A stretch of 64,000 nucleotides of DNA from an uncultured Pirellulales bacterium (GTDB taxonomy: Bacteria > Planctomycetota > Phycisphaerae > Sedimentisphaerales > SM23-30): assembly GCA_964537505.1 (NCBI GenBank), contig CAZICK010000001.1, positions 11,530 to 75,529 of the forward strand, read 5' to 3'. Shown piece after piece: positions 1-64,000 of this stretch (positions are counted from its first letter, which is position 1; every line of letters begins with the position of its first letter). The notes beneath the pieces are model-generated. The model did not search any database. It saw nothing but the letters and a program-made list of their open reading frames with translations, and was not told the origin of the DNA. The position numbers and the translations under genes are program-made.

Positions 1-40
1 CCGAACTGAAGCCACCGGATGAGTAACGTTTAGTTTTCAT
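1..40 (-). CDS. 5' end of a further prepilin-like gene running off the window (partial)
   Basis: Reverse strand reads ATG(40-38) AAA ACT AAA CGT TAC TCA TCC GGT GGC TTC AGT TCG = MKTKRYSSGGFSS: a short basic leader followed by G|F, as in prepilin leader peptides. AGGGAGTAAGGA lies just upstream on that strand. Only 13 codons are visible. Confidence 0.3.
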   Translation of the reverse strand, partial: MKTKRYSSGGFSS

Positions 41-72
41 AAAATCGATCCTTACTCCCTGGGCCAAACTAA

Positions 73-510
73 TTATTTTATGCGTAGCCAACTAACGCGG
101 GTTATTTGCGTCCCGCCACACGATACGGCTGCCGTTAGAATCGCCGCCTCCGGGTCAGGCCCGATATATACTGTCATATCCTCCGGATTGACAGGCTGTA
201 CGCTCAAACCCTGTTGAAATCGCTCAAGCCCCGCTACCGGATTGCCATTGGCATCGACGCCGTTATACGTGTTGCCGTCATAACTCATCAAATTACCAAA
301 GGCTTCCTGATCGGTCATCGACCGCAACTGCTCAGCCAGAAATATCGACGTTGACAGATCATTGCCATAATCGTTGGCTATGGTACCTGCGCAGAAAAGC
401 ATCATCAGCGCAACAATCGCCACGCCGACAATTACCACGGAAAGCATCACTTCCGCCAGAGTAAATCCATAGGCGCCGATATTACTTTGTTTCTTTTTTA
501 TGTGCTTCAC
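73..510 (-). CDS. Type IV pilin / pseudopilin with prepilin-type N-terminal cleavage/methylation motif
   Basis: 145-aa ORF. N-terminus MKHIKKKQSNIGAYGFTLAEVMLSVVIVGVAIVAL has the G|FTLxE motif plus a hydrophobic helix. It is the last gene of the pil operon on the - strand. Confidence 0.8.
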   Translation of the reverse strand: MKHIKKKQSNIGAYGFTLAEVMLSVVIVGVAIVALMMLFCAGTIANDYGNDLSTSIFLAEQLRSMTDQEAFGNLMSYDGNTYNGVDANGNPVAGLERFQQGLSVQPVNPEDMTVYIGPDPEAAILTAAVSCGGTQITRVSWLRIK

Positions 511-571
511 AAAGCTTCTCTCCCAATGACTGGAAAATGGAAACTATCCACTCATTTACCTATCTACCGGC

Positions 572-1801
572 CTATCCTTTAACCAAAGTTGAAAGCTTAA
601 AGACCGGCAGAATAATACTCATAGCAATAAAACCTACAACCACTCCCATGATAACAATCATCAGCGGTTCGATCATCGCGGTAACGGCACGAATAATGTT
701 TTTCAATTCTTTTTGATAGTAGTCACTGATATCCCGGAGCACTTCGGACAATTTGCCACTTTCTTCACCGGCGCTGATCATTTGTACGACACTTTTCGGC
801 AGCAGTCCACTGCGTGTGAGCGGATCGGATATTTTTTTGCCCTGTTTAACCGCAACAAAGACCCGATGCCACATTTTTTTGAATACCGTATTGCCGGAAA
901 TATGGGCGGTAATGCTGATCGTATCCAGCATCGGTACTCCGGCGTTAACCAGCTCACCCATCGTCTGAAGACTTCGCGAAATACACAGGCACCTGGAGAG
1001 TTTTTTTATGATCGGCATTGTCAATTTGGCCCGATCCCACCACGCCGAACCCCAATCGGTATTAATCAGCCACAAGGAGGTCCAAATCACTCCGGCCAGT
1101 CCGCCGACAATGAGGTACCAGAAATTACAAAAGACATGACTGATCGCGAGAATGACCTTGGTCGGTACCGGCAGTGCCGCTTCTTTACCCTCGAAGATAG
1201 CCACAAACTTAGGCAATACATACGTCAGCATAAACACAATGGTAATAACGGCCATCACGGCAATAATGGTCGGATAGATCATCGCACCGCGGACTTGCCC
1301 GCGAGTTTCGATCTGATGCGCCATATATCCGGCTATTCGGTCGAGCATGTGGCCGAACGAACCGGACAACTCTGAAGCACGCACCATGTTGACATATAAC
1401 GGACTGAAGACCTTGGGATACTTTGCCAGAGCATCTGAAAAACATTTGCCCGCTTCCACGTCATGCCTGACCTGATGGAGGATGTCTCTGAACTTGTCAT
1501 TTTCGACCTGTTCGACAATACCTTCCAGGGCGGCCCTGATACTGATGCCCGCCCTGATCATCACCGCCAACTGCCGGGTAAAATGCAAAATATCTTTCTG
1601 CGAAGGAGCCATTTGGACCCTAAACGATAAAATCGACTCCAACAAAGGACGACTATTTTTCTCGGTCATTTCAAGCAAAGAGAGAATATATCCGCCCTGA
1701 GATCGCAACTGACCAATTGCAACTCTGCTCGACTCAGCAGAGATGAGGCCGGCGCTTACCTGACCGTTAGTTTGTTTTATCTCATAATGATAATTAGGCA
1801 T
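572..1801 (-). CDS. pilC: Type IV pilus / T2SS platform protein, GspF/PilC family
   Basis: 409-aa ORF with the duplicated GspF-type architecture, three TM segments and the typical C-terminus EPLMIVIMGVVVGFIAMSIILPVFKL. Confidence 0.9.
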   Translation of the reverse strand: MPNYHYEIKQTNGQVSAGLISAESSRVAIGQLRSQGGYILSLLEMTEKNSRPLLESILSFRVQMAPSQKDILHFTRQLAVMIRAGISIRAALEGIVEQVENDKFRDILHQVRHDVEAGKCFSDALAKYPKVFSPLYVNMVRASELSGSFGHMLDRIAGYMAHQIETRGQVRGAMIYPTIIAVMAVITIVFMLTYVLPKFVAIFEGKEAALPVPTKVILAISHVFCNFWYLIVGGLAGVIWTSLWLINTDWGSAWWDRAKLTMPIIKKLSRCLCISRSLQTMGELVNAGVPMLDTISITAHISGNTVFKKMWHRVFVAVKQGKKISDPLTRSGLLPKSVVQMISAGEESGKLSEVLRDISDYYQKELKNIIRAVTAMIEPLMIVIMGVVVGFIAMSIILPVFKLSTLVKG

Positions 1802-1894
1802 AATATTCCCGTTTTCCTATCTGCCCTACCATAGCAAAACAAATAATTGCCAAGGACGTATGATTTCACAAAACCAAATCACACACAATCACTT

Positions 1895-2971
1895 CTACAC
1901 ATGACACACTCGTTCCAGCTTGTCCGGATAGACCGCGTGTGCAATTGCATCTTCGCGTGATATATGATCGTTAAAGTATAACTGTCCGAGACTGTTATCC
2001 ATGGTCTGCATACCCAAAGATCGCGACGTCTCGATAATATTGGGGATTTCGAATATACGGTTCTCGCGTATGCAGTTCCTGATGGCCGGGGTACAAATCA
2101 TAACCTCGACGCCTGGAATCATGCCGGCCTGATCGACGCGTTTGAACAGTGTTTGACTTATCACGGCCTGCAAAGTGTTAGCCAGCATCGAACGTATCTG
2201 ATTTTGCTGACCGCTTGGATAAATATCGATGATACGTTCTACCGTGTGTGCCGCGCTTATGGTATGCAGGGTACTGAGAACCAGGTGCCCTGTTTCGGCC
2301 GCGGTGATCGCGGCAGAGGTGGTTTCCAGGTCACGCATCTCACCAACCAAAATCACATCGGGGTCCTGTCGCAGCGCATGCTTCAAGCCGGAAGCAAACG
2401 ACGGACAGTCACTGCCGATCTCGCGCTGTTCGATGGCGCAGTTATTGCTGGTAAGCACATATTCTATGGGATCTTCCAATGTTACTATGTGCTTACGATA
2501 TTTTTTGTTCATCGCGTCAATCATACTGGCCATAGTCGTACTCTTGCCAGAACCTGTATCCCCGGTAATCAAAACCAGCCCCCTGGTCAAATCAGTCAGC
2601 TTCCGGACCGGCTCGGGCAGATTCAACTTTTCCAAAGCCGGCACACGGTCCTGAATGGTACGAAAGGCAATGGCGACATTGCCGCGCTGAAAGTGGGCGT
2701 TAACACGGAAACGGCCCTTACCGGGCACTTCTGTGGAAAAATCTATATCCCGTTTGTCCATGAATTTTTCGAAGCGTTTCTCCGTCAGCATCTCTCGGAC
2801 CAACTCAACCGCCCCTTCAGCAGTCACCACCGGATGGTCAGTCTCCTTCAGTAGTGTATGGATTCTCAGCAGCGGAGGCGCTCCAACCAAAACATGTATG
2901 TCGGAAGCACCACTATCCATGGCTATTTCCAGCAACTCTCGCAAATACGTTGCTACATCTGTATATGACAC
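1895..2971 (-). CDS. pilT: Twitching-motility retraction ATPase PilT
   Basis: 358 aa. Walker A GDTGSGKSTT, GEMRD and LVLSTLHT motifs. PilT length, with no N-terminal GspE_N domain. Confidence 0.9.
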   Translation of the reverse strand: MSYTDVATYLRELLEIAMDSGASDIHVLVGAPPLLRIHTLLKETDHPVVTAEGAVELVREMLTEKRFEKFMDKRDIDFSTEVPGKGRFRVNAHFQRGNVAIAFRTIQDRVPALEKLNLPEPVRKLTDLTRGLVLITGDTGSGKSTTMASMIDAMNKKYRKHIVTLEDPIEYVLTSNNCAIEQREIGSDCPSFASGLKHALRQDPDVILVGEMRDLETTSAAITAAETGHLVLSTLHTISAAHTVERIIDIYPSGQQNQIRSMLANTLQAVISQTLFKRVDQAGMIPGVEVMICTPAIRNCIRENRIFEIPNIIETSRSLGMQTMDNSLGQLYFNDHISREDAIAHAVYPDKLERVCHV

Positions 2972-2997
2972 GGCTCTCTCCTTTGCCTTAATGGGTT

Positions 2998-4866
2998 CTA
3001 GACCGTACTTTCCGTAACTCGCATCACTTCGTCAATCGTTGTAAGACCTGCCTGAACTTTACGAAAACCATCATCCCTCAACGAAACCATTCCTCTTTCC
3101 TTGCATATTCTGCGAAGCTCCGTCACCGTAGGGTTCTTGATAATAATGTCACGATACGTATCATCAATCACCAGCAATTCGTACAGTCCCATCCGACCGG
3201 AAAACCCGGTGTGACGACAATGTTCGCAGCCCGAGCCGCAAAACATATTCTCACTGTTGAACCCGTACATCTCAATAAAACCGATATGCTCGGCTTCCGG
3301 CTCGTAGAGACCTTTACAGTGCGGACATATCTTACGCACCAGGCGCTGAGCCAAAATCGCATTGGTAGAAGCCGCTATCAAATAGGACTCGATTCCTATA
3401 TTAATCATACGGGTAATACTGCTCGGAGCATCATTGGTATGCAGTGTCGATAAAACCAAATGACCGGTCAGAGACGCCTGTATCGCGATCCTGGCCGTCT
3501 CCTCGTCACGAATCTCACCTACCATAATTACATCAGGATCCTGACGTAAAAGAGAACGTAACGTCGCTGCGAAAGTCATACCGATTTTCTCGTGAACCTG
3601 GATCTGCGTTATACCATCCATCTGATATTCCACCGGATCTTCCACCGTCGAAATGTTCATACGCTGAAATTCCATAGTTCTAAGCGCCGCATAAAGCGTC
3701 GTACTCTTGCCCGAACCGGTCGGACCCGTTACCAGAACAATGCCATGAGGTTGATTCACCTGACGGTTGAGAATCTCCAGATTGTCCGGGTCCATACCCA
3801 AATCCAACAGCCTCAATTGATTGCTGCCAACATCCAGAATACGTATAACAACCTTTTCACCATGACAAGCCGGTATAGTAGAAATACGCATGTCAACGCG
3901 ACGCTTGTTCATCACTACGTGAATACGACCGTCCTGAGGAAGACGTCGCTCGGCTATGTCAAGATTGGCCATAATTTTTATACGAGAAACGACAGCCGCG
4001 TGCATGTGACGCGGAGGTGACATCAACTCAAAAAGTATGCCGTCAATGCGATACCTCACCGTGAGCTTATTCTCGCCGGGTTCAACATGGATATCGGAAG
4101 CTCCGTCCCGTACCGCCCTGAGAATTATATAATTGACAAACTTGATTATCGGAGAATTAGCCGCCTCCTGTTCCAGGTTGGAAATGTCTTCCTCTTCGGC
4201 ATCGACCACTTCCACGTCCTCGTCATTGACGTTCTGGATAATATCATCCACCTGGAAATCGGTTTCGGTTGTGTCCTTGTTCAACGAGGCTAATACTTTT
4301 TTGATGTCCTCACTGGGACACACCTTCAGCAATAACTCTTTCTTTGTTTTGCGTTGTATTTCGTCCAGAAGAAAAACATTTGTAGGATCGGTCAACGCGA
4401 CCACGAGCTTGCCTTCCTCGAAACACAACGGGAACACATTATGCGCTTCGATAAAGCTCCTGCCCAAAAGCTCAAAAGCCTGGTGGTCAACCATTTCTTT
4501 ATCGAAACGTATAAACTCAAGGCCGTACTGCTCGGCTACGCACGCCAGCAAATCGACCTCCCGCACCGCGCCCATCTCCAGAAGAACCTGACCTAAACGT
4601 TTGCGTGGGGTTCTCGTATGTATCGAACGGGCCTGCTCCATCTGCTGGGTAGTGATATGTCCACGCTCGAATAAGCGATCTGCCAATGCCTTAGGAGTAT
4701 TGACCGACTCTGTCTCATCCGGCTGCCACAAATCGCACAACTCGACGCCAAGAGACAAAGAGTTGCTGTCTTTCTGGTCATATCCCGGTAAACTGGTATT
4801 TGCCGGAGGTTTGTTCATCGTTTTACTTTCACTCATATCTTTCTCCAGAGCGACCAACATGCTCAA
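2998..4866 (-). CDS. pilB: Type IV pilus assembly / T2SS ATPase, GspE/PilB family, with N-terminal MshEN-type domain
   Basis: 622 aa. GPTGSGKSTT Walker A, VGEIRD, LVLSTLHTNDA, and a C-terminal tetracysteine (CPHC...CEHC). N-terminal segment LGQVLLEMGAVREVDLLACVAEQYGLEFI. Confidence 0.9.
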   Translation of the reverse strand: MSMLVALEKDMSESKTMNKPPANTSLPGYDQKDSNSLSLGVELCDLWQPDETESVNTPKALADRLFERGHITTQQMEQARSIHTRTPRKRLGQVLLEMGAVREVDLLACVAEQYGLEFIRFDKEMVDHQAFELLGRSFIEAHNVFPLCFEEGKLVVALTDPTNVFLLDEIQRKTKKELLLKVCPSEDIKKVLASLNKDTTETDFQVDDIIQNVNDEDVEVVDAEEEDISNLEQEAANSPIIKFVNYIILRAVRDGASDIHVEPGENKLTVRYRIDGILFELMSPPRHMHAAVVSRIKIMANLDIAERRLPQDGRIHVVMNKRRVDMRISTIPACHGEKVVIRILDVGSNQLRLLDLGMDPDNLEILNRQVNQPHGIVLVTGPTGSGKSTTLYAALRTMEFQRMNISTVEDPVEYQMDGITQIQVHEKIGMTFAATLRSLLRQDPDVIMVGEIRDEETARIAIQASLTGHLVLSTLHTNDAPSSITRMINIGIESYLIAASTNAILAQRLVRKICPHCKGLYEPEAEHIGFIEMYGFNSENMFCGSGCEHCRHTGFSGRMGLYELLVIDDTYRDIIIKNPTVTELRRICKERGMVSLRDDGFRKVQAGLTTIDEVMRVTESTV

Positions 4867-4888
4867 TTACCGATCCGCTCATTCGTCC

Positions 4889-5557
4889 TTACATCTGTAA
4901 GATAAATTCAATACCTTCTGCTATCAGAACCACGCTATCCGTGCTAATGGTCTTCACAAGAAATGTGTCCGCGATTTCCTGGCCTTCGCCTACGACCTCA
5001 TTGCTGATTACACATTTCGATCCTGCAACCGTTTGAAGTTTCAACTGACTAAACTTCTTCCTCAGTTCCTTTTCCAGCTCCGCCCGAGCCTTGGATGAAT
5101 CTTGCCCGGCGTTGGCATCAATGATATAACGCGAAAAGGGGTTCTTCTGCAAATCGTCCGCCGCCACCTGCTGATTGGAGGGATAATCGTAGAAGGTCTG
5201 AACCATTGTATCTACGTTTTTAAAGAGATCCTTGCTTTCATCGTTCTCGTTCATCTCCACCAGTTTAGCTAAAGCTGTATCGACTTGCGTCTCCGCGGCC
5301 TTTTCTTCGACCGTCGCTTCCGGGGGCTTCTGATGGCGGCTGAACATAAACACACCAAACATACCTAATACACACGCGCCCAAAAGTATCATCGCCGTAT
5401 TGTTGCGCGATTTGGCTACTGATACACAGGCATGATCCGCCGCCACCGCCTCCGCTAATGCGTCCTGAGACTCGACATCCCAGTCCTGACCGTCGCCATT
5501 TTGCTCAATTCCAAATTTTCCTTCTTTATTATCCATTACCGCCTCTCCTGTATCCAA
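4889..5557 (-). CDS. Hypothetical single-pass membrane protein in pil operon (PilP-position protein)
   Basis: 222-aa ORF between pilO and pilB on the same strand, with gaps of 44 and 22 nt. One TM helix (AMILLGACVLGMFGVFMF). I recognised no family. Confidence 0.5.
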   Translation of the reverse strand: MDTGEAVMDNKEGKFGIEQNGDGQDWDVESQDALAEAVAADHACVSVAKSRNNTAMILLGACVLGMFGVFMFSRHQKPPEATVEEKAAETQVDTALAKLVEMNENDESKDLFKNVDTMVQTFYDYPSNQQVAADDLQKNPFSRYIIDANAGQDSSKARAELEKELRKKFSQLKLQTVAGSKCVISNEVVGEGQEIADTFLVKTISTDSVVLIAEGIEFILQM

Positions 5558-5601
5558 ATATAAAAATATTCCTGTCTGTTCTGATCGATCAGATGTTTGT
5601 T

Positions 5602-6147
5602 TTAACCGGTTTGATTGGCTTTGTTATCAAAGAAGATGCTCAGGGTAAAATCAGCTTCCATCGCTCCTTCGTTTTTGGGGTCTTTCTTGAGGTCCATATC
5701 CATAATCTTCGTTATACGGGGCAATTTCTCCACACTCAGCAAAAACTGATAATATGCATCAAAATCCCCGTAAACCTCCATTTTGATCGGTTGTTCGTTA
5801 TAACCTGCAAAAGGCTTGGGCTTTAGAGTTTTAAACAAACGCGTCTCCAGATTGTGGGCGTCCGCTATATTTGTTACCTGCTCCAAGACCTTATGAATCT
5901 GATGATGGTCCGGCAGTTTGCCCTCAAAAAAAGATATCGCTTCAGACAGCCTGTCCACTTCTGCGTTAAGATCCTTCACACCAGACAGCGCCTTACTCAG
6001 ATCTGACATCTTTTTATTCTTCACTTCCAGATCGGTTTTTAACTTCTCTGTATTCTCCCTGGCAGGCTCAAAAACCCAAAAATACGCACCCACCGGTATC
6101 GCCAGCAACAAAACAATAAGCAGTAATTCTCGACATCCGAATTTCAT
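5602..6147 (-). CDS. pilO: PilO-like type IV pilus assembly protein
   Basis: 181 aa. N-terminal TM helix, a coiled-coil segment and a C-terminal ferredoxin-like part. It sits directly after pilN. Confidence 0.65.
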   Translation of the reverse strand: MKFGCRELLLIVLLLAIPVGAYFWVFEPARENTEKLKTDLEVKNKKMSDLSKALSGVKDLNAEVDRLSEAISFFEGKLPDHHQIHKVLEQVTNIADAHNLETRLFKTLKPKPFAGYNEQPIKMEVYGDFDAYYQFLLSVEKLPRITKIMDMDLKKDPKNEGAMEADFTLSIFFDNKANQTG

Positions 6148-6212
6148 GGCTTTGTTTCCTTTTCTACTTATAGCAGTTTAGTTTTTCCGTTTTCTTATTA
6201 TGTATTTAGGCA

Positions 6213-6923
6213 TTACATGCCTCTTATGTGTTTACGACGGGCCGATTCCACATCCATCTTGTCAGCCCTCGCCTCCGGAGCCAGGACCACCTGCAGTTCG
6301 AAACGGCGCGTTAACTCATCTTCGTTTGGGAACTGATACTCTTCCGTAACCAGCAGATTTACCTGATTGAACAATACCGACTCATTCAGATTAGCCATAA
6401 ACTGAGATACTTTTTCATCTGTCGGAGCTATGCCGCCAAATTTAATCGTAGTATTCCACTTTTTGGCAACGACGGTTTCTGTCACTTCGGCGATTTTCTC
6501 CTTCTTATTGCGACTGTCCTTTTTACTCTGCGACTGACTCGACTGATCGATCACCTCTTTACTGGCCAGATTGTATTCGGTCAGAGAAACATCTGCCGGA
6601 AGAGCATTGGTTATGATCGCCAGAAGTAGAGAACGAGGCACCGGTTCCATCAACATAGCGCTGATCGAGGCCTTGGTTTCCATTTGTTTCTTCTTATATT
6701 CCAGCAATTCCAATTGTCCCAGTGCCTTACCCGCCTGAGTCATCTGTCTGTTTATTTCCGCCGCCTTCTCCTTGACGGCCTTTTGTCGTTGTTCGGTAAC
6801 GACAAAAGCTCCACCCACTCCACCAACCACCAGAATAAAAAGAAACAAACACACAGCGTTGGTGCGCCTTTGCGCCTTCTTATCCAGATAATCTTCCGGT
6901 AAAAAATTCACTTTGTTACTCAT
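6213..6923 (-). CDS. pilN: PilN-like fimbrial assembly protein
   Basis: 236 aa. N-terminus MSNKVNFLPEDYLDKKAQRR followed by a TM helix is the conserved PilN start. It sits directly after pilM. Confidence 0.7.
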   Translation of the reverse strand: MSNKVNFLPEDYLDKKAQRRTNAVCLFLFILVVGGVGGAFVVTEQRQKAVKEKAAEINRQMTQAGKALGQLELLEYKKKQMETKASISAMLMEPVPRSLLLAIITNALPADVSLTEYNLASKEVIDQSSQSQSKKDSRNKKEKIAEVTETVVAKKWNTTIKFGGIAPTDEKVSQFMANLNESVLFNQVNLLVTEEYQFPNEDELTRRFELQVVLAPEARADKMDVESARRKHIRGM

Positions 6924-7004
6924 AGTACCACCTTACTTATTTTGGCCTTCGGTTTTATGTTATTTCCAACAGCAAAAAATAATCTTCAGTTTTTAACTTT
7001 TTAT

Positions 7005-8126
7005 TTACTGACCACGTCCACTAAGGCACAATCCGAACGCCACCGCCCAATCCGAGTTAATCTGCTGATCGTCCAGATCGCTATGACTGCCTGTTCGGCT
7101 GGACGCCTCGATACGCGCCAGAGGATCGCCCAACTGAGCTGGTAAACCCAAGCCTTGCGCCAAACGCTGACATAACTGCCGGTCCTTAGCCTTACCACCA
7201 ACAAAAATCACCTTCTCCACCGGCTGATTGTCGAACATCAAATCATGATAACGAATGCAGCTAAGCACTTCCGTAACCAGATTCTGCAAAACCGGTTGAG
7301 CAGTTGATTTCACTGTTGGTTCATTCCCCACGACCTGGCTTTCTTCGCCCTGACTTTCCTCCTCGATCACCGTTACGCAGGACGACCCTGATTCTTGTAA
7401 AGCATTTGTTGACTTTGTCTTCGCGACAAACGACGTGTTTGTGGATACATCGTTCCAGATTTGAGCGACCAGATTGACGGTACGGCAAAATACCATTTTC
7501 GACCCATGCGCCACTACCACCTTCGTACAACTATGACCTAAATCAACCAGCATCATAGCATGATTCTGCTGATCCGAGCGACCATCCAAAAGAGAAAAAC
7601 CATTCACCAAAGCACACGCCTCGACGTTAATGGAATCGATCTCGATCTTTGACTGTTCGACAAGATGCAGATGCTGTTGTACCACATTTCGCGAGGCCGC
7701 CATCAGAATAACTTCCTGCTTAGCCTGTTCGTTCTCATAAACCTCACCTACTGTGATATGACGTATTAGTGCTCCGGCAACGTCGAATGGCAGTTTCTCC
7801 TGGGCTTCCCATCTCAGAGCCTGTTCCAATTGTTTTTCTTCCATCTTGGGTAACCGTAAATGCTGGATCAGCATAGTATGGGCGGGCATGCAGCTAACCG
7901 CCCTTTTGCCTTTGAACGGTTTGGCTGTCAATAATTCTTTGATATTTGTAATGTACCATTTTTGCAGACCTAACAGATCGCCTCGGAGGTCTTTAGGAAC
8001 CTCTGCCTTCGCCGCCGCTATCAGCTCCAGCTTGCCTGCCACCCTGGCCAACTGAATAATCTTCAGACTAAAGCTGCCCAGATCAATCCCGATAGGGAAT
8101 ACTTTTTTTCGTAATAAATTCAACAT
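7005..8126 (-). CDS. pilM: PilM, actin-like type IV pilus assembly ATPase
   Basis: 373 aa. N-terminus PIGIDLGSFSLKIIQL is the actin/HSP70-fold phosphate-1 motif. It is the first gene of the operon. Confidence 0.85.
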   Translation of the reverse strand: MLNLLRKKVFPIGIDLGSFSLKIIQLARVAGKLELIAAAKAEVPKDLRGDLLGLQKWYITNIKELLTAKPFKGKRAVSCMPAHTMLIQHLRLPKMEEKQLEQALRWEAQEKLPFDVAGALIRHITVGEVYENEQAKQEVILMAASRNVVQQHLHLVEQSKIEIDSINVEACALVNGFSLLDGRSDQQNHAMMLVDLGHSCTKVVVAHGSKMVFCRTVNLVAQIWNDVSTNTSFVAKTKSTNALQESGSSCVTVIEEESQGEESQVVGNEPTVKSTAQPVLQNLVTEVLSCIRYHDLMFDNQPVEKVIFVGGKAKDRQLCQRLAQGLGLPAQLGDPLARIEASSRTGSHSDLDDQQINSDWAVAFGLCLSGRGQ

Positions 8127-8721
8127 TCAACTGCAATTGCCTCGACTACCACTACAAATTTAATACCCATACTGAATAAAATTGCCAAATACCGTGATAT
8201 CCATTGATATTGACGTCATCCATTGGGTATAGTCCTGGAAAATCAAATAGTTGTGTTAACTCCCACTTCCTTTCTTTTATCCCTGGTTATCGCCTTTTTT
8301 ACTATCCATCACAAGAAACATAAAATACAACCCCCAAACGGTCAACCCATTTGACCGAATTACTTCTATTTATCTATTTTATCTGACCTGCTATTTCCCC
8401 TGCAACAGACCCATCACCTCCAACCCCTACAACCGTCCCAAACAACATTTCCCCGAAAACCACCCCTGTTCTAACTTTGCGTATAAGCAACACACAAGAA
8501 AAAAGTGCGAAGATCTTCACCCTCTTCGTGTGGATATCCAAGATTGCCCTCGCTCATCACAACAGATTTGACGTTGTGTTTCTTGAAAAAGGCCTTGGTC
8601 TCACGCAAGACTTTTTGATCGCCTTTGGGTTTTGTCCCCACCCAGCGATCCAGGATCGATACCCGATTTCTTCATGTCCTCAACTGGCATACGCTCCAGG
8701 TGTTTCAGGGCTCAAAAAAAA

Positions 8722-8749
8722 CTTGACAGCAGCACAAAATTGGGTACAA
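8722..8749 (+). promoter_or_regulatory. Near-consensus sigma70-type promoter (TTGACA-16 nt-TACAAT)
   Basis: TTGACA at 8722-8727 and TACAAT at 8744-8749 with a 16-nt spacer. It points toward the 8895 remnant ORF and the LamG exoprotein gene. Confidence 0.4.
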
Positions 8750-8894
8750 TCAGGATGGCTGGTTTGTTGCTTCACTAAGAGGCAAGTCCTTCTTTTGCAG
8801 GCACTTAATAAAAACCGCGGTTGTAATTGTTTTTACTCCGCCTCATAGAGGCTTTCGATTGTGGCGATTGCCATAGAGGAGAAAAGACGTAAAA

Positions 8895-9110
8895 GTGGAG
8901 AAAAAACAGTCGTTAAATAAGGTGCTTATTGTGATACTGACTGTTCTGGCGGTTGGGCAGGCGGTTTTGGTTGGGCGGGCTGTGGGTGGCCCGTTAAAGA
9001 TTTTCATTCCGGCCGGCCGATCCAACATGCAAGCGGTTGCATTACTGGGTGGTGTTCGGATTTATAATTATGCGCTTAGCAAGGAAGATATCCAGTCTCT
9101 GGCGAATTAA
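8895..9110 (+). pseudogene. Collapsed remnant of a paralogue of the downstream LamG/esterase gene
   Basis: The 71-aa ORF joins a signal-like N-terminus, PLKIFIPAGRSNMQ (compare PIKVIFAAGQSNMVG of the esterase core) and LLGGVRIYNYALSKEDIQSLAN (compare LLDDVRIYNYALSEEEIGSLAG at the C-terminus of the big gene). The 23 nt at 9054-9076 are identical to 12421-12443. Confidence 0.55.
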
Positions 9111-9150
9111 TGACGAAACTAAAAACATTTCAACATTCGGAGGTGTGATT

Positions 9151-12100
9151 ATGTACAGGAACAGAAAGACAAAAATGACTTGTGTTTGGGCAGTGCTGTT
9201 CTTACTTTGGATGTTTGTTTCCAGTGTCTCTGCGGAGATTATCGATCCTGCCGAACAGGAACCGATAGGACCAACGTATATGAGTAATCTAATTTCACAC
9301 TGGGCGTTTGATGAGTCGAGTGGTACGGTTGCGAGTGATCGTTGGGGTGATAACGACGGGACGCTTAGAGGTGATCCGACATGGCGGCCAGGTGATGGTA
9401 AGATTGGCGGTGCGCTGGAATTTGACGGGGTCGGTGATTATGTGGAAGTCGTAGGCTACAAAGGTGTTAGCGGGTGGACTCCTCGAACCGTAACCGCATG
9501 GGTAAGGGTCGAATCAGATGCACCGGGTCTATCGATTGTGCGTTGGGGTACGCTGGCAGTCAATGGTGGCCTATGGTCTAATGTAATCAACGCCGACGGC
9601 AAACTCCGAGTTGCCGTGTTGGGCGGCAGCGTTGTCGGTGATACGGATATAGGTGATAATACATGGCATCATGTAGCGGTTGTGTTGCCGAACAAAGAGG
9701 ATGTGAAAGTCGAAGATATACTTCTTTATGTGGATGGCGAGCAGGAAGATACCACCATCACCTATGGCGCCCAGGCAATCGACACCGGTATCGATATGAA
9801 TGTTTTGATTTCTTTAGATGGTTCCGTTGGTTTGCTGGATGATGTTCGGATTTATAACTGTGCGTTGAGCGAGGAGGAGATTGGAACGCTTGATATTCCG
9901 AGAGTCCAGTTTGTTCAGTCAACATCTTCGGTTATGGAAGGAGACAGCGTGAATATAGACGTTGTCTTGAATATGGCTCTTGGCGCTACCGCTACCGTAA
10001 ATTATACGACTACGGATAACAATGCGGATTCTTCTGACTATTCGCCTCATCTTGCTGCGGGGATTTTGACTTTCGATCCCGGCGTAACTTCTCAGCCTAT
10101 CAGTTTCACCATAACCGATGATACCTCCGCAGAACTCAAAGAGGCCTTCACTGTTACGCTGTCGAATCCTTCCGGGCCTGGACTTGTTTTAGGTGCCGCC
10201 GAACATCGATGCGTGATTCAGGCCAGTGAACAGCCCATTAAGGTTATATTTGCCGCCGGCCAGTCAAATATGGTCGGCAACGGCAGCAATAGCCAACTGC
10301 CCTACATTACAGGCAGCCTTTTGGCTGACGATGTTCAGGGCGATCTGCCTTATCCGTCTATCCTGGCAGAGACACGTCAAGATGTGATTATGGATGTGGA
10401 AGCGGACAGCAATAAAGGTATCGGATATCTGCGACCCGGTTGGGGGTATTCAGGCGGGAATTTTGGTCCGGAACTTTCATTTGGACATTTGGTTGGCCCG
10501 TGGGCCGATCAGAAAGTGCTCATTTTCAAACGTTGCCAAGGTGGATCGACTCTGAGTTGGCCAGATAACGGCAATGGCTACTGGCTTTCTCCCACGGCGT
10601 CGGCCCGTACAGGCAATCCCGTAGGAAATCATTACACCAATCTGGTTGACGATTTCAATGCCCGCATTGCAAACCTGGAAGGACTGCCCGGATATGATGG
10701 CGGCGGCTATGAGATAGCCGGGTTCCTGTGGTTCCAGGGTGAAAATGACAGCATGGATATGTTCCGAGTTGAACAATACCAAGAAAATTTGCTGGACCTG
10801 ATCTCCGACCTGAGAAACGATTTCAACGCTCCCGATATGCCATTTATGATCGCTCGCATTCATTCTGCGGCCAAGTCGCCATGGACCTATGCTTCGCTGA
10901 TTTGGGAGGCCGAATTATATGCTGATGATAATGTGGTTAATGTTGCTTCGTTTGCGACCAGTGATCTGAGCGCCGGGTATCACTATCAAGAAGATGGACC
11001 ACTCCCGCAATCGGCTGATTATGTTACGATGGGTGCCAGATTTGCCCAAATTATCACGCCATATCTGGCCAACGGAATAGTAGTTTCGATGGACATGGAG
11101 GATAATTATGGTTTCTACGGTTCGCCCGTGGGTGATCCAACATTTGTTGGCGATGCGCCACGGAGCAGTAAAGCATTGGAATTTGATGGCGATGATTCAG
11201 TTGAATTACAGGATTTCACCGGTGTTGTGGGTATGAGATCACGAACCTGCGCCATCTGGATCAAGACCTCGGCGGATGGCCAGATTATAAGCTGGGGCGG
11301 CGACGGCGCCGGCGAAAAATGGCAGATCAGTATCCAGTCGGGGCATCTGTATGTGGATGTCGGCGGTGGTCACATCGAAGGTTCTGTTAGTGTTACCGAT
11401 GGCGAATGGCATCACGTCGCGGTCGTATCCGAAGCCGTGGAAGTTGGCAGCCCCCTTGCCTGGCAGCAACTTACCGACAATATTAATCTGTATGTGGATG
11501 TCAAAGTTGATAGCGGTAGTACGTTTGTTTCACAAAGTATCGCTACGACCGATGTGGGTAACGTTATAATAGGTGATGGTTTTGTCGGCGTGTTGGATGA
11601 TGTGAAGATATTTGACATTGCCCTAAACGGCGGTGAGGTTGCCATGCTGGCCGGCGTCTTACTTAGCCCAGTGGACGGCGATTTGGATTTGAACGGTTAT
11701 GTTAACATAGCCGACTTTGCCGCCTTTGCTGCACACTGGCTACAGACTGACTGTGACTTGATCAACAGTTTTTGTGGCGGAGCCAACATCGATCTGATTA
11801 ATGACGTCGATCTGGATGATCTGCTTCTCCTGGCTAGGAATTGGCTGGAAGGAGTTCCGCGTCTGCTGGTGGCGCGATGGAGACTGGATGAATCGAGTGG
11901 TACGATTGCCAGTGATAGCGCGGGTGGTAATGACGGGACACTTAACGGGGATCCGACGTGGCGGCCGGGTGATGGGAAGATTGGCGGTGCGCTGGAATTT
12001 GACGGGGTCGGTGATTATGTGGAAGTCGAAGGTTACAAAGGCGTTAGCGGGTCGAAACCTCGAAGCGTGACCGCATGGGTAAGGGCCGAATCAAATGGAT

Positions 12101-12483
12101 CAGGTCTATCGATTGTGCGTTGGGGTACGCTGGGAATCAACGGTAGCCTATGGTCTAATGTGATCAACGCCGCCGGCAACCTCCGAGCCGCCGTGGTTGG
12201 CGGCAGCGTTGTCGGTGATACAGTTGTAAACGATGATACTTGGCATCATGTAGCGATTGTCTTGCCGGACAAAGAGGATGTGAAAGTCGAAGATATACTG
12301 CTTTATGTAGATGGCGAGCAAGAAGATACCACCATCAGCCTTGGCAGCCAGACAATCGACACCGGCGTCGATATGGATGTCTTGATTTCTTTAGATGGTT
12401 CCGTTGGTCTGCTGGATGATGTTCGGATTTATAATTATGCGCTGAGCGAGGAGGAGATTGGGTCGCTGGCTGGTGTGTTGTGA
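9151..12483 (+). CDS. Secreted multidomain protein: LamG - Calx-beta-like - SGNH/sialate-O-acetylesterase-like - LamG - dockerin-like - LamG
   Basis: ORF 9037-12483. The likely start is ATG 9151, 7 nt after GGAGG (9139-9143). Signal-like MYRNRKTKMTCVWAVLFLLWMFVSSVSA. Three LamG modules end in DDV(R/K)I(Y/F)..AL. Esterase motifs AAGQSNMVG and FLWFQGENDS. Dockerin/EF-hand-like DGDLDLNGYVNIADF. Confidence 0.85.
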   Translation: MYRNRKTKMTCVWAVLFLLWMFVSSVSAEIIDPAEQEPIGPTYMSNLISHWAFDESSGTVASDRWGDNDGTLRGDPTWRPGDGKIGGALEFDGVGDYVEVVGYKGVSGWTPRTVTAWVRVESDAPGLSIVRWGTLAVNGGLWSNVINADGKLRVAVLGGSVVGDTDIGDNTWHHVAVVLPNKEDVKVEDILLYVDGEQEDTTITYGAQAIDTGIDMNVLISLDGSVGLLDDVRIYNCALSEEEIGTLDIPRVQFVQSTSSVMEGDSVNIDVVLNMALGATATVNYTTTDNNADSSDYSPHLAAGILTFDPGVTSQPISFTITDDTSAELKEAFTVTLSNPSGPGLVLGAAEHRCVIQASEQPIKVIFAAGQSNMVGNGSNSQLPYITGSLLADDVQGDLPYPSILAETRQDVIMDVEADSNKGIGYLRPGWGYSGGNFGPELSFGHLVGPWADQKVLIFKRCQGGSTLSWPDNGNGYWLSPTASARTGNPVGNHYTNLVDDFNARIANLEGLPGYDGGGYEIAGFLWFQGENDSMDMFRVEQYQENLLDLISDLRNDFNAPDMPFMIARIHSAAKSPWTYASLIWEAELYADDNVVNVASFATSDLSAGYHYQEDGPLPQSADYVTMGARFAQIITPYLANGIVVSMDMEDNYGFYGSPVGDPTFVGDAPRSSKALEFDGDDSVELQDFTGVVGMRSRTCAIWIKTSADGQIISWGGDGAGEKWQISIQSGHLYVDVGGGHIEGSVSVTDGEWHHVAVVSEAVEVGSPLAWQQLTDNINLYVDVKVDSGSTFVSQSIATTDVGNVIIGDGFVGVLDDVKIFDIALNGGEVAMLAGVLLSPVDGDLDLNGYVNIADFAAFAAHWLQTDCDLINSFCGGANIDLINDVDLDDLLLLARNWLEGVPRLLVARWRLDESSGTIASDSAGGNDGTLNGDPTWRPGDGKIGGALEFDGVGDYVEVEGYKGVSGSKPRSVTAWVRAESNGSGLSIVRWGTLGINGSLWSNVINAAGNLRAAVVGGSVVGDTVVNDDTWHHVAIVLPDKEDVKVEDILLYVDGEQEDTTISLGSQTIDTGVDMDVLISLDGSVGLLDDVRIYNYALSEEEIGSLAGVL

Positions 12484-12588
12484 CAGTGAGTGAATGATGT
12501 AAGAAGACATTAGCGATAATGAGTTTTCATATAAATGCCTCATGGCATGACGTCGCTGTGTTATTCGTAACTCCTTATCAAAAAAAGA

Positions 12589-13580
12589 TAGGGATATATA
12601 CTTCACTCAACCACCTCCTATGGGTGGTGGGTTGATCAACGTGGTGAAAGGAGTCGGTTCTACCTGGATAGCCTGCTGAGCCAGTCGATAGAACAATTTA
12701 CCGCGGGATGCAGATTTGCGGCGATTGAATCTGAAGGTGAATTCATCGAGATAGTAATCCAGGTAGTCGTGCCCAACAGCTCCTTGATGGGTTCCCATTA
12801 ACCAGCGTTTGAGAAGCGAGACAACGCGGTGCACTCTGGGTAGCAAATGTTCACCTTCGGATTGATGGCGTTGAACTTGTCGGTCGTGCAGATAGCCATC
12901 CAGACCCAGATAGGCATTCAGCCCGTCCGTCCGAACCGTATTGCCCGGTTCCACCACTTGGGCAATGAAACCATGCAGAGTGTCTTTGGTCAAATCGGGC
13001 ACACGTCGCAGGCGGATTCTTCCAATACCATCGCCATCCGCTTCAGCCGCCACGATGATTAGTGCTTTGTCCTCTGTCAAACGACCCGCCACACCCTTTT
13101 CTTCGCCACCCCAATAGCTCTCGTCGACCTCAACCAGGCCCCGCAGACGATCTCGACCAGGCCGAACCATAGCCCGTCGCAACTTGTGCAAGAGTGCCCA
13201 TGCCGTCTTATAGCTACCTAACCCCAGCACCCGCTGAAGCCCGAGTGCACTGACGCCATTCTTCTGGGAGGTGACATACCACATTGCACGAAACCATGTG
13301 GTCAATGGCAAGTGGCTGTCTTGAAAAATCGTGCCTGCTGTTACCGAGGCCTGATACCGACATTGCTCACACAACCACAATCCTTCCTTCATTGGCCAAG
13401 CTTCTCGACCTCCGCAGTGTGAACAAACGAATCCATCCGGCCATCGAAGTGAATACAAATATTTCCGACAAGCCTCGCTGGTAGAAAATCGCTGTTCTAA
13501 CGCCTGAAGTGTCCGAGGATAATCTTCCATAGTATGAAATACCATAAGTTGGGTCAGGTTGAGTCAAGTATATATCCCTA
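12589..13580 (-). mobile_element. IS1595-family insertion sequence with about 22-bp terminal inverted repeats
   Basis: Left end TAGGGATATATACTTCACTCAA (12589-12610). The right end at 13559-13580 reverse-complements to TAGGGATATATACTTGACTCAA, with 1 mismatch. A single transposase ORF lies inside. I could not identify a target-site duplication. Confidence 0.85.
12607..13545 (-). CDS. IS1595-family (ISXO2-like) transposase
   Basis: 312 aa. N-terminal zinc ribbon CSHCGG...CEQC, followed by TIFQDSHLPLTTWFRAMWYVTSQKNGVSALGLQR and a DDE-type core (VEVDESYWGG...). Confidence 0.9.
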   Translation of the reverse strand: MVFHTMEDYPRTLQALEQRFSTSEACRKYLYSLRWPDGFVCSHCGGREAWPMKEGLWLCEQCRYQASVTAGTIFQDSHLPLTTWFRAMWYVTSQKNGVSALGLQRVLGLGSYKTAWALLHKLRRAMVRPGRDRLRGLVEVDESYWGGEEKGVAGRLTEDKALIIVAAEADGDGIGRIRLRRVPDLTKDTLHGFIAQVVEPGNTVRTDGLNAYLGLDGYLHDRQVQRHQSEGEHLLPRVHRVVSLLKRWLMGTHQGAVGHDYLDYYLDEFTFRFNRRKSASRGKLFYRLAQQAIQVEPTPFTTLINPPPIGGG

Positions 13581-13583
13581 AGT

Positions 13584-14090
13584 ATGGATGATATTACGTT
13601 ATATGGCCCTCATACCATGGAGCACAACGTAGGTATATTCTCGTTTACAGTAAAAAATCGGGATATCGCAGAAGTGGCAGACGATCTGGACAGACACAGC
13701 GGCATTATGGTGCGAGTCGGGCTTCATTGTTCACCATCTGCTCACAAATTGATCGGAACGTTTCCGCAAGGTACTATCAGGGCCAGCATCGGATACTATT
13801 CTACCGAAAAGGAGGCTAAATATCTCGTACGCTCGCTCAGAGATACATGTGCTGTTTCCGATGAACGCTGTATTGTAATATTCCCATCCACATATTTCGC
13901 ATTGCGGGCTGAACGGGCAGTCCAAGATGCCGGCATTCCCAGTCGAATGATTCCGGTGCCCCGGACGATATCTCCGGACTGTAATATGGGTATGGAGGCC
14001 TCTATCCATCAAGGTAACCATCTCAAAATGATTCTTGAAACCGAGAACATTGAGTTCAATCTCGTGATACCCAGCGGAAACCCCCGGTGA
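13584..14090 (+). pseudogene. 3' fragment of a class-V aminotransferase (cysteine desulfurase / selenocysteine lyase-like) fused to DUF3343; 5' part removed at the IS1595 boundary
   Basis: The ORF begins 4 nt after the IS right end. Residues 1-95 match only the C-terminal small domain of desulfurases (VRVGLHCSPSAHKLIGTFPQGTIRASIGYYSTEKEA). Residues about 100-165 look like DUF3343 (CIVIFPSTYFALRAERAVQDAGIPSRMIPVPRTISPDCNMGM). No PLP-lysine region is present anywhere upstream. Confidence 0.7.
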
Positions 14091-14268
14091 AAAAACAAGA
14101 ATAATTGTTGATGTTATGCCTCGTTTTCTTACAATCGAGAAAATTTAGCACAATTGACGATGGCGCCTATGGTTTCGAGTCATATAAGGGCATCTATGGC
14201 TGTGGATGTTGTGGTGTGTCTGAAATCATGGCGTATTGAGTTAGAACCTATTGTAAGCAAAGGAATTA

Positions 14269-15108
14269 ATGTTTCAAGACGAACAGAAAAACAGCGATGC
14301 CTGGGCGGCAGACTTCTCCCAGATGATAGAGGCGGTTTCTGGTAAACAGCTCTTGAACAATTTTCCCCTGCCAACGGACAAAGATCAGTTGCATCAGCTT
14401 CTGGAAGCGGGAAAATATTTGTTTGTTCCTCAAGAACTCGAGATTAACCAGCCGGTGTTGGAAGAATATTTTGAGTCATTGTTGATCACCTTGGGAAAAA
14501 TCCTTCCAGACAAAGGTGAAGACCTGGACAACCTTGACCGGGCATACCGATCGGGGCAACTGCCTGCCCAGCAAATATTACGGGCAACCATAAGTAATTC
14601 CTGGAGCGAGTTGAAGGTTTGGTCTCAAAACTTTTCGATAGATGCCAATGTGTTGCAATTTGTATCCTTGAGCCTGGCCCGTCCATTTCGCCAGCAAATC
14701 GCCAAATCGTTTCTCGCTCATATCGACTTGTGGCTTTGGCATCAGGGGTTTTGCCCAATATGTGGCCATTGGCCGGTCCTGGGCAGACTCCTCTATAATG
14801 GCAAAAAGGAACTCTGGTGCTGCTGCTGCAGTACCAGATGGAACTTCGTCCGTATCGGTTGCAATTTTTGTAATAACAAAAACCATGATGATCTGGGCTT
14901 CCTCACCGTGGACGGTTATGATAAATACCGGATTTATGTCTGCGACAAGTGTAAAAGATATCAGAAGTTTTTTGTCTGTTCTGAAGATCAAAGCGGGGAA
15001 GAATTCGATTACGATAAAGAATATCTCTTGTCGGTTGAACTTGACCAGGCTGCAATTGGTGCCGGTTTTGTTGCTGAGCCTGTGGGAATGGTTTCAACCG
15101 CCAACTGA
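14269..15108 (+). CDS. fdhE: Formate dehydrogenase accessory protein FdhE
   Basis: 279 aa. Paired CxxC rubredoxin-like motifs (CPICGHWP, CCCCSTRW, CNFCNN, CDKCKRY) in the FdhE arrangement. Located directly upstream of the FDH catalytic subunit. Confidence 0.85.
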   Translation: MFQDEQKNSDAWAADFSQMIEAVSGKQLLNNFPLPTDKDQLHQLLEAGKYLFVPQELEINQPVLEEYFESLLITLGKILPDKGEDLDNLDRAYRSGQLPAQQILRATISNSWSELKVWSQNFSIDANVLQFVSLSLARPFRQQIAKSFLAHIDLWLWHQGFCPICGHWPVLGRLLYNGKKELWCCCCSTRWNFVRIGCNFCNNKNHDDLGFLTVDGYDKYRIYVCDKCKRYQKFFVCSEDQSGEEFDYDKEYLLSVELDQAAIGAGFVAEPVGMVSTAN

Positions 15109-15201
15109 ACAACAATGAATGATGCAAAAAAATAAAAAAATGTCATTTCTCCAAAACGAAGTACGTCGTATAAATCTTTGTTCTGTTACAAGGAGAATAA
15201 G

Positions 15202-18200
15202 ATGGAGTTAACGCGTAGAGGGTTTTTAACCAGTACGGGGGTTGGATTGGGCGCGTCGTTGGGATTGCTGTTGGGGCGTCCGGAACGATTGCAGGCTGCC
15301 ACGGCAGCGGGCCAGTTCAAGACGCACCTTACCAGGGAGACGACCACGATATGCCCCTATTGCGCCGTGGGGTGCGGCATTATTGTCCACAGTCGTGATG
15401 ACAAGGTGGTAAACACCGAGGGAGATCCCGAAAATCCTATCAACGAAGGCTCGCTTTGTTCCAAGGGGTCGTCGGTGTATCAACTGGCAGACAATGAAAA
15501 GCGGCTGCAGAAGGTGCTCTATCGTGCTCCTGGCGAAGGTGAGTTCCAGGAAAAGGATTGGCACTGGGCCGCGAAAGAGATTGCCAAGCGGATCAAGAAG
15601 ACGCGGGATGAGACGTTCACCGAAAAGAACGCGAAGGGCCAGGTCGTAAACCGTACCACGGCCATCGCATCGGTGGGCAGTGCGGCTTTGGACAATGAGG
15701 AGTGCTGGCTTTACCAGGCATTCCTCAGAGCGATGGGCCTGGTGTATATCGAACACCAGGCGCGTGTATGCCACTCCGCCACCGTCGCCAGTTTGGCAGC
15801 AACGTTCGGTCGCGGTGCCATGACCAATCACTGGATTGATCTTCGCAACAGCGATTGCATTCTTGCGATGGGGGCCAATCCCGCGGAAAATCATCCGGTC
15901 TCTTTCAAATGGGTAACCGAGGCCAAAAAGAAGGGAGCCAAGCTGATCAGCGTTGATCCACGCTTTACCCGTACTTCCTCGGTAGCGGATATCTACACCC
16001 GGTTGCGTTCGGGAACGGATATCGCCTTTTTGGGCGGAATGATCAAGTACATTACAGACAATGATCTGATTCATAAGGAATACGTGGTTAACTACACCAA
16101 TGCGGCATTCCTGATTGCTGACGAGTTTAAATTTGACGAAATTGAAGGTGTATTCAGCGGCTACAATCCACAATCGCGTAAGTACGACAAGGGCACATGG
16201 GAATACCAGATCGGCCCGGACGGCGAGCCAAAGAAGGACCCAACCCTGAAAGATCCCCGCTGTGTTTATCAATTGCTTAAGAAACATTTCTCCCGTTATA
16301 CACCGGAAAAAATTATGGCTGTGACGGGAACCCCGGTTGAGAATCTTCTGGAGGTTTACAAAACCTATACCGCAACTGGTGCTCCGGAAAAAGCCGGCAC
16401 CATTATGTACGCGATGGGCTGGACCCAGCATACCGCCGGGACACAGAACATCCGGACGATGGCGATGATCCAGCTTCTGCTGGGCAATATCGGCCGTGCC
16501 GGTGGCGGGGTAAATGCCATGCGCGGCGAGTCGAATGTACAGGGATCAACCGACCAGGGCCTGCTGTTCCACACTCTGCCCGGTTACCTCAAGACCCCCA
16601 ATGCCTCACAGCCAACGCTGGATGCCTATAATACCGAGTGCACCCCCAAGCCACTGGGCAAACTGAGCGCAAACTGGTGGGGCAACTATCCTAAATACTC
16701 GACCAGCTTACTGATGTCGATGTTTGGCAAAGCAGCCACGAAGGAAAAAGACTTCGGTTATTCCTGGCTGCCCAAGCTGGATGATGGAGCGGATTACTCC
16801 TGGCTGACCATTTTCGACGAGATGTACAACGGAAATATCAAGGGCTTCTTCTCCTGGGGCCAAAACCCGGCGTGCAGTGGCACCAACGCTAACAAGGTCC
16901 GCAAAGCACTGGCCAAGCTCGATTGGCTGGTAAACATAAACATTTTCCCCAGCGAGACCGGCTGGTTCTTCCAGGATAAGAACCTGGGCATTGATGCCAA
17001 GGATATTAACACCGAGGTATTTGTTTTACCGGCGGCCGCTTCGGTCGAGAAGGAAGGTAGCATTACCAATTCCGGCCGCTGGATGCAATGGCGTTACAAG
17101 GCAGCCAATCCTCCCGGTGAAGCCTTACCCGACGCCGAGATCATAAACCTGATCTATGAGGAATTGAAGAAACTGTACGTAGAAGAAGGCGGCAAGACCC
17201 CCGATCCGATAGTTAATCTCAAATGGGATTACTTCGATAAGAGCATACATCCTGAGGGCGTCGCCCACGCCGTTGCCAAGGAAATTAACGGCTACTTCCT
17301 CCAGGACGTGGACTTCGGCGAAAAGGGAAGTTTCAAGAAAGGCCAGTTGGTACCCAGCTTTGCCTTTCTTAAGGACGACGGCTCAACCTCTTCTGGTAAC
17401 TGGCTATACTGCAATTCTTACACCGAAGAGGGCAACATGTCCGCTCGGCGGACTAGAGAGACCAGCGGTATCGGTTTGAACCCGGAATGGGCCTGGTGTT
17501 GGCCTGTCAACCGACGGATTATCTATAATCGGGCTTCCGTTGATTTGAAAGGACAGCCCTGGGATACCAAACGCCCGGTAATCGCGTGGGAAGACGGCAA
17601 ATGGGTAGGTGATGTCCCGGACGGCAGTTGGCCGCCACTACAGAATCACGATGGCACGCCGAATCCTGCCAGTAAATACGCGTTTATCCTGAAGCCCGAA
17701 GGACACGCTCAAATCTTCGCCACTAGTTTAGCCGACGGCCCCTTCCCCGAGCACTACGAACCGTTGGAAACACCGGTTACCAAGAATCTGTTTAATAACC
17801 AGATGGTCAATCCCGCCTCCAAGCTTTGGAGCGGTCCTGCCGATCCATGTTCGACTTGCGGATCGACAGAGTTCCCCTATGTTTGCTCAACTTATCGGGT
17901 AACCGAACATTGGCAAACGGGCGTAATGACCCGGCACACACCCTGGTTACTCGAAATGCAGCCGCAACTTTTCATCGAGATGAGCCGAGAACTGGCCAAG
18001 GAAAAAAACATCGAGAGCGGCGACCAGGTCCGCGTCTGCAGTATTCGTGGTGCGGTGACGGCAATCGCCTTGGTAACCGCCCGTTATAAACCTCTGGACA
18101 TTACCGTTGACGGCGTAACCAGTAAGAAAGTCCATCAAGTCGGCCTGCCCTGGCACTTTGGCTGGAAGATGCCCGAGGACGGTTCGGGCGGCGATAGCGC

Positions 18201-18315
18201 CAACCTGTTGACGCCCAACGTCGGCGATGGCAATACGATGATCCCGGAGACCAAGGCGTTCATGGTGGATATCAGTAAATTGGATTTGAAAAAGCATTCC
18301 GAAGTGGCTTTGTAG
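15202..18315 (+). CDS. fdhA: Tat-exported molybdo/tungstopterin formate dehydrogenase catalytic subunit (FdnG-like), cysteine variant
   Basis: ATG 15202 follows AGGAG (15191-15195). Twin-arginine leader MELTRRGFLTSTGVGLGASLG. N-terminal 4Fe-4S motif CPYCAVGCG...C. Active-site block HQARVCHSATVASLAATFGRGAMTNHW. The ORF is continuous with no in-frame TGA. Confidence 0.9.
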   Translation: MELTRRGFLTSTGVGLGASLGLLLGRPERLQAATAAGQFKTHLTRETTTICPYCAVGCGIIVHSRDDKVVNTEGDPENPINEGSLCSKGSSVYQLADNEKRLQKVLYRAPGEGEFQEKDWHWAAKEIAKRIKKTRDETFTEKNAKGQVVNRTTAIASVGSAALDNEECWLYQAFLRAMGLVYIEHQARVCHSATVASLAATFGRGAMTNHWIDLRNSDCILAMGANPAENHPVSFKWVTEAKKKGAKLISVDPRFTRTSSVADIYTRLRSGTDIAFLGGMIKYITDNDLIHKEYVVNYTNAAFLIADEFKFDEIEGVFSGYNPQSRKYDKGTWEYQIGPDGEPKKDPTLKDPRCVYQLLKKHFSRYTPEKIMAVTGTPVENLLEVYKTYTATGAPEKAGTIMYAMGWTQHTAGTQNIRTMAMIQLLLGNIGRAGGGVNAMRGESNVQGSTDQGLLFHTLPGYLKTPNASQPTLDAYNTECTPKPLGKLSANWWGNYPKYSTSLLMSMFGKAATKEKDFGYSWLPKLDDGADYSWLTIFDEMYNGNIKGFFSWGQNPACSGTNANKVRKALAKLDWLVNINIFPSETGWFFQDKNLGIDAKDINTEVFVLPAAASVEKEGSITNSGRWMQWRYKAANPPGEALPDAEIINLIYEELKKLYVEEGGKTPDPIVNLKWDYFDKSIHPEGVAHAVAKEINGYFLQDVDFGEKGSFKKGQLVPSFAFLKDDGSTSSGNWLYCNSYTEEGNMSARRTRETSGIGLNPEWAWCWPVNRRIIYNRASVDLKGQPWDTKRPVIAWEDGKWVGDVPDGSWPPLQNHDGTPNPASKYAFILKPEGHAQIFATSLADGPFPEHYEPLETPVTKNLFNNQMVNPASKLWSGPADPCSTCGSTEFPYVCSTYRVTEHWQTGVMTRHTPWLLEMQPQLFIEMSRELAKEKNIESGDQVRVCSIRGAVTAIALVTARYKPLDITVDGVTSKKVHQVGLPWHFGWKMPEDGSGGDSANLLTPNVGDGNTMIPETKAFMVDISKLDLKKHSEVAL

Positions 18316-18338
18316 CCTAAAGAAAAAGAATCTGCATT

Positions 18339-18944
18339 ATGCGAAAAATGTTCATACTGGTTTTAGCGGTGTTTTGTGTATTGAGTGGATGTAAAAAGGA
18401 GTCCTCCGACATATCCTCCCTGCCGGAGCGTACCAGCATCATCCAGCACAAAGGTGTGCCTTTGACACTGTTAGGTCCGGAATTGAAGATTGGCCAGCGG
18501 GCACCGGAATTCGCCGTTGTGGATATGGAACTGAATGAGCACAAGCTCAGCGACTTCAAAGGTAAAGTTGTCGTGATCAGCAGTATTCCTTCTGTGGATA
18601 CGCCCATGTGCAACCTGCAGACGCTACGGCTTAACCAGGAAGCAGAGAAATTGAAAGACACCGTAGCGATCTTGACGATTTCCTGGGACCTTCCTTTTGC
18701 TCAAAAGCGGTGGTGTGACGCAAAAAACGTCAGCCATACTCTGCTTCTGTCGGATTACCGGAACCGGGATTTTGGTAAAGCGTATGGCCTGATCATCAAA
18801 GAGAGAATGCTTCTGGCCCGTGCCGTATTGGTCATTGATAGGCAAGGTAGTATTCGATACATGCAAATTGTAAAGGAACAATTTTCGCAGCCTGATTACG
18901 ACAAGTTGCTCATGGCTTTACATAAAATAGTGGAGTCAGTATAA
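18339..18944 (+). CDS. tpx: Thiol peroxidase Tpx (atypical 2-Cys peroxiredoxin), lipoprotein form
   Basis: 201 aa. Lipobox LSGC in MRKMFILVLAVFCVLSGC. Tpx catalytic motif SIPSVDTPMCNLQT. Confidence 0.85.
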   Translation: MRKMFILVLAVFCVLSGCKKESSDISSLPERTSIIQHKGVPLTLLGPELKIGQRAPEFAVVDMELNEHKLSDFKGKVVVISSIPSVDTPMCNLQTLRLNQEAEKLKDTVAILTISWDLPFAQKRWCDAKNVSHTLLLSDYRNRDFGKAYGLIIKERMLLARAVLVIDRQGSIRYMQIVKEQFSQPDYDKLLMALHKIVESV

Positions 18945-19081
18945 CCGTGCAGTGCCCGTCCCGGGTAAAAACCGCATGGGCGAACACTCACAGAAAATAC
19001 TTCGATGTGGTTTGAAGATATTGAAAATAAACATTAATTAATATCCCGAGTTCGCCTTATAGCGAGAAAGGAGTTAAGCCG

Positions 19082-19972
19082 ATGAATGATATGACAGCGA
19101 TGTTGTTAGATTCAACCCGTTGTATCGGCTGCCGCAGTTGTCAAGTGGCTTGCAAGCAGTGGAACGGCTTGGAGGCTGAGGAGACCAGTTTCCTGCCGAG
19201 CCAAAAGGGCACTGCCAGGGCATTTGTCGATCAAGGTTATCAAAACCCACGCGACCTGTCGGACAAAACCTGGACTTTAATCACCTTCAACGAAATTGAG
19301 CGAAATGGCAAGCTAAACTGGGTATTCAGTAAATTGCAGTGTATGCACTGTGGCACTGATGCCAGGGATCGAAATAAATGGCCGGCATGCGTTGTTTCGT
19401 GTCCGGTCAGAGCCTTGGAAAAAACAGAAAAAGGACCGGTTATCTGGCATGAGGACCGTTGCATTGGTTGTCGATATTGTATGCTGGCGTGTCCTTTCCA
19501 GATTCCAAAGTTCGAATGGAACAAACCTTGGCCGCGTATTCGCAAATGCACCATGTGTTTTGATCGCATCACTCATGGCGAAGCCGCCATGACAGAGCCG
19601 GCCTGCTCCAAGGCATGTCCCACCGACGCCATAGTGACCGGTGAAAGAGGAAAACTGCTGGCTGAGGCCAGACAGCGGATGAAAGACAATCCCGGCAAAT
19701 ACAACAGTTACATATACGGTGAAAACGAAGTGGGTGGTACCTGCGTGCTGGTCCTGGCAGCCAATGGTGTGTCGTTTGACAAACTGCGTTATCCGGTCGG
19801 TCTGCCCACTAAGCCATTGGCCAATCAGACCAGTTGGGCCATGAAGGGACTGCCCTATGCGATTGTGGCGCTGTTGGCCGGTATGGCCGGTGTTTATACT
19901 GTCAGACGTAATAAAATCGAATCACAACAAAACTCTACAAAAAAAGAAAGTGAGGTCGGTACCAATGGCTGA
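19082..19972 (+). CDS. fdhB: 4Fe-4S ferredoxin-type FDH beta subunit (FdnH/HybA-like) with C-terminal membrane anchor
   Basis: 296 aa. AAGGAG RBS upstream. Several CxxCxxCxxxC-type clusters (CIGCRSCQVAC, CIGCRYCMLACP, and others). C-terminal TM helix LPYAIVALLAGMAGVY. Confidence 0.85.
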   Translation: MNDMTAMLLDSTRCIGCRSCQVACKQWNGLEAEETSFLPSQKGTARAFVDQGYQNPRDLSDKTWTLITFNEIERNGKLNWVFSKLQCMHCGTDARDRNKWPACVVSCPVRALEKTEKGPVIWHEDRCIGCRYCMLACPFQIPKFEWNKPWPRIRKCTMCFDRITHGEAAMTEPACSKACPTDAIVTGERGKLLAEARQRMKDNPGKYNSYIYGENEVGGTCVLVLAANGVSFDKLRYPVGLPTKPLANQTSWAMKGLPYAIVALLAGMAGVYTVRRNKIESQQNSTKKESEVGTNG

Positions 19973-21260
19973 AAATAGCATTACCACGGAAAACAAAAAC
20001 GCAGGGGGCTGGATTCTGTATTTGTTGGCCGTTATTGGTATAGTGCTGATGATCAAACGTTTTATATTCGGCATCGGCTCGGTGGCCAACCTCAACGATG
20101 CTTATCCATGGGGCTTTTGGATTGGGCTGGACATTCTTACCGGTGTGGCTCTGGCCGCGGGAGGCTTTACACTAACGGCTGCGATCTATATTTGGGGCAA
20201 TCAGAAGTATCATTCCCTGGCAAGACCGGCAATCCTGACGGCACTTTTGGGGTACGTACTGTTCGTGGCGGCACTGGTCGTTGACCTCGGAAGAGGACCG
20301 GTTATGTGGCACATGTTCCTGCCATGGATGTGGCAGCACGACAGTGTTATGTTCGAAGTCGGATGGTGCGTAGCGACATATCTGACTATACTGGTATTCG
20401 AGTTCCTGCCAAGCATCCTGGAAAAATTCCAGTTGACGGAACTGTTGAAGTTGTGGCGTAGTGTTACGCCGTTGATCGTGATCGTTTTGCTCACCCTGTT
20501 TACTTACGCCATGACGACTTCATTCGGCTGGGCAATAGCCGTATTCGCCATTACCGTGGTTTTTGAACTGACGCAATTGGGCAAAACCGGTAAAAGTCGA
20601 AATGTCCCGGTCCTGCTGATCATGGCTGGAGTGCTGCTCAGTTGTCTGCATCAGTCCAGCCTTGGCTCGCTTTATCTGATCGTCCCTCATAAATTGCACA
20701 GCCTTTGGTACACACCGATGCAGCCCTTTGTATTTTTGGCTTCAGCTATCATGATAGGACCGGCTATGGTGATCTTCGAAGGTTTGGTCAGTGCCAGGAT
20801 TTTCCGGCGAAAATCAGAACTGGAACTCTTATCCGGTCTGTCTAAGGTGCTGCCTACGCTGTTGGGCATCTATCTTTTGGTGCGAATTGCCGGAATCATC
20901 GCCCAGGAAGTCGCTCAGCCCGGAGCGATCGCCGCTGTATTTACATCCGGCACCAAATCGTTGATGTTTTGGGTGGAACTGGCCGTTGGCGTTATTATTC
21001 CTCTGATATTATTAGGACCGAAGGTCGTCAGAACCGAAACGAACCTGTTTTGGGGCAGCCTGTGTATGATAGTTGGTTTGTTTATCCATAGATTCAATGT
21101 CAGTGTTACTGGTATCCATGCCCGTGGTTGGCAAACCTACAGCCCCGCCTGGTCGGAAATACTGATCTCGGCAGGAATTATTTCTATCGGCTTGTTGGTG
21201 TTCGGCTATATCGTACGTAATTTCCCGGTTTATGAAAAGTCTGCCCTGAAAGCTGGATAA
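19965..21260 (+). CDS. NrfD/PsrC/HybB-family integral membrane quinone-interacting subunit
   Basis: The long ORF starts at 19857, but the plausible start is ATG 19965, which overlaps the fdhB stop (ATGGCTGA). About 431 aa with 8-10 TM helices. MAENSITTENKNAGGWILYLLAV is typical of the NrfD family. Confidence 0.8.
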   Translation: MAENSITTENKNAGGWILYLLAVIGIVLMIKRFIFGIGSVANLNDAYPWGFWIGLDILTGVALAAGGFTLTAAIYIWGNQKYHSLARPAILTALLGYVLFVAALVVDLGRGPVMWHMFLPWMWQHDSVMFEVGWCVATYLTILVFEFLPSILEKFQLTELLKLWRSVTPLIVIVLLTLFTYAMTTSFGWAIAVFAITVVFELTQLGKTGKSRNVPVLLIMAGVLLSCLHQSSLGSLYLIVPHKLHSLWYTPMQPFVFLASAIMIGPAMVIFEGLVSARIFRRKSELELLSGLSKVLPTLLGIYLLVRIAGIIAQEVAQPGAIAAVFTSGTKSLMFWVELAVGVIIPLILLGPKVVRTETNLFWGSLCMIVGLFIHRFNVSVTGIHARGWQTYSPAWSEILISAGIISIGLLVFGYIVRNFPVYEKSALKAG

Positions 21261-21339
21261 CGGTTTTCCCGAGCGTCTCGCCGATGATTGCGTATTCTGC
21301 ATGGCCGAACTGACGTAAATATGTTTTTGATCTAATGGG

Positions 21340-21376
21340 CCGTCAAGCATTTATTTATGTTTGACGGTCTTTTTTT
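21340..21376 (+). terminator. Rho-independent terminator after the fdh operon
   Basis: Stem CCGTCAAGCAT (21340-21350) pairs with ATGTTTGACGG (21357-21367), including one G-U pair. Loop TTATTT, followed by TCTTTTTTT. Confidence 0.6.
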
Positions 21377-21422
21377 CCCCTATTGACGCTGGCGTCATGT
21401 TTAAGAAAAAGTGTGGCCAAAA

Positions 21423-21755
21423 TCATAATTTCATCTGCAGGGAAGCCAATGCGGTGGCAGTGTTTTCGGCAACATCGAATAAAGAATCCAACCCGGTCAG
21501 CAGAAAAACCCCCCATACCTGAACGGCTATACCGCAAAGGCAAAGATGGTGTTTTTGATCCACCAACACCTTGCGAAGTCTCAGCAAACGTGAAATATTA
21601 GAAGAATTAAGGAAGCTCACATCGGAAAAATTGAGAACCACATCCTTTGGTTCTTCCTCCATACGTTCGATCAGAGCAGATAATTCATCGGTTAAATCCG
21701 GATCGTTGGTCAGATCGACCATTAGTATATCTTCAGACCAGTCTTGAGTTGCCAT
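21423..21755 (-). CDS. STAS-domain protein (anti-sigma-factor antagonist family)
   Basis: 110 aa. Pattern VVLNFSDVSFLNSSNISRLLRLRK...LCLCGIAVQVWGVFLLTGLDSLF is typical of SpoIIAA/RsbV-like proteins. Confidence 0.8.
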   Translation of the reverse strand: MATQDWSEDILMVDLTNDPDLTDELSALIERMEEEPKDVVLNFSDVSFLNSSNISRLLRLRKVLVDQKHHLCLCGIAVQVWGVFLLTGLDSLFDVAENTATALASLQMKL

Positions 21756-22109
21756 AACATATTCCTTAACCAGGCAAGAGCCTGGAACCCAATAGGGTTA
21801 TGTAAGAATTTGCACTAAAGTAAGTATTTTGTGATCGTCATTCACACGGTAAAGATCACTTCCGCCAACTAGATTAACAAAGCTAACACATCTTGTCAAA
21901 TAAAAGACTTCGATAAAGAATTCTTGCCGTGCCCGCAACGTCCGAGCATAAAATAAATATGGGCAGATCAACTCGGACTTAACGTAAGTGTTTTGTCGCC
22001 AAATAGTTAACTTCGAGCCGTCTTTTTTTGAAAATTTCTCCAAAATAACTCTTGACAAAAACAGCAAAATGTGGCACTCTAATAGGAGTGTTATAGTAGT
22101 ATTGCAGGA

Positions 22110-22352
22110 GTGTTGTCTGTGGCAAATGAGCCTCAAAAAAGTTCCGATAAGGTGACGATCAAGATTCCCCGACCGCTGTACGGGAAAATTTCCACAGCTA
22201 TTGAGGGAGCCGGTTATAATTCGGTAACCGATTTCGTGGTATATGTTCTCCGCGATCTGGTAGCCAGCCACGAATTGGCCGGCAGAGAAACCACCGAACC
22301 GGAAGATATCGATAAGGTAAAACAACGTCTGCGGGCGTTAGGTTACATCTAA
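22110..22352 (+). CDS. Ribbon-helix-helix (CopG/Arc-like) small DNA-binding protein
   Basis: 80-aa ORF. The more likely start is GTG 22119, 8 nt after AGGAG. KVTIKIPRPLYGKISTAIEGAGYNSVTDFVVYVLRDLV fits a beta-strand plus two helices. It is the first gene of a tightly spaced + strand operon. Confidence 0.65.
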   Translation: MLSVANEPQKSSDKVTIKIPRPLYGKISTAIEGAGYNSVTDFVVYVLRDLVASHELAGRETTEPEDIDKVKQRLRALGYI

Positions 22353-22363
22353 AGGTAATAATT

Positions 22364-23986
22364 ATGATCAACAAACACATCAGACACGGAATTGTAATAA
22401 CACTGCTGGTAGTTCTTTTGGGCGGATATCCCACCAGCCGGGCATGGAGCCAACAAGAAACCCAAAAAGGAGAAACCGAAAAAATAATACAGGAGTTTTC
22501 TCAATATATTACGCAACTGTCCAGCTACAGTGTGGAGGTCGCCGGCCACGCGAGAATAGACACCGAACAAATAATATACATAAACCAGGAAGATTTTACG
22601 CTGACTGTGCAGAAACCCAACCGGTTGGCATTGGTTTGCAATAGAGGTTTAATGGCCCCGACGGTGGTGTGTGATGGGAGCAAAACGCTGGTCTATATAC
22701 CGCAACTGAACCAGTATCTGCAGGAGAAAGCGCCGGCAAGCCTTGAGGAGATGTTTGTCCCTGGCGGCGCAGCGTCGATGGTGTTGTATGACACAATACC
22801 TATGATAGATAGTCTGGTATTGGGGAACGCCTATAAAGTGATTATGCCCAACACCGACAAAAACGAATATCTTGGTACGGTACAGATTGAAGGGGTGCAA
22901 TGCCATCATCTAAACCTGAAACTTGTCCAGCCTAAGATGGATTGGCAGTTGTGGATAGAAGCCGGCCCTAAACCGTTGTTACGTAAAATAGCTATTGAAC
23001 CAAAACAGGACAAAACAAAAGCTCGGCTGGAATGGAATTTCAAAAACTGGCAAACCGACGCGCCGGCAAAACAGACACCGTTGGGCTTTTCGCCCCCCAG
23101 TTGGGCCCGGGAAGTATTGTACTTCGGAAAAACCAGCGATCATCCATTATTGGGACAAATGGCGGCAAATTTCAAATTAGACGTGCTGGACGGCCAAGAA
23201 ATGGAACTGGCCAGTCACAAAGGCCGAGATATCGTTATTCTGGATTTTTGGGCCACATGGTGTGCGCCATGCCGGGCTGCTATGCCGGGTTTGGGCGAAA
23301 TTGCTCGGGAGTATAAGGACAAAGGCGTGGTTTTGTATGCGGTAAACGAAGATAACGAAGATAAATCCCGAAAAACCAATATCCTCAAATTCCTAAAGGA
23401 AAACAAACTCGATATTATCGTACTGCTGGACCGGCAGGCAGCAGTGTCTGGTCAATACCTGGTGAACGGCATTCCCCAAACGGTCCTGATCGATAAAAAC
23501 GGCAAAATACAAAGTGTACATGTCGGCTATGACGGAGAAAGCATGCCACATTTGCGGCTGGAGATAGAGGCGCTGCTGGCCGGGCGCGATGTGGCGGCAA
23601 TGGCCCAGAAAAAAACTGACTGGGGAGGTACGGTTGATCTGATTTGCGAAAAAGTTACGTTTGCGCCGGCAACCATTAAGGAAGGTGATACAGTTACCTT
23701 TTCCTGTGTATTGAAAAACACCGGGACAGGAACCGTACCGGCTGGAAGTTACAAAGTCGCACTGGTAGCCGGAGGTCAGGGAGTATTTTTCGCCACTGGC
23801 CGGGAACCTATCCCCCCAGGCCGGGAGATACTATTCACGGTGGATGAAAAAATATGGCATCTGGTGGCCGGCAAGGCAGGCGACTGTAAATATATGCTGA
23901 TAATTGATCCGGACAACGACGTACCGGAAACAAATGAGAGTAATAATGCGATAACCGACAGTTTCGAAATATCTGCCGGCAACTAA
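22364..23986 (+). CDS. Exported three-module protein: N-terminal beta-rich (LolA-like?) domain, TlpA/ResA-type thioredoxin domain, C-terminal CARDB-like domain
   Basis: 540 aa with an N-terminal signal/anchor. Thioredoxin motif ILDFWATWCAPCRAAMP and cis-Pro region VNGIPQTVLIDKNGKI. C-terminus DLICEKVTFAPATIKEGDTVTFSCVLKNTGTG...DPDNDVPETNESNN is CARDB-like. Confidence 0.8.
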   Translation: MINKHIRHGIVITLLVVLLGGYPTSRAWSQQETQKGETEKIIQEFSQYITQLSSYSVEVAGHARIDTEQIIYINQEDFTLTVQKPNRLALVCNRGLMAPTVVCDGSKTLVYIPQLNQYLQEKAPASLEEMFVPGGAASMVLYDTIPMIDSLVLGNAYKVIMPNTDKNEYLGTVQIEGVQCHHLNLKLVQPKMDWQLWIEAGPKPLLRKIAIEPKQDKTKARLEWNFKNWQTDAPAKQTPLGFSPPSWAREVLYFGKTSDHPLLGQMAANFKLDVLDGQEMELASHKGRDIVILDFWATWCAPCRAAMPGLGEIAREYKDKGVVLYAVNEDNEDKSRKTNILKFLKENKLDIIVLLDRQAAVSGQYLVNGIPQTVLIDKNGKIQSVHVGYDGESMPHLRLEIEALLAGRDVAAMAQKKTDWGGTVDLICEKVTFAPATIKEGDTVTFSCVLKNTGTGTVPAGSYKVALVAGGQGVFFATGREPIPPGREILFTVDEKIWHLVAGKAGDCKYMLIIDPDNDVPETNESNNAITDSFEISAGN

Positions 23987-24041
23987 TGTGGCAACGAACA
24001 AATCAATGGCAGCTAACCAAACATAATTGGAAACTCATATT

Positions 24042-24293
24042 ATGACTAATGGTAAAAGCAGCTTAACTGAGACACGGTTGCGCAGTATAACCAAAGGAAT
24101 ATCATGGCGGATATTGGCGAATATGGCTTCAGGAGCGATAGCGTGGATAATCACAAGGGACATGGAAAAGGCTGGCTGGATAATGGTGTTGGATGTGATT
24201 ATTAAATTTATTCTGTACTATGGACACGAACGGGCATGGAACGTGGTAACCTGGGGCAGATTAGCAGGTGATCCCAAGGCAACAGCAGAATAA
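24042..24293 (+). CDS. DUF2061-family small membrane protein
   Basis: RSITKGISWRILANMASGAIAWIITRD...VIIKFILYYGHERAWN matches the DUF2061 pattern. ATG 24042 is preferred over TTG 24027. Confidence 0.7.
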   Translation: MTNGKSSLTETRLRSITKGISWRILANMASGAIAWIITRDMEKAGWIMVLDVIIKFILYYGHERAWNVVTWGRLAGDPKATAE

Positions 24294-24310
24294 TCAAATG
24301 AGTAAGAACA

Positions 24311-25708
24311 ATGACGACCGCAAAACATAATCCCAAATTGATGGTGTTGAGTATTGACGGTGTGCCGTTCGCTCTGATGCGACGGATGATGGACGATGGC
24401 GTAATGCCCAATATGGCTGGACTTGCCGGTAATGTGGGTATCCGGCAGATGCGATCGGTACAGCCGACGGTTTCCTGCGTGGCCTGGGCCAGCTACATGA
24501 CCGGCAAAAATCCCGGTAAACACGGAATATACGGATTTATCGATCGCCGAACGGAAAGCTACGACTTGATGTTTCCCAACTCCGCAACCATGTCCGCCGA
24601 AAACATCTGGGAAGTGCTCTCCCGCGCCGACAAGCGTGTATTCGGAATGAATGTGCCGAGCAGTTATCCGCCCCGTCGCGTCAATGGTATTTTGATAGGC
24701 GACTTTCTTGCGCCCACCATCGAAAAGGCCGCATACCCGGCCGGCGAAAGCGAATATCTGCGCTCGATAGATTACCGCATTGACAGTGACGCCCAATTGG
24801 CCCGGCGTGATAAACGCGCCATGCTGGCCGACCTCGACAAAACGCTGGATACGCGGATGGAGGCGATGTTTCATTACCTGGATAAGGAAAGTTGGGATTT
24901 CTTTCATACGCATATTATGGGCAGCGACCGAATCAACCATTTTCTTTGGCAGAAAATGGAAGATAACGACCCGGAATTCGCACCGGCGTTTTTCGCATAT
25001 TATCGAAGAATCGATAAAGCAATCGGACGACTGCTGGAGCAACTGCCGGATATACCGTTATTGATTTTCAGCGACCATGGTTTCTGCCGGATCAAGCAGG
25101 AAGTACAGCTTTCGCGGTACCTGGTCGAAACGGGCTGGACGACGCCCGCACAGGAAATCGTCCATCCGCTGTCTGTCGATCCAGCCAAATCGAAGGCGTA
25201 CTGCCTGATACCTGGGCGGATATATGTAAATCTTCTCGGACGCGAACCGGGCGGAATCGTGCCGTTAGAAAAATATCAACAGGTACGCAAACGGCTTGCA
25301 GAAGATTTATTGAAACTGCGCGATCCGGAAACGGGCGAAAATGTGATAAAAAAAGTAGTAATGCGGGAAAATGTGTATTGGCCAAGCGACCGTGAGAAAA
25401 ACGCGACAATGGAGCCGGAACAGTCGGCCATGTATAAGGGAACATACGGCAAGGCGGCGGACCTGATCGCCATACCATACGACGGCTACGATCTGAAACT
25501 CGGATTAGCCGGCAACAAAATACTACAAAAAACGGAACTGGAAGGAATGCACACTTATGATGACGCCTTTATGGTGGCTCGCGGTATAGAACTGCCAAAA
25601 GACGATCTGGAAATATTGATGTTGGCAAGACCTATACTCGATAAACTGGGCGTTGAACCGCCGAACGATATGGACGGCACAGGCAGTGCGATAACACCCA
25701 GGTTCTGA
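24311..25708 (+). CDS. Alkaline-phosphatase-superfamily enzyme, nucleotide pyrophosphatase/phosphodiesterase (NPP) type
   Basis: 465 aa. LMVLSIDGVPFALM (metal-site Asp) and SVQPTVSCVAWASYMTGKNPGKHGIYGF (the PTxS/T nucleophile ... TG..P..HGI NPP signature), then later FSDHGF. Confidence 0.8.
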   Translation: MTTAKHNPKLMVLSIDGVPFALMRRMMDDGVMPNMAGLAGNVGIRQMRSVQPTVSCVAWASYMTGKNPGKHGIYGFIDRRTESYDLMFPNSATMSAENIWEVLSRADKRVFGMNVPSSYPPRRVNGILIGDFLAPTIEKAAYPAGESEYLRSIDYRIDSDAQLARRDKRAMLADLDKTLDTRMEAMFHYLDKESWDFFHTHIMGSDRINHFLWQKMEDNDPEFAPAFFAYYRRIDKAIGRLLEQLPDIPLLIFSDHGFCRIKQEVQLSRYLVETGWTTPAQEIVHPLSVDPAKSKAYCLIPGRIYVNLLGREPGGIVPLEKYQQVRKRLAEDLLKLRDPETGENVIKKVVMRENVYWPSDREKNATMEPEQSAMYKGTYGKAADLIAIPYDGYDLKLGLAGNKILQKTELEGMHTYDDAFMVARGIELPKDDLEILMLARPILDKLGVEPPNDMDGTGSAITPRF

Positions 25709-25759
25709 CGACAAGGTCAACTCTGAGAAAAAAAATTAGTTTTAAGGAAGTTGGTGACT

Positions 25760-26557
25760 ATGGACAAACTGGATGAGTTGGAAAGTCAAAGTATCTATAT
25801 AATTCGCGAGGCGTATTACCATTACAAGAAGCTGGCAATGTTATGGTCGATCGGTAAAGATTCCTCAACCATGGTATGGCTGGTACGGAAAGCGTTTTTT
25901 GGAAAAGTGCCTTTCCCGGCACTGCATATCGATACCAGCTACAAGTTTCCCCAAATGTACAAGTTTCGTGACGAATACAGCAGGAAGTGGGGGCTGGACC
26001 TGGTAATAACGCGTAACGAAAAAGCCCTGGCGGCCGGTATGACCTGCAAAAAAAAACTGGAATGCTGTACTGCCCTGAAAACCGAAGCATTAAAAATAGC
26101 TATAGCCAAACACGGTTTCGATGCCCTGCTGCTGGGAATACGTCGCGACGAACACGGGATCCGGGCCAAGGAACGGGTCTTCTCGCCACGCGATGAGGAA
26201 TTTAAATGGAACTATCAGGACCAGCCGCCGGAGTTGTGGGACCAGTTCAAAAGCCAGGCCGAGGAACAGACCCATATACGCGTGCATCCGCTGCTGGGCT
26301 GGACCGAGCTGGATATCTGGAAATACATCAAACGAGAACAAATCCCGATCACCGAACTGTACTTCGCCAAAAACGGTAAAAGATATCGCAGTATCGGATG
26401 TACCACCTGCTGCAATCCAGTCGATTCAAACGCCGCCACCATAGACGATATGATAAACGAACTGGAAACAACCACGACCTCCGAACGCGCTGGCCGAGCA
26501 CAGGACAAAGAAGACACATATACTATGCAAAAACTCCGAGCCTTGGGATATATGTAG
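25760..26557 (+). CDS. cysD: Sulfate adenylyltransferase subunit 2 (CysD, PAPS-reductase/ATP-PPase fold)
   Basis: MDKLDELESQSIYIIREA..., PP-loop-like WSIGKDSSTM, and GIRRDEHGIRAKERVFSPRD. The ORF opens at TTG 25751; ATG 25760 is more likely. Confidence 0.9.
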   Translation: MDKLDELESQSIYIIREAYYHYKKLAMLWSIGKDSSTMVWLVRKAFFGKVPFPALHIDTSYKFPQMYKFRDEYSRKWGLDLVITRNEKALAAGMTCKKKLECCTALKTEALKIAIAKHGFDALLLGIRRDEHGIRAKERVFSPRDEEFKWNYQDQPPELWDQFKSQAEEQTHIRVHPLLGWTELDIWKYIKREQIPITELYFAKNGKRYRSIGCTTCCNPVDSNAATIDDMINELETTTTSERAGRAQDKEDTYTMQKLRALGYM

Positions 26558-26597
26558 AAATATGGGTTCATGGCGATAGGGAAAGGAATACACAGAC

Positions 26598-27833
26598 ATG
26601 CGAGATCACCTGAAATTTGTAGCAGTTGGGCACGTAGATCACGGTAAAAGTACGCTTATCGGCAGACTGCTTTATGATACGAATTCACTGCCACCCGACA
26701 AAATGGACGAAGTACGCATGGCAAGCGAAGAAAACGACGGCGTACCGGAATTCGCATTTGTCATGGACCACCTGGAGGAAGAACGTAGAAACCGCGTGAC
26801 CATCGACACCGCCCAGATATTCTTCAAAACAGCCAAACGTGAATACGTGATTATCGATGCGCCGGGACATAAACAGTTTCTCAAAAACATGATAACCGGT
26901 TCGACTCAGGCCGAAGCTGCCCTGCTGCTGGTCGCAGCCGAGGAAGGTCTGCAGGAGCAAACCCACCGTCACGCGTATATGCTCAGCCTGCTGGGTATCA
27001 GGCAACTGCTGATCGTTATCAACAAAATGGACCTGGTCAACTACGATCAACAGCGGTTCGAACAAATCAAGAAAGATATTACCAAACGCCTTGAAGAGTT
27101 CGGCATGGAACCACCACTGATGACGATACCGATCGTATCGACCCTCGGTGAAAACGTCGCTCGACGTAGCGACAAAATGGACTGGTACGACGGCATGACC
27201 CTGCTGGAAGGACTGGACCAACTGCAACCGGCCCCCTCGGCCCAGAATGGCCGGCTTCGCTTCCCGGTACAGGATATATATGAACTCGAAGGCGAAAAGG
27301 TGTTGGTAGGCCGCCTGGCATCGGGTACACTCCGCAACGGTCAGGATATCATGTTCCACCCGCTCGGCAAGACCGCAACGGTGGACTATATTAAGGTTTT
27401 TGGAGCCAGCAAAGATCAGGCAATCGCCGGCGAATCGATCGGCATAGTCCTCAAAAACAAAAACGCCATGCAGGGACTCGCCAGGGGCGAAGTAGCCTGT
27501 GACCTCAGCCCGTCACCGCACGTTCACAATACAATCGTGGCCACGGTATTCTGGATGAACGGAGAACCGCTTAGGAAAGACGAAACGATCGATCTGAAGT
27601 GCGCCACACGACAGGTCTCGTGCAAAGTCAAAAAAATCACCGATCGTATGAATTCTTCCACCCTGGAAATAATCGCCACCGACGCCAAGGACCTCCACGA
27701 CACCGAAGTGGCCAAACTGACCCTCAAGGCGGACGGATATGTGTGTATGGACCCGTTTGAATCCGTAGCTGAAACAGGCCGGTTCGTATTAATGCGCGAC
27801 AACGATACAGTTGCCGGCGGCATATTGCATTAG
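26598..27833 (+). CDS. cysN: Sulfate adenylyltransferase subunit 1 (CysN GTPase), without fused APS-kinase domain
   Basis: 411 aa. G1 GHVDHGKSTLIGRLL, G3 DAPGH, G4 NKMD. EF-Tu-like domains II/III are present, with no C-terminal CysC module. Confidence 0.9.
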   Translation: MRDHLKFVAVGHVDHGKSTLIGRLLYDTNSLPPDKMDEVRMASEENDGVPEFAFVMDHLEEERRNRVTIDTAQIFFKTAKREYVIIDAPGHKQFLKNMITGSTQAEAALLLVAAEEGLQEQTHRHAYMLSLLGIRQLLIVINKMDLVNYDQQRFEQIKKDITKRLEEFGMEPPLMTIPIVSTLGENVARRSDKMDWYDGMTLLEGLDQLQPAPSAQNGRLRFPVQDIYELEGEKVLVGRLASGTLRNGQDIMFHPLGKTATVDYIKVFGASKDQAIAGESIGIVLKNKNAMQGLARGEVACDLSPSPHVHNTIVATVFWMNGEPLRKDETIDLKCATRQVSCKVKKITDRMNSSTLEIIATDAKDLHDTEVAKLTLKADGYVCMDPFESVAETGRFVLMRDNDTVAGGILH

Positions 27834-27925
27834 AGAACCTCTAAAAATTGCTTTCGTCACAAGAACGAGCGAAATTTTCGTCAGCGAAACACAGAGATCA
27901 AAAATCGCCGCTTCCGCTTGCAGCG
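27834..27925 (+). repeat. Single-arm copy of the MITE-like element found complete at 63413-63596
   Basis: AGAACCTCTAAAAATTGCTTTCGTCACAAGAACGAGCGAAATTTTCGTCAGCGA...TCAAAAATCGCCGC matches the reverse complement of 63505-63592 with only a handful of mismatches. It begins directly at the cysN stop codon. Confidence 0.7.
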
Positions 27926-28001
27926 TCAAGCAGACCATTGCCATTAAATAAACTGGTTGTCAGTTGACTTTGCTAAACGCACTTTACTATTTTATCGGGT
28001 A

Positions 28002-28727
28002 TCAAACAGTGCCTTTTGTACGCTGATCCAGCGTTCGCCAAATAAGTTTTGCCGCTGACTCAGGGCTGAACTTCTCGGTATTGATCACAATGTCATAGTA
28101 TTTGCAATCACAGATGTCCGCATTGAGAAAGTCCTTAGCAAATTCTTTTCGTGCCCGGTCTTCCCTGATCACTATGCTTTTCGCCTTATCGAGAGCAATA
28201 TTGTTGCGATGGGCGTAACGCTGGCAACGCAGATCAAACGGGGCAATTATGCGTACGCTCAGTCCACTTTCTCGTGGCAGAATCATCCCGGCCGCCCGGC
28301 CCAATATCGTAGCCCGGCCGTGCTTGGCGATAACCAGCAAAACCTTCGTCAGATGACGATAATAGTCCAGTTGTCGCACCGCTTTTTCTGTGAAAATCGG
28401 CGCCAGCCAGTCTTCGATCCAACTGATCGTACGTTCATCCACACTCTCCAAAACGCTTTTGTGGACATCCATATTCTCAGCCATGTAATCGAGAATCTCC
28501 TTGTCATACACTTGCCATTTCAACAGCCCCGTCAGGGCCTGGGCGATTTCCGCCCCGCCGCTGCCCAATTCCCGGCTGATGGCAATATAGTCTATCTTGA
28601 CCCCTTCGGTTCCCACCAACCGCGTCTGGGTCTCACGCTTGACCTGTTCATTCTGCGCCATCTCCCATTGCCGCATCTGTCCTTCGACGATTTGGCTGAT
28701 TTCCCGATTGTGAATATTAGCAGGCAT
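28002..28727 (-). CDS. Cytidylate-kinase-like family protein (P-loop-type NMP kinase fold)
   Basis: 241 aa. IAISRELGSGGAEIAQAL...WQVYDKEILDYMAENM is the signature of the cytidylate kinase-like family. Confidence 0.7.
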   Translation of the reverse strand: MPANIHNREISQIVEGQMRQWEMAQNEQVKRETQTRLVGTEGVKIDYIAISRELGSGGAEIAQALTGLLKWQVYDKEILDYMAENMDVHKSVLESVDERTISWIEDWLAPIFTEKAVRQLDYYRHLTKVLLVIAKHGRATILGRAAGMILPRESGLSVRIIAPFDLRCQRYAHRNNIALDKAKSIVIREDRARKEFAKDFLNADICDCKYYDIVINTEKFSPESAAKLIWRTLDQRTKGTV

Positions 28728-29037
28728 AAATACGACTCCTCTACCAAGAGGTGATTTTTACCAACCGTCACGATAAAATGCTCTTACTGCTCCCCTGATC
28801 ATACACCATAAAAACCATCTTTGCCAGGCAAAAAAGTTTGTTTTATCTCTCAATCCAACCATAAGCCGGTTGCTGTAGGACCAAAACCCGTACCCCCGGC
28901 ATTGCCGCAGTTTTTGCCGGTACCGCATTTTTCGTGTCAAAATGGCCCTGTCCTGCTTATAATGAGTGTTGGTGGCATGGTTAGATCGGCAAATCCAAAA
29001 CATTTTATCGATTATAACACAAGTTGGAGATCAAAAT

Positions 29038-29608
29038 ATGTTACTTAACAGCGAATACCTAAGACCTCTTTGCACGGGGGCTTGCCTATAACGATTACCT
29101 GGTCACCGGTACGGACGATCAGCGGCAGCGGTGGGAGACTGTTTACAATGCTGCCCATATAACAGCCTAGCAGAAAAAATTGTTGGAGGGTTTTGTTCGC
29201 CAAATGAATGTTCTTGTTGTCAGTGGAATATGGTGCGGCGACTGCGTCGAACAGTGTCCGCTCCTTGAACGCATTGCCCAGACCGGCAACAAAATCAATC
29301 TGCGATTCGTTGATCGCGACTCCGACAGCAAATTGTCTGAAAACCTTATTATCAATGCTGGCAACCGTGTTCCCGTGGCTGTGTTTATGGCTGAGGATTT
29401 CGCATTGTGCTCCTGGTACGGCGACCGCAGCCTGACCCGTTACCGCCGCCTCGCTCAAAGGCAACTGGGCCCGGCCTGTTCCACCGGCCTGTTCGTCCCG
29501 GACGAACAGGAATTGGCCCTGACCCTGACAGACTGGATGAACGAATTCGAACGCATTCAACTAATGCTTCGGCTGAGCACCCGCCTGCGTCAAAAACACC
29601 AGGACTGA
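29038..29608 (+). pseudogene. Thioredoxin-fold protein (WCGDC motif), apparently disrupted by one frameshift and one in-frame TAG
   Basis: ATG 29038 with a GGAGA RBS gives MLLNSEYL. Homology-like sequence then continues in the +1 frame from 29063 (DLFARGLAYNDYLVTGTDDQRQRWETVYNAAHITA) up to TAG 29168-29170. It resumes in frame as QQKKLLEGFVRQMNVLVVSGIWCGDCVEQCPLL (track ORF 29180-29608). Confidence 0.5.
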
Positions 29609-29923
29609 CGAAACTGTCAGGCCAAATCACAAACTCCAACAATAGTGGTACGCCCACATCTGCCCGCGAACTCGGTTGTGAACTCAGCGAAATGGCGAGG
29701 GTGCACCCAAACTCGGCCGGTTCATCCTTTCGCAACTCATTTACAAGGGTGTAATTTCAGCTTCCTGATTTGCCAATACAGGGTTTTTATATTAAATTAG
29801 ATAAGTCTGGTAATACAGGTAAGTATTTATGGGTCTGTTTGACCGAAAAATTGGCAAGAAACGATATTTATTCAAACTGAGTGGTCTCAGGACCTATAAC
29901 AAAAATTCCTGAGAGCTGATGCC

Positions 29924-30673
29924 ATGCTGGAAAGATCGGAAAGATTACTGCCTTGTCGGCCCTCACCTCAAAGCCATGCAGGGCGATATGTCCGCATAAG
30001 GCTGGAAGATGCCTCCTCCATCTCAACAAATCGTATATTTGAGCTTATCCTTGCAGTAGCCGCTGCTGTATGGTTGATAAGCATTCTTAACAACTCGCTC
30101 AGCGGCTGGCTAGGCTGGCTGGGACCAGCCATTGTGCTGACCGCCCCTGTTGGGCTGGTCACTCTCATTCAAGGCGGGAAAATCTCTCGGCTCGGACTGA
30201 ACCTGGATCGGCCGGGTTATTGCCTTGGATTGTTGGCTGTTACCTGCCTGGCGGCTTTTCCTGCCACCCTGGCAGGATTGTGGCTGCTGAGCCGGATTGG
30301 GGTCGCACCACCCTTGGCGCCGGCGATTGAAAAAGGCGCCTGGCCCAACTGGATACTATATCAATTTATGTACATTGCCGTAGCAGAGGAGATTTTCTTC
30401 CGTGGTTACGTGCAGAGCTCTCTCCTGCAGATGAAACCGCCCCTGGCCGTGCGATACCCGCGAATATGGCAGGGGATGACGATCGTTATATCAGCCGGGG
30501 TTTTCGCCCTGGCCCATACGATAATTTTGGGGGATATTTTATCGGTCCTGACATTTTTCCCCGGCCTTATTTTGGGATGGCTCTTTGTCCGAACAAGGTC
30601 TTTGTTGGCTCCTGTTCTTTTCCATGGGCTGGCCAACGTTTGTTACGCAATAATGGCGGTAATACTGAGCTGA
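29924..30673 (+). CDS. CPBP-family intramembrane glutamic endopeptidase (CAAX protease / Abi family)
   Basis: 249 aa, polytopic. Motif 1 AVAEEIFFRGYVQ, motif 2 FALAHT, motif 3 FHGLANV. Confidence 0.85.
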   Translation: MLERSERLLPCRPSPQSHAGRYVRIRLEDASSISTNRIFELILAVAAAVWLISILNNSLSGWLGWLGPAIVLTAPVGLVTLIQGGKISRLGLNLDRPGYCLGLLAVTCLAAFPATLAGLWLLSRIGVAPPLAPAIEKGAWPNWILYQFMYIAVAEEIFFRGYVQSSLLQMKPPLAVRYPRIWQGMTIVISAGVFALAHTIILGDILSVLTFFPGLILGWLFVRTRSLLAPVLFHGLANVCYAIMAVILS

Positions 30674-30832
30674 ATGCGGACCGATAATAAAACATTTTTC
30701 GATGTATTAACTCGCAGACATATCCGAGAGGCGTGATCGGCCAAGTCGGTTTCTAAAGACTTAAGTACCTCTCCTGACAGGGCGATAACCTTATACGTGG
30801 AGGTGGTGTATGTCCATAAATGGAGAGTTGTA

Positions 30833-31672
30833 ATGGATAAACGCAAGATACTGTTAGCAACCAATTCAATGCTTGTTTTGGCGTTGGTCTGGATAATTAT
30901 TCAGGCCATGCCTGTGCAGGACAAGCTCAAAATCGCTGCCGGTCGAAATATCTCAGCAGAGCAGGACCGTGCACCTGAAACATCCGCTCCGCCGCCTGAG
31001 TTTTCCCAGACAAACTACAATGAGATTCTCAATAGAAACCTGTTCGAAACCGCCCAGACCACGGATCACACGGACGAGCCTGCGGAAGCGGACGCGAAGA
31101 CTGCCGGTTCGAAGCTCAATCTGGTTTTGCAGGGTACGATTACCGGTCCCCCGCAGATCGCCCGGGCACTTATCGAGGATCTTTCCACGAACACGGCTGA
31201 GCATTATAAAATCGGCGATCTGGTTGCCGGAGCCCGTATCGAAGAGATAAACAAACACGCCGTAACCCTGATCTGTGGCGGCAGAAGAACCACACTGGAA
31301 CTCAACGCCAACAAGCCTCATTCCAGCCCAAACAGCAGCGATACATCATTACAGGTAACCATACCTGTCGAAGAACCCAGAACCAGCTCGCAGATTAGAA
31401 ATGAAATTTTTGAGGACTTTCTCGCTACCGCCCGGATTGAACCGCATATAGTTGACAATCAGGCTCAGGGACTGCGCATCAGTAACTTGAAAAACCTCGA
31501 AGCGGCAAAATTGATTGGTCTGGAAAACGGCGATGTGATCCGGATCGTCAACGGTCAGGAATTAACCAGCAAACAAAAAGCCTTCCAGGTTTTCAAAAAG
31601 GCCAAGACTCAGCCGTACCTGGATATCGAGCTTTTACGGGACAACAAGGTCAAAACATTATCTTTCCCCTAA
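30833..31672 (+). CDS. gspC: GspC-like T2SS protein (N-terminal TM anchor, C-terminal PDZ)
   Basis: ATG 30833 follows GGAGAG. MDKRKILLATNSMLVLALVWIII forms the anchor. PDZ-like GLRISNLKNLEAAKLIGLENGDVIRIVNGQEL. Directly upstream of gspD. Confidence 0.65.
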   Translation: MDKRKILLATNSMLVLALVWIIIQAMPVQDKLKIAAGRNISAEQDRAPETSAPPPEFSQTNYNEILNRNLFETAQTTDHTDEPAEADAKTAGSKLNLVLQGTITGPPQIARALIEDLSTNTAEHYKIGDLVAGARIEEINKHAVTLICGGRRTTLELNANKPHSSPNSSDTSLQVTIPVEEPRTSSQIRNEIFEDFLATARIEPHIVDNQAQGLRISNLKNLEAAKLIGLENGDVIRIVNGQELTSKQKAFQVFKKAKTQPYLDIELLRDNKVKTLSFP

Positions 31673-31689
31673 AACAAAGCCAAAAAACA

Positions 31690-34026
31690 ATGACGCGAAA
31701 ACCAGCAAAAAAATTCACTTATATCGTAAAAGGCATTCTGTCGGGCGTGTGTCTGCTTGGGCTTGTCTTTCCGGGCTGCCAACAAACGCCGGGTAAGGTC
31801 CCGGCCGTTGCCAACAAGCCGAAACCGACCACGCAAATTCCCGATGATTCGCAGACCATCACCATTGACGAGGAAACCGCCCGAATACTCAAACGCCATT
31901 CGGTCAAATACGACTCGTTTTCTTCCGACACCACTGGCAACCCGGCCGACGCCGTAATTGCCGTCAAGGAGCCTTACACCGATACCCCAACACCCGATCA
32001 AAGCGAGATCACCGAAGGTACTTCCGCTGTCGTCGAGCCGCAAAGCACTGTTTTGGAACCCGCTTGTACGGGGCAAATTTCCACACCCGATGAAACTGAA
32101 AATGAGCCGAACCTTGCGAGTTTAATATCCCCTGATGAAACTTTTGAAGATATCACAACTCAACTACCGACCCTGAGCGATCCTAACCTGACCCAGACGC
32201 CGATATCCATCAACTTTAACCAAACAGATATAGTTCTGGTCATCAAGACCATCGGTGACATGACCGGGATAAATTTTATAGTCGATGAAAGTATCACTGG
32301 CAATGTTACGGTACTGTCAAACACCGAGTTGCCATTGGGTGAACTTTACCATTTCCTGGAGTCAATCTTGGAAGTCAAAGGGTTAGCGGCTGTTCCGACA
32401 CGCGACCATGTAAAAATAGTGCCGCGATCCGGAGCCAACAAGCGTAATCTCTTGATACGCATTGGTTGCGACCCGGCGCAAATACCGCAGAACGATTCGG
32501 TGGTCACTCAGATCATGCATCTGAAGTATGCCAATGCCGACGAAATCAGCAGCATCTTCCAGGGCTGCCTGGCTGCGGACGCGAAAATGGATACTTATCG
32601 TCCTACCAATACCATCCTTCTGACCGACACTTCCTCGAATATTCACCGCATAGCCAATATCATCGGACAGCTTGACGTGCCCAGCGCCAAGGCAAAGCGC
32701 ACGGTTATACACTTGAAGTATGCCTCCGCTCAGGCTTTGGCCAAGCAAATAATGGAAATCATGGAGAAAAACAAAACAACCTTTTCCCCGCCCGGGCGTC
32801 CCGTCCCGGCGTCCCAAACACAAACTGGCGTACAGATTCAACCTGACCCCAGAATCAGCGCTCTGGTTGTCGTAGCCGACGAACAGGACACCAACACTAT
32901 TAAGGAGCTGGTCCGGCAGCTTGATATAGAGACGCCTGCCGGCTCGTATAATTTTCATGTTGTGCCGCTTTACCACGCACAGGCCAAGGAAGCCGAGCAA
33001 TCCCTTCAGCCGGTGCTCGCCAACCTCAGAATTGCAAGTGCCCCCAATACCGATTCGCTGCAGGGGAGTATCACTGCGGACGAAAGCACCAATTCACTAA
33101 TTATTACTGCTTCCGCCCAAGACTTCAAGGTTCTTTCCGACATTATCAAACAACTCGATATCGTACGTGAGAATGTACTGGTCGAGTTGCTTATCATGGA
33201 GGTCAGTCAGGACAAATTGCTGGAGATAGGCATTGACTGGGCCACTTTTGACCAGGCGGTCTCAGATGGCGTTCGCGGTTTTGCCAACACAAATTTCGGC
33301 GTCAGGGTTGACGCCGTCAATGGTGAGTCGGAAGGCCTTACTGTCGGCGCTTTCAAGGACGTTGGCGGTAACACCCAGATAGGCGCTATTATCAATGCCA
33401 TGGAAACGGAATCGGGAGTGAATATCCTCTCCACACCGCATATCCTGGCATCCAACCATAAAAAGGCCAAGATAATCGTCGGTGACAACATTCCTTTTGT
33501 CATCCAGACCAGAATTACCGAGTCGGATCCCAGTACGCCCACGGTCATCAAGAATATCGACTACAAGGACGTCGGTGTTAGTTTGGAAATCACCCCTCAT
33601 ATCAGTCATAAGGACATGATTCGTTTGGTAATCAGCAGTCAGTTTACCCAACTCATCGACAGTATTACAGGTTTGTCCGCCGATACTCCTACCACTTCAA
33701 AACGGCAGATTGACACCGAAATTTCCATGGCCAGCGGTAAAACCGTGGTTATTGGCGGACTCATCCGCGATGACAAGATCACCATCGAAAATAAAATCCC
33801 TCTGATTGGCGATATCCCATTGATCGGCAATCTGTTCAAATTCCAGCGCGACCGCCTGCAAAAAACCAATCTGCTGCTGTTCATAACTCCCTACGTTCTG
33901 AGCAGCCAGTCGGACCTGGCAAACGTTACCTTAAGGAAGCAGAATGAGATCGCGCCGGAACTGGGCCAACGGGTTAATGACAAAAACATTGAAAACGAGG
34001 ATATATTAAAATCTATTTGGCGTTAA
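31690..34026 (+). CDS. gspD: Type II secretion system secretin GspD
   Basis: 778 aa. Repeated N-domains (INFNQTDIVLVIKTIGDMTGINFIVD...) and a secretin core (VNILSTPHILASNHKKAKIIVGDNIPF ... TVVIGGLIRD...IPLIGDIPLIGNLF). Confidence 0.9.
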   Translation: MTRKPAKKFTYIVKGILSGVCLLGLVFPGCQQTPGKVPAVANKPKPTTQIPDDSQTITIDEETARILKRHSVKYDSFSSDTTGNPADAVIAVKEPYTDTPTPDQSEITEGTSAVVEPQSTVLEPACTGQISTPDETENEPNLASLISPDETFEDITTQLPTLSDPNLTQTPISINFNQTDIVLVIKTIGDMTGINFIVDESITGNVTVLSNTELPLGELYHFLESILEVKGLAAVPTRDHVKIVPRSGANKRNLLIRIGCDPAQIPQNDSVVTQIMHLKYANADEISSIFQGCLAADAKMDTYRPTNTILLTDTSSNIHRIANIIGQLDVPSAKAKRTVIHLKYASAQALAKQIMEIMEKNKTTFSPPGRPVPASQTQTGVQIQPDPRISALVVVADEQDTNTIKELVRQLDIETPAGSYNFHVVPLYHAQAKEAEQSLQPVLANLRIASAPNTDSLQGSITADESTNSLIITASAQDFKVLSDIIKQLDIVRENVLVELLIMEVSQDKLLEIGIDWATFDQAVSDGVRGFANTNFGVRVDAVNGESEGLTVGAFKDVGGNTQIGAIINAMETESGVNILSTPHILASNHKKAKIIVGDNIPFVIQTRITESDPSTPTVIKNIDYKDVGVSLEITPHISHKDMIRLVISSQFTQLIDSITGLSADTPTTSKRQIDTEISMASGKTVVIGGLIRDDKITIENKIPLIGDIPLIGNLFKFQRDRLQKTNLLLFITPYVLSSQSDLANVTLRKQNEIAPELGQRVNDKNIENEDILKSIWR

Positions 34027-34059
34027 GCGACTCCGCGATGGACAGTTGGTAATATAAGC

Positions 34060-35820
34060 ATGGTGCGTACAGAATCAATAGGGCAAATTTTACTACGCCA
34101 GACGGCTCTCACCGCCGAGCAGCTCGATCAGGCTCTACGCCTGCAGCAGACACGCCGGCCCCGGCAGGAACTCGGCCGAATACTTATCGAAGAGGGCTTC
34201 ATCATGCCCACTCAACTCTATCAGGCCCTGGCCACGCAGTGGGACATCCCTTATTTGGATGCCATCTCTCCGGATGATCTCAAGGACGAATTGGTAAAAC
34301 AACTACCGCTCGAATTCCTCAAAAAACATTCCATGGTGCCGATCACCGATAAACAACAGCACGTTACCATTGCCGTTGCCGACCCTCTTAACACAGAGGC
34401 TTATGATGCGGTATCGAATCTGCTCGGACGTTATTGTCCGAGAGTTATATGTCCGCCCGGAGAAATCGAACAGGCCATCAGCCGTTGTTACTATCACGAA
34501 CTTGATCCAAACAGCCGGGACGATAATAAAAAAACAGAAAAACGCTTTCCCGCCGCCAGCCCCGCAAACACGACGGGCCAGACCAGACTGGAGGACTTGC
34601 TTAACATTGACCGGCAAACGCCTATCGTCAAACTGGTCAATACTATTTTGTTCCAGGCGGTCAATAATCGGGCCAGTGACATTCACATTGAACCTTACGA
34701 AAACGAAGTAAAAATCCGTTTTCGGGTCGATGGCGTACTGCACGATGTCTTCACTCCAGTCAAAAGCCAGGTTGCCGCTTTGATCTCACGCCTGAAGATC
34801 ATGGCCAATCTCAACATCGCCGAGCACCGACTGCCACAGGATGGTCAAAGCCGAATCAGGATCGGCACAAAGGAACTGGACATTCGCGTCTCGATTATTC
34901 CCACTTCCGGCGGAGAACGCGTCGTCCTGAGACTGCTGGATAAAGGCGGGCATGGACTGACACTGGAGCAAATCGGTTTCGCTCCGGACATTAAGGATCG
35001 TTTCAAAAACCTGATCCATTCTCCGCACGGCATCATTTTGCTGACCGGCCCTACCGGCAGCGGCAAAACCTCTTCGCTTTATTGCGCCATCAACGAACTC
35101 AACACGCACGAGCGAAACATCCTCACTGTGGAAGACCCTATCGAATACCAGTTACCCGGGGTGGGCCAAATGCAGGTAAAGCCCAAGATCAATCTTAACT
35201 TTGCCAACTGCCTGCGACATATTCTCCGGCAGGACCCCGATGTCATTATGATCGGCGAGATCCGCGACATCGAAACTGCACAGATCGCCATTCACGCCTC
35301 GCTCACCGGACATCTGGTCCTCAGTACCCTGCACACCAACGATTCCGCTTCCGCCGTTTCCCGGTTGGCCGATATGGATATCGAACCGTATCTGATCTCC
35401 TCATCGCTGATCGCGATAATGGCTCAGCGACTCTTACGGGTCATTTGCCCGGATTGCAAAACTCCATGTACGACCGAGCACAATCTGCAAAACCTTACAG
35501 ACTCTCACCAGGAGTATATGGATACGCAATTTTACACGGGCGCCGGATGCGATCGGTGTTTCCAAACCGGCTACTTCGGCAGAACCGGGATATTCGAACT
35601 GCTGGTAGTCGATGAAGACATAAAAGAACTGATCGCCAGGCAGGCCCCGGCCCACGTTATCAAAGGAACAGCCCTCAAAAAAAACATGCGCACTTTACGC
35701 GACGACGGTTTGCGTCAGGCCATGGCCGGCGTTACCACGCTCGAAGAAGTATTAAGGGTCACCCAGGACAAAACTACTCCGGATATAAGGACCACCGAAC
35801 ATGTCCCAACCGGATCATAA
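34060..35820 (+). CDS. gspE: Type II secretion ATPase GspE
   Basis: 586 aa. GspE_N-like start, Walker A GPTGSGKTSS, GEIRD, LVLSTLHTND, and tetracysteine CPDC...CDRC. Confidence 0.9.
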   Translation: MVRTESIGQILLRQTALTAEQLDQALRLQQTRRPRQELGRILIEEGFIMPTQLYQALATQWDIPYLDAISPDDLKDELVKQLPLEFLKKHSMVPITDKQQHVTIAVADPLNTEAYDAVSNLLGRYCPRVICPPGEIEQAISRCYYHELDPNSRDDNKKTEKRFPAASPANTTGQTRLEDLLNIDRQTPIVKLVNTILFQAVNNRASDIHIEPYENEVKIRFRVDGVLHDVFTPVKSQVAALISRLKIMANLNIAEHRLPQDGQSRIRIGTKELDIRVSIIPTSGGERVVLRLLDKGGHGLTLEQIGFAPDIKDRFKNLIHSPHGIILLTGPTGSGKTSSLYCAINELNTHERNILTVEDPIEYQLPGVGQMQVKPKINLNFANCLRHILRQDPDVIMIGEIRDIETAQIAIHASLTGHLVLSTLHTNDSASAVSRLADMDIEPYLISSSLIAIMAQRLLRVICPDCKTPCTTEHNLQNLTDSHQEYMDTQFYTGAGCDRCFQTGYFGRTGIFELLVVDEDIKELIARQAPAHVIKGTALKKNMRTLRDDGLRQAMAGVTTLEEVLRVTQDKTTPDIRTTEHVPTGS

Positions 35821-37081
35821 CAACATGGACAAATTCTGCCGTGCTTCTCAAAGCGATCAACCGCCGGTGGTCACCATAATTGACCCACCTGTCCGCTATG
35901 ACGTTGACGCCGGAGAAGAAAATACAGATGTATTTTCCAGTCCCCATCCCGTTCCTGAAGATACTTGCCCCAACGGCAATAAACTGGATTCATCCGCCGG
36001 ACCTGCCGACGAAACTGACTCGACCGGAAGGATCAAACCCAGGGACCTTTGCGTAATCACCAGGCAGTTGGCCACACTCTTACACGCCGGTATGCCGCTT
36101 GTACCTGCACTGGCGGCCATCACCGAACAACTCCAGGTGCCCGGCAAAAACACCCACGCAAACCTAAAAGCTCAGATAATCCAACAGATCACCGATCGCG
36201 TCAGAAACGGTGCTTCGCTGGCTGACGCTTTACGCAAACATCCCGGCACATTCTCCAACCTGTTTATTAATATGGTCTATGCCGGCGAGACTGGCGGCGT
36301 CCTCGAAGAAGTACTTGTAAAGCTGGCCGATATGCTGGAAAAACGAACCAGACTTATCGGCAAGGTCAAAGCCGCCCTTACCTATCCCGCCCTGATGACC
36401 GTTGCCGCCGTCGGCGTGGTTATCTTTCTGATGGCGTTTGTCGTTCCCGGCATCGCCAACATATTCCTCGATATGAACCATTCGCTTCCCTGGCCGACCA
36501 CTATGCTCATTTGCATCAGTACATTTCTCAAAACCTATCTGCTGCTGATCGTCATTATTGTTTGTATTTTTATCTTTGCCGTCGGCAGTTACCTTAAAAC
36601 CGAAACAGGCAAAATGAAATGGGATCGGTTTAAGTTGAAACTGCCTCTGGCAGGTCAGCTATTTCTCAAAATAGAAACCATACGCCTGACACGCACCTTG
36701 GGCATAATGATCTCCAGCGGCATCCCCATCCTGGAGGCCCTCGATATCGCCAAAGGAGTCGTCCAAAACAGCTTCATCGCCGCTGCGATGAATGACCTCG
36801 CTGATAACATCGGCAAAGGAAACGCCATCGCCGATTCGATCAAAAAAACCGGCTTGTTCCCGCCCATTATCTACCACACCATCTCTATCGGCGAAATGAG
36901 CGGAAACGTCGATGAACAGCTTATCAATATTGCACAGGTATATGATAATGAAATAGAATTAACCGTCCGATCTCTCACCTCGGTGATCGAACCGGCGGTC
37001 TTACTGATAATGGGTCTGGTGGTCGGCTTTATCGTACTGGCCATGCTGCTGCCCATATTCGAGATCAACCAGATGATTTAA
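35801..37081 (+). CDS. gspF: Type II secretion platform protein GspF
   Basis: 426 aa. Overlaps the gspE stop by 20 nt. Duplicated GspF domains and C-terminus EPAVLLIMGLVVGFIVLAMLLPIFEI. Confidence 0.9.
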   Translation: MSQPDHNNMDKFCRASQSDQPPVVTIIDPPVRYDVDAGEENTDVFSSPHPVPEDTCPNGNKLDSSAGPADETDSTGRIKPRDLCVITRQLATLLHAGMPLVPALAAITEQLQVPGKNTHANLKAQIIQQITDRVRNGASLADALRKHPGTFSNLFINMVYAGETGGVLEEVLVKLADMLEKRTRLIGKVKAALTYPALMTVAAVGVVIFLMAFVVPGIANIFLDMNHSLPWPTTMLICISTFLKTYLLLIVIIVCIFIFAVGSYLKTETGKMKWDRFKLKLPLAGQLFLKIETIRLTRTLGIMISSGIPILEALDIAKGVVQNSFIAAAMNDLADNIGKGNAIADSIKKTGLFPPIIYHTISIGEMSGNVDEQLINIAQVYDNEIELTVRSLTSVIEPAVLLIMGLVVGFIVLAMLLPIFEINQMI

Positions 37082-37095
37082 CGGAGTTAGAAAAA

Positions 37096-37533
37096 ATGAA
37101 AAATTACCATCAACAAACAGCAAAAGCGTTCACCCTGCTCGAACTTATGATCGTCATAGTAATCATGGGTATGTTGGCAACAATCGTTATGCCCAAGATA
37201 CTAAACCGACCCGAACAGGCCCGGCGCACCAAGGCCACCGTGGAAATCAAAAACATTGAAGCGGCACTCGCGCTGTTCAACACCGACACCAGGCGATTTC
37301 CCACAACATCAGAGGGATTGGCGATCTTGGCATCAGAATCCAACCTCTCGATCGAAGGCTACCAGCCGGACGGATATCTCCCCAGGGTCCCTGTCGATCC
37401 ATGGGGAAAACCTTATATTTACATCAGCCCGGGTGTACATGGCAAAAATTACGATCTGGAATCTTATGGCAAAGACGGTGAAGACGGCGGCGCCGGCGAC
37501 GACGCCGACATCGAAAACTGGAACATCAATTAG
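37096..37533 (+). CDS. gspG: Major pseudopilin GspG
   Basis: 145 aa. KAFTLLELMIVIVIMGMLATIVMPKI prepilin motif and the conserved PVDPWGKPYIY and DLESYGKDG blocks. Confidence 0.9.
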   Translation: MKNYHQQTAKAFTLLELMIVIVIMGMLATIVMPKILNRPEQARRTKATVEIKNIEAALALFNTDTRRFPTTSEGLAILASESNLSIEGYQPDGYLPRVPVDPWGKPYIYISPGVHGKNYDLESYGKDGEDGGAGDDADIENWNIN

Positions 37534-37623
37534 TTACTGTTACCCAAACAAAAACTTGTCATCCACGCAAGGTAACCTGTCATTCCCGCGAAGGCAGAAC
37601 ACTAAGCGAAGCGGAGAGCCACA

Positions 37624-38037
37624 ATGGCGAATCCAGTATTTTGGCGCAAAAACAATGCCTTCACACTTATCGAAGTCATAGCCGCCCTGGCGGTCGTAGC
37701 CATCGCTATGGTTGCGCTTATACGTCTGCACCTTATCAGCATCAACATGACCGACAGTACCGACGTAAGCACCCAGGCCACATTACTGGCCCAGGAAAAA
37801 ATGACCGCTGCTTTGTCGGACGCCTTGTCTGACCGCCCCACCGTCTCCCAGAGTGGCGCCATCCGACAGAACAACCGGCAATTCAATTGGCAAAGTCAAA
37901 TCACCGACCTCCATCTGCCGCAATTGGACGGCAGCGATCTCACCGGGCTACGCCGCCTCCGTATGGATGTCAGTTGGAAACAGGGCCACCATGACAAACA
38001 CGTAACCCTGACCACCTATGTTGCCAAACAAAACTAA
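37624..38037 (+). CDS. Minor pseudopilin (GspI/GspH-like)
   Basis: 137 aa. NAFTLIEVIAALAVVAIAMVAL prepilin methylation motif. Its size and position fit GspI. Confidence 0.6.
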   Translation: MANPVFWRKNNAFTLIEVIAALAVVAIAMVALIRLHLISINMTDSTDVSTQATLLAQEKMTAALSDALSDRPTVSQSGAIRQNNRQFNWQSQITDLHLPQLDGSDLTGLRRLRMDVSWKQGHHDKHVTLTTYVAKQN

Positions 38038-38039
38038 CC

Positions 38040-38759
38040 ATGAAAAGACAAACTCAAAAAAATATCAGGAACACCGGCTTCACACTGATTGAGATCACTA
38101 TATCCATCGCGATCCTGATGATCATAGTCTCGGTTGTGTACGGAACCTATTTCGCCACCTCCCAATCGGTTCTTCGATGCAACAGAAAGATAGTCCGCTC
38201 CACCGACGCCCGCTCGGTTCTGACCAGAATGACACGCCAGATACGATGTGCCTACCGACGAACCGCACCCCAAAAAGCTCCAACCGTATCATCCATAAAT
38301 CATACCCAATCTGTCAGCCCGGACGATTCTCCCACTTACCTGGCCGGCGACGCCGCCGACAACGACGGCATAATCCTGCGCCTCATCACTACCGCCCCGA
38401 TATTTTACGAACAAGATTCATACAGTGGACTTTTCGAAGCTGCCTACAAATATGATTCCATACAAGGCATCCTGTTTTATTCTCAGCGAAAATATATACC
38501 CGAACAAAAAAACAGTACCGCCGAGAGCGAAACCTGGCTGCCAATTGCCGAAAACGTCGAATCAATAGAATTGTCTTTTTACGACGGTCGCCGCTGGCAC
38601 GATCAATGGAACTCACGGGACGACGGCAAACTGCCGCACGCAGTCAAAATAAACATTGTTTTTGCTGACGAAAATTCCGGCTCGACCAGCTTTTCCACCG
38701 CCGCCTATGTAAATTGTCACCAGCCGGCCCAAGTATATATCGCTCAACAGAAACCGTAA
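38040..38759 (+). CDS. Minor pseudopilin (GspJ-like)
   Basis: 239 aa. GFTLIEITISIAILMIIVS prepilin motif. Starts 3 nt after the previous stop. Confidence 0.6.
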   Translation: MKRQTQKNIRNTGFTLIEITISIAILMIIVSVVYGTYFATSQSVLRCNRKIVRSTDARSVLTRMTRQIRCAYRRTAPQKAPTVSSINHTQSVSPDDSPTYLAGDAADNDGIILRLITTAPIFYEQDSYSGLFEAAYKYDSIQGILFYSQRKYIPEQKNSTAESETWLPIAENVESIELSFYDGRRWHDQWNSRDDGKLPHAVKINIVFADENSGSTSFSTAAYVNCHQPAQVYIAQQKP

Positions 38760-38767
38760 TAAAAAAT

Positions 38768-39862
38768 ATGAAGCACGAACACAAACATATAGCACATAAC
38801 CGGGGTTTTGTACTCATAACGGTACTATTGATAGTGGTTTTATTGACAGCCCTGCTATTGGAGTTCAACTATGCTTCACGCACGCATCTGCAGGCCGCTG
38901 ACAGTTTCTCTACTCGTCTGCAGGCCCTGAATTGCGCCAGGGCCGGATTGAATATCGCCATTGCCGCCATAAATAAAAACCCCGACATTCGCACCAACCG
39001 CACTTTACGCGGTATGCTCGCGGGCTTATCTGTTTATGATATTGACCCCGGCCGATGCAGCCTCGAGCTTACCGAAGAAAACGGTAAAATAAACATCAAT
39101 ATGCTCAGGGACCGCAGCGGCCGTCTCGACCAGGTCAGAATCAATCAACTATTGCGACTGATCGATCTGCTCAATCAGAACATACGCAAACACTCCAATT
39201 GTCCGCTCATCGGTTACAGTCTCGCTCCCGCCATTATCGATTGGACCGATCCTGACGAGCAGGTTACAGTCTTGCCTTTTGTAAGTCGTGAAAACATCGG
39301 AGCCGAGTCGGACTATTACAAGACCACGCCGACCCCCTGCAAGTGTAAGAATCAGCCTTTCGAAATCCTTGAAGAACTTTCATTGGTCAGAGGTATGACC
39401 GCTGAAATCCTTCACGGCAAAACCCTCAAAAACAATGAAGCCTTCCAAAACGATGGACCCTTCCAGAACGATGGACCCTTTCAGAACGACGAACAAAATT
39501 CAACCGACGCCCTTAGCGATTATCTAACCGTCTGCGGCGACGGAAAAATCGACATCAATTGTGCCCCGGCCCTGGTGATTCAATCGCTTTCCGAACATAT
39601 CGATCCGGCCTTGGCTCAGATGGTTGTCGATCAGCGAAAGGACCAGCCGTTTTCCAGCATTGCACAACTGCGGGATTTCCCCGGTCTCTCGTCCGTCGCG
39701 ATTCCTGCCATAGCCGAAATGCTAACTACAGATCCCACAGACAGATACTACAAAATAACAGCTTCCGGCAGTGTAAACCAAATTTGCGCGACTATTACCG
39801 CCATAATTAAAACAAACTCAGTCTCTCAAAATACCGAAATAATACTGTATAAGGAATTGTAA
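38768..39862 (+). CDS. gspK: GspK-like minor pseudopilin
   Basis: ATG 38768 lies within ORF 38714-39862. RGFVLITVLLIVVLLTALLLEF is a non-canonical prepilin-like start lacking Glu+5, as in GspK. A helix-hairpin-helix-like region occupies the C-terminal part. Confidence 0.65.
   Translation: MKHEHKHIAHNRGFVLITVLLIVVLLTALLLEFNYASRTHLQAADSFSTRLQALNCARAGLNIAIAAINKNPDIRTNRTLRGMLAGLSVYDIDPGRCSLELTEENGKININMLRDRSGRLDQVRINQLLRLIDLLNQNIRKHSNCPLIGYSLAPAIIDWTDPDEQVTVLPFVSRENIGAESDYYKTTPTPCKCKNQPFEILEELSLVRGMTAEILHGKTLKNNEAFQNDGPFQNDGPFQNDEQNSTDALSDYLTVCGDGKIDINCAPALVIQSLSEHIDPALAQMVVDQRKDQPFSSIAQLRDFPGLSSVAIPAIAEMLTTDPTDRYYKITASGSVNQICATITAIIKTNSVSQNTEIILYKEL
39443..39490 (+). repeat. 18-bp in-frame tandem repeat (2.7 copies) inside gspK encoding FQNDGP FQNDGP FQND
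   Basis: TTCCAAAACGATGGACCC / TTCCAGAACGATGGACCC / TTTCAGAACGAC read directly from the sequence. Confidence 0.9.
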
Positions 39863-39919
39863 AATTGTGCGCAAAATAGTCGAGAAATGTATCATATACA
39901 GATCAGTATCTACCCTGTA

Positions 39920-39982
39920 TGGTGCCGGCCCTTGCCGGTTTGGTACCGGTTTTTACCTGTTTGGTGCCGGTTTTTGCCGGTT
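39920..39982 (+). repeat. 3 x 21-bp tandem repeat between gspK and the gspL-like gene
   Basis: TGGTGCCGGCCCTTGCCGGTT / TGGTACCGGTTTTTACCTGTT / TGGTGCCGGTTTTTGCCGGTT. Confidence 0.9.
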
Positions 39983-40008
39983 TGAGGGCGTTTTGTTATA
40001 GGTTTGTG

Positions 40009-41478
40009 ATGACTAAAAGATGTATCGGCATAGATTTCGACAGTTTCGGTCTTTGTGCGGTCCAGATGGCTCGTAACGGTGACCGGTTCCGTATGGAAAA
40101 GGTGTTCAGTTGCCCTATGCGCCGGGAATCCGATTCGCCCGTACAGTTGCTCCAGTCACTTCTCGGCCGAGGCGGTTTTGACAAACGCGGGGCCGTGGCT
40201 GTTTCCATGTCCCATAATGGTATCTTCTTCCGCACCATCCAAAACGGCGGTTCGACCGATAAATCGACCGAAACGAAGAAAAACACCGCTGCCAGGAACG
40301 ATTTCCCTATATCTGCCGAACAAATCATCACCGCTAACTGTTTGCCCGGCAGTGATTTGCGAAGCAGAAAAACCACGCTTGAAATCGCGGTCAGCAGAAA
40401 ATCGCTGAACTGCCGGATCGAGACAGTGCGGCAGGCGAAGATGCGATGTGAGCACGTGGATGGGCCGGTTTTCGCCGTTTACGCGGCCGTGGCGGTTAAC
40501 CATCCTGAGATTGCCTGCGGGACGGCTATAGTTGTTTATACGGATCATTCGCACATAATCATAGCTGTTACGGAAAATAACGACATTCTTGCAGTCCGCA
40601 ATATTCCCAATTCCGGCGGAGCCGAAACCGATAACGGTGGCAACTCAGATGAGATGGCTTCATTACTGCTGCGGGAGACAGAACTTACGTGGAGAGCGGC
40701 ATTTGGCAAAAAAATTCCGGAAAATACCAACCTGGTTTTGGCTGGTCAGATAAGCCAGGATGCGGAAGTGATCTCAGCCTTGCAGCAGGCACTTGCCTGC
40801 CGGGCTACAGTTATGAACTTGTCGGCAAATATCGATTGTTCCGATGTTTCCGAGATGAGCTATAAGTACGTAATTGCGCAAGGGTTAGCTCTGCGTGTCC
40901 TGGCGCCCAGGGATACTATCGGCATCAATCTGATCAAAGCGGCCCGGGACAAGACCGACAAGAATATCGATATCAAGAAACATGTCGTGGTCTCGCTGGT
41001 GCTCGTGGCGGCCCTGGCGGGTGTTTGGCTGACCGGTCTGTTTGTACGTAAGTTGCGTCTGGAAAAGGACTACGAGAATATCAGGCAGCAGGGACGATTG
41101 GTATTTCAACAGACCGTGCCGAGCGAGCAAACGATTGTCAATGAACTGGCTCAACTGGATAGTCACTTACAGACGCTGCGGAGGGACTATGAGTATCTGG
41201 AACCCCTTGTGGGGACAGGAGTTAACCCAGTAGCGGTGCTGCACGCAATTTCGGTAAATACGCCGAGGGAACTGAAGGTAAGTATTGAAAACCTCTCGAT
41301 TACCGGGCCGATGGTGCGGATCAGTGCGGTTTGTAATGATTTTGAGACTGCCAATCGCTGGCGGAATATACTGCGGAAGGTGCCGCAATTCGTTTCTGTA
41401 GAAGTAGTTAGCGAGCCTGCGAGAGAACCGGACAGTGATTCGATTAGTTTTGAGATATCTATAAGGACGGAGCGATAA
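40009..41478 (+). CDS. GspL-like assembly protein (PilM-like cytoplasmic domain + TM + PilN-like periplasmic domain)
   Basis: MTKRCIGIDFDSFGLCAVQMA is an actin-like start. A single TM helix (VVVSLVLVAALAGVWLTGLFV) lies near residue 330, followed by a coiled-coil/ferredoxin-like C-terminal part. The ORF could alternatively start at ATG 39919. Confidence 0.6.
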   Translation: MTKRCIGIDFDSFGLCAVQMARNGDRFRMEKVFSCPMRRESDSPVQLLQSLLGRGGFDKRGAVAVSMSHNGIFFRTIQNGGSTDKSTETKKNTAARNDFPISAEQIITANCLPGSDLRSRKTTLEIAVSRKSLNCRIETVRQAKMRCEHVDGPVFAVYAAVAVNHPEIACGTAIVVYTDHSHIIIAVTENNDILAVRNIPNSGGAETDNGGNSDEMASLLLRETELTWRAAFGKKIPENTNLVLAGQISQDAEVISALQQALACRATVMNLSANIDCSDVSEMSYKYVIAQGLALRVLAPRDTIGINLIKAARDKTDKNIDIKKHVVVSLVLVAALAGVWLTGLFVRKLRLEKDYENIRQQGRLVFQQTVPSEQTIVNELAQLDSHLQTLRRDYEYLEPLVGTGVNPVAVLHAISVNTPRELKVSIENLSITGPMVRISAVCNDFETANRWRNILRKVPQFVSVEVVSEPAREPDSDSISFEISIRTER

Positions 41479-41480
41479 TA

Positions 41481-42005
41481 ATGCGTATCTCCAGTAGGGA
41501 AAAGCAGTTATCTATCGGATTGGCGGTTTTTGTGGGGACAGTGACGTTCTACATGGTGTTGGTAAAGCCGAGCGTGGCACGGCTGGAGACACTGGAGCGG
41601 GTGGTGCCGGAAAAGCTCGTCGCCCTGCAAGAGTTGCAAAGTCAGTGCAGACAATATGTTACGTTGCAAGAGCGGATCGGTAAACTGCAGGAACAGATCG
41701 CTTCTGGGCCAGGCGATTTTATGTTGCTGTCTTTTCTGGACGGCTTGGCCGAGGAACTCGAGCTTAAGGATAATGTGGTTATGAAGGGCGAAACCCGCAA
41801 ACTGGATGCGACCTATACGGAGGCGACCGTTACCCTTGAATTGCAACATGTTACTCTCAAAGAGCTTATGGAGTTTCTTTCGCGTTTACGCAGCGAGAAT
41901 TCGCTGGTTACGATCAGTAATCTCAATATCAGCAGAGGGGATACCGGCGGTACGGACCTGCTCAATTCGACGGTTCATGTCTCGCATTTGAGGATCGGCT
42001 CATAG
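41481..42005 (+). CDS. GspM/PilO-like T2SS protein
   Basis: 174 aa. N-terminal TM helix (LSIGLAVFVGTVTFYMVLV), coiled coil, then a small alpha/beta domain. Starts 3 nt after the previous stop and is the last gene of the operon. Confidence 0.5.
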   Translation: MRISSREKQLSIGLAVFVGTVTFYMVLVKPSVARLETLERVVPEKLVALQELQSQCRQYVTLQERIGKLQEQIASGPGDFMLLSFLDGLAEELELKDNVVMKGETRKLDATYTEATVTLELQHVTLKELMEFLSRLRSENSLVTISNLNISRGDTGGTDLLNSTVHVSHLRIGS

Positions 42006-42026
42006 GTCAATTGAGTCCGAAAAATC

Positions 42027-42157
42027 GATGTAAGTGCTTATTTTTGGTTCGGGGAAATTGATGTAACTCCTTATTTTTCGTCAGTGGAAATGCGCATAAG
42101 TGCTTATTTTACGTTGTTGGAATTGATGTAAGTGCTTATTTTTGCATAGCGATTGTA
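42027..42157 (+). repeat. Four tandem 32-33-bp repeats with a conserved 19-bp core GATGTAAGTGCTTATTTTT (iteron-like)
   Basis: Units start at 42027, 42060, 42093 and 42125. The cores read GATGTAAGTGCTTATTTTT, GATGTAACTCCTTATTTTT, CGCATAAGTGCTTATTTT and GATGTAAGTGCTTATTTTT. An isolated fifth core, GATGTAAGTGCTTCT, lies at 42720-42734. Confidence 0.85.
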
Positions 42158-42269
42158 ACGATTAGGCAAGATGGGTAAGAAAAAACCGCGAAATTCGGCG
42201 AAATTTGGATGAATTCCGATGAAAAGTGATGTGGTTTGTACCATGTTTGTACCTACTTTTCACCCACTT

Positions 42270-42640
42270 CTTAACAGAAGTGGGTGAGTAAATGGGTAGA
42301 TGAGTAAATGAGTAGATGAGGGGAAGAAAGAGGGCGGACCACTTGGGGGCGCGAACTTGGAGGGAGGCGGAGTTGGAGGGATCGCGAACTTGGGGCGGTT
42401 GCCAACAGAATTGTTGGCAACAGGGTTGTTGGAATATTGCGTAGTCGGATGGGAGAGAGTGGAGGGGTCGGAGGTCGGCGGGGGAGAAAACAGGAGGTGA
42501 AAGGTCGGGATTTTGGTTGACATCTTGGGCGTGGCGTGGTAGAAGAGTTGTGAGTTGGGGGAAGACATAGAGCATGGACGGGAAATGAGAAAGTAAAGGT
42601 ATAAAAGGAGAAAAGAAAGAGGATTTCTGGCCTGTTTTGT
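42270..42640 (+). other. G-rich, C-depleted non-coding tract with many GGGG/GGAGG runs
   Basis: Hand count over 42281-42640 gives about 35 C in 360 nt, against G at roughly 40-45%. It contains a perfect hairpin, GTTGCCAACA-GAAT-TGTTGGCAAC, at about 42409-42432. Confidence 0.8.
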
Positions 42641-42779
42641 GTTTCCGGGCCTGTACCTAGTTTTCCTGGAGAGTACAACCAGCTAATGTTGTCAACAAGA
42701 TAACTGTTAAAAGTGTGGGGATGTAAGTGCTTCTATGGCAAAGAGTTATGTTTTTGGCTTAACAAAAATTGATTTCAAT

Positions 42780-42862
42780 GATAGTGTGATTAAATGTTTT
42801 GTTTTATTTGTTTTGATGTTAAACATCAAAACAAATAAAACAAAACATTTAATCACACTATC
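42780..42862. repeat. 83-nt perfect palindrome (two 41-nt arms, 1-nt centre), AT-rich
   Basis: Left arm 42780-42820 is GATAGTGTGATTAAATGTTTTGTTTTATTTGTTTTGATGTT, the centre is A at 42821, and the right arm 42822-42862 is the exact reverse complement. Confidence 0.95.
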
Positions 42863-43035
42863 GCGATATTGGGACTTTTGGCGGCGGCAGTCGATTTTAG
42901 GCTTTCCGACTTTACTTCTAACCTATAACGTACGTTCTGACCGATATTGGTTCCAGTGGTGTTGATGTTTTTATGTTTTGCCTATTGCTTTTATAAGACA
43001 GATGTGCTAGGATATGAGGATAAGGAGTTTTGATT

Positions 43036-43524
43036 ATGTTGGGTAAACGTAACATGAGGGATAGTATAGGTTATGTTACCTTGGGACTCTTTAGTCATGC
43101 CTTGCTTGATGAACTTTTGGAAGCAAAAAGCAAACCAGATATTGTTCCCGAACGTAAGAAAATGATAGAACTAGCAAGAGAGTCTCTCCTCGCGGTTGAT
43201 TCACCTGAAAAAATAACTAAGCGTTCACGTTTCGCTGATCTTGTTTTTCAAAATTATCAAGAGATTACCACCCTTCGTAGTGTGCTCAATCCCCAAGGGA
43301 TTTTTAAAAGCAGCGAGGAAGCGGAAGAAGCTTTAAATATTATTCTTGGAGATAAAACAGATCGGGAAAAAAGAGGCCAGCATATTGAAAAGACAATAGG
43401 GTTTTTCCGTGAACTTGCCAAGAAGTCTATAATAAATGCAGAGACACCGGAAGAACGAGTGCCCCCGGGGGTGAGACAGGTTGCGTCATCAAGCAGTTTT
43501 GCACAATTATACAGCGGCTTATAA
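43036..43524 (+). CDS. Hypothetical small, predicted all-helical protein (cassette gene 1)
   Basis: ATG 43036 lies 8 nt after AAGGAG (43022-43027). 162 aa, Lys/Glu-rich, with no motif I recognise. Low GC. Confidence 0.6.
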   Translation: MLGKRNMRDSIGYVTLGLFSHALLDELLEAKSKPDIVPERKKMIELARESLLAVDSPEKITKRSRFADLVFQNYQEITTLRSVLNPQGIFKSSEEAEEALNIILGDKTDREKRGQHIEKTIGFFRELAKKSIINAETPEERVPPGVRQVASSSSFAQLYSGL

Positions 43525-44842
43525 GCTTGTTTCTTCCCTAAAAGAAATCATATCAAAAAGCCGAGCCGATAATTCCTATCCTAAATATTCAGATCAATTT
43601 CTCCTTTTCTGCCAACGTACGGCTGACGATACCCTTAGGTATCTCGAGAAGTCCGGTAATCCTAAAACCGCTAAACTAGATTTTGATATACTTATTTCTA
43701 AACTATCCGCGATTAGGCAAGGTTGGGAGCTACTCCACACTTTTATAAAACCGGTTCTCGATGCAGATAGCTTAAAGGTACCTTATTCGTTAATTCAATT
43801 TCTCAGCGAACACACCGGGAAACTGAGTGTGGTTAAGGGAACAAAAATTGTCATAGAATCAAACCCGGAGTTGAACTATTTCCAGCATCGTCATACTGAG
43901 CTTATAATAGCAATTAAATTTCTTCTAATTTTGATAGGAGAACCGGAGAATTTGACCGAAAGAGTCAAGATTAAGCGTTTAGGTTTTCTTGGTTTGCCCT
44001 ATTCACAATCTAAAAGTCTATTTATGAATTGCCTTCTATACCATGAAATTGGCCATTTTATAGCCGAAGAAGCGGGTGTTTTTTCCACAAAGATACGTAA
44101 AGATACGAAGGGGAAACTTGAACCCTTATTCGAGGAATATACGGAATGGGCCGGAAACATAATTTTAGTGTGGATGGAAGAACTTTTTGCTGATCTTGTG
44201 GCAGTTAAACTTTTGGGACCGGCATACACTTTAGCCTACATGGAATTATATCGCTCGGTTATTGATTTGTCTTCAGATCAAATTTTAGAATTTGATATTG
44301 ATCACCCTTGTGCCCCCTTAAGATTTCGGGAACAAGTTAAAGCTCTTAAAAAAGATAAATGGGAACAACACATTAAGTTAGAGCAGTGGGAGAGACTTAA
44401 AGGGGTATCACGATCAAAGGAGAGTGCATATAAGTCTTCGCTTATATTACATATTAATGATCCTTACATGGTGAAAATATGGCAAGGTCTAATTAAGTTT
44501 TTCTGCCGCCCCGATATAATAAAAACAGTTCATGATTTAGCGGATGAATTTGTAGAGGGTAGGGAAAACCCGTGCGAACATTTTATAAAATCTGCTGAAA
44601 GAATACAAGAATGCCTTGAGCATGGAATTGTACCTTCATTTGCCGGGAAAAATGGTGACATGCCCCATCCAACCGCTATTATTAATGGCGCCATGTTTTT
44701 TTGGCTTTCTGGAATGGACGATCTTTATCAGATAGTCCCAAGTATTCACAAAGAGAAAGTAAAGGATAGAGTTGCATTAGAACAACGTGTTGAAATGTGG
44801 TGTATGAAGGCGATAGAAGATTGGCTAATAAAAAGAAAATAA
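43481..44842 (+). CDS. Hypothetical protein with HExxH zinc-peptidase-like motif (ImmA/IrrE-like arrangement) (cassette gene 2)
   Basis: 453-aa ORF opening at TTG 43481, with no internal ATG for more than 150 codons. HEIGH at codons 44042-44056, followed about 40 aa later by MEELFADLVAVKLLGPAY. Overlaps gene 1 by 44 nt. Confidence 0.65.
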   Translation: MRHQAVLHNYTAAYKLVSSLKEIISKSRADNSYPKYSDQFLLFCQRTADDTLRYLEKSGNPKTAKLDFDILISKLSAIRQGWELLHTFIKPVLDADSLKVPYSLIQFLSEHTGKLSVVKGTKIVIESNPELNYFQHRHTELIIAIKFLLILIGEPENLTERVKIKRLGFLGLPYSQSKSLFMNCLLYHEIGHFIAEEAGVFSTKIRKDTKGKLEPLFEEYTEWAGNIILVWMEELFADLVAVKLLGPAYTLAYMELYRSVIDLSSDQILEFDIDHPCAPLRFREQVKALKKDKWEQHIKLEQWERLKGVSRSKESAYKSSLILHINDPYMVKIWQGLIKFFCRPDIIKTVHDLADEFVEGRENPCEHFIKSAERIQECLEHGIVPSFAGKNGDMPHPTAIINGAMFFWLSGMDDLYQIVPSIHKEKVKDRVALEQRVEMWCMKAIEDWLIKRK

Positions 44843-45561
44843 AAACTGAAAGACAAGTTGGGGTTCTTACCAAAAAGGATATAGAGGATCGACTCGAAAA
44901 ACAGATTTTTGAACCTTCGTCCTTGATAATTACGCCATATCCAAAAGGCATTGATAGCGATTCAATTGACTTAGGGCTTGGAAACCATTTCTTTGTTCCT
45001 CGAGGGCACCGAACACCTTGTTTTGTTCCGGGTCTCACTAATCCTTTGCATTTGTATTCTGAACAATATATTCCGATGGGATATTATCTGGTTCTCCCTG
45101 CCCATCATACTGTTTTGGGATCTACCTTAGAGTATATTAAATTGCCTTCAGATGTTTCTGGTGAAATTCTTACAAAATCTTCCTGGGCACGGACATTTAT
45201 AACTATAGAAACTGCCCCATGGATTCATCCCTTGTACAGAGGTTGCCTAACGTTAGAAATCGCTAACGTTTCCAATACCCCTGTTGTTCTCTATCCTGGA
45301 GTTAAAATTGCTCAATTGGTATTATTGAATACGATGCGTGATATTGCGAAGAAGAATAAAGATGAAATAGAAGGAACCTACTTTGGCCCTGTGCGACCCG
45401 AGCCAGCAATATTAAAGAAACCAAGAGAAGCTCTTTCGGATCTTGGGATAAGTAGAGAAGATGTTACGTATCCCTTGGATGAATATTTTGATCATGAAGA
45501 ATACCAGGAGTATGTTGCTAATTCTTTAAGGGAACAGGGATACAAAGTTGAATCACCTTAG
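44797..45561 (+). CDS. dCTP deaminase / dUTPase-fold protein with about 60-aa C-terminal extension (cassette gene 3)
   Basis: SIDLGLGNHFFV, LVLPAHHTVLGSTLEYIKLPSDVSGEILTKSSWAR and PLYRGCLTLEIANVSNTPVVLYPGVKIAQLVLL align by eye with Dcd family blocks. The start is uncertain (GTG 44797/44800 or TTG 44821). It overlaps the end of gene 2. Confidence 0.75.
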   Translation: MVYEGDRRLANKKKIKTERQVGVLTKKDIEDRLEKQIFEPSSLIITPYPKGIDSDSIDLGLGNHFFVPRGHRTPCFVPGLTNPLHLYSEQYIPMGYYLVLPAHHTVLGSTLEYIKLPSDVSGEILTKSSWARTFITIETAPWIHPLYRGCLTLEIANVSNTPVVLYPGVKIAQLVLLNTMRDIAKKNKDEIEGTYFGPVRPEPAILKKPREALSDLGISREDVTYPLDEYFDHEEYQEYVANSLREQGYKVESP

Positions 45562-46055
45562 CTCTGCAATCACGTTTTCAGGGTTCGGGTAGATGTTAGG
45601 CGGATTCAACTCGTAAGAGCGATGAATGTTAGACGATTGTACAACAATGAGTTGACGCCAAGAAAAAACGTTCGGGGGCTCCAGTTGGGAAATCTCCCGA
45701 TCTTACATCGTGGGCTCGTATATCGACAGGATAAATTGCGGGCATGGCCGAGGCGGCGGAAGATGGATTGGCTATCGCGGCTCTGGGCTTGGCTTCGTGT
45801 CCTGCTTTCGCTGGAATGACAGAGGGGGGCGGGGATGACAGGAAGAGATTGCCGCGTCGCTGCGCAAAATTCGCGTGGGCTAAGAGCCCACTCTACAAAA
45901 CTGAACGGTTACAAAAGTACAATGTCCCCTTTTCTTCCCACAAGACCTATGAAAAATGCAAAATCGCATAAAAAGAACTCTGTAAAGAGGCTACAATCTC
46001 TATAATAATAACAGATCGAGTACAACAGGCAAACCACCGAGCCAGAAAGTCGCGG

Positions 46056-46084
46056 TTGACTTGTTGCAAACATTGCAATATTAT
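46056..46084 (+). promoter_or_regulatory. Candidate sigma70 promoter (TTGACT-17 nt-TATTAT) upstream of the DUF202 gene
   Basis: TTGACT at 46056-46061 and TATTAT at 46079-46084. The spacer contains TTGCAA-ACA-TTGCAA. It lies 42 nt upstream of ATG 46126. Confidence 0.35.
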
Positions 46085-46125
46085 AGCCATAGTTTTCATT
46101 AATGTTCTACGAGAAGGTGAAATGA

Positions 46126-46473
46126 ATGATTAAAAAACCTTATGAACGATTTGAGCAGTCGGAGTTGATTCTGAGAGACGAGTTGGCGATTGATCGCACC
46201 TTATTATCAAATGAACGGACGCTTCTGGCGTACCTGCGGTCCGCAGCGGCCATGATGATTGCAGGCGTGTCGATTATTCATTTCTCAGGTGAGGGTTGGT
46301 TCCGCGCGATAGGCTTTGCATGCATTCCTGGGGCTCTTTTGACTTCGCTGATTGGACTGCTTCGATTCCGGAAGATGGACAAAGCTATTTCAATTGTCCG
46401 AAATCAGTCGAAAAAGAAGTTAACAACCGGTAACGCATCTGTAGGACCAACATATCCAAATGATAAGCAATAA
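46126..46473 (+). CDS. DUF202 (YidH-like) small membrane protein
   Basis: 115 aa. LRDELAIDRTLLSNERTLLAYLRSAAAMMIAGVSI is the DUF202 signature. Confidence 0.8.
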   Translation: MIKKPYERFEQSELILRDELAIDRTLLSNERTLLAYLRSAAAMMIAGVSIIHFSGEGWFRAIGFACIPGALLTSLIGLLRFRKMDKAISIVRNQSKKKLTTGNASVGPTYPNDKQ

Positions 46474-46699
46474 GGCGTATGTATGGAGGGACACCTATTT
46501 TTATCTGATTTGCCTTTGTTTTTTTAGGCATGGGAAAGCTTGGAATTGTCTTTTGTGATTGAGATAATGGGATAGTGGAGACAAGGCCACCACCCCCACG
46601 ACAATTCGTCGCCTTCAACTGGTTATCCCTGGCAGGTTGTACCTGGACAGAGCCTACTTCCGTTTGGCCAGCCGATACTATTCTTGTCGATGGTTCAAT

Positions 46700-46804
46700 T
46701 ACTGAGATAGGCACCTTTTCCACCAGGTGTTGGCGTAAAATCTGAACTTTCTGTTGGGCCGAGAATTTCCTACGGTCGGTCTTCATAGACATCTCCTTTG
46801 GCAA
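46700..46804 (-). pseudogene. Remnant of an IS3-family transposase OrfA (HTH N-terminus only)
   Basis: The first ~35 aa of - strand ORF 46385-46804 read MPKEMSMKTDRRKFSAQQKVQILRQHLVEKVPISV, typical of IS3-family OrfA starts. The rest of the ORF has no transposase character and overlaps the DUF202 gene end. Confidence 0.5.
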
Positions 46805-46910
46805 ATCATAAAGATTAACTAAATTTCAGGAAATGTCCAATTCCGACTGAAGCATCACATCGTGACAGTGAGTGATGGAAGACACAAGGGCGGGAGATAG
46901 ACCCCTGCCT

Positions 46911-47005
46911 TCGCAGGGGTGACAGTTGTTCGCAGGGGTGACAATTGTTCGCAAGGGTGACAATTGTTCGCAGGGGTGACAGTTGTTCGCGGTGGTGACA
47001 ATTGT
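46911..47005. repeat. 5 x 19-bp tandem repeat TCGCAGGGGTGACARTTGT
   Basis: Units at 46911, 46930, 46949, 46968 and 46987. The first unit is continuous with a REP-like hairpin, ACCCCTGCCTTCGCAGGGGT (46901-46920). Confidence 0.9.
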
Positions 47006-47207
47006 TGGGTGGGGGGTGGTTTTTTGATCTTTTGGGTCAGGGGTTTTCGCAAAGGATGCCGGTTTTTTACTGTTTTTAAGGCGAAATAATTGGGAATTAC
47101 CACAGATTTTTGATTTTTCTTAAAGCAGATTTTTTTCTTGCTTTTTCTTTTTAGATCGTGTTACAATGATGGGTTATTGTATATTAGGGGATATGATTGA
47201 GAAGAAT

Positions 47208-49067
47208 ATGAACATAGAAACTATACGGAATGTTGCGATTATCGCCCACGTTGACCATGGCAAGACCACCCTGGTCGATCAGTTGTTGTACCAGTCTGGA
47301 ATGTTCCGCGACGATGACCTTGATAAGCTGGCCGGCGGGCAACACGGTTTGATTATGGATTCCAACCCACTGGAACGAGAGCGTGGGATTACGATACTGA
47401 GTAAGAACTGCGCGGTTCAATATACCAATTCAGAGGGGATTGAATACAAGATTAATATTATCGACACGCCTGGGCACGCCGATTTTGGCGGAGAAGTGGA
47501 ACGTGTGTTGAAGATGGTCGATGGGGTACTGCTGTTGGTGGATGCCTTCGAAGGTCCCATGCCTCAAACTCGTTTCGTGCTGAATAAGGCGATGGGGTAC
47601 AAACTGCGGCCGGTCCTGGTGGTTAACAAGATGGATCGTGCTGACGCCCGGCCCAATGATGTGGTCAATGAGGTTTTCGATCTCCTGGTTCAGTTGAATG
47701 CCGACGATGACACCCTGGACTTTCCGATTATTTACGCCTCGGGCAAAGAAGGGTGGGCAACGACCAACCTCGAAGATCCATGCGACGATATGCGTGCGGT
47801 GTTCGACGCGATCATCAATCATGTTCCATGTCCAGACGTTTCCTGCGATGCACCGGCACAGATGATGGTGGCTTCGCTGGAATATTCGGATTACGTGGGG
47901 CGAATCGCGATCGGTCGGTTAGTGGCAGGGCAATTCACGCAGGGGCAACCGGTTACCGTTATCGACAGGCAAGGGCGACACACTCAACAAAAGATCATGC
48001 AAATCCACCAGTTCTATGGTCTTGGTAAAAAGCAGGTCGAGACGGTCAAAGCCGGTGATATTTGCGCGATATCGGGATTGGACCCGGTAGATATCGGCGA
48101 TACGATATCCTGCCCTGAGAGGCCGAGCCAGCTTCCGATTGTGGCCGTTGACGAACCAACCATGCACACGACGTTCCGTGTCAATGACGGTCCCTTCGCT
48201 GGGCGAGACGGGCGACTCGTAACAAGCCGAAAAATCGGGGAACGGCTGGATAAAGAGCTTCAGCATAACGTCGCGTTAAAGGTCGAGCGTGGCTCAGCGT
48301 CGGATGAGTTCATTGTTTCCGGGAGAGGGCTGATGCACCTTGGGATACTACTGGAAAATATGCGACGCGAAGGTTTTGAACTTTGCGTAGGCAAACCGAA
48401 CGTGATTATCCGGGAGATCGACGGCATACGCCATGAACCGATCGAGCTGTTGGTGGTTGATTGTCCTTTCGACTGCAAGAATTCCGTTATGAGTCTGTTG
48501 GGAGAGAGGCGATGCGCAATTGTACGGATGGACGCCAAAAGCGGGACCAGTGATTTTGTTCACATGGAATTTTTGATTCCGTCGCGTGGGATTTTCGGAC
48601 TGCATGGACGAATGCTCAATGCCACGCAGGGTCGCGCCGTCATGCACCACACTTTTGAGAAATACGAACCCATGCGAGGTTCGATCCCCCAGCGTCAAAG
48701 CGGAGTGATCATCGCCACGCAAATGGGGCATGTTACATCCTATGCTCTTGACGCTTTGTATGATCGCGGTGTATTTTTTGTCAAACCTGGTGACCAGGTT
48801 TTCGAGGGCCAGATTGTAGGCGAACACTGTAAAGATAACGATATTAGTGTCAACATCGTTAAAGCGAAACATCTTACCAACATTCGTGCGGCCGGCAAAG
48901 ACGATTCGGCCAAAGTGCGGCCAATGCGTCAAATGAGCCTGGAAGCAAGCCTGGAATATATACAGGATGACGAACTGGTGGAGATATGCCCGAGTACGAT
49001 TCGGCTGCGTAAACGGATGCTTAAAGAGGCAGATCGACGGCGAGAAACCCGTAAAGGTCACAGTTAG
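47208..49067 (+). CDS. typA: Translational GTPase TypA/BipA
   Basis: [46 protein letters not shown], and the BipA-specific C-terminal domain. ATG 47208 lies within ORF 47166-49067. Confidence 0.95.
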
Positions 49068-49140
49068 GGCCACCCGACGGATGGGGCTACGTTGAGCGTT
49101 GGTGAGGCAAGGCGGGTTGTTCGAACGTGATTGGTATGGT

Positions 49141-49656
49141 TTACCAGTGGTTTTGGTGGATGCGGTCGGTTTTGAAGCGGTTGGATGGTGGTTTGGTTTC
49201 GGCGGGTCGGCCCAGGGCAATCAGCGAAAAAGGTACAGTGTTGTCTGGCATTTGCAGGAGTTTTTTAATGGCGTCGATTCGCTGGGGGCGGGGGTGAATG
49301 CCAAGCCAACAGGCGCCGAGGCCGAGAGCGTGGGCGGCGATGAGGATATTTTGGGTGGCGGCGGCGCAGTCCTGGGTCCAATAGTCAGCGGTTTGGTCCT
49401 TTTCCAAATTGTGGTCGGCGCAAACGCACAGGGCTAATGGCGTCTCCATGAGCATCCGGGCGTAAGGGTGTATTTCGGGGATTTGGTCGAGGATTTGGCG
49501 GTCTTTAATTACGATGAAATGCCAGGGCTGTTCGTTGTGAGCACTTGGGGCGCTCATGGCGGCCTGTAATAACTGTTCGAGCAGATCGTCGGGGATCGGC
49601 TGATCGGTGAACCGGCGGATACTGCGACGGGAAAGAATAGCTGCTAATGCGTCCAT
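49141..49656 (-). CDS. Nitroreductase-family flavoprotein
   Basis: MDALAAILSRRSIRRFTDQPIPDDLLEQLLQAAMSAPSAHNEQPWHFIVI. The start ATG is the reverse complement of 49654-49656, within the longer ORF 49141-49794. Confidence 0.85.
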   Translation of the reverse strand: MDALAAILSRRSIRRFTDQPIPDDLLEQLLQAAMSAPSAHNEQPWHFIVIKDRQILDQIPEIHPYARMLMETPLALCVCADHNLEKDQTADYWTQDCAAATQNILIAAHALGLGACWLGIHPRPQRIDAIKKLLQMPDNTVPFSLIALGRPAETKPPSNRFKTDRIHQNHW

Positions 49657-49900
49657 GGTTTGGCTCCGTTCGATTTTGCGGCTACAAAAAGTCGTGGAAT
49701 AACGCTTGCCGACAGGATAGCCAAGATTTGTTTTTTTTGCAATGATAATTTTGTGGCGGTTGGGGTGGTTCTTTCGGGTGGAATGGCGGTACATGGGCGC
49801 GGGTGGTTCGGCGGATTCGTTCGGTTGGTTTTGCTACAGTGGATTTTGGCAAGTTGCCGATAGAGATACTGTAGGGTTGGGTGTGCGCTGATATTGAAGT

Positions 49901-52900
49901 TTGTACCATGTGGAAGATCGAGAATGGGCATGGGCCAAGCGAAGTCGAAAGGTTTTGATAGTGCATAAAAGGCGCAAGAAGCGGTTTTTTGTCAAAGCGA
50001 CTATTTTATTAGTGCTGGCAGGTGGTGTTATGGTTGGGTGGGGGCCGAGCCTGGTCAAAAGTGAGGCGTTTGGCCAAATATATCAGTACATTATCTATGA
50101 CCGTATTTTGCTGCCTGTTTATTTGACGCTGACGACGCCGGAGGAGAACATCCGCACAACCAGGCTGCCTGTTTATGAGCTTCAGATCAAGGGGAAATAT
50201 ATCGACGAGCTCAATGCCGATATTACCGTTCCGGAGCCGTCGGCCGAGGCGGGACGGCCTTTGGACGATGGTCCGATTAATAAGTTGCCGCCCTCGTGCA
50301 TGGAGTATAAGCCGGCGGTGTTTCGACATAATGGTCTGCGATACAGGGTTCAGGTACGTTATCGTGGAGATAATTATTGCCATTTTCTGGGGCCTGCGAA
50401 ATCGTGGCGTGTCAAGTTCAAGAAGAGCGACCGCTTTGAGAATCAGCGATTGATCAATCTGATCAATCCCAAGCGAAAAACGATGACGACCTCGCATCTG
50501 GGTTACGCGCTGGCAGAGAAGATCGGTCTGCTGGCGCCGCGATCTCATTTGGCGCATTTTGTCGTTAACCGGGCATACGAAGGCGTTTCACTGTTTGTCG
50601 AACAGATTGACGAGTATTTTATGATTAACCACGGCCTGGCTGAAGGCAATATTTACTATGGCGAGCAGAGAGGGATATGGCAGGACCCGAACTTGTGGGA
50701 CAGGCGTGTCATCAGTGCGGAAAACCCGGATAAGAACAGTCCGGATGAGTTGGAGAGGTTTCTGCGTACAATACAGCTTGAGAGCGATGAGGATTTCAAG
50801 CGGGGGATCGGTAAGATTCTCGATGTGGATTACTGGATGAGTGTTTTTTCGCATTCGCTTCTGACGGCTGATTTTCACCGGGATAATTTTCATAATCACA
50901 AGTATTATTATGATCCCACATGCGGTTTGTTCCGAACGATTATCTGGGATCCTTCCGGTTATGGGTGGTCGCAGGAGAACTGCGCTGCGACATCAGATAT
51001 AAAACTGAATATGGCGTCCAATACTCTGAGCGGAAGGATGCTACAAATTCCTGAGTTTGCGGAACGAAAGAATATTCGTCTTTATGAGTTGTTGAGCGGC
51101 GTTTGTTCTCTGAAGGAACGGTTGGCGTATTATGACGAACTGTATAAGTTGATTAAGGAGGATGTGTATTGTGATATGCGTAAAGATTATAACTACGGCG
51201 CACCTGTTCGGCTATACAGCAATCGGGCGTTCGAGGAAAAGATGCGTCATCAGCGGGAATGGATTTGCGTACATACGGAGGAGCTGCTGCGTCAACTGGA
51301 TATTTCGGATTGTCTAATCTGTCCGGATAAGGCGTTTGAGCCGCATCCGGTTGGTAATACGGGTGAAAAGGCGGTTGCCTCTTATTTGTTTTTTAACAGC
51401 GGTGAATGCGGTGTTCGATTGTCAGCCGTTCGTTTGTACCCAACGGTTATGGGAGATCGAGGTGACGATTTACAGATGGGCTCGAAGTCGGATGAGCCAC
51501 GACAAGGTAAAGTCGCAGACTCGAACGCGATTGGTATAATGCCGGCCGAGGGGGTATCGGAAGGTGTTTGCCGGCAATATTGTCTTTATTACGACAGCAA
51601 CAATAATCAGCGGATCGACGCGGCGGATATGCTGCTGGATACTGCCAGCTGGGCGGAAGGCGGGGAGTCGATTTTGTTTTCTTTTGATCAGCCGCTGCTG
51701 CCGGGGCGCAAGAAAGTGCCATCACCAGACACGTTTATAAACAGGAACCGTTATCTGCCCTATAACCTGGTCCATCAGTATGCCTGTCACCGGTTGATGG
51801 TTTCTGTTTCGGGTAATCAAGGGCAGGTGTCGTCTGGAAATGTTCCGGGTGATTATTTTCGTCCCCTTGGCGGGAACGATATCAAGGCGGAAATCGCGGT
51901 GACGGGGCGTGATGTCGCGGTTAAGGCGTCGGCAGCGGGGCCGGGGGAGTATGTGAAAGGCGCTTTGCCTTTCGATGTCGAGGCTGAGTCTCGAATCACG
52001 GGGACGGTTGTCTGGGGGCCGGGCGTTCATCAGGTTGACGAAGATATGATATTGCCGCGGACGACCCAGCTTATTATCAAGCCCGGGAGTACGGTGCAAT
52101 TCGGGCCGGGCGCGTCGTTGCTCTGTTATGGTCCGGTGCTGGCGGAAGGTTCGGCGCAAGACCCTATTATTGTCTGCGCGGCTCAACAGGATAAGCCCTG
52201 GGGAGTGTTTGCGTTGCAGGGTAAGGGTGCGAGTGATAGTCGATTCGTTCATTGCCGTTTCAGCCAGGGTCGCGATGACTGGCTGGATAACGTATTTTAT
52301 TCCGGGATGCTCTGTGCCTATAACTGTGATGTGACAATTGAGAATTGTCTTATCACCAAGGCATACGGCGATGACGGCGTTAATTTCAAATTCTCGGACA
52401 ACGGTTCGGTTCGGCAGACGGTTTTTCGCGACAATAGCGCCGATGCTCTTGACCTGGATTTTTCCGACTGCCTGGTCGAAGACTGCCGATTTGTCGATAA
52501 CGCTAATGACGGGATCGATATAGGCAGTTCGTCGGCGACGATTCGTAATAACACGATTATCGGCTGCGGAGATAAGGGGATTTCGGCGGGCGAGATGTCG
52601 CGTCCCCATATATACAACAACACTATCAGAAACAACAATGTGGCGGTCGCTTCGAAAGACATGTCCCGGTTAGTGCTGGTCAATAATATGCTTATAGACA
52701 ACAATACCGCTATCGTGTGCTATCAGAAGAAGGCTAAATTCGGTCCGTCAGCTATTGAGTTGACCAATTGTGTAATTACGGGCAACAAAACGGCGCTTTC
52801 GGCTGATATGAATTCTTCCATCAACATACATCGCTGCCAATTGCCGAGCGGGACAGTTATCAGCCCGCTGCCGGGCGGTATTGCCGAAGACCCTGTCGCG

Positions 52901-53107
52901 CCGACTGAAATGGTGCGGCCTATTACCGGGCCGCTGATGGATATTTCGGATAATTTCGATCAGACGGCCTCGGTGGAAGTTCTGGCTCATGCAGGTGATG
53001 TTGGTATGGTGCGTGAGATTATCGGCGACTATGAGATCGCTACCGCTCCCATAGGTTTACTGAGATATTATGGAAGAAGGCACGAGGCACTAGGCACTAG
53101 GCACTAG
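49901..53107 (+). CDS. CotH-kinase-family protein fused to right-handed parallel beta-helix (PbH1) repeats
   Basis: 1068-aa ORF; the start could be TTG 49901, GTG 49910 or GTG 49961. It has an N-terminal anchor. CotH-like blocks RLINLINPKRKTMTTSHLGYALAEKIGLLAPRSHLAHFVVNRAYEGVSLFVEQIDEYF. The C-terminal third has repeated NNTI.GCGDKGIS / NNTIRNNNVAV / NNMLIDNNTAI turns. Confidence 0.8.
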   Translation: MYHVEDREWAWAKRSRKVLIVHKRRKKRFFVKATILLVLAGGVMVGWGPSLVKSEAFGQIYQYIIYDRILLPVYLTLTTPEENIRTTRLPVYELQIKGKYIDELNADITVPEPSAEAGRPLDDGPINKLPPSCMEYKPAVFRHNGLRYRVQVRYRGDNYCHFLGPAKSWRVKFKKSDRFENQRLINLINPKRKTMTTSHLGYALAEKIGLLAPRSHLAHFVVNRAYEGVSLFVEQIDEYFMINHGLAEGNIYYGEQRGIWQDPNLWDRRVISAENPDKNSPDELERFLRTIQLESDEDFKRGIGKILDVDYWMSVFSHSLLTADFHRDNFHNHKYYYDPTCGLFRTIIWDPSGYGWSQENCAATSDIKLNMASNTLSGRMLQIPEFAERKNIRLYELLSGVCSLKERLAYYDELYKLIKEDVYCDMRKDYNYGAPVRLYSNRAFEEKMRHQREWICVHTEELLRQLDISDCLICPDKAFEPHPVGNTGEKAVASYLFFNSGECGVRLSAVRLYPTVMGDRGDDLQMGSKSDEPRQGKVADSNAIGIMPAEGVSEGVCRQYCLYYDSNNNQRIDAADMLLDTASWAEGGESILFSFDQPLLPGRKKVPSPDTFINRNRYLPYNLVHQYACHRLMVSVSGNQGQVSSGNVPGDYFRPLGGNDIKAEIAVTGRDVAVKASAAGPGEYVKGALPFDVEAESRITGTVVWGPGVHQVDEDMILPRTTQLIIKPGSTVQFGPGASLLCYGPVLAEGSAQDPIIVCAAQQDKPWGVFALQGKGASDSRFVHCRFSQGRDDWLDNVFYSGMLCAYNCDVTIENCLITKAYGDDGVNFKFSDNGSVRQTVFRDNSADALDLDFSDCLVEDCRFVDNANDGIDIGSSSATIRNNTIIGCGDKGISAGEMSRPHIYNNTIRNNNVAVASKDMSRLVLVNNMLIDNNTAIVCYQKKAKFGPSAIELTNCVITGNKTALSADMNSSINIHRCQLPSGTVISPLPGGIAEDPVAPTEMVRPITGPLMDISDNFDQTASVEVLAHAGDVGMVREIIGDYEIATAPIGLLRYYGRRHEALGTRH

Positions 53108-53194
53108 TGGGGAGGAAGAAGAAAGAAATAGTTACGCGTGTTTACCAACTTAGAATGGTCAGTTTGAGTGCCAAGTAAGATATGAGGAATTGGT

Positions 53195-53953
53195 ATGCTG
53201 GCACAACGACACGAATTAAAGTATTTTATTGACGTAGAAACAGCAGCTCAGCTTCGCCTGGACCTTGAGCCTTACATGGCGAAGGATCCGCATTGCGGCG
53301 ATGGTGAGAGTTATATGGTCAATTCTCTTTATTTCGATACTACCGATTTTGAGTTTTTCGCTCGGAAGATCGATGGCCAACGTTATCGTCATAAGATTCG
53401 GCTGCGGACCTATAGCCCGACCACGTGTAATGGTGATTGCGATGGCGGCAATGGCGGTGAGGAGAAGGTTTTTCTGGAGATGAAGAAGAAGCTCAATAAC
53501 TGCATATTCAAAAGCCGTTCGTCGGCGCCGTTGAGTAAAATCCTGCCGTTACTTGAAGACGACGCGAACGCAGATGAAGGGTTTTTCAACGGCCAGACGA
53601 TTTTTCGAGGTGTGGATGACATCATTTATATAGCTAAACAATTTCAGGTGGTCCCGTCGGTTGGGGTGTATTATCGCCGTCGTGCATTGATGGGCAAGCA
53701 AGACGACCGGCTGCGTATCACGTTTGACGAACAGGTTTCGGCGCGTCACCGGCGGCTGGGGCTGGGACTGGATGAAAAGCCCCAGTTGCTGTTCGATCCG
53801 AAACTGGCGATAATGGAGATCAAGGTGAATAACTGGCTGCCACTGTGGCTTGTGCGCATAGTGGAGGAATACAACCTGTCACTACGGTCGATTTCCAAAT
53901 ACTGTTATGCCGTTATGGCACAGAACGCGAACATGCTGGATTCGCGATATTAA
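53195..53953 (+). CDS. VTC-domain (polyphosphate-polymerase-like, CYTH/TTM tunnel fold) protein
   Basis: 252 aa. RHELKYFI start, then YMVNSLYFDT, RHKIRLRTY, FLEMKKK, ITFDEQV and AIMEIKV strands, typical of bacterial VTC-domain proteins. Confidence 0.8.
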   Translation: MLAQRHELKYFIDVETAAQLRLDLEPYMAKDPHCGDGESYMVNSLYFDTTDFEFFARKIDGQRYRHKIRLRTYSPTTCNGDCDGGNGGEEKVFLEMKKKLNNCIFKSRSSAPLSKILPLLEDDANADEGFFNGQTIFRGVDDIIYIAKQFQVVPSVGVYYRRRALMGKQDDRLRITFDEQVSARHRRLGLGLDEKPQLLFDPKLAIMEIKVNNWLPLWLVRIVEEYNLSLRSISKYCYAVMAQNANMLDSRY

Positions 53954-54000
53954 TGATTAGTATGACATTTGAAACTTTTTGAAAGGGAAAGGGAACAATT

Positions 54001-54711
54001 ATGGAAGACCAATTACTAAGAAAGCTCGGCCGGGATTTTCACGCGATTTTCACACCGGAGCGGACTTTGAATTTTTGGCAGGTTATTATAACCCTGGCAA
54101 TCGCATTTATTCTGGGGCTGATCATCACCAAGACGTACAGCAAGACGCACAAGGGCACTACTTATTCTCAATCTTTCTGTCACACGATTATAATCATGGG
54201 CATGGTGATTGCCATTATTATGATGATCATCGGTGAGAACATTGCCCGGGCATTTTCGCTGGTGGGGGCCTTGTCGATCATCCGTTTTCGCACGGCGGTG
54301 AAGGACGCACGTGATACGGGGTTTGTGTTTTTCGCCATGGCGGCGGGAATGGCCTGCGGGACCCGTTTTTATCTTACGGGCGTGACCATGACGGTGGTGA
54401 TTTGTGCCCTGATAATACTGCTGAGCAAACTGGATTATGGCGCCAAACCCACAGTGGATAAACTGTTGACGGTCAGAGTGCCTAATCATATTCCCTACCA
54501 GGAACATTTTACGGACTATTTTATGAAATACCTTTCTCACTATGCCCTGACCAGCGTCGATTCGGTCCGGCAGGGCGCCATGACCGAGTTGGCATACAAC
54601 ATTCGTTTTAAGCGGAACAAGAACGAACAGGAATTTCTTGACGGTCTGCGCGGTCTGAACGACAACAATAAAATAACTTTGCTCTTCCGTGATCAACGTG
54701 TGGATATTTGA
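54001..54711 (+). CDS. DUF4956-family membrane protein
   Basis: 236 aa. About 4 TM helices followed by a soluble C-terminal domain. ARAFSLVGALSIIRFRTAVKDARDTGFVFFAMAAGMACG matches the DUF4956 core. Confidence 0.7.
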   Translation: MEDQLLRKLGRDFHAIFTPERTLNFWQVIITLAIAFILGLIITKTYSKTHKGTTYSQSFCHTIIIMGMVIAIIMMIIGENIARAFSLVGALSIIRFRTAVKDARDTGFVFFAMAAGMACGTRFYLTGVTMTVVICALIILLSKLDYGAKPTVDKLLTVRVPNHIPYQEHFTDYFMKYLSHYALTSVDSVRQGAMTELAYNIRFKRNKNEQEFLDGLRGLNDNNKITLLFRDQRVDI

Positions 54712-54743
54712 GAAGGTTGCAAAGCCAATAGAGTCCAAGTGAA

Positions 54744-55598
54744 ATGACACCGCTGAGAATTTTTATTATCTGTTTCATATTTTATGTTGCCTTTTTGCTG
54801 GTGGCCTTATCGGGCTGCCGGGAGCAAACATGTCCCGTGCGAGAGGTCGAGAAGGTCGATCATAGTCTTTTCGATACGATCGTTCGGTCATGCGTGAATA
54901 CGGAAGGGCTGGTCGATTACGGATTGCTGCGCAGTCAATATGGCGGTATGCTGCGGGAATATCTTGACTATCTGGGCGGGATCGACGCGGATAAATGGTC
55001 TGCTGAAGATGAAGACGACGGCGAGCGGTCTGAATCGCCGATTTATAAGGGCAGGGCAACGCGGCTGGCATTCTGGATCAACGCATACAATGCGCTGTGT
55101 TTGCAGCAGGTGCTGGATTTGAACCGTGATCGGGCCGCGGGCCAATTTTACAAAACCGCTTATCCTCAAGACAGCCTTTTCTTTCATCGCCGTGACTATT
55201 TTATTGCCGGGCGGCGTAGAACGCTCAACGAGATACAAAATCTGATCATTCGGCCCGGATTTTCCGAGCCGAGGGTTTTTGCCGCGCTTTGTTCGGCGTC
55301 TCGATCCGGGGCGCCGCTACGTCCGGAAGCGTATCGAGCTGAGAGGCTACCGGCTCAACTGGATAACCAATGCCGGCTCTGGATTGCCAGTAAGACTCAT
55401 AATCGACTCGATACAGAAAACGGCGTTCTTTACCTTTCTGATATTTTTAAGAATTTCGCCCAGGACTTCGACCGGCTGTACGATAACCCCCGAGGTTTTT
55501 TCCTTAAATACACCACCGACCCGGCTGAGATAAAATACCTGCAGAGCCATGAGGTTTTTGTTTCTTATCTGCCGTGCGACTGGTCTTTGAATGGGTAA
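54744..55598 (+). CDS. DUF547-family protein with N-terminal lipoprotein-like signal
   Basis: 284 aa. LVALSGC lipobox. LAFWINAYNALCLQQVL and TLNEIQNLIIRP are characteristic DUF547 blocks. Confidence 0.7.
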   Translation: MTPLRIFIICFIFYVAFLLVALSGCREQTCPVREVEKVDHSLFDTIVRSCVNTEGLVDYGLLRSQYGGMLREYLDYLGGIDADKWSAEDEDDGERSESPIYKGRATRLAFWINAYNALCLQQVLDLNRDRAAGQFYKTAYPQDSLFFHRRDYFIAGRRRTLNEIQNLIIRPGFSEPRVFAALCSASRSGAPLRPEAYRAERLPAQLDNQCRLWIASKTHNRLDTENGVLYLSDIFKNFAQDFDRLYDNPRGFFLKYTTDPAEIKYLQSHEVFVSYLPCDWSLNG

Positions 55599-55694
55599 GA
55601 ACACAGCACGAACGACGGCGGACACAGGGCGCACCCGCCATTTTCATCCGGGCCACGCCTGCTCAATTGTTATGGTTACATATCGCGGCCGATT

Positions 55695-57569
55695 TTACCA
55701 GAAGTAAATGTAGAGCGCAATCGTAATGGCGACGGCTATGACGCCCAGGACTTTAGCTGATCCGGAAGATTCCAGGTTGATCTGTGTCTGGACGGGCATT
55801 GGTTTTGCGACCTTTAGCGGTTTGATCAGAGTGATGATTCCCATAACCGCCAATACACAGAAGAATGACAGGGCCATGCGATCGAGAAACGCCATTTTGG
55901 GCAGGATCACTTTCAAAATACCGTACATTGGCGGGTTCAGCAGCAGGCCAACGATGCCGGTGATGGGTGGGGCTTTTTTCACGATCAGGCCGAACACAAA
56001 TACGGCGAGTATGCCTGGTGAGATGAAGCCCTGGAATTCCTGGATGTAAGTAAAAATTCCGCCGAATTTGGGGTCGCCAAGCAGCGGTGAGATCAGGCAA
56101 CCGATGACGACAAACACAATTACACAAAACCGGCCGATAGTGACGAGGTTTCGCTGTGAGGCGTCTTTGTTCATATATTTTTTATAGAGGTCCATGGTGA
56201 AGATGGTGGAGGCGGAGTTTAGCATGGCGGCGAGCGAACTCATGACGGCCCCGAGGATGGCCGCAAGCATGAATCCCTGTAGTCCGACGCCTGACGGGAT
56301 GAGTTTGCCGATCAGCAGCGCAAAAGCGGAGTCGTGCAGATAGCCGATGAGAGGCTCCTTGACGGGTTCGACTTTTGCCTGTTCGGCGGCTGCTGCGACA
56401 CGTTCGTTATACTGTTCGACTTCGGCGGTTTTTTCGGGATAGAGTTTTTTGAAGTCGCCTCTGCATTCGAAGATGGTGAAGGGTTCTGTGGGCGGTGCGT
56501 CTTTGAGTTTTTCGTATTTTAGCAGGGTTTTTTCGTTGCCCTGGACGGTGGCGAAGCCTTCGTTCGCTTTCTGGGCCATATCGCCGCTGAACAGATTGAA
56601 GGCGACTATACCTGGAATAACGATAATAAAGGGAATGAGCAGTTTGAGAAAGGCGGCAAAGACGATGCCTTTTTGCCCCTGTGCAAGCGATTTGGAACCG
56701 AGCGTTCGCTGGGTGATGTACTGATTGAGTCCCCAATAATAGAAGTTTGGAATCCATAGTCCCAGCACAAGCGCGGTCCATGGGATTTCGGCATCTGTGC
56801 GAGGCAGCACCATGTGCAGTTTGTCTTTGTTGAGCTGGAAGAATTTGGTGAGACCTCCAGCGTTGTCGGTGAGTCCTCCTGGTATAATGCCGCTGTTGAG
56901 GCCACTGGTCAGTTCGGCTACAGGCGTAGCGCCCAGTTTGCTGATAGCTAAACCGACGACAATAGCGCCGCCGGCTATCAATGCGGAACCCTGCAGGAGA
57001 TCGGCCCATGCACATGCCTTTAGCCCACCGGATACGACATAGACGGCCGCGAGAATGCCAATGATCCACGAAGCAGTGACAATGTTGATGGGGATGAAGC
57101 CAAACAGCACTCTGCCCTGAAACAAGGTGTCAACGGTGATGGCACCAGAGAAGATGACCGCGGCAATGGTAACGCCTACATAGATGACCATGGTAAAAAA
57201 GGCCATGATCGAACGGGAGGCTTCACTATAACGATATTCAAGGTATTCCGGGATGGTGTAAATGCCGGATTTGAGAAACTTTGGCAGGAAAACGAAAGCT
57301 ACGACGACCAGAGTGATGGCGGCCATCCATTCATAGCTGGCAATTGCCAATCCCAGCCAATCGGCAGCCTTTCCGGACATGCCTACGAACTGCTCGGTGG
57401 AGATGTTTGCGGCGATGAGAGAAAAGCCGATGAGCCACCAACTCAGGCCGCGACCGGCGAGAAAGTAGTCTTCGCTGGTTTTTTCTTTTCGGCTTTTGAG
57501 CAGACCAACGGAGATTACGCATGCGATAAAAGCCAAAAAAATCGCGACGTCAATAAAGCTCAGTTCCAT
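55695..57569 (-). CDS. Sodium:solute symporter (SSS/SGLT family)
   Basis: 624 aa with about 14 TM helices. EDYFLAGRGLSWWLIGFSLIAANISTEQFVGMSG is the SSS family N-terminal signature. Confidence 0.9.
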   Translation of the reverse strand: MELSFIDVAIFLAFIACVISVGLLKSRKEKTSEDYFLAGRGLSWWLIGFSLIAANISTEQFVGMSGKAADWLGLAIASYEWMAAITLVVVAFVFLPKFLKSGIYTIPEYLEYRYSEASRSIMAFFTMVIYVGVTIAAVIFSGAITVDTLFQGRVLFGFIPINIVTASWIIGILAAVYVVSGGLKACAWADLLQGSALIAGGAIVVGLAISKLGATPVAELTSGLNSGIIPGGLTDNAGGLTKFFQLNKDKLHMVLPRTDAEIPWTALVLGLWIPNFYYWGLNQYITQRTLGSKSLAQGQKGIVFAAFLKLLIPFIIVIPGIVAFNLFSGDMAQKANEGFATVQGNEKTLLKYEKLKDAPPTEPFTIFECRGDFKKLYPEKTAEVEQYNERVAAAAEQAKVEPVKEPLIGYLHDSAFALLIGKLIPSGVGLQGFMLAAILGAVMSSLAAMLNSASTIFTMDLYKKYMNKDASQRNLVTIGRFCVIVFVVIGCLISPLLGDPKFGGIFTYIQEFQGFISPGILAVFVFGLIVKKAPPITGIVGLLLNPPMYGILKVILPKMAFLDRMALSFFCVLAVMGIITLIKPLKVAKPMPVQTQINLESSGSAKVLGVIAVAITIALYIYFW

Positions 57570-57787
57570 AATACATGTCCTTTCGTTAGAGTTCGATAAA
57601 ATGGTCGATGGTTTCGGAAAACCTCGATTATATGGCTCAAATGGCGTTGGTAGGCATTATAGAAACGGCAGGGCCGGTCTGCAAGGATATTTATGGGGGG
57701 AATTTGGCAGGTGCTGAGACCTGCGGATCTGCGGTCAGGAAGTTGGAAACTCAAGGGCGATTGGCATAGATCGGGGCCTGGTTTGGC

Positions 57788-60766
57788 CTAGCTGCAGCCC
57801 ATTGAGGCGCCGCAGTTGAAGCATCTGTAGCAGTTTCCGTTTCGTACGGTGATGGAACCGCAGGCATCGCAAACGGGCGCATCAGACTGGAAATGGGTAA
57901 ACTGGCGATTGAAAGACTGGATGGTTTTGGTACGGTCGGTGGTTTCCATAGTCGGTTTGTTGACTATGTCGATCAGTTCGCTGATACGGTTACTCATATT
58001 GGAGAGCTTGTCCTTTTGGTGTGGCGAGGTTTCATCGTCGCCGGCGTTGTCCGGCCAAAGTGGTACAGAGGGTGCGGGAGTGGAATCGGGTCGTTTAGGC
58101 GCGTTGGCCTCACGATAGCCGGGCAGGAAAGTCATGCCGAGCCAGCGAGCAATATAGTCGATAAGACTCTTTGCAATCGGTATGTCGCGGTTGCTGGTCA
58201 TTCCGGCCGGTTCGAAACGTGCGTGACTGAATTTGGAGACCAAAGTGCTAAGCGGTACGCCATACTGCAATGACATGGAAATACAAGTGCCAAAGGCGTC
58301 CATAAGCCCCCCGACGGTGCTGCCTTCCTTGGCCATGGTGATAAAGAGTTCACCCGGGGTTCCATCCTCATACAAGCCCACCGTCAGGTAACCTTCGTGG
58401 CCGGCTACGTCAAATTTGTGCGTGATGGAACGTCTGGTTTCGGGCAGACGTATGCGTTGCGGCCGGCGTTCCAGTGTGCCGTTTAATTCGTCGGGGGAAT
58501 CGTGAGTTTCTTTTTGTTTAGTTTTTTTTGTTGATAGCGGCTGTGACCGTTTGGAGCCGTCGCGATAAATGGCCAATGCCTTGAGTCCCAGTTTCCAGCC
58601 GGTCATGTAAGCGGCTTTGATTTCACCGGCGGTACTTTCATGAGGCATGTTGACCGTTTTACTTATGGCGCCGGAGATGAATGGCTGAGCGGCAGAGATC
58701 ATTTTGATGTGCGCCAAATAATGGATACTGCGTCGGCCCTGTGCAGGTTTGAAGGCACAGTCGAAAACGGGCAGATGTTCGGGCTTGAGATCGGCGGCGG
58801 TTTCGATGGTGTCGTCCCGCTCGATTTGGGTTACTATTTTTTTGATCTGGTCTGGCGTGTAGCCGAGTTTTTCCAGAGCCATGGTCACGGTATTGTTGAC
58901 GATTTTGAGCATCCCGCCGCCGGCGAGCAGTTTGTATTTGACCAGGGCGATATCGGGTTCGATACCGGTAGTGTCGCAGTCCATCATAAAGCCAATAGTA
59001 CCGGTGGGGGCCAGGACGGTGGTCTGAGCATTGCGGAAGCCATAATCGCTTCCTGTTTTGAAAGCCTGATCCCAACAATCGCCGGCAGCCCGCAACAGAT
59101 AACTGGGACAAAGATTGCTGTCAATATCGCGAACCGCCTGACGGTGCATGTCAACAACCCGCAGCATAGGTTCACGATTGGGCTGGAAATGCTTAAATGG
59201 TCCCAATATACGGGCTAATTCGGCGCTGACGCAGTAAGCAGTGCCGGTCATAATTGCTGTGATCACTCCGGCCAGGGCGCGGGCCTGATCGCTGTCATAG
59301 GGCAGTCCCAAAGACATTACCAACGTACCTAAATTGGCGTAGCCCAATCCGAGAGGTCGAAACTTGTGTGAATTATGAGCGATTTTTTCCGTTGGGTAAC
59401 TGCCGTGATCGACGAGTATTTCCTGAGCGATGATGAAGATGCGAACAGCCTGCTGAAAACTGGCGATATCGAAACTACCGTCAGGTCGGCGGAATTTCAT
59501 CAGGTTCAGGCTGGCCAGGTTGCAAGCGGAATCGTCAATAAACATATATTCACTGCAAGGATTGCTGGCGTTGATTCGGCCGTTGTTGGGGCAGGTGTGC
59601 CAGCGATTGATGGTGGTGTCGTACTGCAATCCGGGATCGCCGCAAATGTGTGTTCCCTCAGCGATCAAGTCCATCAACTCCTGTGCCTGGTATGTCTCGA
59701 TGGGCAGGCCGGTGGTAACCGCCTTAGTGGTGAAAGGTCCGTCCTGCTCCACCGCTGTCATAAATTCGTCCGTGACACGTACCGACAGGTTCGAGTTCTG
59801 GAACATAACGCTGCTGTAAGCCTGGCCGTTATAGCTGCCGTCATATCCATTTTCGATAAGCGCCCAGGCCTTTCGCTCTTCAGCGGCTTTGCAGGTGATG
59901 AACTCTTTGATATCTGGATGATGGATTTTCAACGATTGCATTTTGGCGGCCCGGCGTGTTTTACCGCCGCTTTTGACGACAGCGGCAATCTGATCGAAGA
60001 CCCGCATAAAACTAAGCGGACCAGAAGGTTTGCCTCCGCCACTGAGTTTCTCGCAACTGGATCGCAGAGTGGAAAGATCGGTACCAGTGCCACTGCCGTG
60101 TTTGAATAACATCGCTTCGCTGGCGGCCAGGGCCATGATGTCTTCCATAGTGTCGCCAACACTTTGAATGAAACAGGCAGAGGCCTGTGGAAACTGGTAC
60201 GAATTTTCACAAGGTTTTACCGTTTGGGTTGGTATGTCCCAATGATAATTGTGTTTGCTGCCGGAGATACCTTTGACGTGATGGAGACCGACGTTGAACC
60301 AAACGGGGGAATTAAATGCTCCATATTGATTTACACAGAGCCAAGTCAACTCATTGTAAAAGATATCCGCCTGCTCACTGGAGCCGACAAGCCCATCCTG
60401 CAAGGCCCAATTAGCAATAGTACGGGTCACGCGATGAATCAATTCCTTGACGGAACGTTCTCGCTGTTCGGTACCGAGTTCGCCATAAAAATATTTACTA
60501 ACAACCACCTTGGTGGCTAACTGGGAAAACTGTTTGGGCACCTCGACGTCAGGCTGTTCAAAAACCACGTTACCGTTTTCGTCGGTAATGGTCGCGGTGC
60601 GGCGGCTCCACTGCAACTGGTCGAACGGATGGACATCGGAACTACTGAAGTAAGGTTTTATTTCGAGGGGTTCGCGGTTTTGGCGTTCAGAACCGCTGTT
60701 TTCTACCTGAGAGAAGCTCTTCTTCGACGGTGAGTTATCGGACGAATTAGTGATGCTGTCAGTCAT
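57788..60766 (-). CDS. nrdJ: Class II (adenosylcobalamin-dependent) ribonucleotide reductase NrdJ with C-terminal Cys-rich zinc-ribbon tail
   Basis: 992 aa. ACFIQSV, SNPCSEY (catalytic Cys loop), APTGTIG and AISKTVNMP blocks. C-terminus CDACGSITVRNGNCYRCFNCGASMGCS. Confidence 0.95.
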   Translation of the reverse strand: MTDSITNSSDNSPSKKSFSQVENSGSERQNREPLEIKPYFSSSDVHPFDQLQWSRRTATITDENGNVVFEQPDVEVPKQFSQLATKVVVSKYFYGELGTEQRERSVKELIHRVTRTIANWALQDGLVGSSEQADIFYNELTWLCVNQYGAFNSPVWFNVGLHHVKGISGSKHNYHWDIPTQTVKPCENSYQFPQASACFIQSVGDTMEDIMALAASEAMLFKHGSGTGTDLSTLRSSCEKLSGGGKPSGPLSFMRVFDQIAAVVKSGGKTRRAAKMQSLKIHHPDIKEFITCKAAEERKAWALIENGYDGSYNGQAYSSVMFQNSNLSVRVTDEFMTAVEQDGPFTTKAVTTGLPIETYQAQELMDLIAEGTHICGDPGLQYDTTINRWHTCPNNGRINASNPCSEYMFIDDSACNLASLNLMKFRRPDGSFDIASFQQAVRIFIIAQEILVDHGSYPTEKIAHNSHKFRPLGLGYANLGTLVMSLGLPYDSDQARALAGVITAIMTGTAYCVSAELARILGPFKHFQPNREPMLRVVDMHRQAVRDIDSNLCPSYLLRAAGDCWDQAFKTGSDYGFRNAQTTVLAPTGTIGFMMDCDTTGIEPDIALVKYKLLAGGGMLKIVNNTVTMALEKLGYTPDQIKKIVTQIERDDTIETAADLKPEHLPVFDCAFKPAQGRRSIHYLAHIKMISAAQPFISGAISKTVNMPHESTAGEIKAAYMTGWKLGLKALAIYRDGSKRSQPLSTKKTKQKETHDSPDELNGTLERRPQRIRLPETRRSITHKFDVAGHEGYLTVGLYEDGTPGELFITMAKEGSTVGGLMDAFGTCISMSLQYGVPLSTLVSKFSHARFEPAGMTSNRDIPIAKSLIDYIARWLGMTFLPGYREANAPKRPDSTPAPSVPLWPDNAGDDETSPHQKDKLSNMSNRISELIDIVNKPTMETTDRTKTIQSFNRQFTHFQSDAPVCDACGSITVRNGNCYRCFNCGASMGCS

Positions 60767-60986
60767 GACAAACTCCTAATCTCTATATGTTTATGTTTCC
60801 TGGCTGTAATCCCAAGCAAGGTTTCTCAGCGCATACCCGTAGCGACAAAGCATCCATGATAATTATAACAGACCCGGACGCCGTAGAGGGCAATAATCCA
60901 GCCTTCACTCCAATCCGAAGAAGCGATTTTGCCAAAAAAACTCAAAGCCGGGAAATCGAAAGGCTCTCCCGGATATGTCCCATAAA

Positions 60987-61033
60987 AGTCAATATCTTGA
61001 ATGCGCTTTCATAATAAACACTACATCTAGTAA
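60987..61033. promoter_or_regulatory. Two putative NrdR boxes spaced 31 bp apart, upstream of nrdJ
   Basis: AGTCAATATCTTGAAT (60987-61002) and ACACTACATCTAGTAA (61018-61033), compared with the NrdR-box consensus acaCwAtATaTwGtgt (11/16 and 12/16 by my count). They lie 220-265 bp upstream of the nrdJ start codon. Confidence 0.45.
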
Positions 61034-61470
61034 GTCAATCGACTTTTTCCCGATTTTTCTATAATTTTTATTACTCCTTACAGGACAAGGAGCTGCGAAA
61101 AGGAATTTTAATAACTCACAGGCCGGCAACTCCTTTTTGTCCGGATTTGGCGAAGCGTTTTTGTTATGGTGCAGCGTAAATGACCGCGATTGTGCGATTC
61201 TGTGTAACTCGTTTATGTATAAACAGTTATGTGACATTGCGGTCAGTTGGCCTGCGTTACGCAAATATCAAATATTTGCGGTCAATTTGCATATAATGGC
61301 CTCAATGACGCCAGCGTCAAAATAATTGTGAAAGGTTGATTCCATTATTAAGGTGGATTTTAACGCGTGAATATTGATTTTTGGCGCTAATACCTCATAA
61401 GGATCTAAAGCCGGTCTGGATAACTGTCGAGAAGTATCAGAGAAGTGAGACAACTTCCGGGAGTTAGAGT

Positions 61471-62667
61471 ATGTCTGAAAAAGACCAATTATTAATCGTT
61501 AATGACGGTAGCAAGCTGCTGCAGGGGCTGCAGGAGGCGATAGAGCAACTGGATTTCGAAACCAAGGTTTGTCGGCCCTGTGAGGCTTTGGAAGAGCTTA
61601 AAGGAACAGACCACACGGCAGCGGTTGTGCTGGCAACAGAAAAACTGAGCCATTTGGAAAATGAATTTCTCGACAAGTTTGCTGCCCGTGTAAAAGCACT
61701 TTCGATGAATATGCTTGTGTTGGCTGATGAGGCTGCCGGAGATAATTTGATTGAGATGCTGCACGGCCACGGGATTTTCCACGCTCACAACAGCGAGTCA
61801 TGCGAGATGCTTAAGGGGCGATTGGCTATGTTATTCGAGTTGCGTGGGCAGTTGCATGAGTTGACAGCCGAATTAAAAATGCAACAAGCTATCAGTCAGC
61901 CGTTAAATACCACCTTTACCCAGGTTGGTGAAGAGATGCAGTTGGCGGCACGGTTACAACGTGATTTTCTGCCACAACAGTTACCACAAATAGAAGGCAT
62001 ACGTTTTGCCAGTATTTATCGACCGGCCACCTGGGTCAGTGGCGATATTTACGACGTCATGCGTCTGGACGAAAGACATGTCGGTTTTTATGTAGCGGAT
62101 GTAGTGGGGCACGGGATGCCAGCGGCGCTATTGACCATATTCATCAAGCAGTCTCTGGTAACCAAGCGTATCAGCGGGCACAATTATAGTTTGGTCGAGC
62201 CTGGAGAAGTACTGGAACAACTGAACGAGAAATTTGTTGAACAGCAACTGCACGATTTTCAGTTTGCCACCTGTTGTTACGGTATTCTCGATATTCAAAC
62301 GCTTCAGTTGCGGCTGGCAAACGCAGGACACCCGTTTCCTATGCGTTTCGACCGTAACGGTCAATTGCAGGAACTGGAGACCAAGAATTCGCTGCTGGGC
62401 GTTTTTCCCGGCCAAAAATATTTTACCGAATCATTTCAGCTTCAGCCGGGTGATAAACTGCTGGTGTACAGTGACGGGATGGAACTGGCGTTCGTTAATG
62501 AGGGGCCGGACAAGCCGTTACGTTTCCGCAAGGAATTCGAGTATCTGATTCACCTGGACATAGAGACCATGTGCAACAAGCTGGTGGAGATTATCGAAGA
62601 GGAAGAAGGGTCATTGCATCCGCGTGATGACGTTACCATCGTGGGAATCGAACTGGCCGATCATTAA
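61471..62667 (+). CDS. PP2C-type serine phosphatase (SpoIIE/RsbU family) with degenerate receiver-like N-terminal domain
   Basis: 398 aa. SGDIYDV, GFYVADVVGHGMPAALL, VYSDGM and DDVTIVGIEL are PP2C metal-binding blocks. The N-terminal ~120 aa have a CheY-like alternating pattern (LLIVNDG...). Confidence 0.85.
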   Translation: MSEKDQLLIVNDGSKLLQGLQEAIEQLDFETKVCRPCEALEELKGTDHTAAVVLATEKLSHLENEFLDKFAARVKALSMNMLVLADEAAGDNLIEMLHGHGIFHAHNSESCEMLKGRLAMLFELRGQLHELTAELKMQQAISQPLNTTFTQVGEEMQLAARLQRDFLPQQLPQIEGIRFASIYRPATWVSGDIYDVMRLDERHVGFYVADVVGHGMPAALLTIFIKQSLVTKRISGHNYSLVEPGEVLEQLNEKFVEQQLHDFQFATCCYGILDIQTLQLRLANAGHPFPMRFDRNGQLQELETKNSLLGVFPGQKYFTESFQLQPGDKLLVYSDGMELAFVNEGPDKPLRFRKEFEYLIHLDIETMCNKLVEIIEEEEGSLHPRDDVTIVGIELADH

Positions 62668-62754
62668 GGTTTTTGGCGTGAGATGCACACTTTTGCCTGC
62701 TTCATATCCAGGCATCTAACGCCAATTGAGATTAGATTCATTTTCGCACGGTAA

Positions 62755-63327
62755 TCATGTGCCTGCCATAAACAAGTGATCCACCAGAATTTTAGTTCCT
62801 ATCCCGAGCAGAACCAATCCACCAAAAGCCTCAATGCCGGACTCGCAGAAGTGGCCAAATATTTTTCCTATATAAAAGCCTGCATACGAAAGGACAAAAG
62901 TGATCAGGCCAATAATTATTACCGCTATTATCAAAGAGCCTGCCAGAAGAAAAAAGAAAGTTATGCCAACCGCCAAGGCGTCAATACTGGTAGCCACAGC
63001 CAATATTAAAAGCATGCCGACACTGAGCGGATCGGAAGGTTTTCGAGATTTTTTGAATTTGAAAGACTCGTATATCATCTTAGAACCAATAAAAGCCAGA
63101 AGCCCAAACGCTACCCAGTGATCGTAGTTTTTAATATAGTCTCTTAAGGCCAACCCGGCAAACCATCCTATGACAGGCATAATTGCCTGAAAACCTCCAA
63201 AAAACAAGGCTATCTTGAATGCGTGATTCATTGTTGGCTTTTTGTAAACCGAACCGGTTACAATGGAGACCGCAAAAGCGTCCATTGCCAAGCCGATGGC
63301 TATAATAATAACTGTTAGTATATTCAT
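62755..63327 (-). CDS. mntP: Manganese efflux pump MntP
   Basis: 190 aa. MNILTVIIIAIGLAMDAFAVSI and a second SIDALAVGITF motif give the duplicated MntP/DUF204 signature. Confidence 0.9.
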   Translation of the reverse strand: MNILTVIIIAIGLAMDAFAVSIVTGSVYKKPTMNHAFKIALFFGGFQAIMPVIGWFAGLALRDYIKNYDHWVAFGLLAFIGSKMIYESFKFKKSRKPSDPLSVGMLLILAVATSIDALAVGITFFFLLAGSLIIAVIIIGLITFVLSYAGFYIGKIFGHFCESGIEAFGGLVLLGIGTKILVDHLFMAGT

Positions 63328-63412
63328 TTTAGTTCTGTTCGACTTCAGTTATATCAATTGAGGTTGATTGAACCGATTTGCTATTAATGCCATTCCCGCG
63401 CAGGCGGAAATC

Positions 63413-63596
63413 TATAGGGAACCTCTAAAAATTCATTTTTACTACGAACGGCTGCAATTTTCGTCAGCATCGTTATCGGCCAAAAATCGTCCTCAACGTA
63501 GTTACAACTACGCCTGCGGCGATTTTTGACCTCTGCCTCGCTGACGAAAATTTCGCTCGTTCTCGTGACAAAAGCAATTTTTAGAGGTTCCCTATA
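63413..63596. repeat. 184-bp MITE-like palindromic element with perfect 21-bp terminal inverted repeats
   Basis: TATAGGGAACCTCTAAAAATT (63413-63433) and AATTTTTAGAGGTTCCCTATA (63576-63596). The two halves are imperfect inverted copies of each other, sharing AATTTTCGTCAGC, AAAAATCG and CGTAGTT...AACTACG at the centre. A half copy lies at 27834-27925. Confidence 0.8.
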
Positions 63597-63613
63597 ATCT
63601 TTATTCATATAGC

Positions 63614-64000
63614 TTAGTCGGGTTCGGGAATGATCTGTCGTATGCGTAGTGGGATGTTTATTTTTTGTCCTGTTTGCAGTTTGAGTTTCTCGGCAGTACC
63701 GGCGGGTAGTTCCAAAACGTATTTTATTGGGCCTGAGCTCTCGTAGAACTTTATTGGCTCACCCGGGACAGGTATTTTCATGGTGGTGATTTTGGTGATT
63801 TGCCCGTTTGGTTTTATAAAGATAATGTCCAGGTCGATCAGGCAGTTTTTCATATAAAAGCTGCAGGAACGAACACGATTGAAGATAAATAACATACCGG
63901 CGTGGGGAGCTAATTCTTTTCGGAACATCAAGCCCTGATAACGACTTTGTTGTGTAAAAGCCAGTTCTACGGTGAAAGGCTGTCCGGCAACGCTAAGCAT
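63614..64000 (-). CDS. DUF192-domain protein (probably 5'-truncated by the window edge)
   Basis: FTVELAFTQQSRYQGLMFRKELAPHAGMLFIF...DIIFIKPNGQI...VLELPAGT is the DUF192 pattern. The ORF touches position 64000 and no signal peptide is visible. Confidence 0.8.
   Translation of the reverse strand: MLSVAGQPFTVELAFTQQSRYQGLMFRKELAPHAGMLFIFNRVRSCSFYMKNCLIDLDIIFIKPNGQITKITTMKIPVPGEPIKFYESSGPIKYVLELPAGTAEKLKLQTGQKINIPLRIRQIIPEPD

Follow-up and report, generated by a model that had tools for sequence, protein, structure and literature searches.

Follow-up of a low-GC cassette in the window (the whole stretch of 64,000 nucleotides that was analysed) showed that its three genes, here called g1, g2 and g3, are inherited, packed and evolving as one unit. 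The same genes, in the same order and packing, occur in more than 100 independent loci, and hundreds of uncultured bacteria from soils and sediments have kept the cassette. Profile matches identify g3 as a Dcd/dUTPase-fold protein of a distinct subfamily, while conserved residues and a structure prediction place g2 in a new protein family with a predicted gluzincin-type metal site. The reading that we favour, at a little under an even chance, is that the locus is an accessory, protease-gated Dcd-fold deaminase module triggered by conflict or stress.

The earlier note, made from the sequence alone, had described three overlapping plus-strand open reading frames in a low-GC, foreign-looking segment, and both descriptions hold (Table 1). 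The overlap between g1 and g2 is 44 nt and that between g2 and g3 is 46 or 22 nt, with a Shine-Dalgarno sequence (AAGGAG) 8 nt 5′ of the g1 ATG at 43036. The GC content of g1 to g3 is 0.38-0.41 and that of the region 42500-45500 is 0.36-0.41, against about 0.50 in the flanks. Third-position GC (GC3) is 0.30-0.33 in the three genes versus 0.57-0.62 in the type II secretion system (T2SS) genes and typA, between which the cassette lies, away from the origin. All three reading frames are intact in the window with every catalytic residue kept, and the cassette is identical in at least seven samples and fixed in the window species. Neither an integrase nor tRNA or att-like repeats were found at this locus. 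The cassette flanks are rich in repeats, with a possible IS fragment downstream. The upstream palindrome is real, as are the downstream repeats that had been noted, which are 19-nt tandem repeats. The reported IS3 remnant is unconfirmed, since its reading frame has no Pfam match at E≤0.01.

Table 1. Coordinates of the cassette genes, their main motifs and adjacent features, numbered from the first nucleotide of the window
Feature	Position	Strand	Description
g1	43036..43524 (start 43030 or 43036)	+	ORF, 162 aa; first gene in operon
g2	43481..44842 (alternative start 43499)	+	ORF, 453 aa
g3	44797..45561 (alternative start 44821)	+	ORF, 254 aa
HEIGH of g2 (predicted HExxH metal-binding/catalytic motif)	44042..44056	+	Translation; family-invariant
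WMEELFADLVAVKLLGP of g2 (helix with E234 and D238, ExxxD)	44171..44221	+	Translation
g3 active-site block KSSWAR...PWIHPLYRG...TLEIAN	45175..45267	+	Translation
Perfect palindrome, 83 nt	42780-42862		
Reported 'IS3 remnant' ORF	46385-46804	minus	

Searching for the triad elsewhere allowed us to examine how strictly its members travel together. A pattern scan recovered the cassette in only 26 of 185,579 species, distributed patchily over two phyla, and all complete loci of these 26 GTDB species (Planctomycetota, Acidobacteriota) carry the triad. Among g3-like metagenome loci with at least 1.9 kb of upstream sequence, the triad is complete in 39 of 41. The co-occurrence across genomes that the earlier note had proposed to check is thus strongly positive. 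Pairwise identities of the three proteins are correlated (r = 0.85-0.93) and gene boundaries overlap throughout the family (medians -10 and -37 nt). Independent fusions of g2 to the Dcd protein exist in three lineages or more (P0065, on five contigs; P0289; P0314); together with the strict co-evolution, these fusions imply that g3 is the target or the working partner of g2. The cassette has a lower GC content than its flanks in all 53 of 53 loci, by a mean of 8 points, and synteny around the cassette is conserved within some acidobacterial clades. Mean pairwise identity rises from 26% in g1, the fastest-evolving of the three partners, to 33% in g2 and 54% in g3, a gradient consistent with a conserved effector under the control of more rapidly changing partners. 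Some lineages carry decayed copies. Loci L047-L049 retain only g3 and a 97-aa remnant of g2, several further loci have a split or truncated g2, and g3 stands without intact g1 and g2 in L047-L049, L084 and L089. Such survival argues against g1 or g2 as an obligatory antitoxin, and a latent effector needing activation fits it better than a toxin needing an antitoxin.

The assignment of g3 to the Dcd fold, first made by eye, is supported by matches to Pfam DCD (PF22769; 1e-25, 91 bits, cut-off 27), to the NCBI dCTP-deaminase equivalog TIGR02274 (102.4 bits, cut-off 92.8), to phrog_1663 (1e-31) and to the Mycobacterium tuberculosis Dcd in the PDB (1e-14). The residue proposed as the catalytic Glu does align with E138 of the Escherichia coli enzyme. 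In E. coli Dcd numbering, S111, R115 and E138 are invariant in 117/117 g3 relatives and are present in the window within KSSWAR and TLEIAN. Four other positions of the active site are altered. In the alignment with E. coli Dcd, R110 is replaced by K and R126 by W in 117/117 relatives, and H121 by E and D128 by H in 116/117. At the lid, Y171, K178 and Q182 are not conserved, and the motif GTYxGPVxPEP is conserved in their place. The residues with which characterised Dcd enzymes contact the triphosphate and sugar, and their C-terminal lid, are therefore not retained, and g3 has both N- and C-terminal extensions. The subfamily signatures CLTLEIAN and APW[IV]HPxYR are found in at least 531 metagenome stretches. 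We predict that g3 is a cytosine-nucleotide deaminase and the enzymatic output of the operon.

For g2, at least 198 homologous representatives were collected at E≤1e-30 (50% clustering). The HExxH motif and the downstream Glu motif that had been picked out in the window are conserved, with H188, E189, H192, E234 and D238 invariant in 67 sequences. An AF2 model (pLDDT 92.8, pTM 0.92) places a beta-strand at 167-173 before the HExxH helix (182-198), followed by a helix (203-245) carrying E234 and D238, and adds large helical N- and C-terminal domains. E234 is probably the third zinc ligand. Sequence searches gave no match in Pfam (all 67 members), NCBIfam, PADLOC or the PDB, apart from weak Peptidase_M48 matches at E = 0.029 in 3/67 members, and Foldseek returned none in the PDB or BFVD. 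We infer that g2 is a regulator or activator, presumably a protease, of the Dcd-fold enzyme. The g1 protein, modelled as a helical bundle (AF2, pLDDT 84.6), has homologues in 48 clusters and, with an iterated profile, is placed directly 5′ of g2 in essentially every complete locus. It had been described as lacking any recognisable motif, and it indeed has no match in Pfam, NCBIfam or PADLOC and no Foldseek match in the PDB. It may serve as an adaptor, an inhibitor or a substrate.

The genomic neighbourhood points in more than one direction. The 148 immediate neighbours of about 77 loci are mostly housekeeping genes, the commonest Pfam families being GyrB, EF-G/TypA and HTH_3, and they include two Cas1, two type IIG restriction-modification and four mad2 genes. 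With only two Cas1 and two type IIG genes, the defence-island context that the earlier note had suggested looking for is not seen among these neighbours, nor was any enrichment beside known defence genes found. Origin-region genes are frequent: 21 of 57 longer loci (about 14-16 of roughly 45 once duplicate loci are removed) lie within 10 kb of dnaA, dnaN, gyrB, gyrA or dnaE, and GidA, GidB, ParA and ParB are also among the cassette neighbours. This placement occurs in several different arrangements and in both phyla. It suggests a link to replication rather than phages, and a role in replication or dNTP homeostasis is still to be reckoned with. At 14/57 longer loci there is a divergent HTH_3/Cro-C1 gene, and operator-like palindromes lie 5′ of g1 in two loci (L013 and L044). 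No such repressor gene is found at the window locus or at other planctomycete loci, where g2 is still intact.

A trigger-activated deaminase could account for these features as follows. The operon would be a self-contained, horizontally acquired accessory unit in which g3 deaminates a deoxycytidine nucleotide, most likely dCTP to dUTP, with g1 and g2 as its dedicated controllers. The g2 protein would be a zinc protease bound to the Dcd trimer. When triggered, for example by infection, DNA damage or replication stress, it would cleave an inhibitory element, for which g1, the C-terminal extension of g3 and the repressor are candidates, and thereby switch the deaminase on. Active g3 would then collapse the dCTP pool or flood the cell with dUTP, arresting DNA replication of the invader or of the cell. 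This would be the logic of a module for conflict or stress, serving defence or dormancy, whose parts are unlike those of known dCTP-depletion systems. Inheritance as a unit, co-evolution, packing and the g2-Dcd fusions speak for such a module, as do the rate gradient, the foreign composition and the patchy distribution. It is also favoured by the intact catalytic sites (Ser, Arg and Glu of g3; the five invariant residues of g2), by the decayed copies that leave g3 behind, and by the divergent repressor gene at many loci, some with operator-like palindromes. Against it stand the largely housekeeping neighbours and the missing defence-island context, the origin association, and a stable inheritance seen in acidobacterial synteny and in fixation in the window species. 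Moreover, g2 matches no peptidase family or fold, and g3 is without several triphosphate-binding residues of E. coli Dcd. A bolder version, which we put forward tentatively and consider somewhat unlikely, is that the cassette belongs to an unrecognised immune or dormancy class, in which a protease of new fold, physically coupled to a Dcd-fold deaminase, releases that deaminase on a trigger. The deaminase would act by dCTP depletion, dUTP flooding or deamination of a non-canonical cytosine substrate, at which its altered triphosphate pocket hints, and the module would be stationed preferentially at the chromosomal replication origin, where it would monitor or arrest replication.

The origin association has another possible source. 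The cassette could be a replication-linked housekeeping module. In it, g3 would be the working dCTP deaminase of the cell, or a second and regulated one, and would supply dTTP synthesis; g1 and g2, as regulators specific to the lineage, would adjust its activity to replication or DNA damage, and the repressor would make expression inducible by damage. We regard this as rather unlikely, while noting that several observations suit it well: the repeated siting by dnaA-dnaN-gyrB, gyrA, dnaE, gidA/B and parA/B in various arrangements and both phyla, the score of g3 above the equivalog cut-off, the persistence of g3 where g1 and g2 decay, the synteny kept in some clades with fixation in the window species, and the lack of defence-island context. 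However, a housekeeping role is difficult to reconcile with cassette GC below the flanks at every locus compared and strongly deviant GC3 in the window, with detection in so few of the species scanned, or with the position of the window cassette between the T2SS operon and typA. In all or nearly all relatives, g3 also departs from characterised Dcd enzymes at the lid and at R126, D128 and H121, the control proteins evolve fast with g2 copies often broken, and no protease-like partner is known for housekeeping Dcd.

The cassette might instead be a switch of the ImmA/IrrE/CapP type, with g2 as an M78-like sensor peptidase whose sole substrate is the adjacent Cro/C1 repressor and with g3 as induced cargo. 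The earlier note had likened g2 to this group, and the motif does resemble it: HEIGH and EELFADLVAVKLLGP fit the HExxH plus E..A(N/D)..A..LL.P layout, and the E-to-P spacing of 13 residues in WMEELFADLVAVKLLGP equals that of IrrE IETLCNVGAAAILMP, a likeness at the motif level only. The divergent HTH_3 gene with its operator-like palindromes, and the precedents of CapH/CapP and DdrO/IrrE, would suit such a switch. Membership of g2 in the family is nevertheless not supported, as the similar motif register finds no M78, hhalign or Foldseek backing. Peptidase_M78 (PF06114, COG2856) matches none of the 67 g2 members at E≤10, hhalign of the g2 family profile against IrrE aligned 10 columns at a probability of 0.5, IrrE and CapP were retrieved neither by Foldseek with the g2 model nor by a g2 profile search of the PDB, and the model has no GAF-like C-terminal domain. 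Given also that g2 stays intact in loci without the repressor gene, and that the Dcd fusions and strict co-evolution imply action on or with g3, we judge this switch to be distinctly improbable.

The g2-Dcd fusions in several lineages are typical of consecutive enzymes and could also reflect a two-enzyme metabolic channel, in which g3 makes dUTP and g2 is no protease but a metal-dependent nucleotide pyrophosphatase converting dUTP to dUMP. In nearly all relatives (116/117), His takes the place of the Asp corresponding to E. coli D128, so that g3 may lack the dUTPase half-reaction that such a partner would supply. At least one HExxH protein, YgjP of E. coli, carries a UTP pyrophosphatase annotation. 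But no similarity of g2 to YgjP/DUF45 or to any nucleotide hydrolase was detected, its HExxH...ExxxD with a preceding beta-strand is a peptidase (gluzincin) arrangement, and the channel leaves g1, the repressor, the fast evolution of g2 and the foreign composition unexplained, making it very improbable. That the cassette is a decaying mobile-element or prophage remnant, functionless in the window genome, is hardly credible: low GC and GC3, repeat-rich flanks, a possible downstream IS fragment and one viral contig with g1 and a truncated g2 adjoining terminase genes point that way, but the window frames are intact with all catalytic residues and identical across samples, the family is conserved long-term across phyla, integrase, tRNA and att-like repeats were not found at the window locus, no g2 homologue was found in 72,556 plasmids or 50,697 phage genomes, and no g3 homologue in viral contigs.

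If the trigger-activated deaminase is the right reading, a second, unrelated fold (Dcd/dUTPase-type as opposed to zinc CDA-type) would join nucleotide-depletion immunity or dormancy, together with a new principle of control by a dedicated metalloprotease-like partner that is sometimes fused to the enzyme. Should the cassette be a replication-linked dNTP regulator, it would contain the first Dcd enzyme with dedicated protein regulators, sited by dnaA-dnaN-gyrB in two hard-to-culture phyla. Under both readings, g2 is a large conserved family that is modelled with confidence, keeps its metal site intact and has no relative detected in Pfam, the PDB or BFVD. The g3 proteins form a Dcd subclade, and their altered nucleotide pocket leads one to expect a different substrate or a different way of being regulated.

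Several known systems come close to parts of the cassette. By HMM, g3 shares the beta-barrel dUTPase-like fold family of housekeeping Dcd and Dcd:dUTPase (E. coli 1XS1, M. tuberculosis 2QLP, Methanocaldococcus jannaschii 1OGH), and it shares the catalytic Ser, Arg and Glu. It differs in forming a separate clade (1e-50 to 1e-69 to its own kind versus 1e-9 to 1e-14 to solved Dcds), in R110K, R126W, H121E, D128H, the lid motif and the terminal extensions, and in its g1 and g2 partners, with g2 sometimes fused to it. We know of no protease-like partner for the housekeeping Dcd enzymes of E. coli or M. tuberculosis. Gluzincins (thermolysin-type HExxH plus ExxxD; minigluzincins M48/M56) resemble g2 in an HExxH helix preceded by an edge beta-strand and in a Glu and an Asp four residues apart on the next helix, whereas g2 has no family-level match and no overall-fold neighbour by Foldseek, its peptidase role being predicted. 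With IrrE/DdrO, ImmA/ImmR and CapP/CapH, g2 has in common the HExxH and a downstream Glu in identical register, a Cro/C1-type HTH gene is likewise frequent beside the operon, and stress-triggered proteolytic de-repression is the logic that we propose here as well. Unlike them, g2 has 450 aa with large helical terminal domains and no GAF domain, is conserved in the window where no repressor gene is present, and in some lineages forms one polypeptide with the effector.

The architecture as a whole, which the earlier note did not recognise, is absent from PADLOC, Pfam and NCBIfam, and no paper on it was found in the literature; none of the three proteins has a PADLOC match, and g3 has the Dcd fold in place of the zinc CDA fold or HD dGTPase of the known dNTP-depletion systems (dCTP deaminase, AvcID, dGTPase). 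The published defences use zinc deaminases, as that note had stated: the defensive dCTP deaminase (Tal et al., 10.1101/2021.04.26.441389), which carries a kinase domain, and the AvcD/AvcI toxin-antitoxin (PMC10511110) are zinc-dependent CDA-fold enzymes fused to a kinase or P-loop domain, and they are controlled by transcription shut-off or an sRNA. If our preferred reading of a protease-gated deaminase is right, the outcome would be the same in all of them, a conditional deamination of deoxycytidine nucleotides that halts DNA replication. The means would differ, as g3 has the metal-independent Dcd fold and is partnered by an HExxH protein and a helical protein.

All three overlapping plus-strand ORFs that the earlier note had described are present in the window by ORF check: g1, encoding a small helical protein; g2, encoding an HExxH protein; and g3, encoding a protein with the fold of dCTP deaminase (Dcd). 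The g1 and g2 ORFs overlap by 44 nt, and those of g2 and g3 by 46 or 22 nt depending on the start. GC content is 0.36-0.41 at 42.5-45.5 kb against about 0.50 on either side, and third-codon-position GC is 0.30-0.33 in g1-g3 against 0.57-0.62 in the flanking T2SS genes and typA, bearing out the foreign character proposed for the cassette. In the window species it sits between the T2SS operon and DUF202/typA and occurs in every contig reaching beyond gspM; no presence/absence polymorphism was found in that species' contigs. Within the window, a promoter and terminator scan performed no better than shuffled controls, and GC skew gave no clear signal of a replication origin.

Features of the cassette and its surroundings in the window
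Feature	Window position	Strand	Details
g1	43036-43524	+	AAGGAG 8 nt 5′ of ATG
g2	43481-44842	+	453 aa; alternative start 43499
g3	44797-45561	+	254 aa; alternative start 44821
Perfect palindrome	42780-42862		83 nt; 41-nt arms, 1-nt spacer, AT-rich; ~170 nt upstream of g1
19-nt tandem repeat	46910-47025		5-6 copies of TTCGCAGGGGTGACAATTG; ~140 nt upstream of typA
ORF earlier termed IS3 remnant	46385-46804	-	N-terminus resembles IS3 OrfA (RRKFSAQQKVQILRQHL)

Translational coupling of the three genes had been suggested from the overlaps alone, and homologous loci support it. Homologue searches returned 71 g2 clusters and 48 g1 clusters, often on contigs of equal size, and an exhaustive profile search gave 198 g2 representatives at E<=1e-30. 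When each GTDB species was scanned through a single genome, g2 was present in 26 species; its hosts are Sedimentisphaerales, Phycisphaerae and Acidobacteriota (Terracidiphilus, Acidobacteriaceae, Bryobacteraceae, Ca. Angelobacter). Assemblies GCA_041308425.1, GCA_036732785.1 and GCA_040961665.1 carry the cassette, as do four contigs of 1-3 Mb (L011, L013, L029, L032). The g3 gene directly follows g2 in all 26, and an iterated g1 profile placed g1 directly upstream of g2 in these species wherever the sequence is complete. The g3 signatures CLTLEIAN and APW[IV]HPxYR were found in at least 531 metagenome stretches; among the best 80 of these, g1 and g2 were present in 39 of the 41 g3-like loci having at least 1.9 kb upstream. 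Overlapping gene boundaries are a family-wide trait, and g2 and g3 are fused in one protein in three representatives (P0065, 744 aa, on 5 contigs; P0289; P0314). Across 54 loci the pairwise identities of the three proteins correlate (r = 0.85-0.93), with means of 26% for g1, 33% for g2 and 54% for g3. The cassette is an accessory-looking, co-inherited, translationally packed operon.

Copies of the cassette also decay. The g2 gene is split or truncated in several loci, and in three (L047-L049) an intact g3 is preceded by only a 97-aa C-terminal g2 remnant. Another copy (L131) appears pseudogenised but was not used as evidence because flanking genes on its contig are also frameshifted. One 6-kb contig (L103) bears an additional g1 plus residues 1-60 of an additional g2 at 4601-5369, roughly 2 kb downstream from a split cassette, which suggests a tandem or duplicated cassette.

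The Dcd fold assigned to g3 in the earlier note is supported by matches to Pfam DCD (1e-25), phrog_1663 (1e-31) and, as best PDB entry, M. tuberculosis Dcd (1e-14), and by a TIGR02274 score of 102.4 bits (cut-off 92.8). In an alignment of E. coli Dcd (sequence 100% identical to 1XS1) with 117 close relatives, S111, R115 and E138, the residues of deamination, never vary, and the chemistry is probably retained. Relative to E. coli Dcd, R110 is replaced by K and R126 by W in 117/117 relatives, H121 by E and D128 by H in 116/117, and a conserved GTYxGPVxPEP takes the place of the C-terminal lid residues Y171, K178 and Q182. On this evidence g3 is a distinct Dcd clade with an altered nucleotide pocket or lid. 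A search of the window plus some 1 Mb of flanking DNA turned up no second, canonical dcd, a result that does not inform on the rest of these genomes. One 444-aa g3 homologue (L129, 6001-7335) carries its Dcd domain at residues 28-170, followed by about 270 residues without a Pfam match.

For g2, searches by sequence of Pfam, NCBIfam, PADLOC and PDB gave no match. The proposed metal motif is nevertheless well founded, with H188, E189, H192, E234 and D238 invariant among 67 homologues. In a very confident AlphaFold2 model (pLDDT 92.8, pTM 0.92), the HExxH helix (182-198) follows a beta-strand (167-173), and the long helix after it carries E234 and D238, a predicted arrangement that corresponds to the gluzincin layout. 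By Foldseek the model matched nothing in PDB (best E 0.48) or BFVD, and we count this predicted fold without a detected match among the most surprising elements of the cassette. Membership of the ImmA/IrrE family, as the earlier note had proposed, is not supported: a Pfam scan of all 67 members gave no Peptidase_M78 match, the family profile found no relative in PDB, and hhalign against IrrE aligned only 10 columns around HExxH, at a probability of 0.5. The g2 segment EELFADLVAVKLLGP has a register identical to IrrE's IETLCNVGAAAILMP, a likeness that we read from the sequences as motif-level resemblance and not as family membership. Matches to phrog_24479 (E 0.0028) and Peptidase_M48 (E 0.029; 3/67 members) were weak and taken as noise. 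For g1, the model (pLDDT 84.6) shows a bundle of helices, and neither the families of Pfam, NCBIfam and PADLOC nor, by Foldseek, the structures in PDB gave a match.

The non-coding DNA around the window cassette is rich in repeats. The upstream palindrome reported earlier is real; since no equivalent was found upstream of g1 in related planctomycete loci, it seems lineage-specific and was left out of the system. Directly after the T2SS operon, 4-5 copies of a GATGTAAGTGCTTATTT-like motif spaced 33-65 nt apart (42011-42141) look like an iteron or protein-binding array, and one further copy lies near the palindrome (42718-42735). The non-coding stretch 42250-42700 is strongly purine/G-skewed (GC skew 0.45-0.49), with short G-rich repeats, and yields spurious minus-strand proline-rich ORFs such as 42162-42575, a "137-aa protein" to the gene caller. 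Three contigs with the window species' gspM (L135, L137, L138) end soon after that gene, just upstream of the skewed stretch. Downstream, the repeats noted earlier proved to be genuine 19-nt tandem repeats, with a degenerate copy of the unit at 45807-45846, while the supposed IS3 remnant has no Pfam match at E<=0.01. A strain variant (L004/L134) has GH95 and glutamine synthetase genes, not typA, past the DUF202 gene, and this divergence places a rearrangement breakpoint near that ORF.

In 14/57 longer loci g1 is preceded by a divergent Cro/C1-type HTH gene, which is absent from the window; palindromes lie ahead of g1 in two loci (L013, L044). In four loci (L020, L022, L034, L038), a conserved divergent minus-strand ORF of 155-174 aa without a Pfam match (cluster c11) occupies the position of the HTH_3 gene, no HTH_3 being recognisable there, and may be another regulator. 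The defence-island setting expected of such a module was not found: PADLOC identified 2 Cas1, 2 type IIG R-M and 4 mad2-like proteins among 148 immediate neighbours (~77 loci). The commonest neighbour is GyrB (5-6), and DnaN, GidA, GidB, ParA and ParB also recur. Genes for dnaA, dnaN, gyrB, gyrA or dnaE lie within 10 kb of the cassette in 21/57 longer loci, and after duplicate removal in about 14-16 of some 45; several arrangements occur, and both phyla are represented. Such a preference far exceeds what chance would give for a single-copy locus, and we regard it as equally among the most surprising elements. The cassettes near origin-region genes (L015, L019, L024-L026, L039, L041, L044, L047, L069, L076, L124, L129) include many that have dnaA-dnaN-gyrB within 10 kb, to one side or the other and in several orientations, and others near gyrA, dnaE, gidA/gidB or parA/parB. 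In six acidobacterial contigs (L025, L026, L039, L047, L069, L070) dnaA has a tRNA-Gly(GCC) gene immediately upstream, and in some Bryobacterales-type loci a tRNA-Gly gene beside dnaA separates it from the cassette. The tRNA gene may be an integration site, because the cassette lies 1.7-2.2 kb beyond it in L047 and L069.

The operon ties a Dcd-fold deaminase, its catalytic triad intact, physically and functionally to a new HExxH...ExxxD protein and a small helical protein. We favour a conflict or stress module because the effector is conserved while the control parts evolve fast, because foreign composition is uniform across loci (cassette GC is below flank GC in 53/53, by a mean of 8 points, in hosts of 46-68% GC), and because distribution is patchy and copies decay. 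Housekeeping neighbours and the strong link to the origin region speak against the putative defence role, and they keep replication-linked dNTP control as a serious rival. A mobile or phage origin was rejected on the plasmid and cultured-phage searches (no g2 relatives in 72,556 plasmids and 50,697 phage genomes), on IMG/VR searches with g3 and g1 (no relatives) and on the lack of a tRNA gene or integrase at the window locus. The single IMG/VR contig with a g2 relative (L043, 9585-10954; IMGVR_UViG_3300050821_006155) encodes g1 and a partial g2, its C-terminal half replaced after the metal site and HEMGH and EEIFCD kept, immediately ahead of genes for DUF5681 and the large terminase, with no Dcd; this may represent a captured fragment or a counter-measure. 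Under the conflict or stress reading, g2 would be a zinc protease gating the deaminase g3, with g1, the g3 tail or a repressor as candidate substrates, and the output would be conditional dCTP deamination. The existence of orphan g3 copies points to a protein that is latent or benign when its partners are missing, which fits an "activator" role for those partners better than an "antitoxin" role.

We found no description of the g1-g2-g3 cassette in the literature, in agreement with its proposed undescribed status. In the defence system of Tal et al. (10.1101/2021.04.26.441389), the dCTP deaminase joins a zinc-dependent cytosine-deaminase domain to an N-terminal kinase domain, and AvcD is a deoxycytidylate deaminase under sRNA control (PMC10511110); unlike the cassette, both lack the Dcd fold as well as any protease-like partner. 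CapP and IrrE belong to the M78 peptidases, carry a GAF domain besides an HTH-like linker and, once activated by ssDNA or DNA damage, cleave the HTH repressor next to them; g2 has in common with them only the motif logic and, in some loci, an adjacent repressor. The cassette would represent a known kind of activity, conditional deoxycytidine-nucleotide deamination, assembled from new parts.
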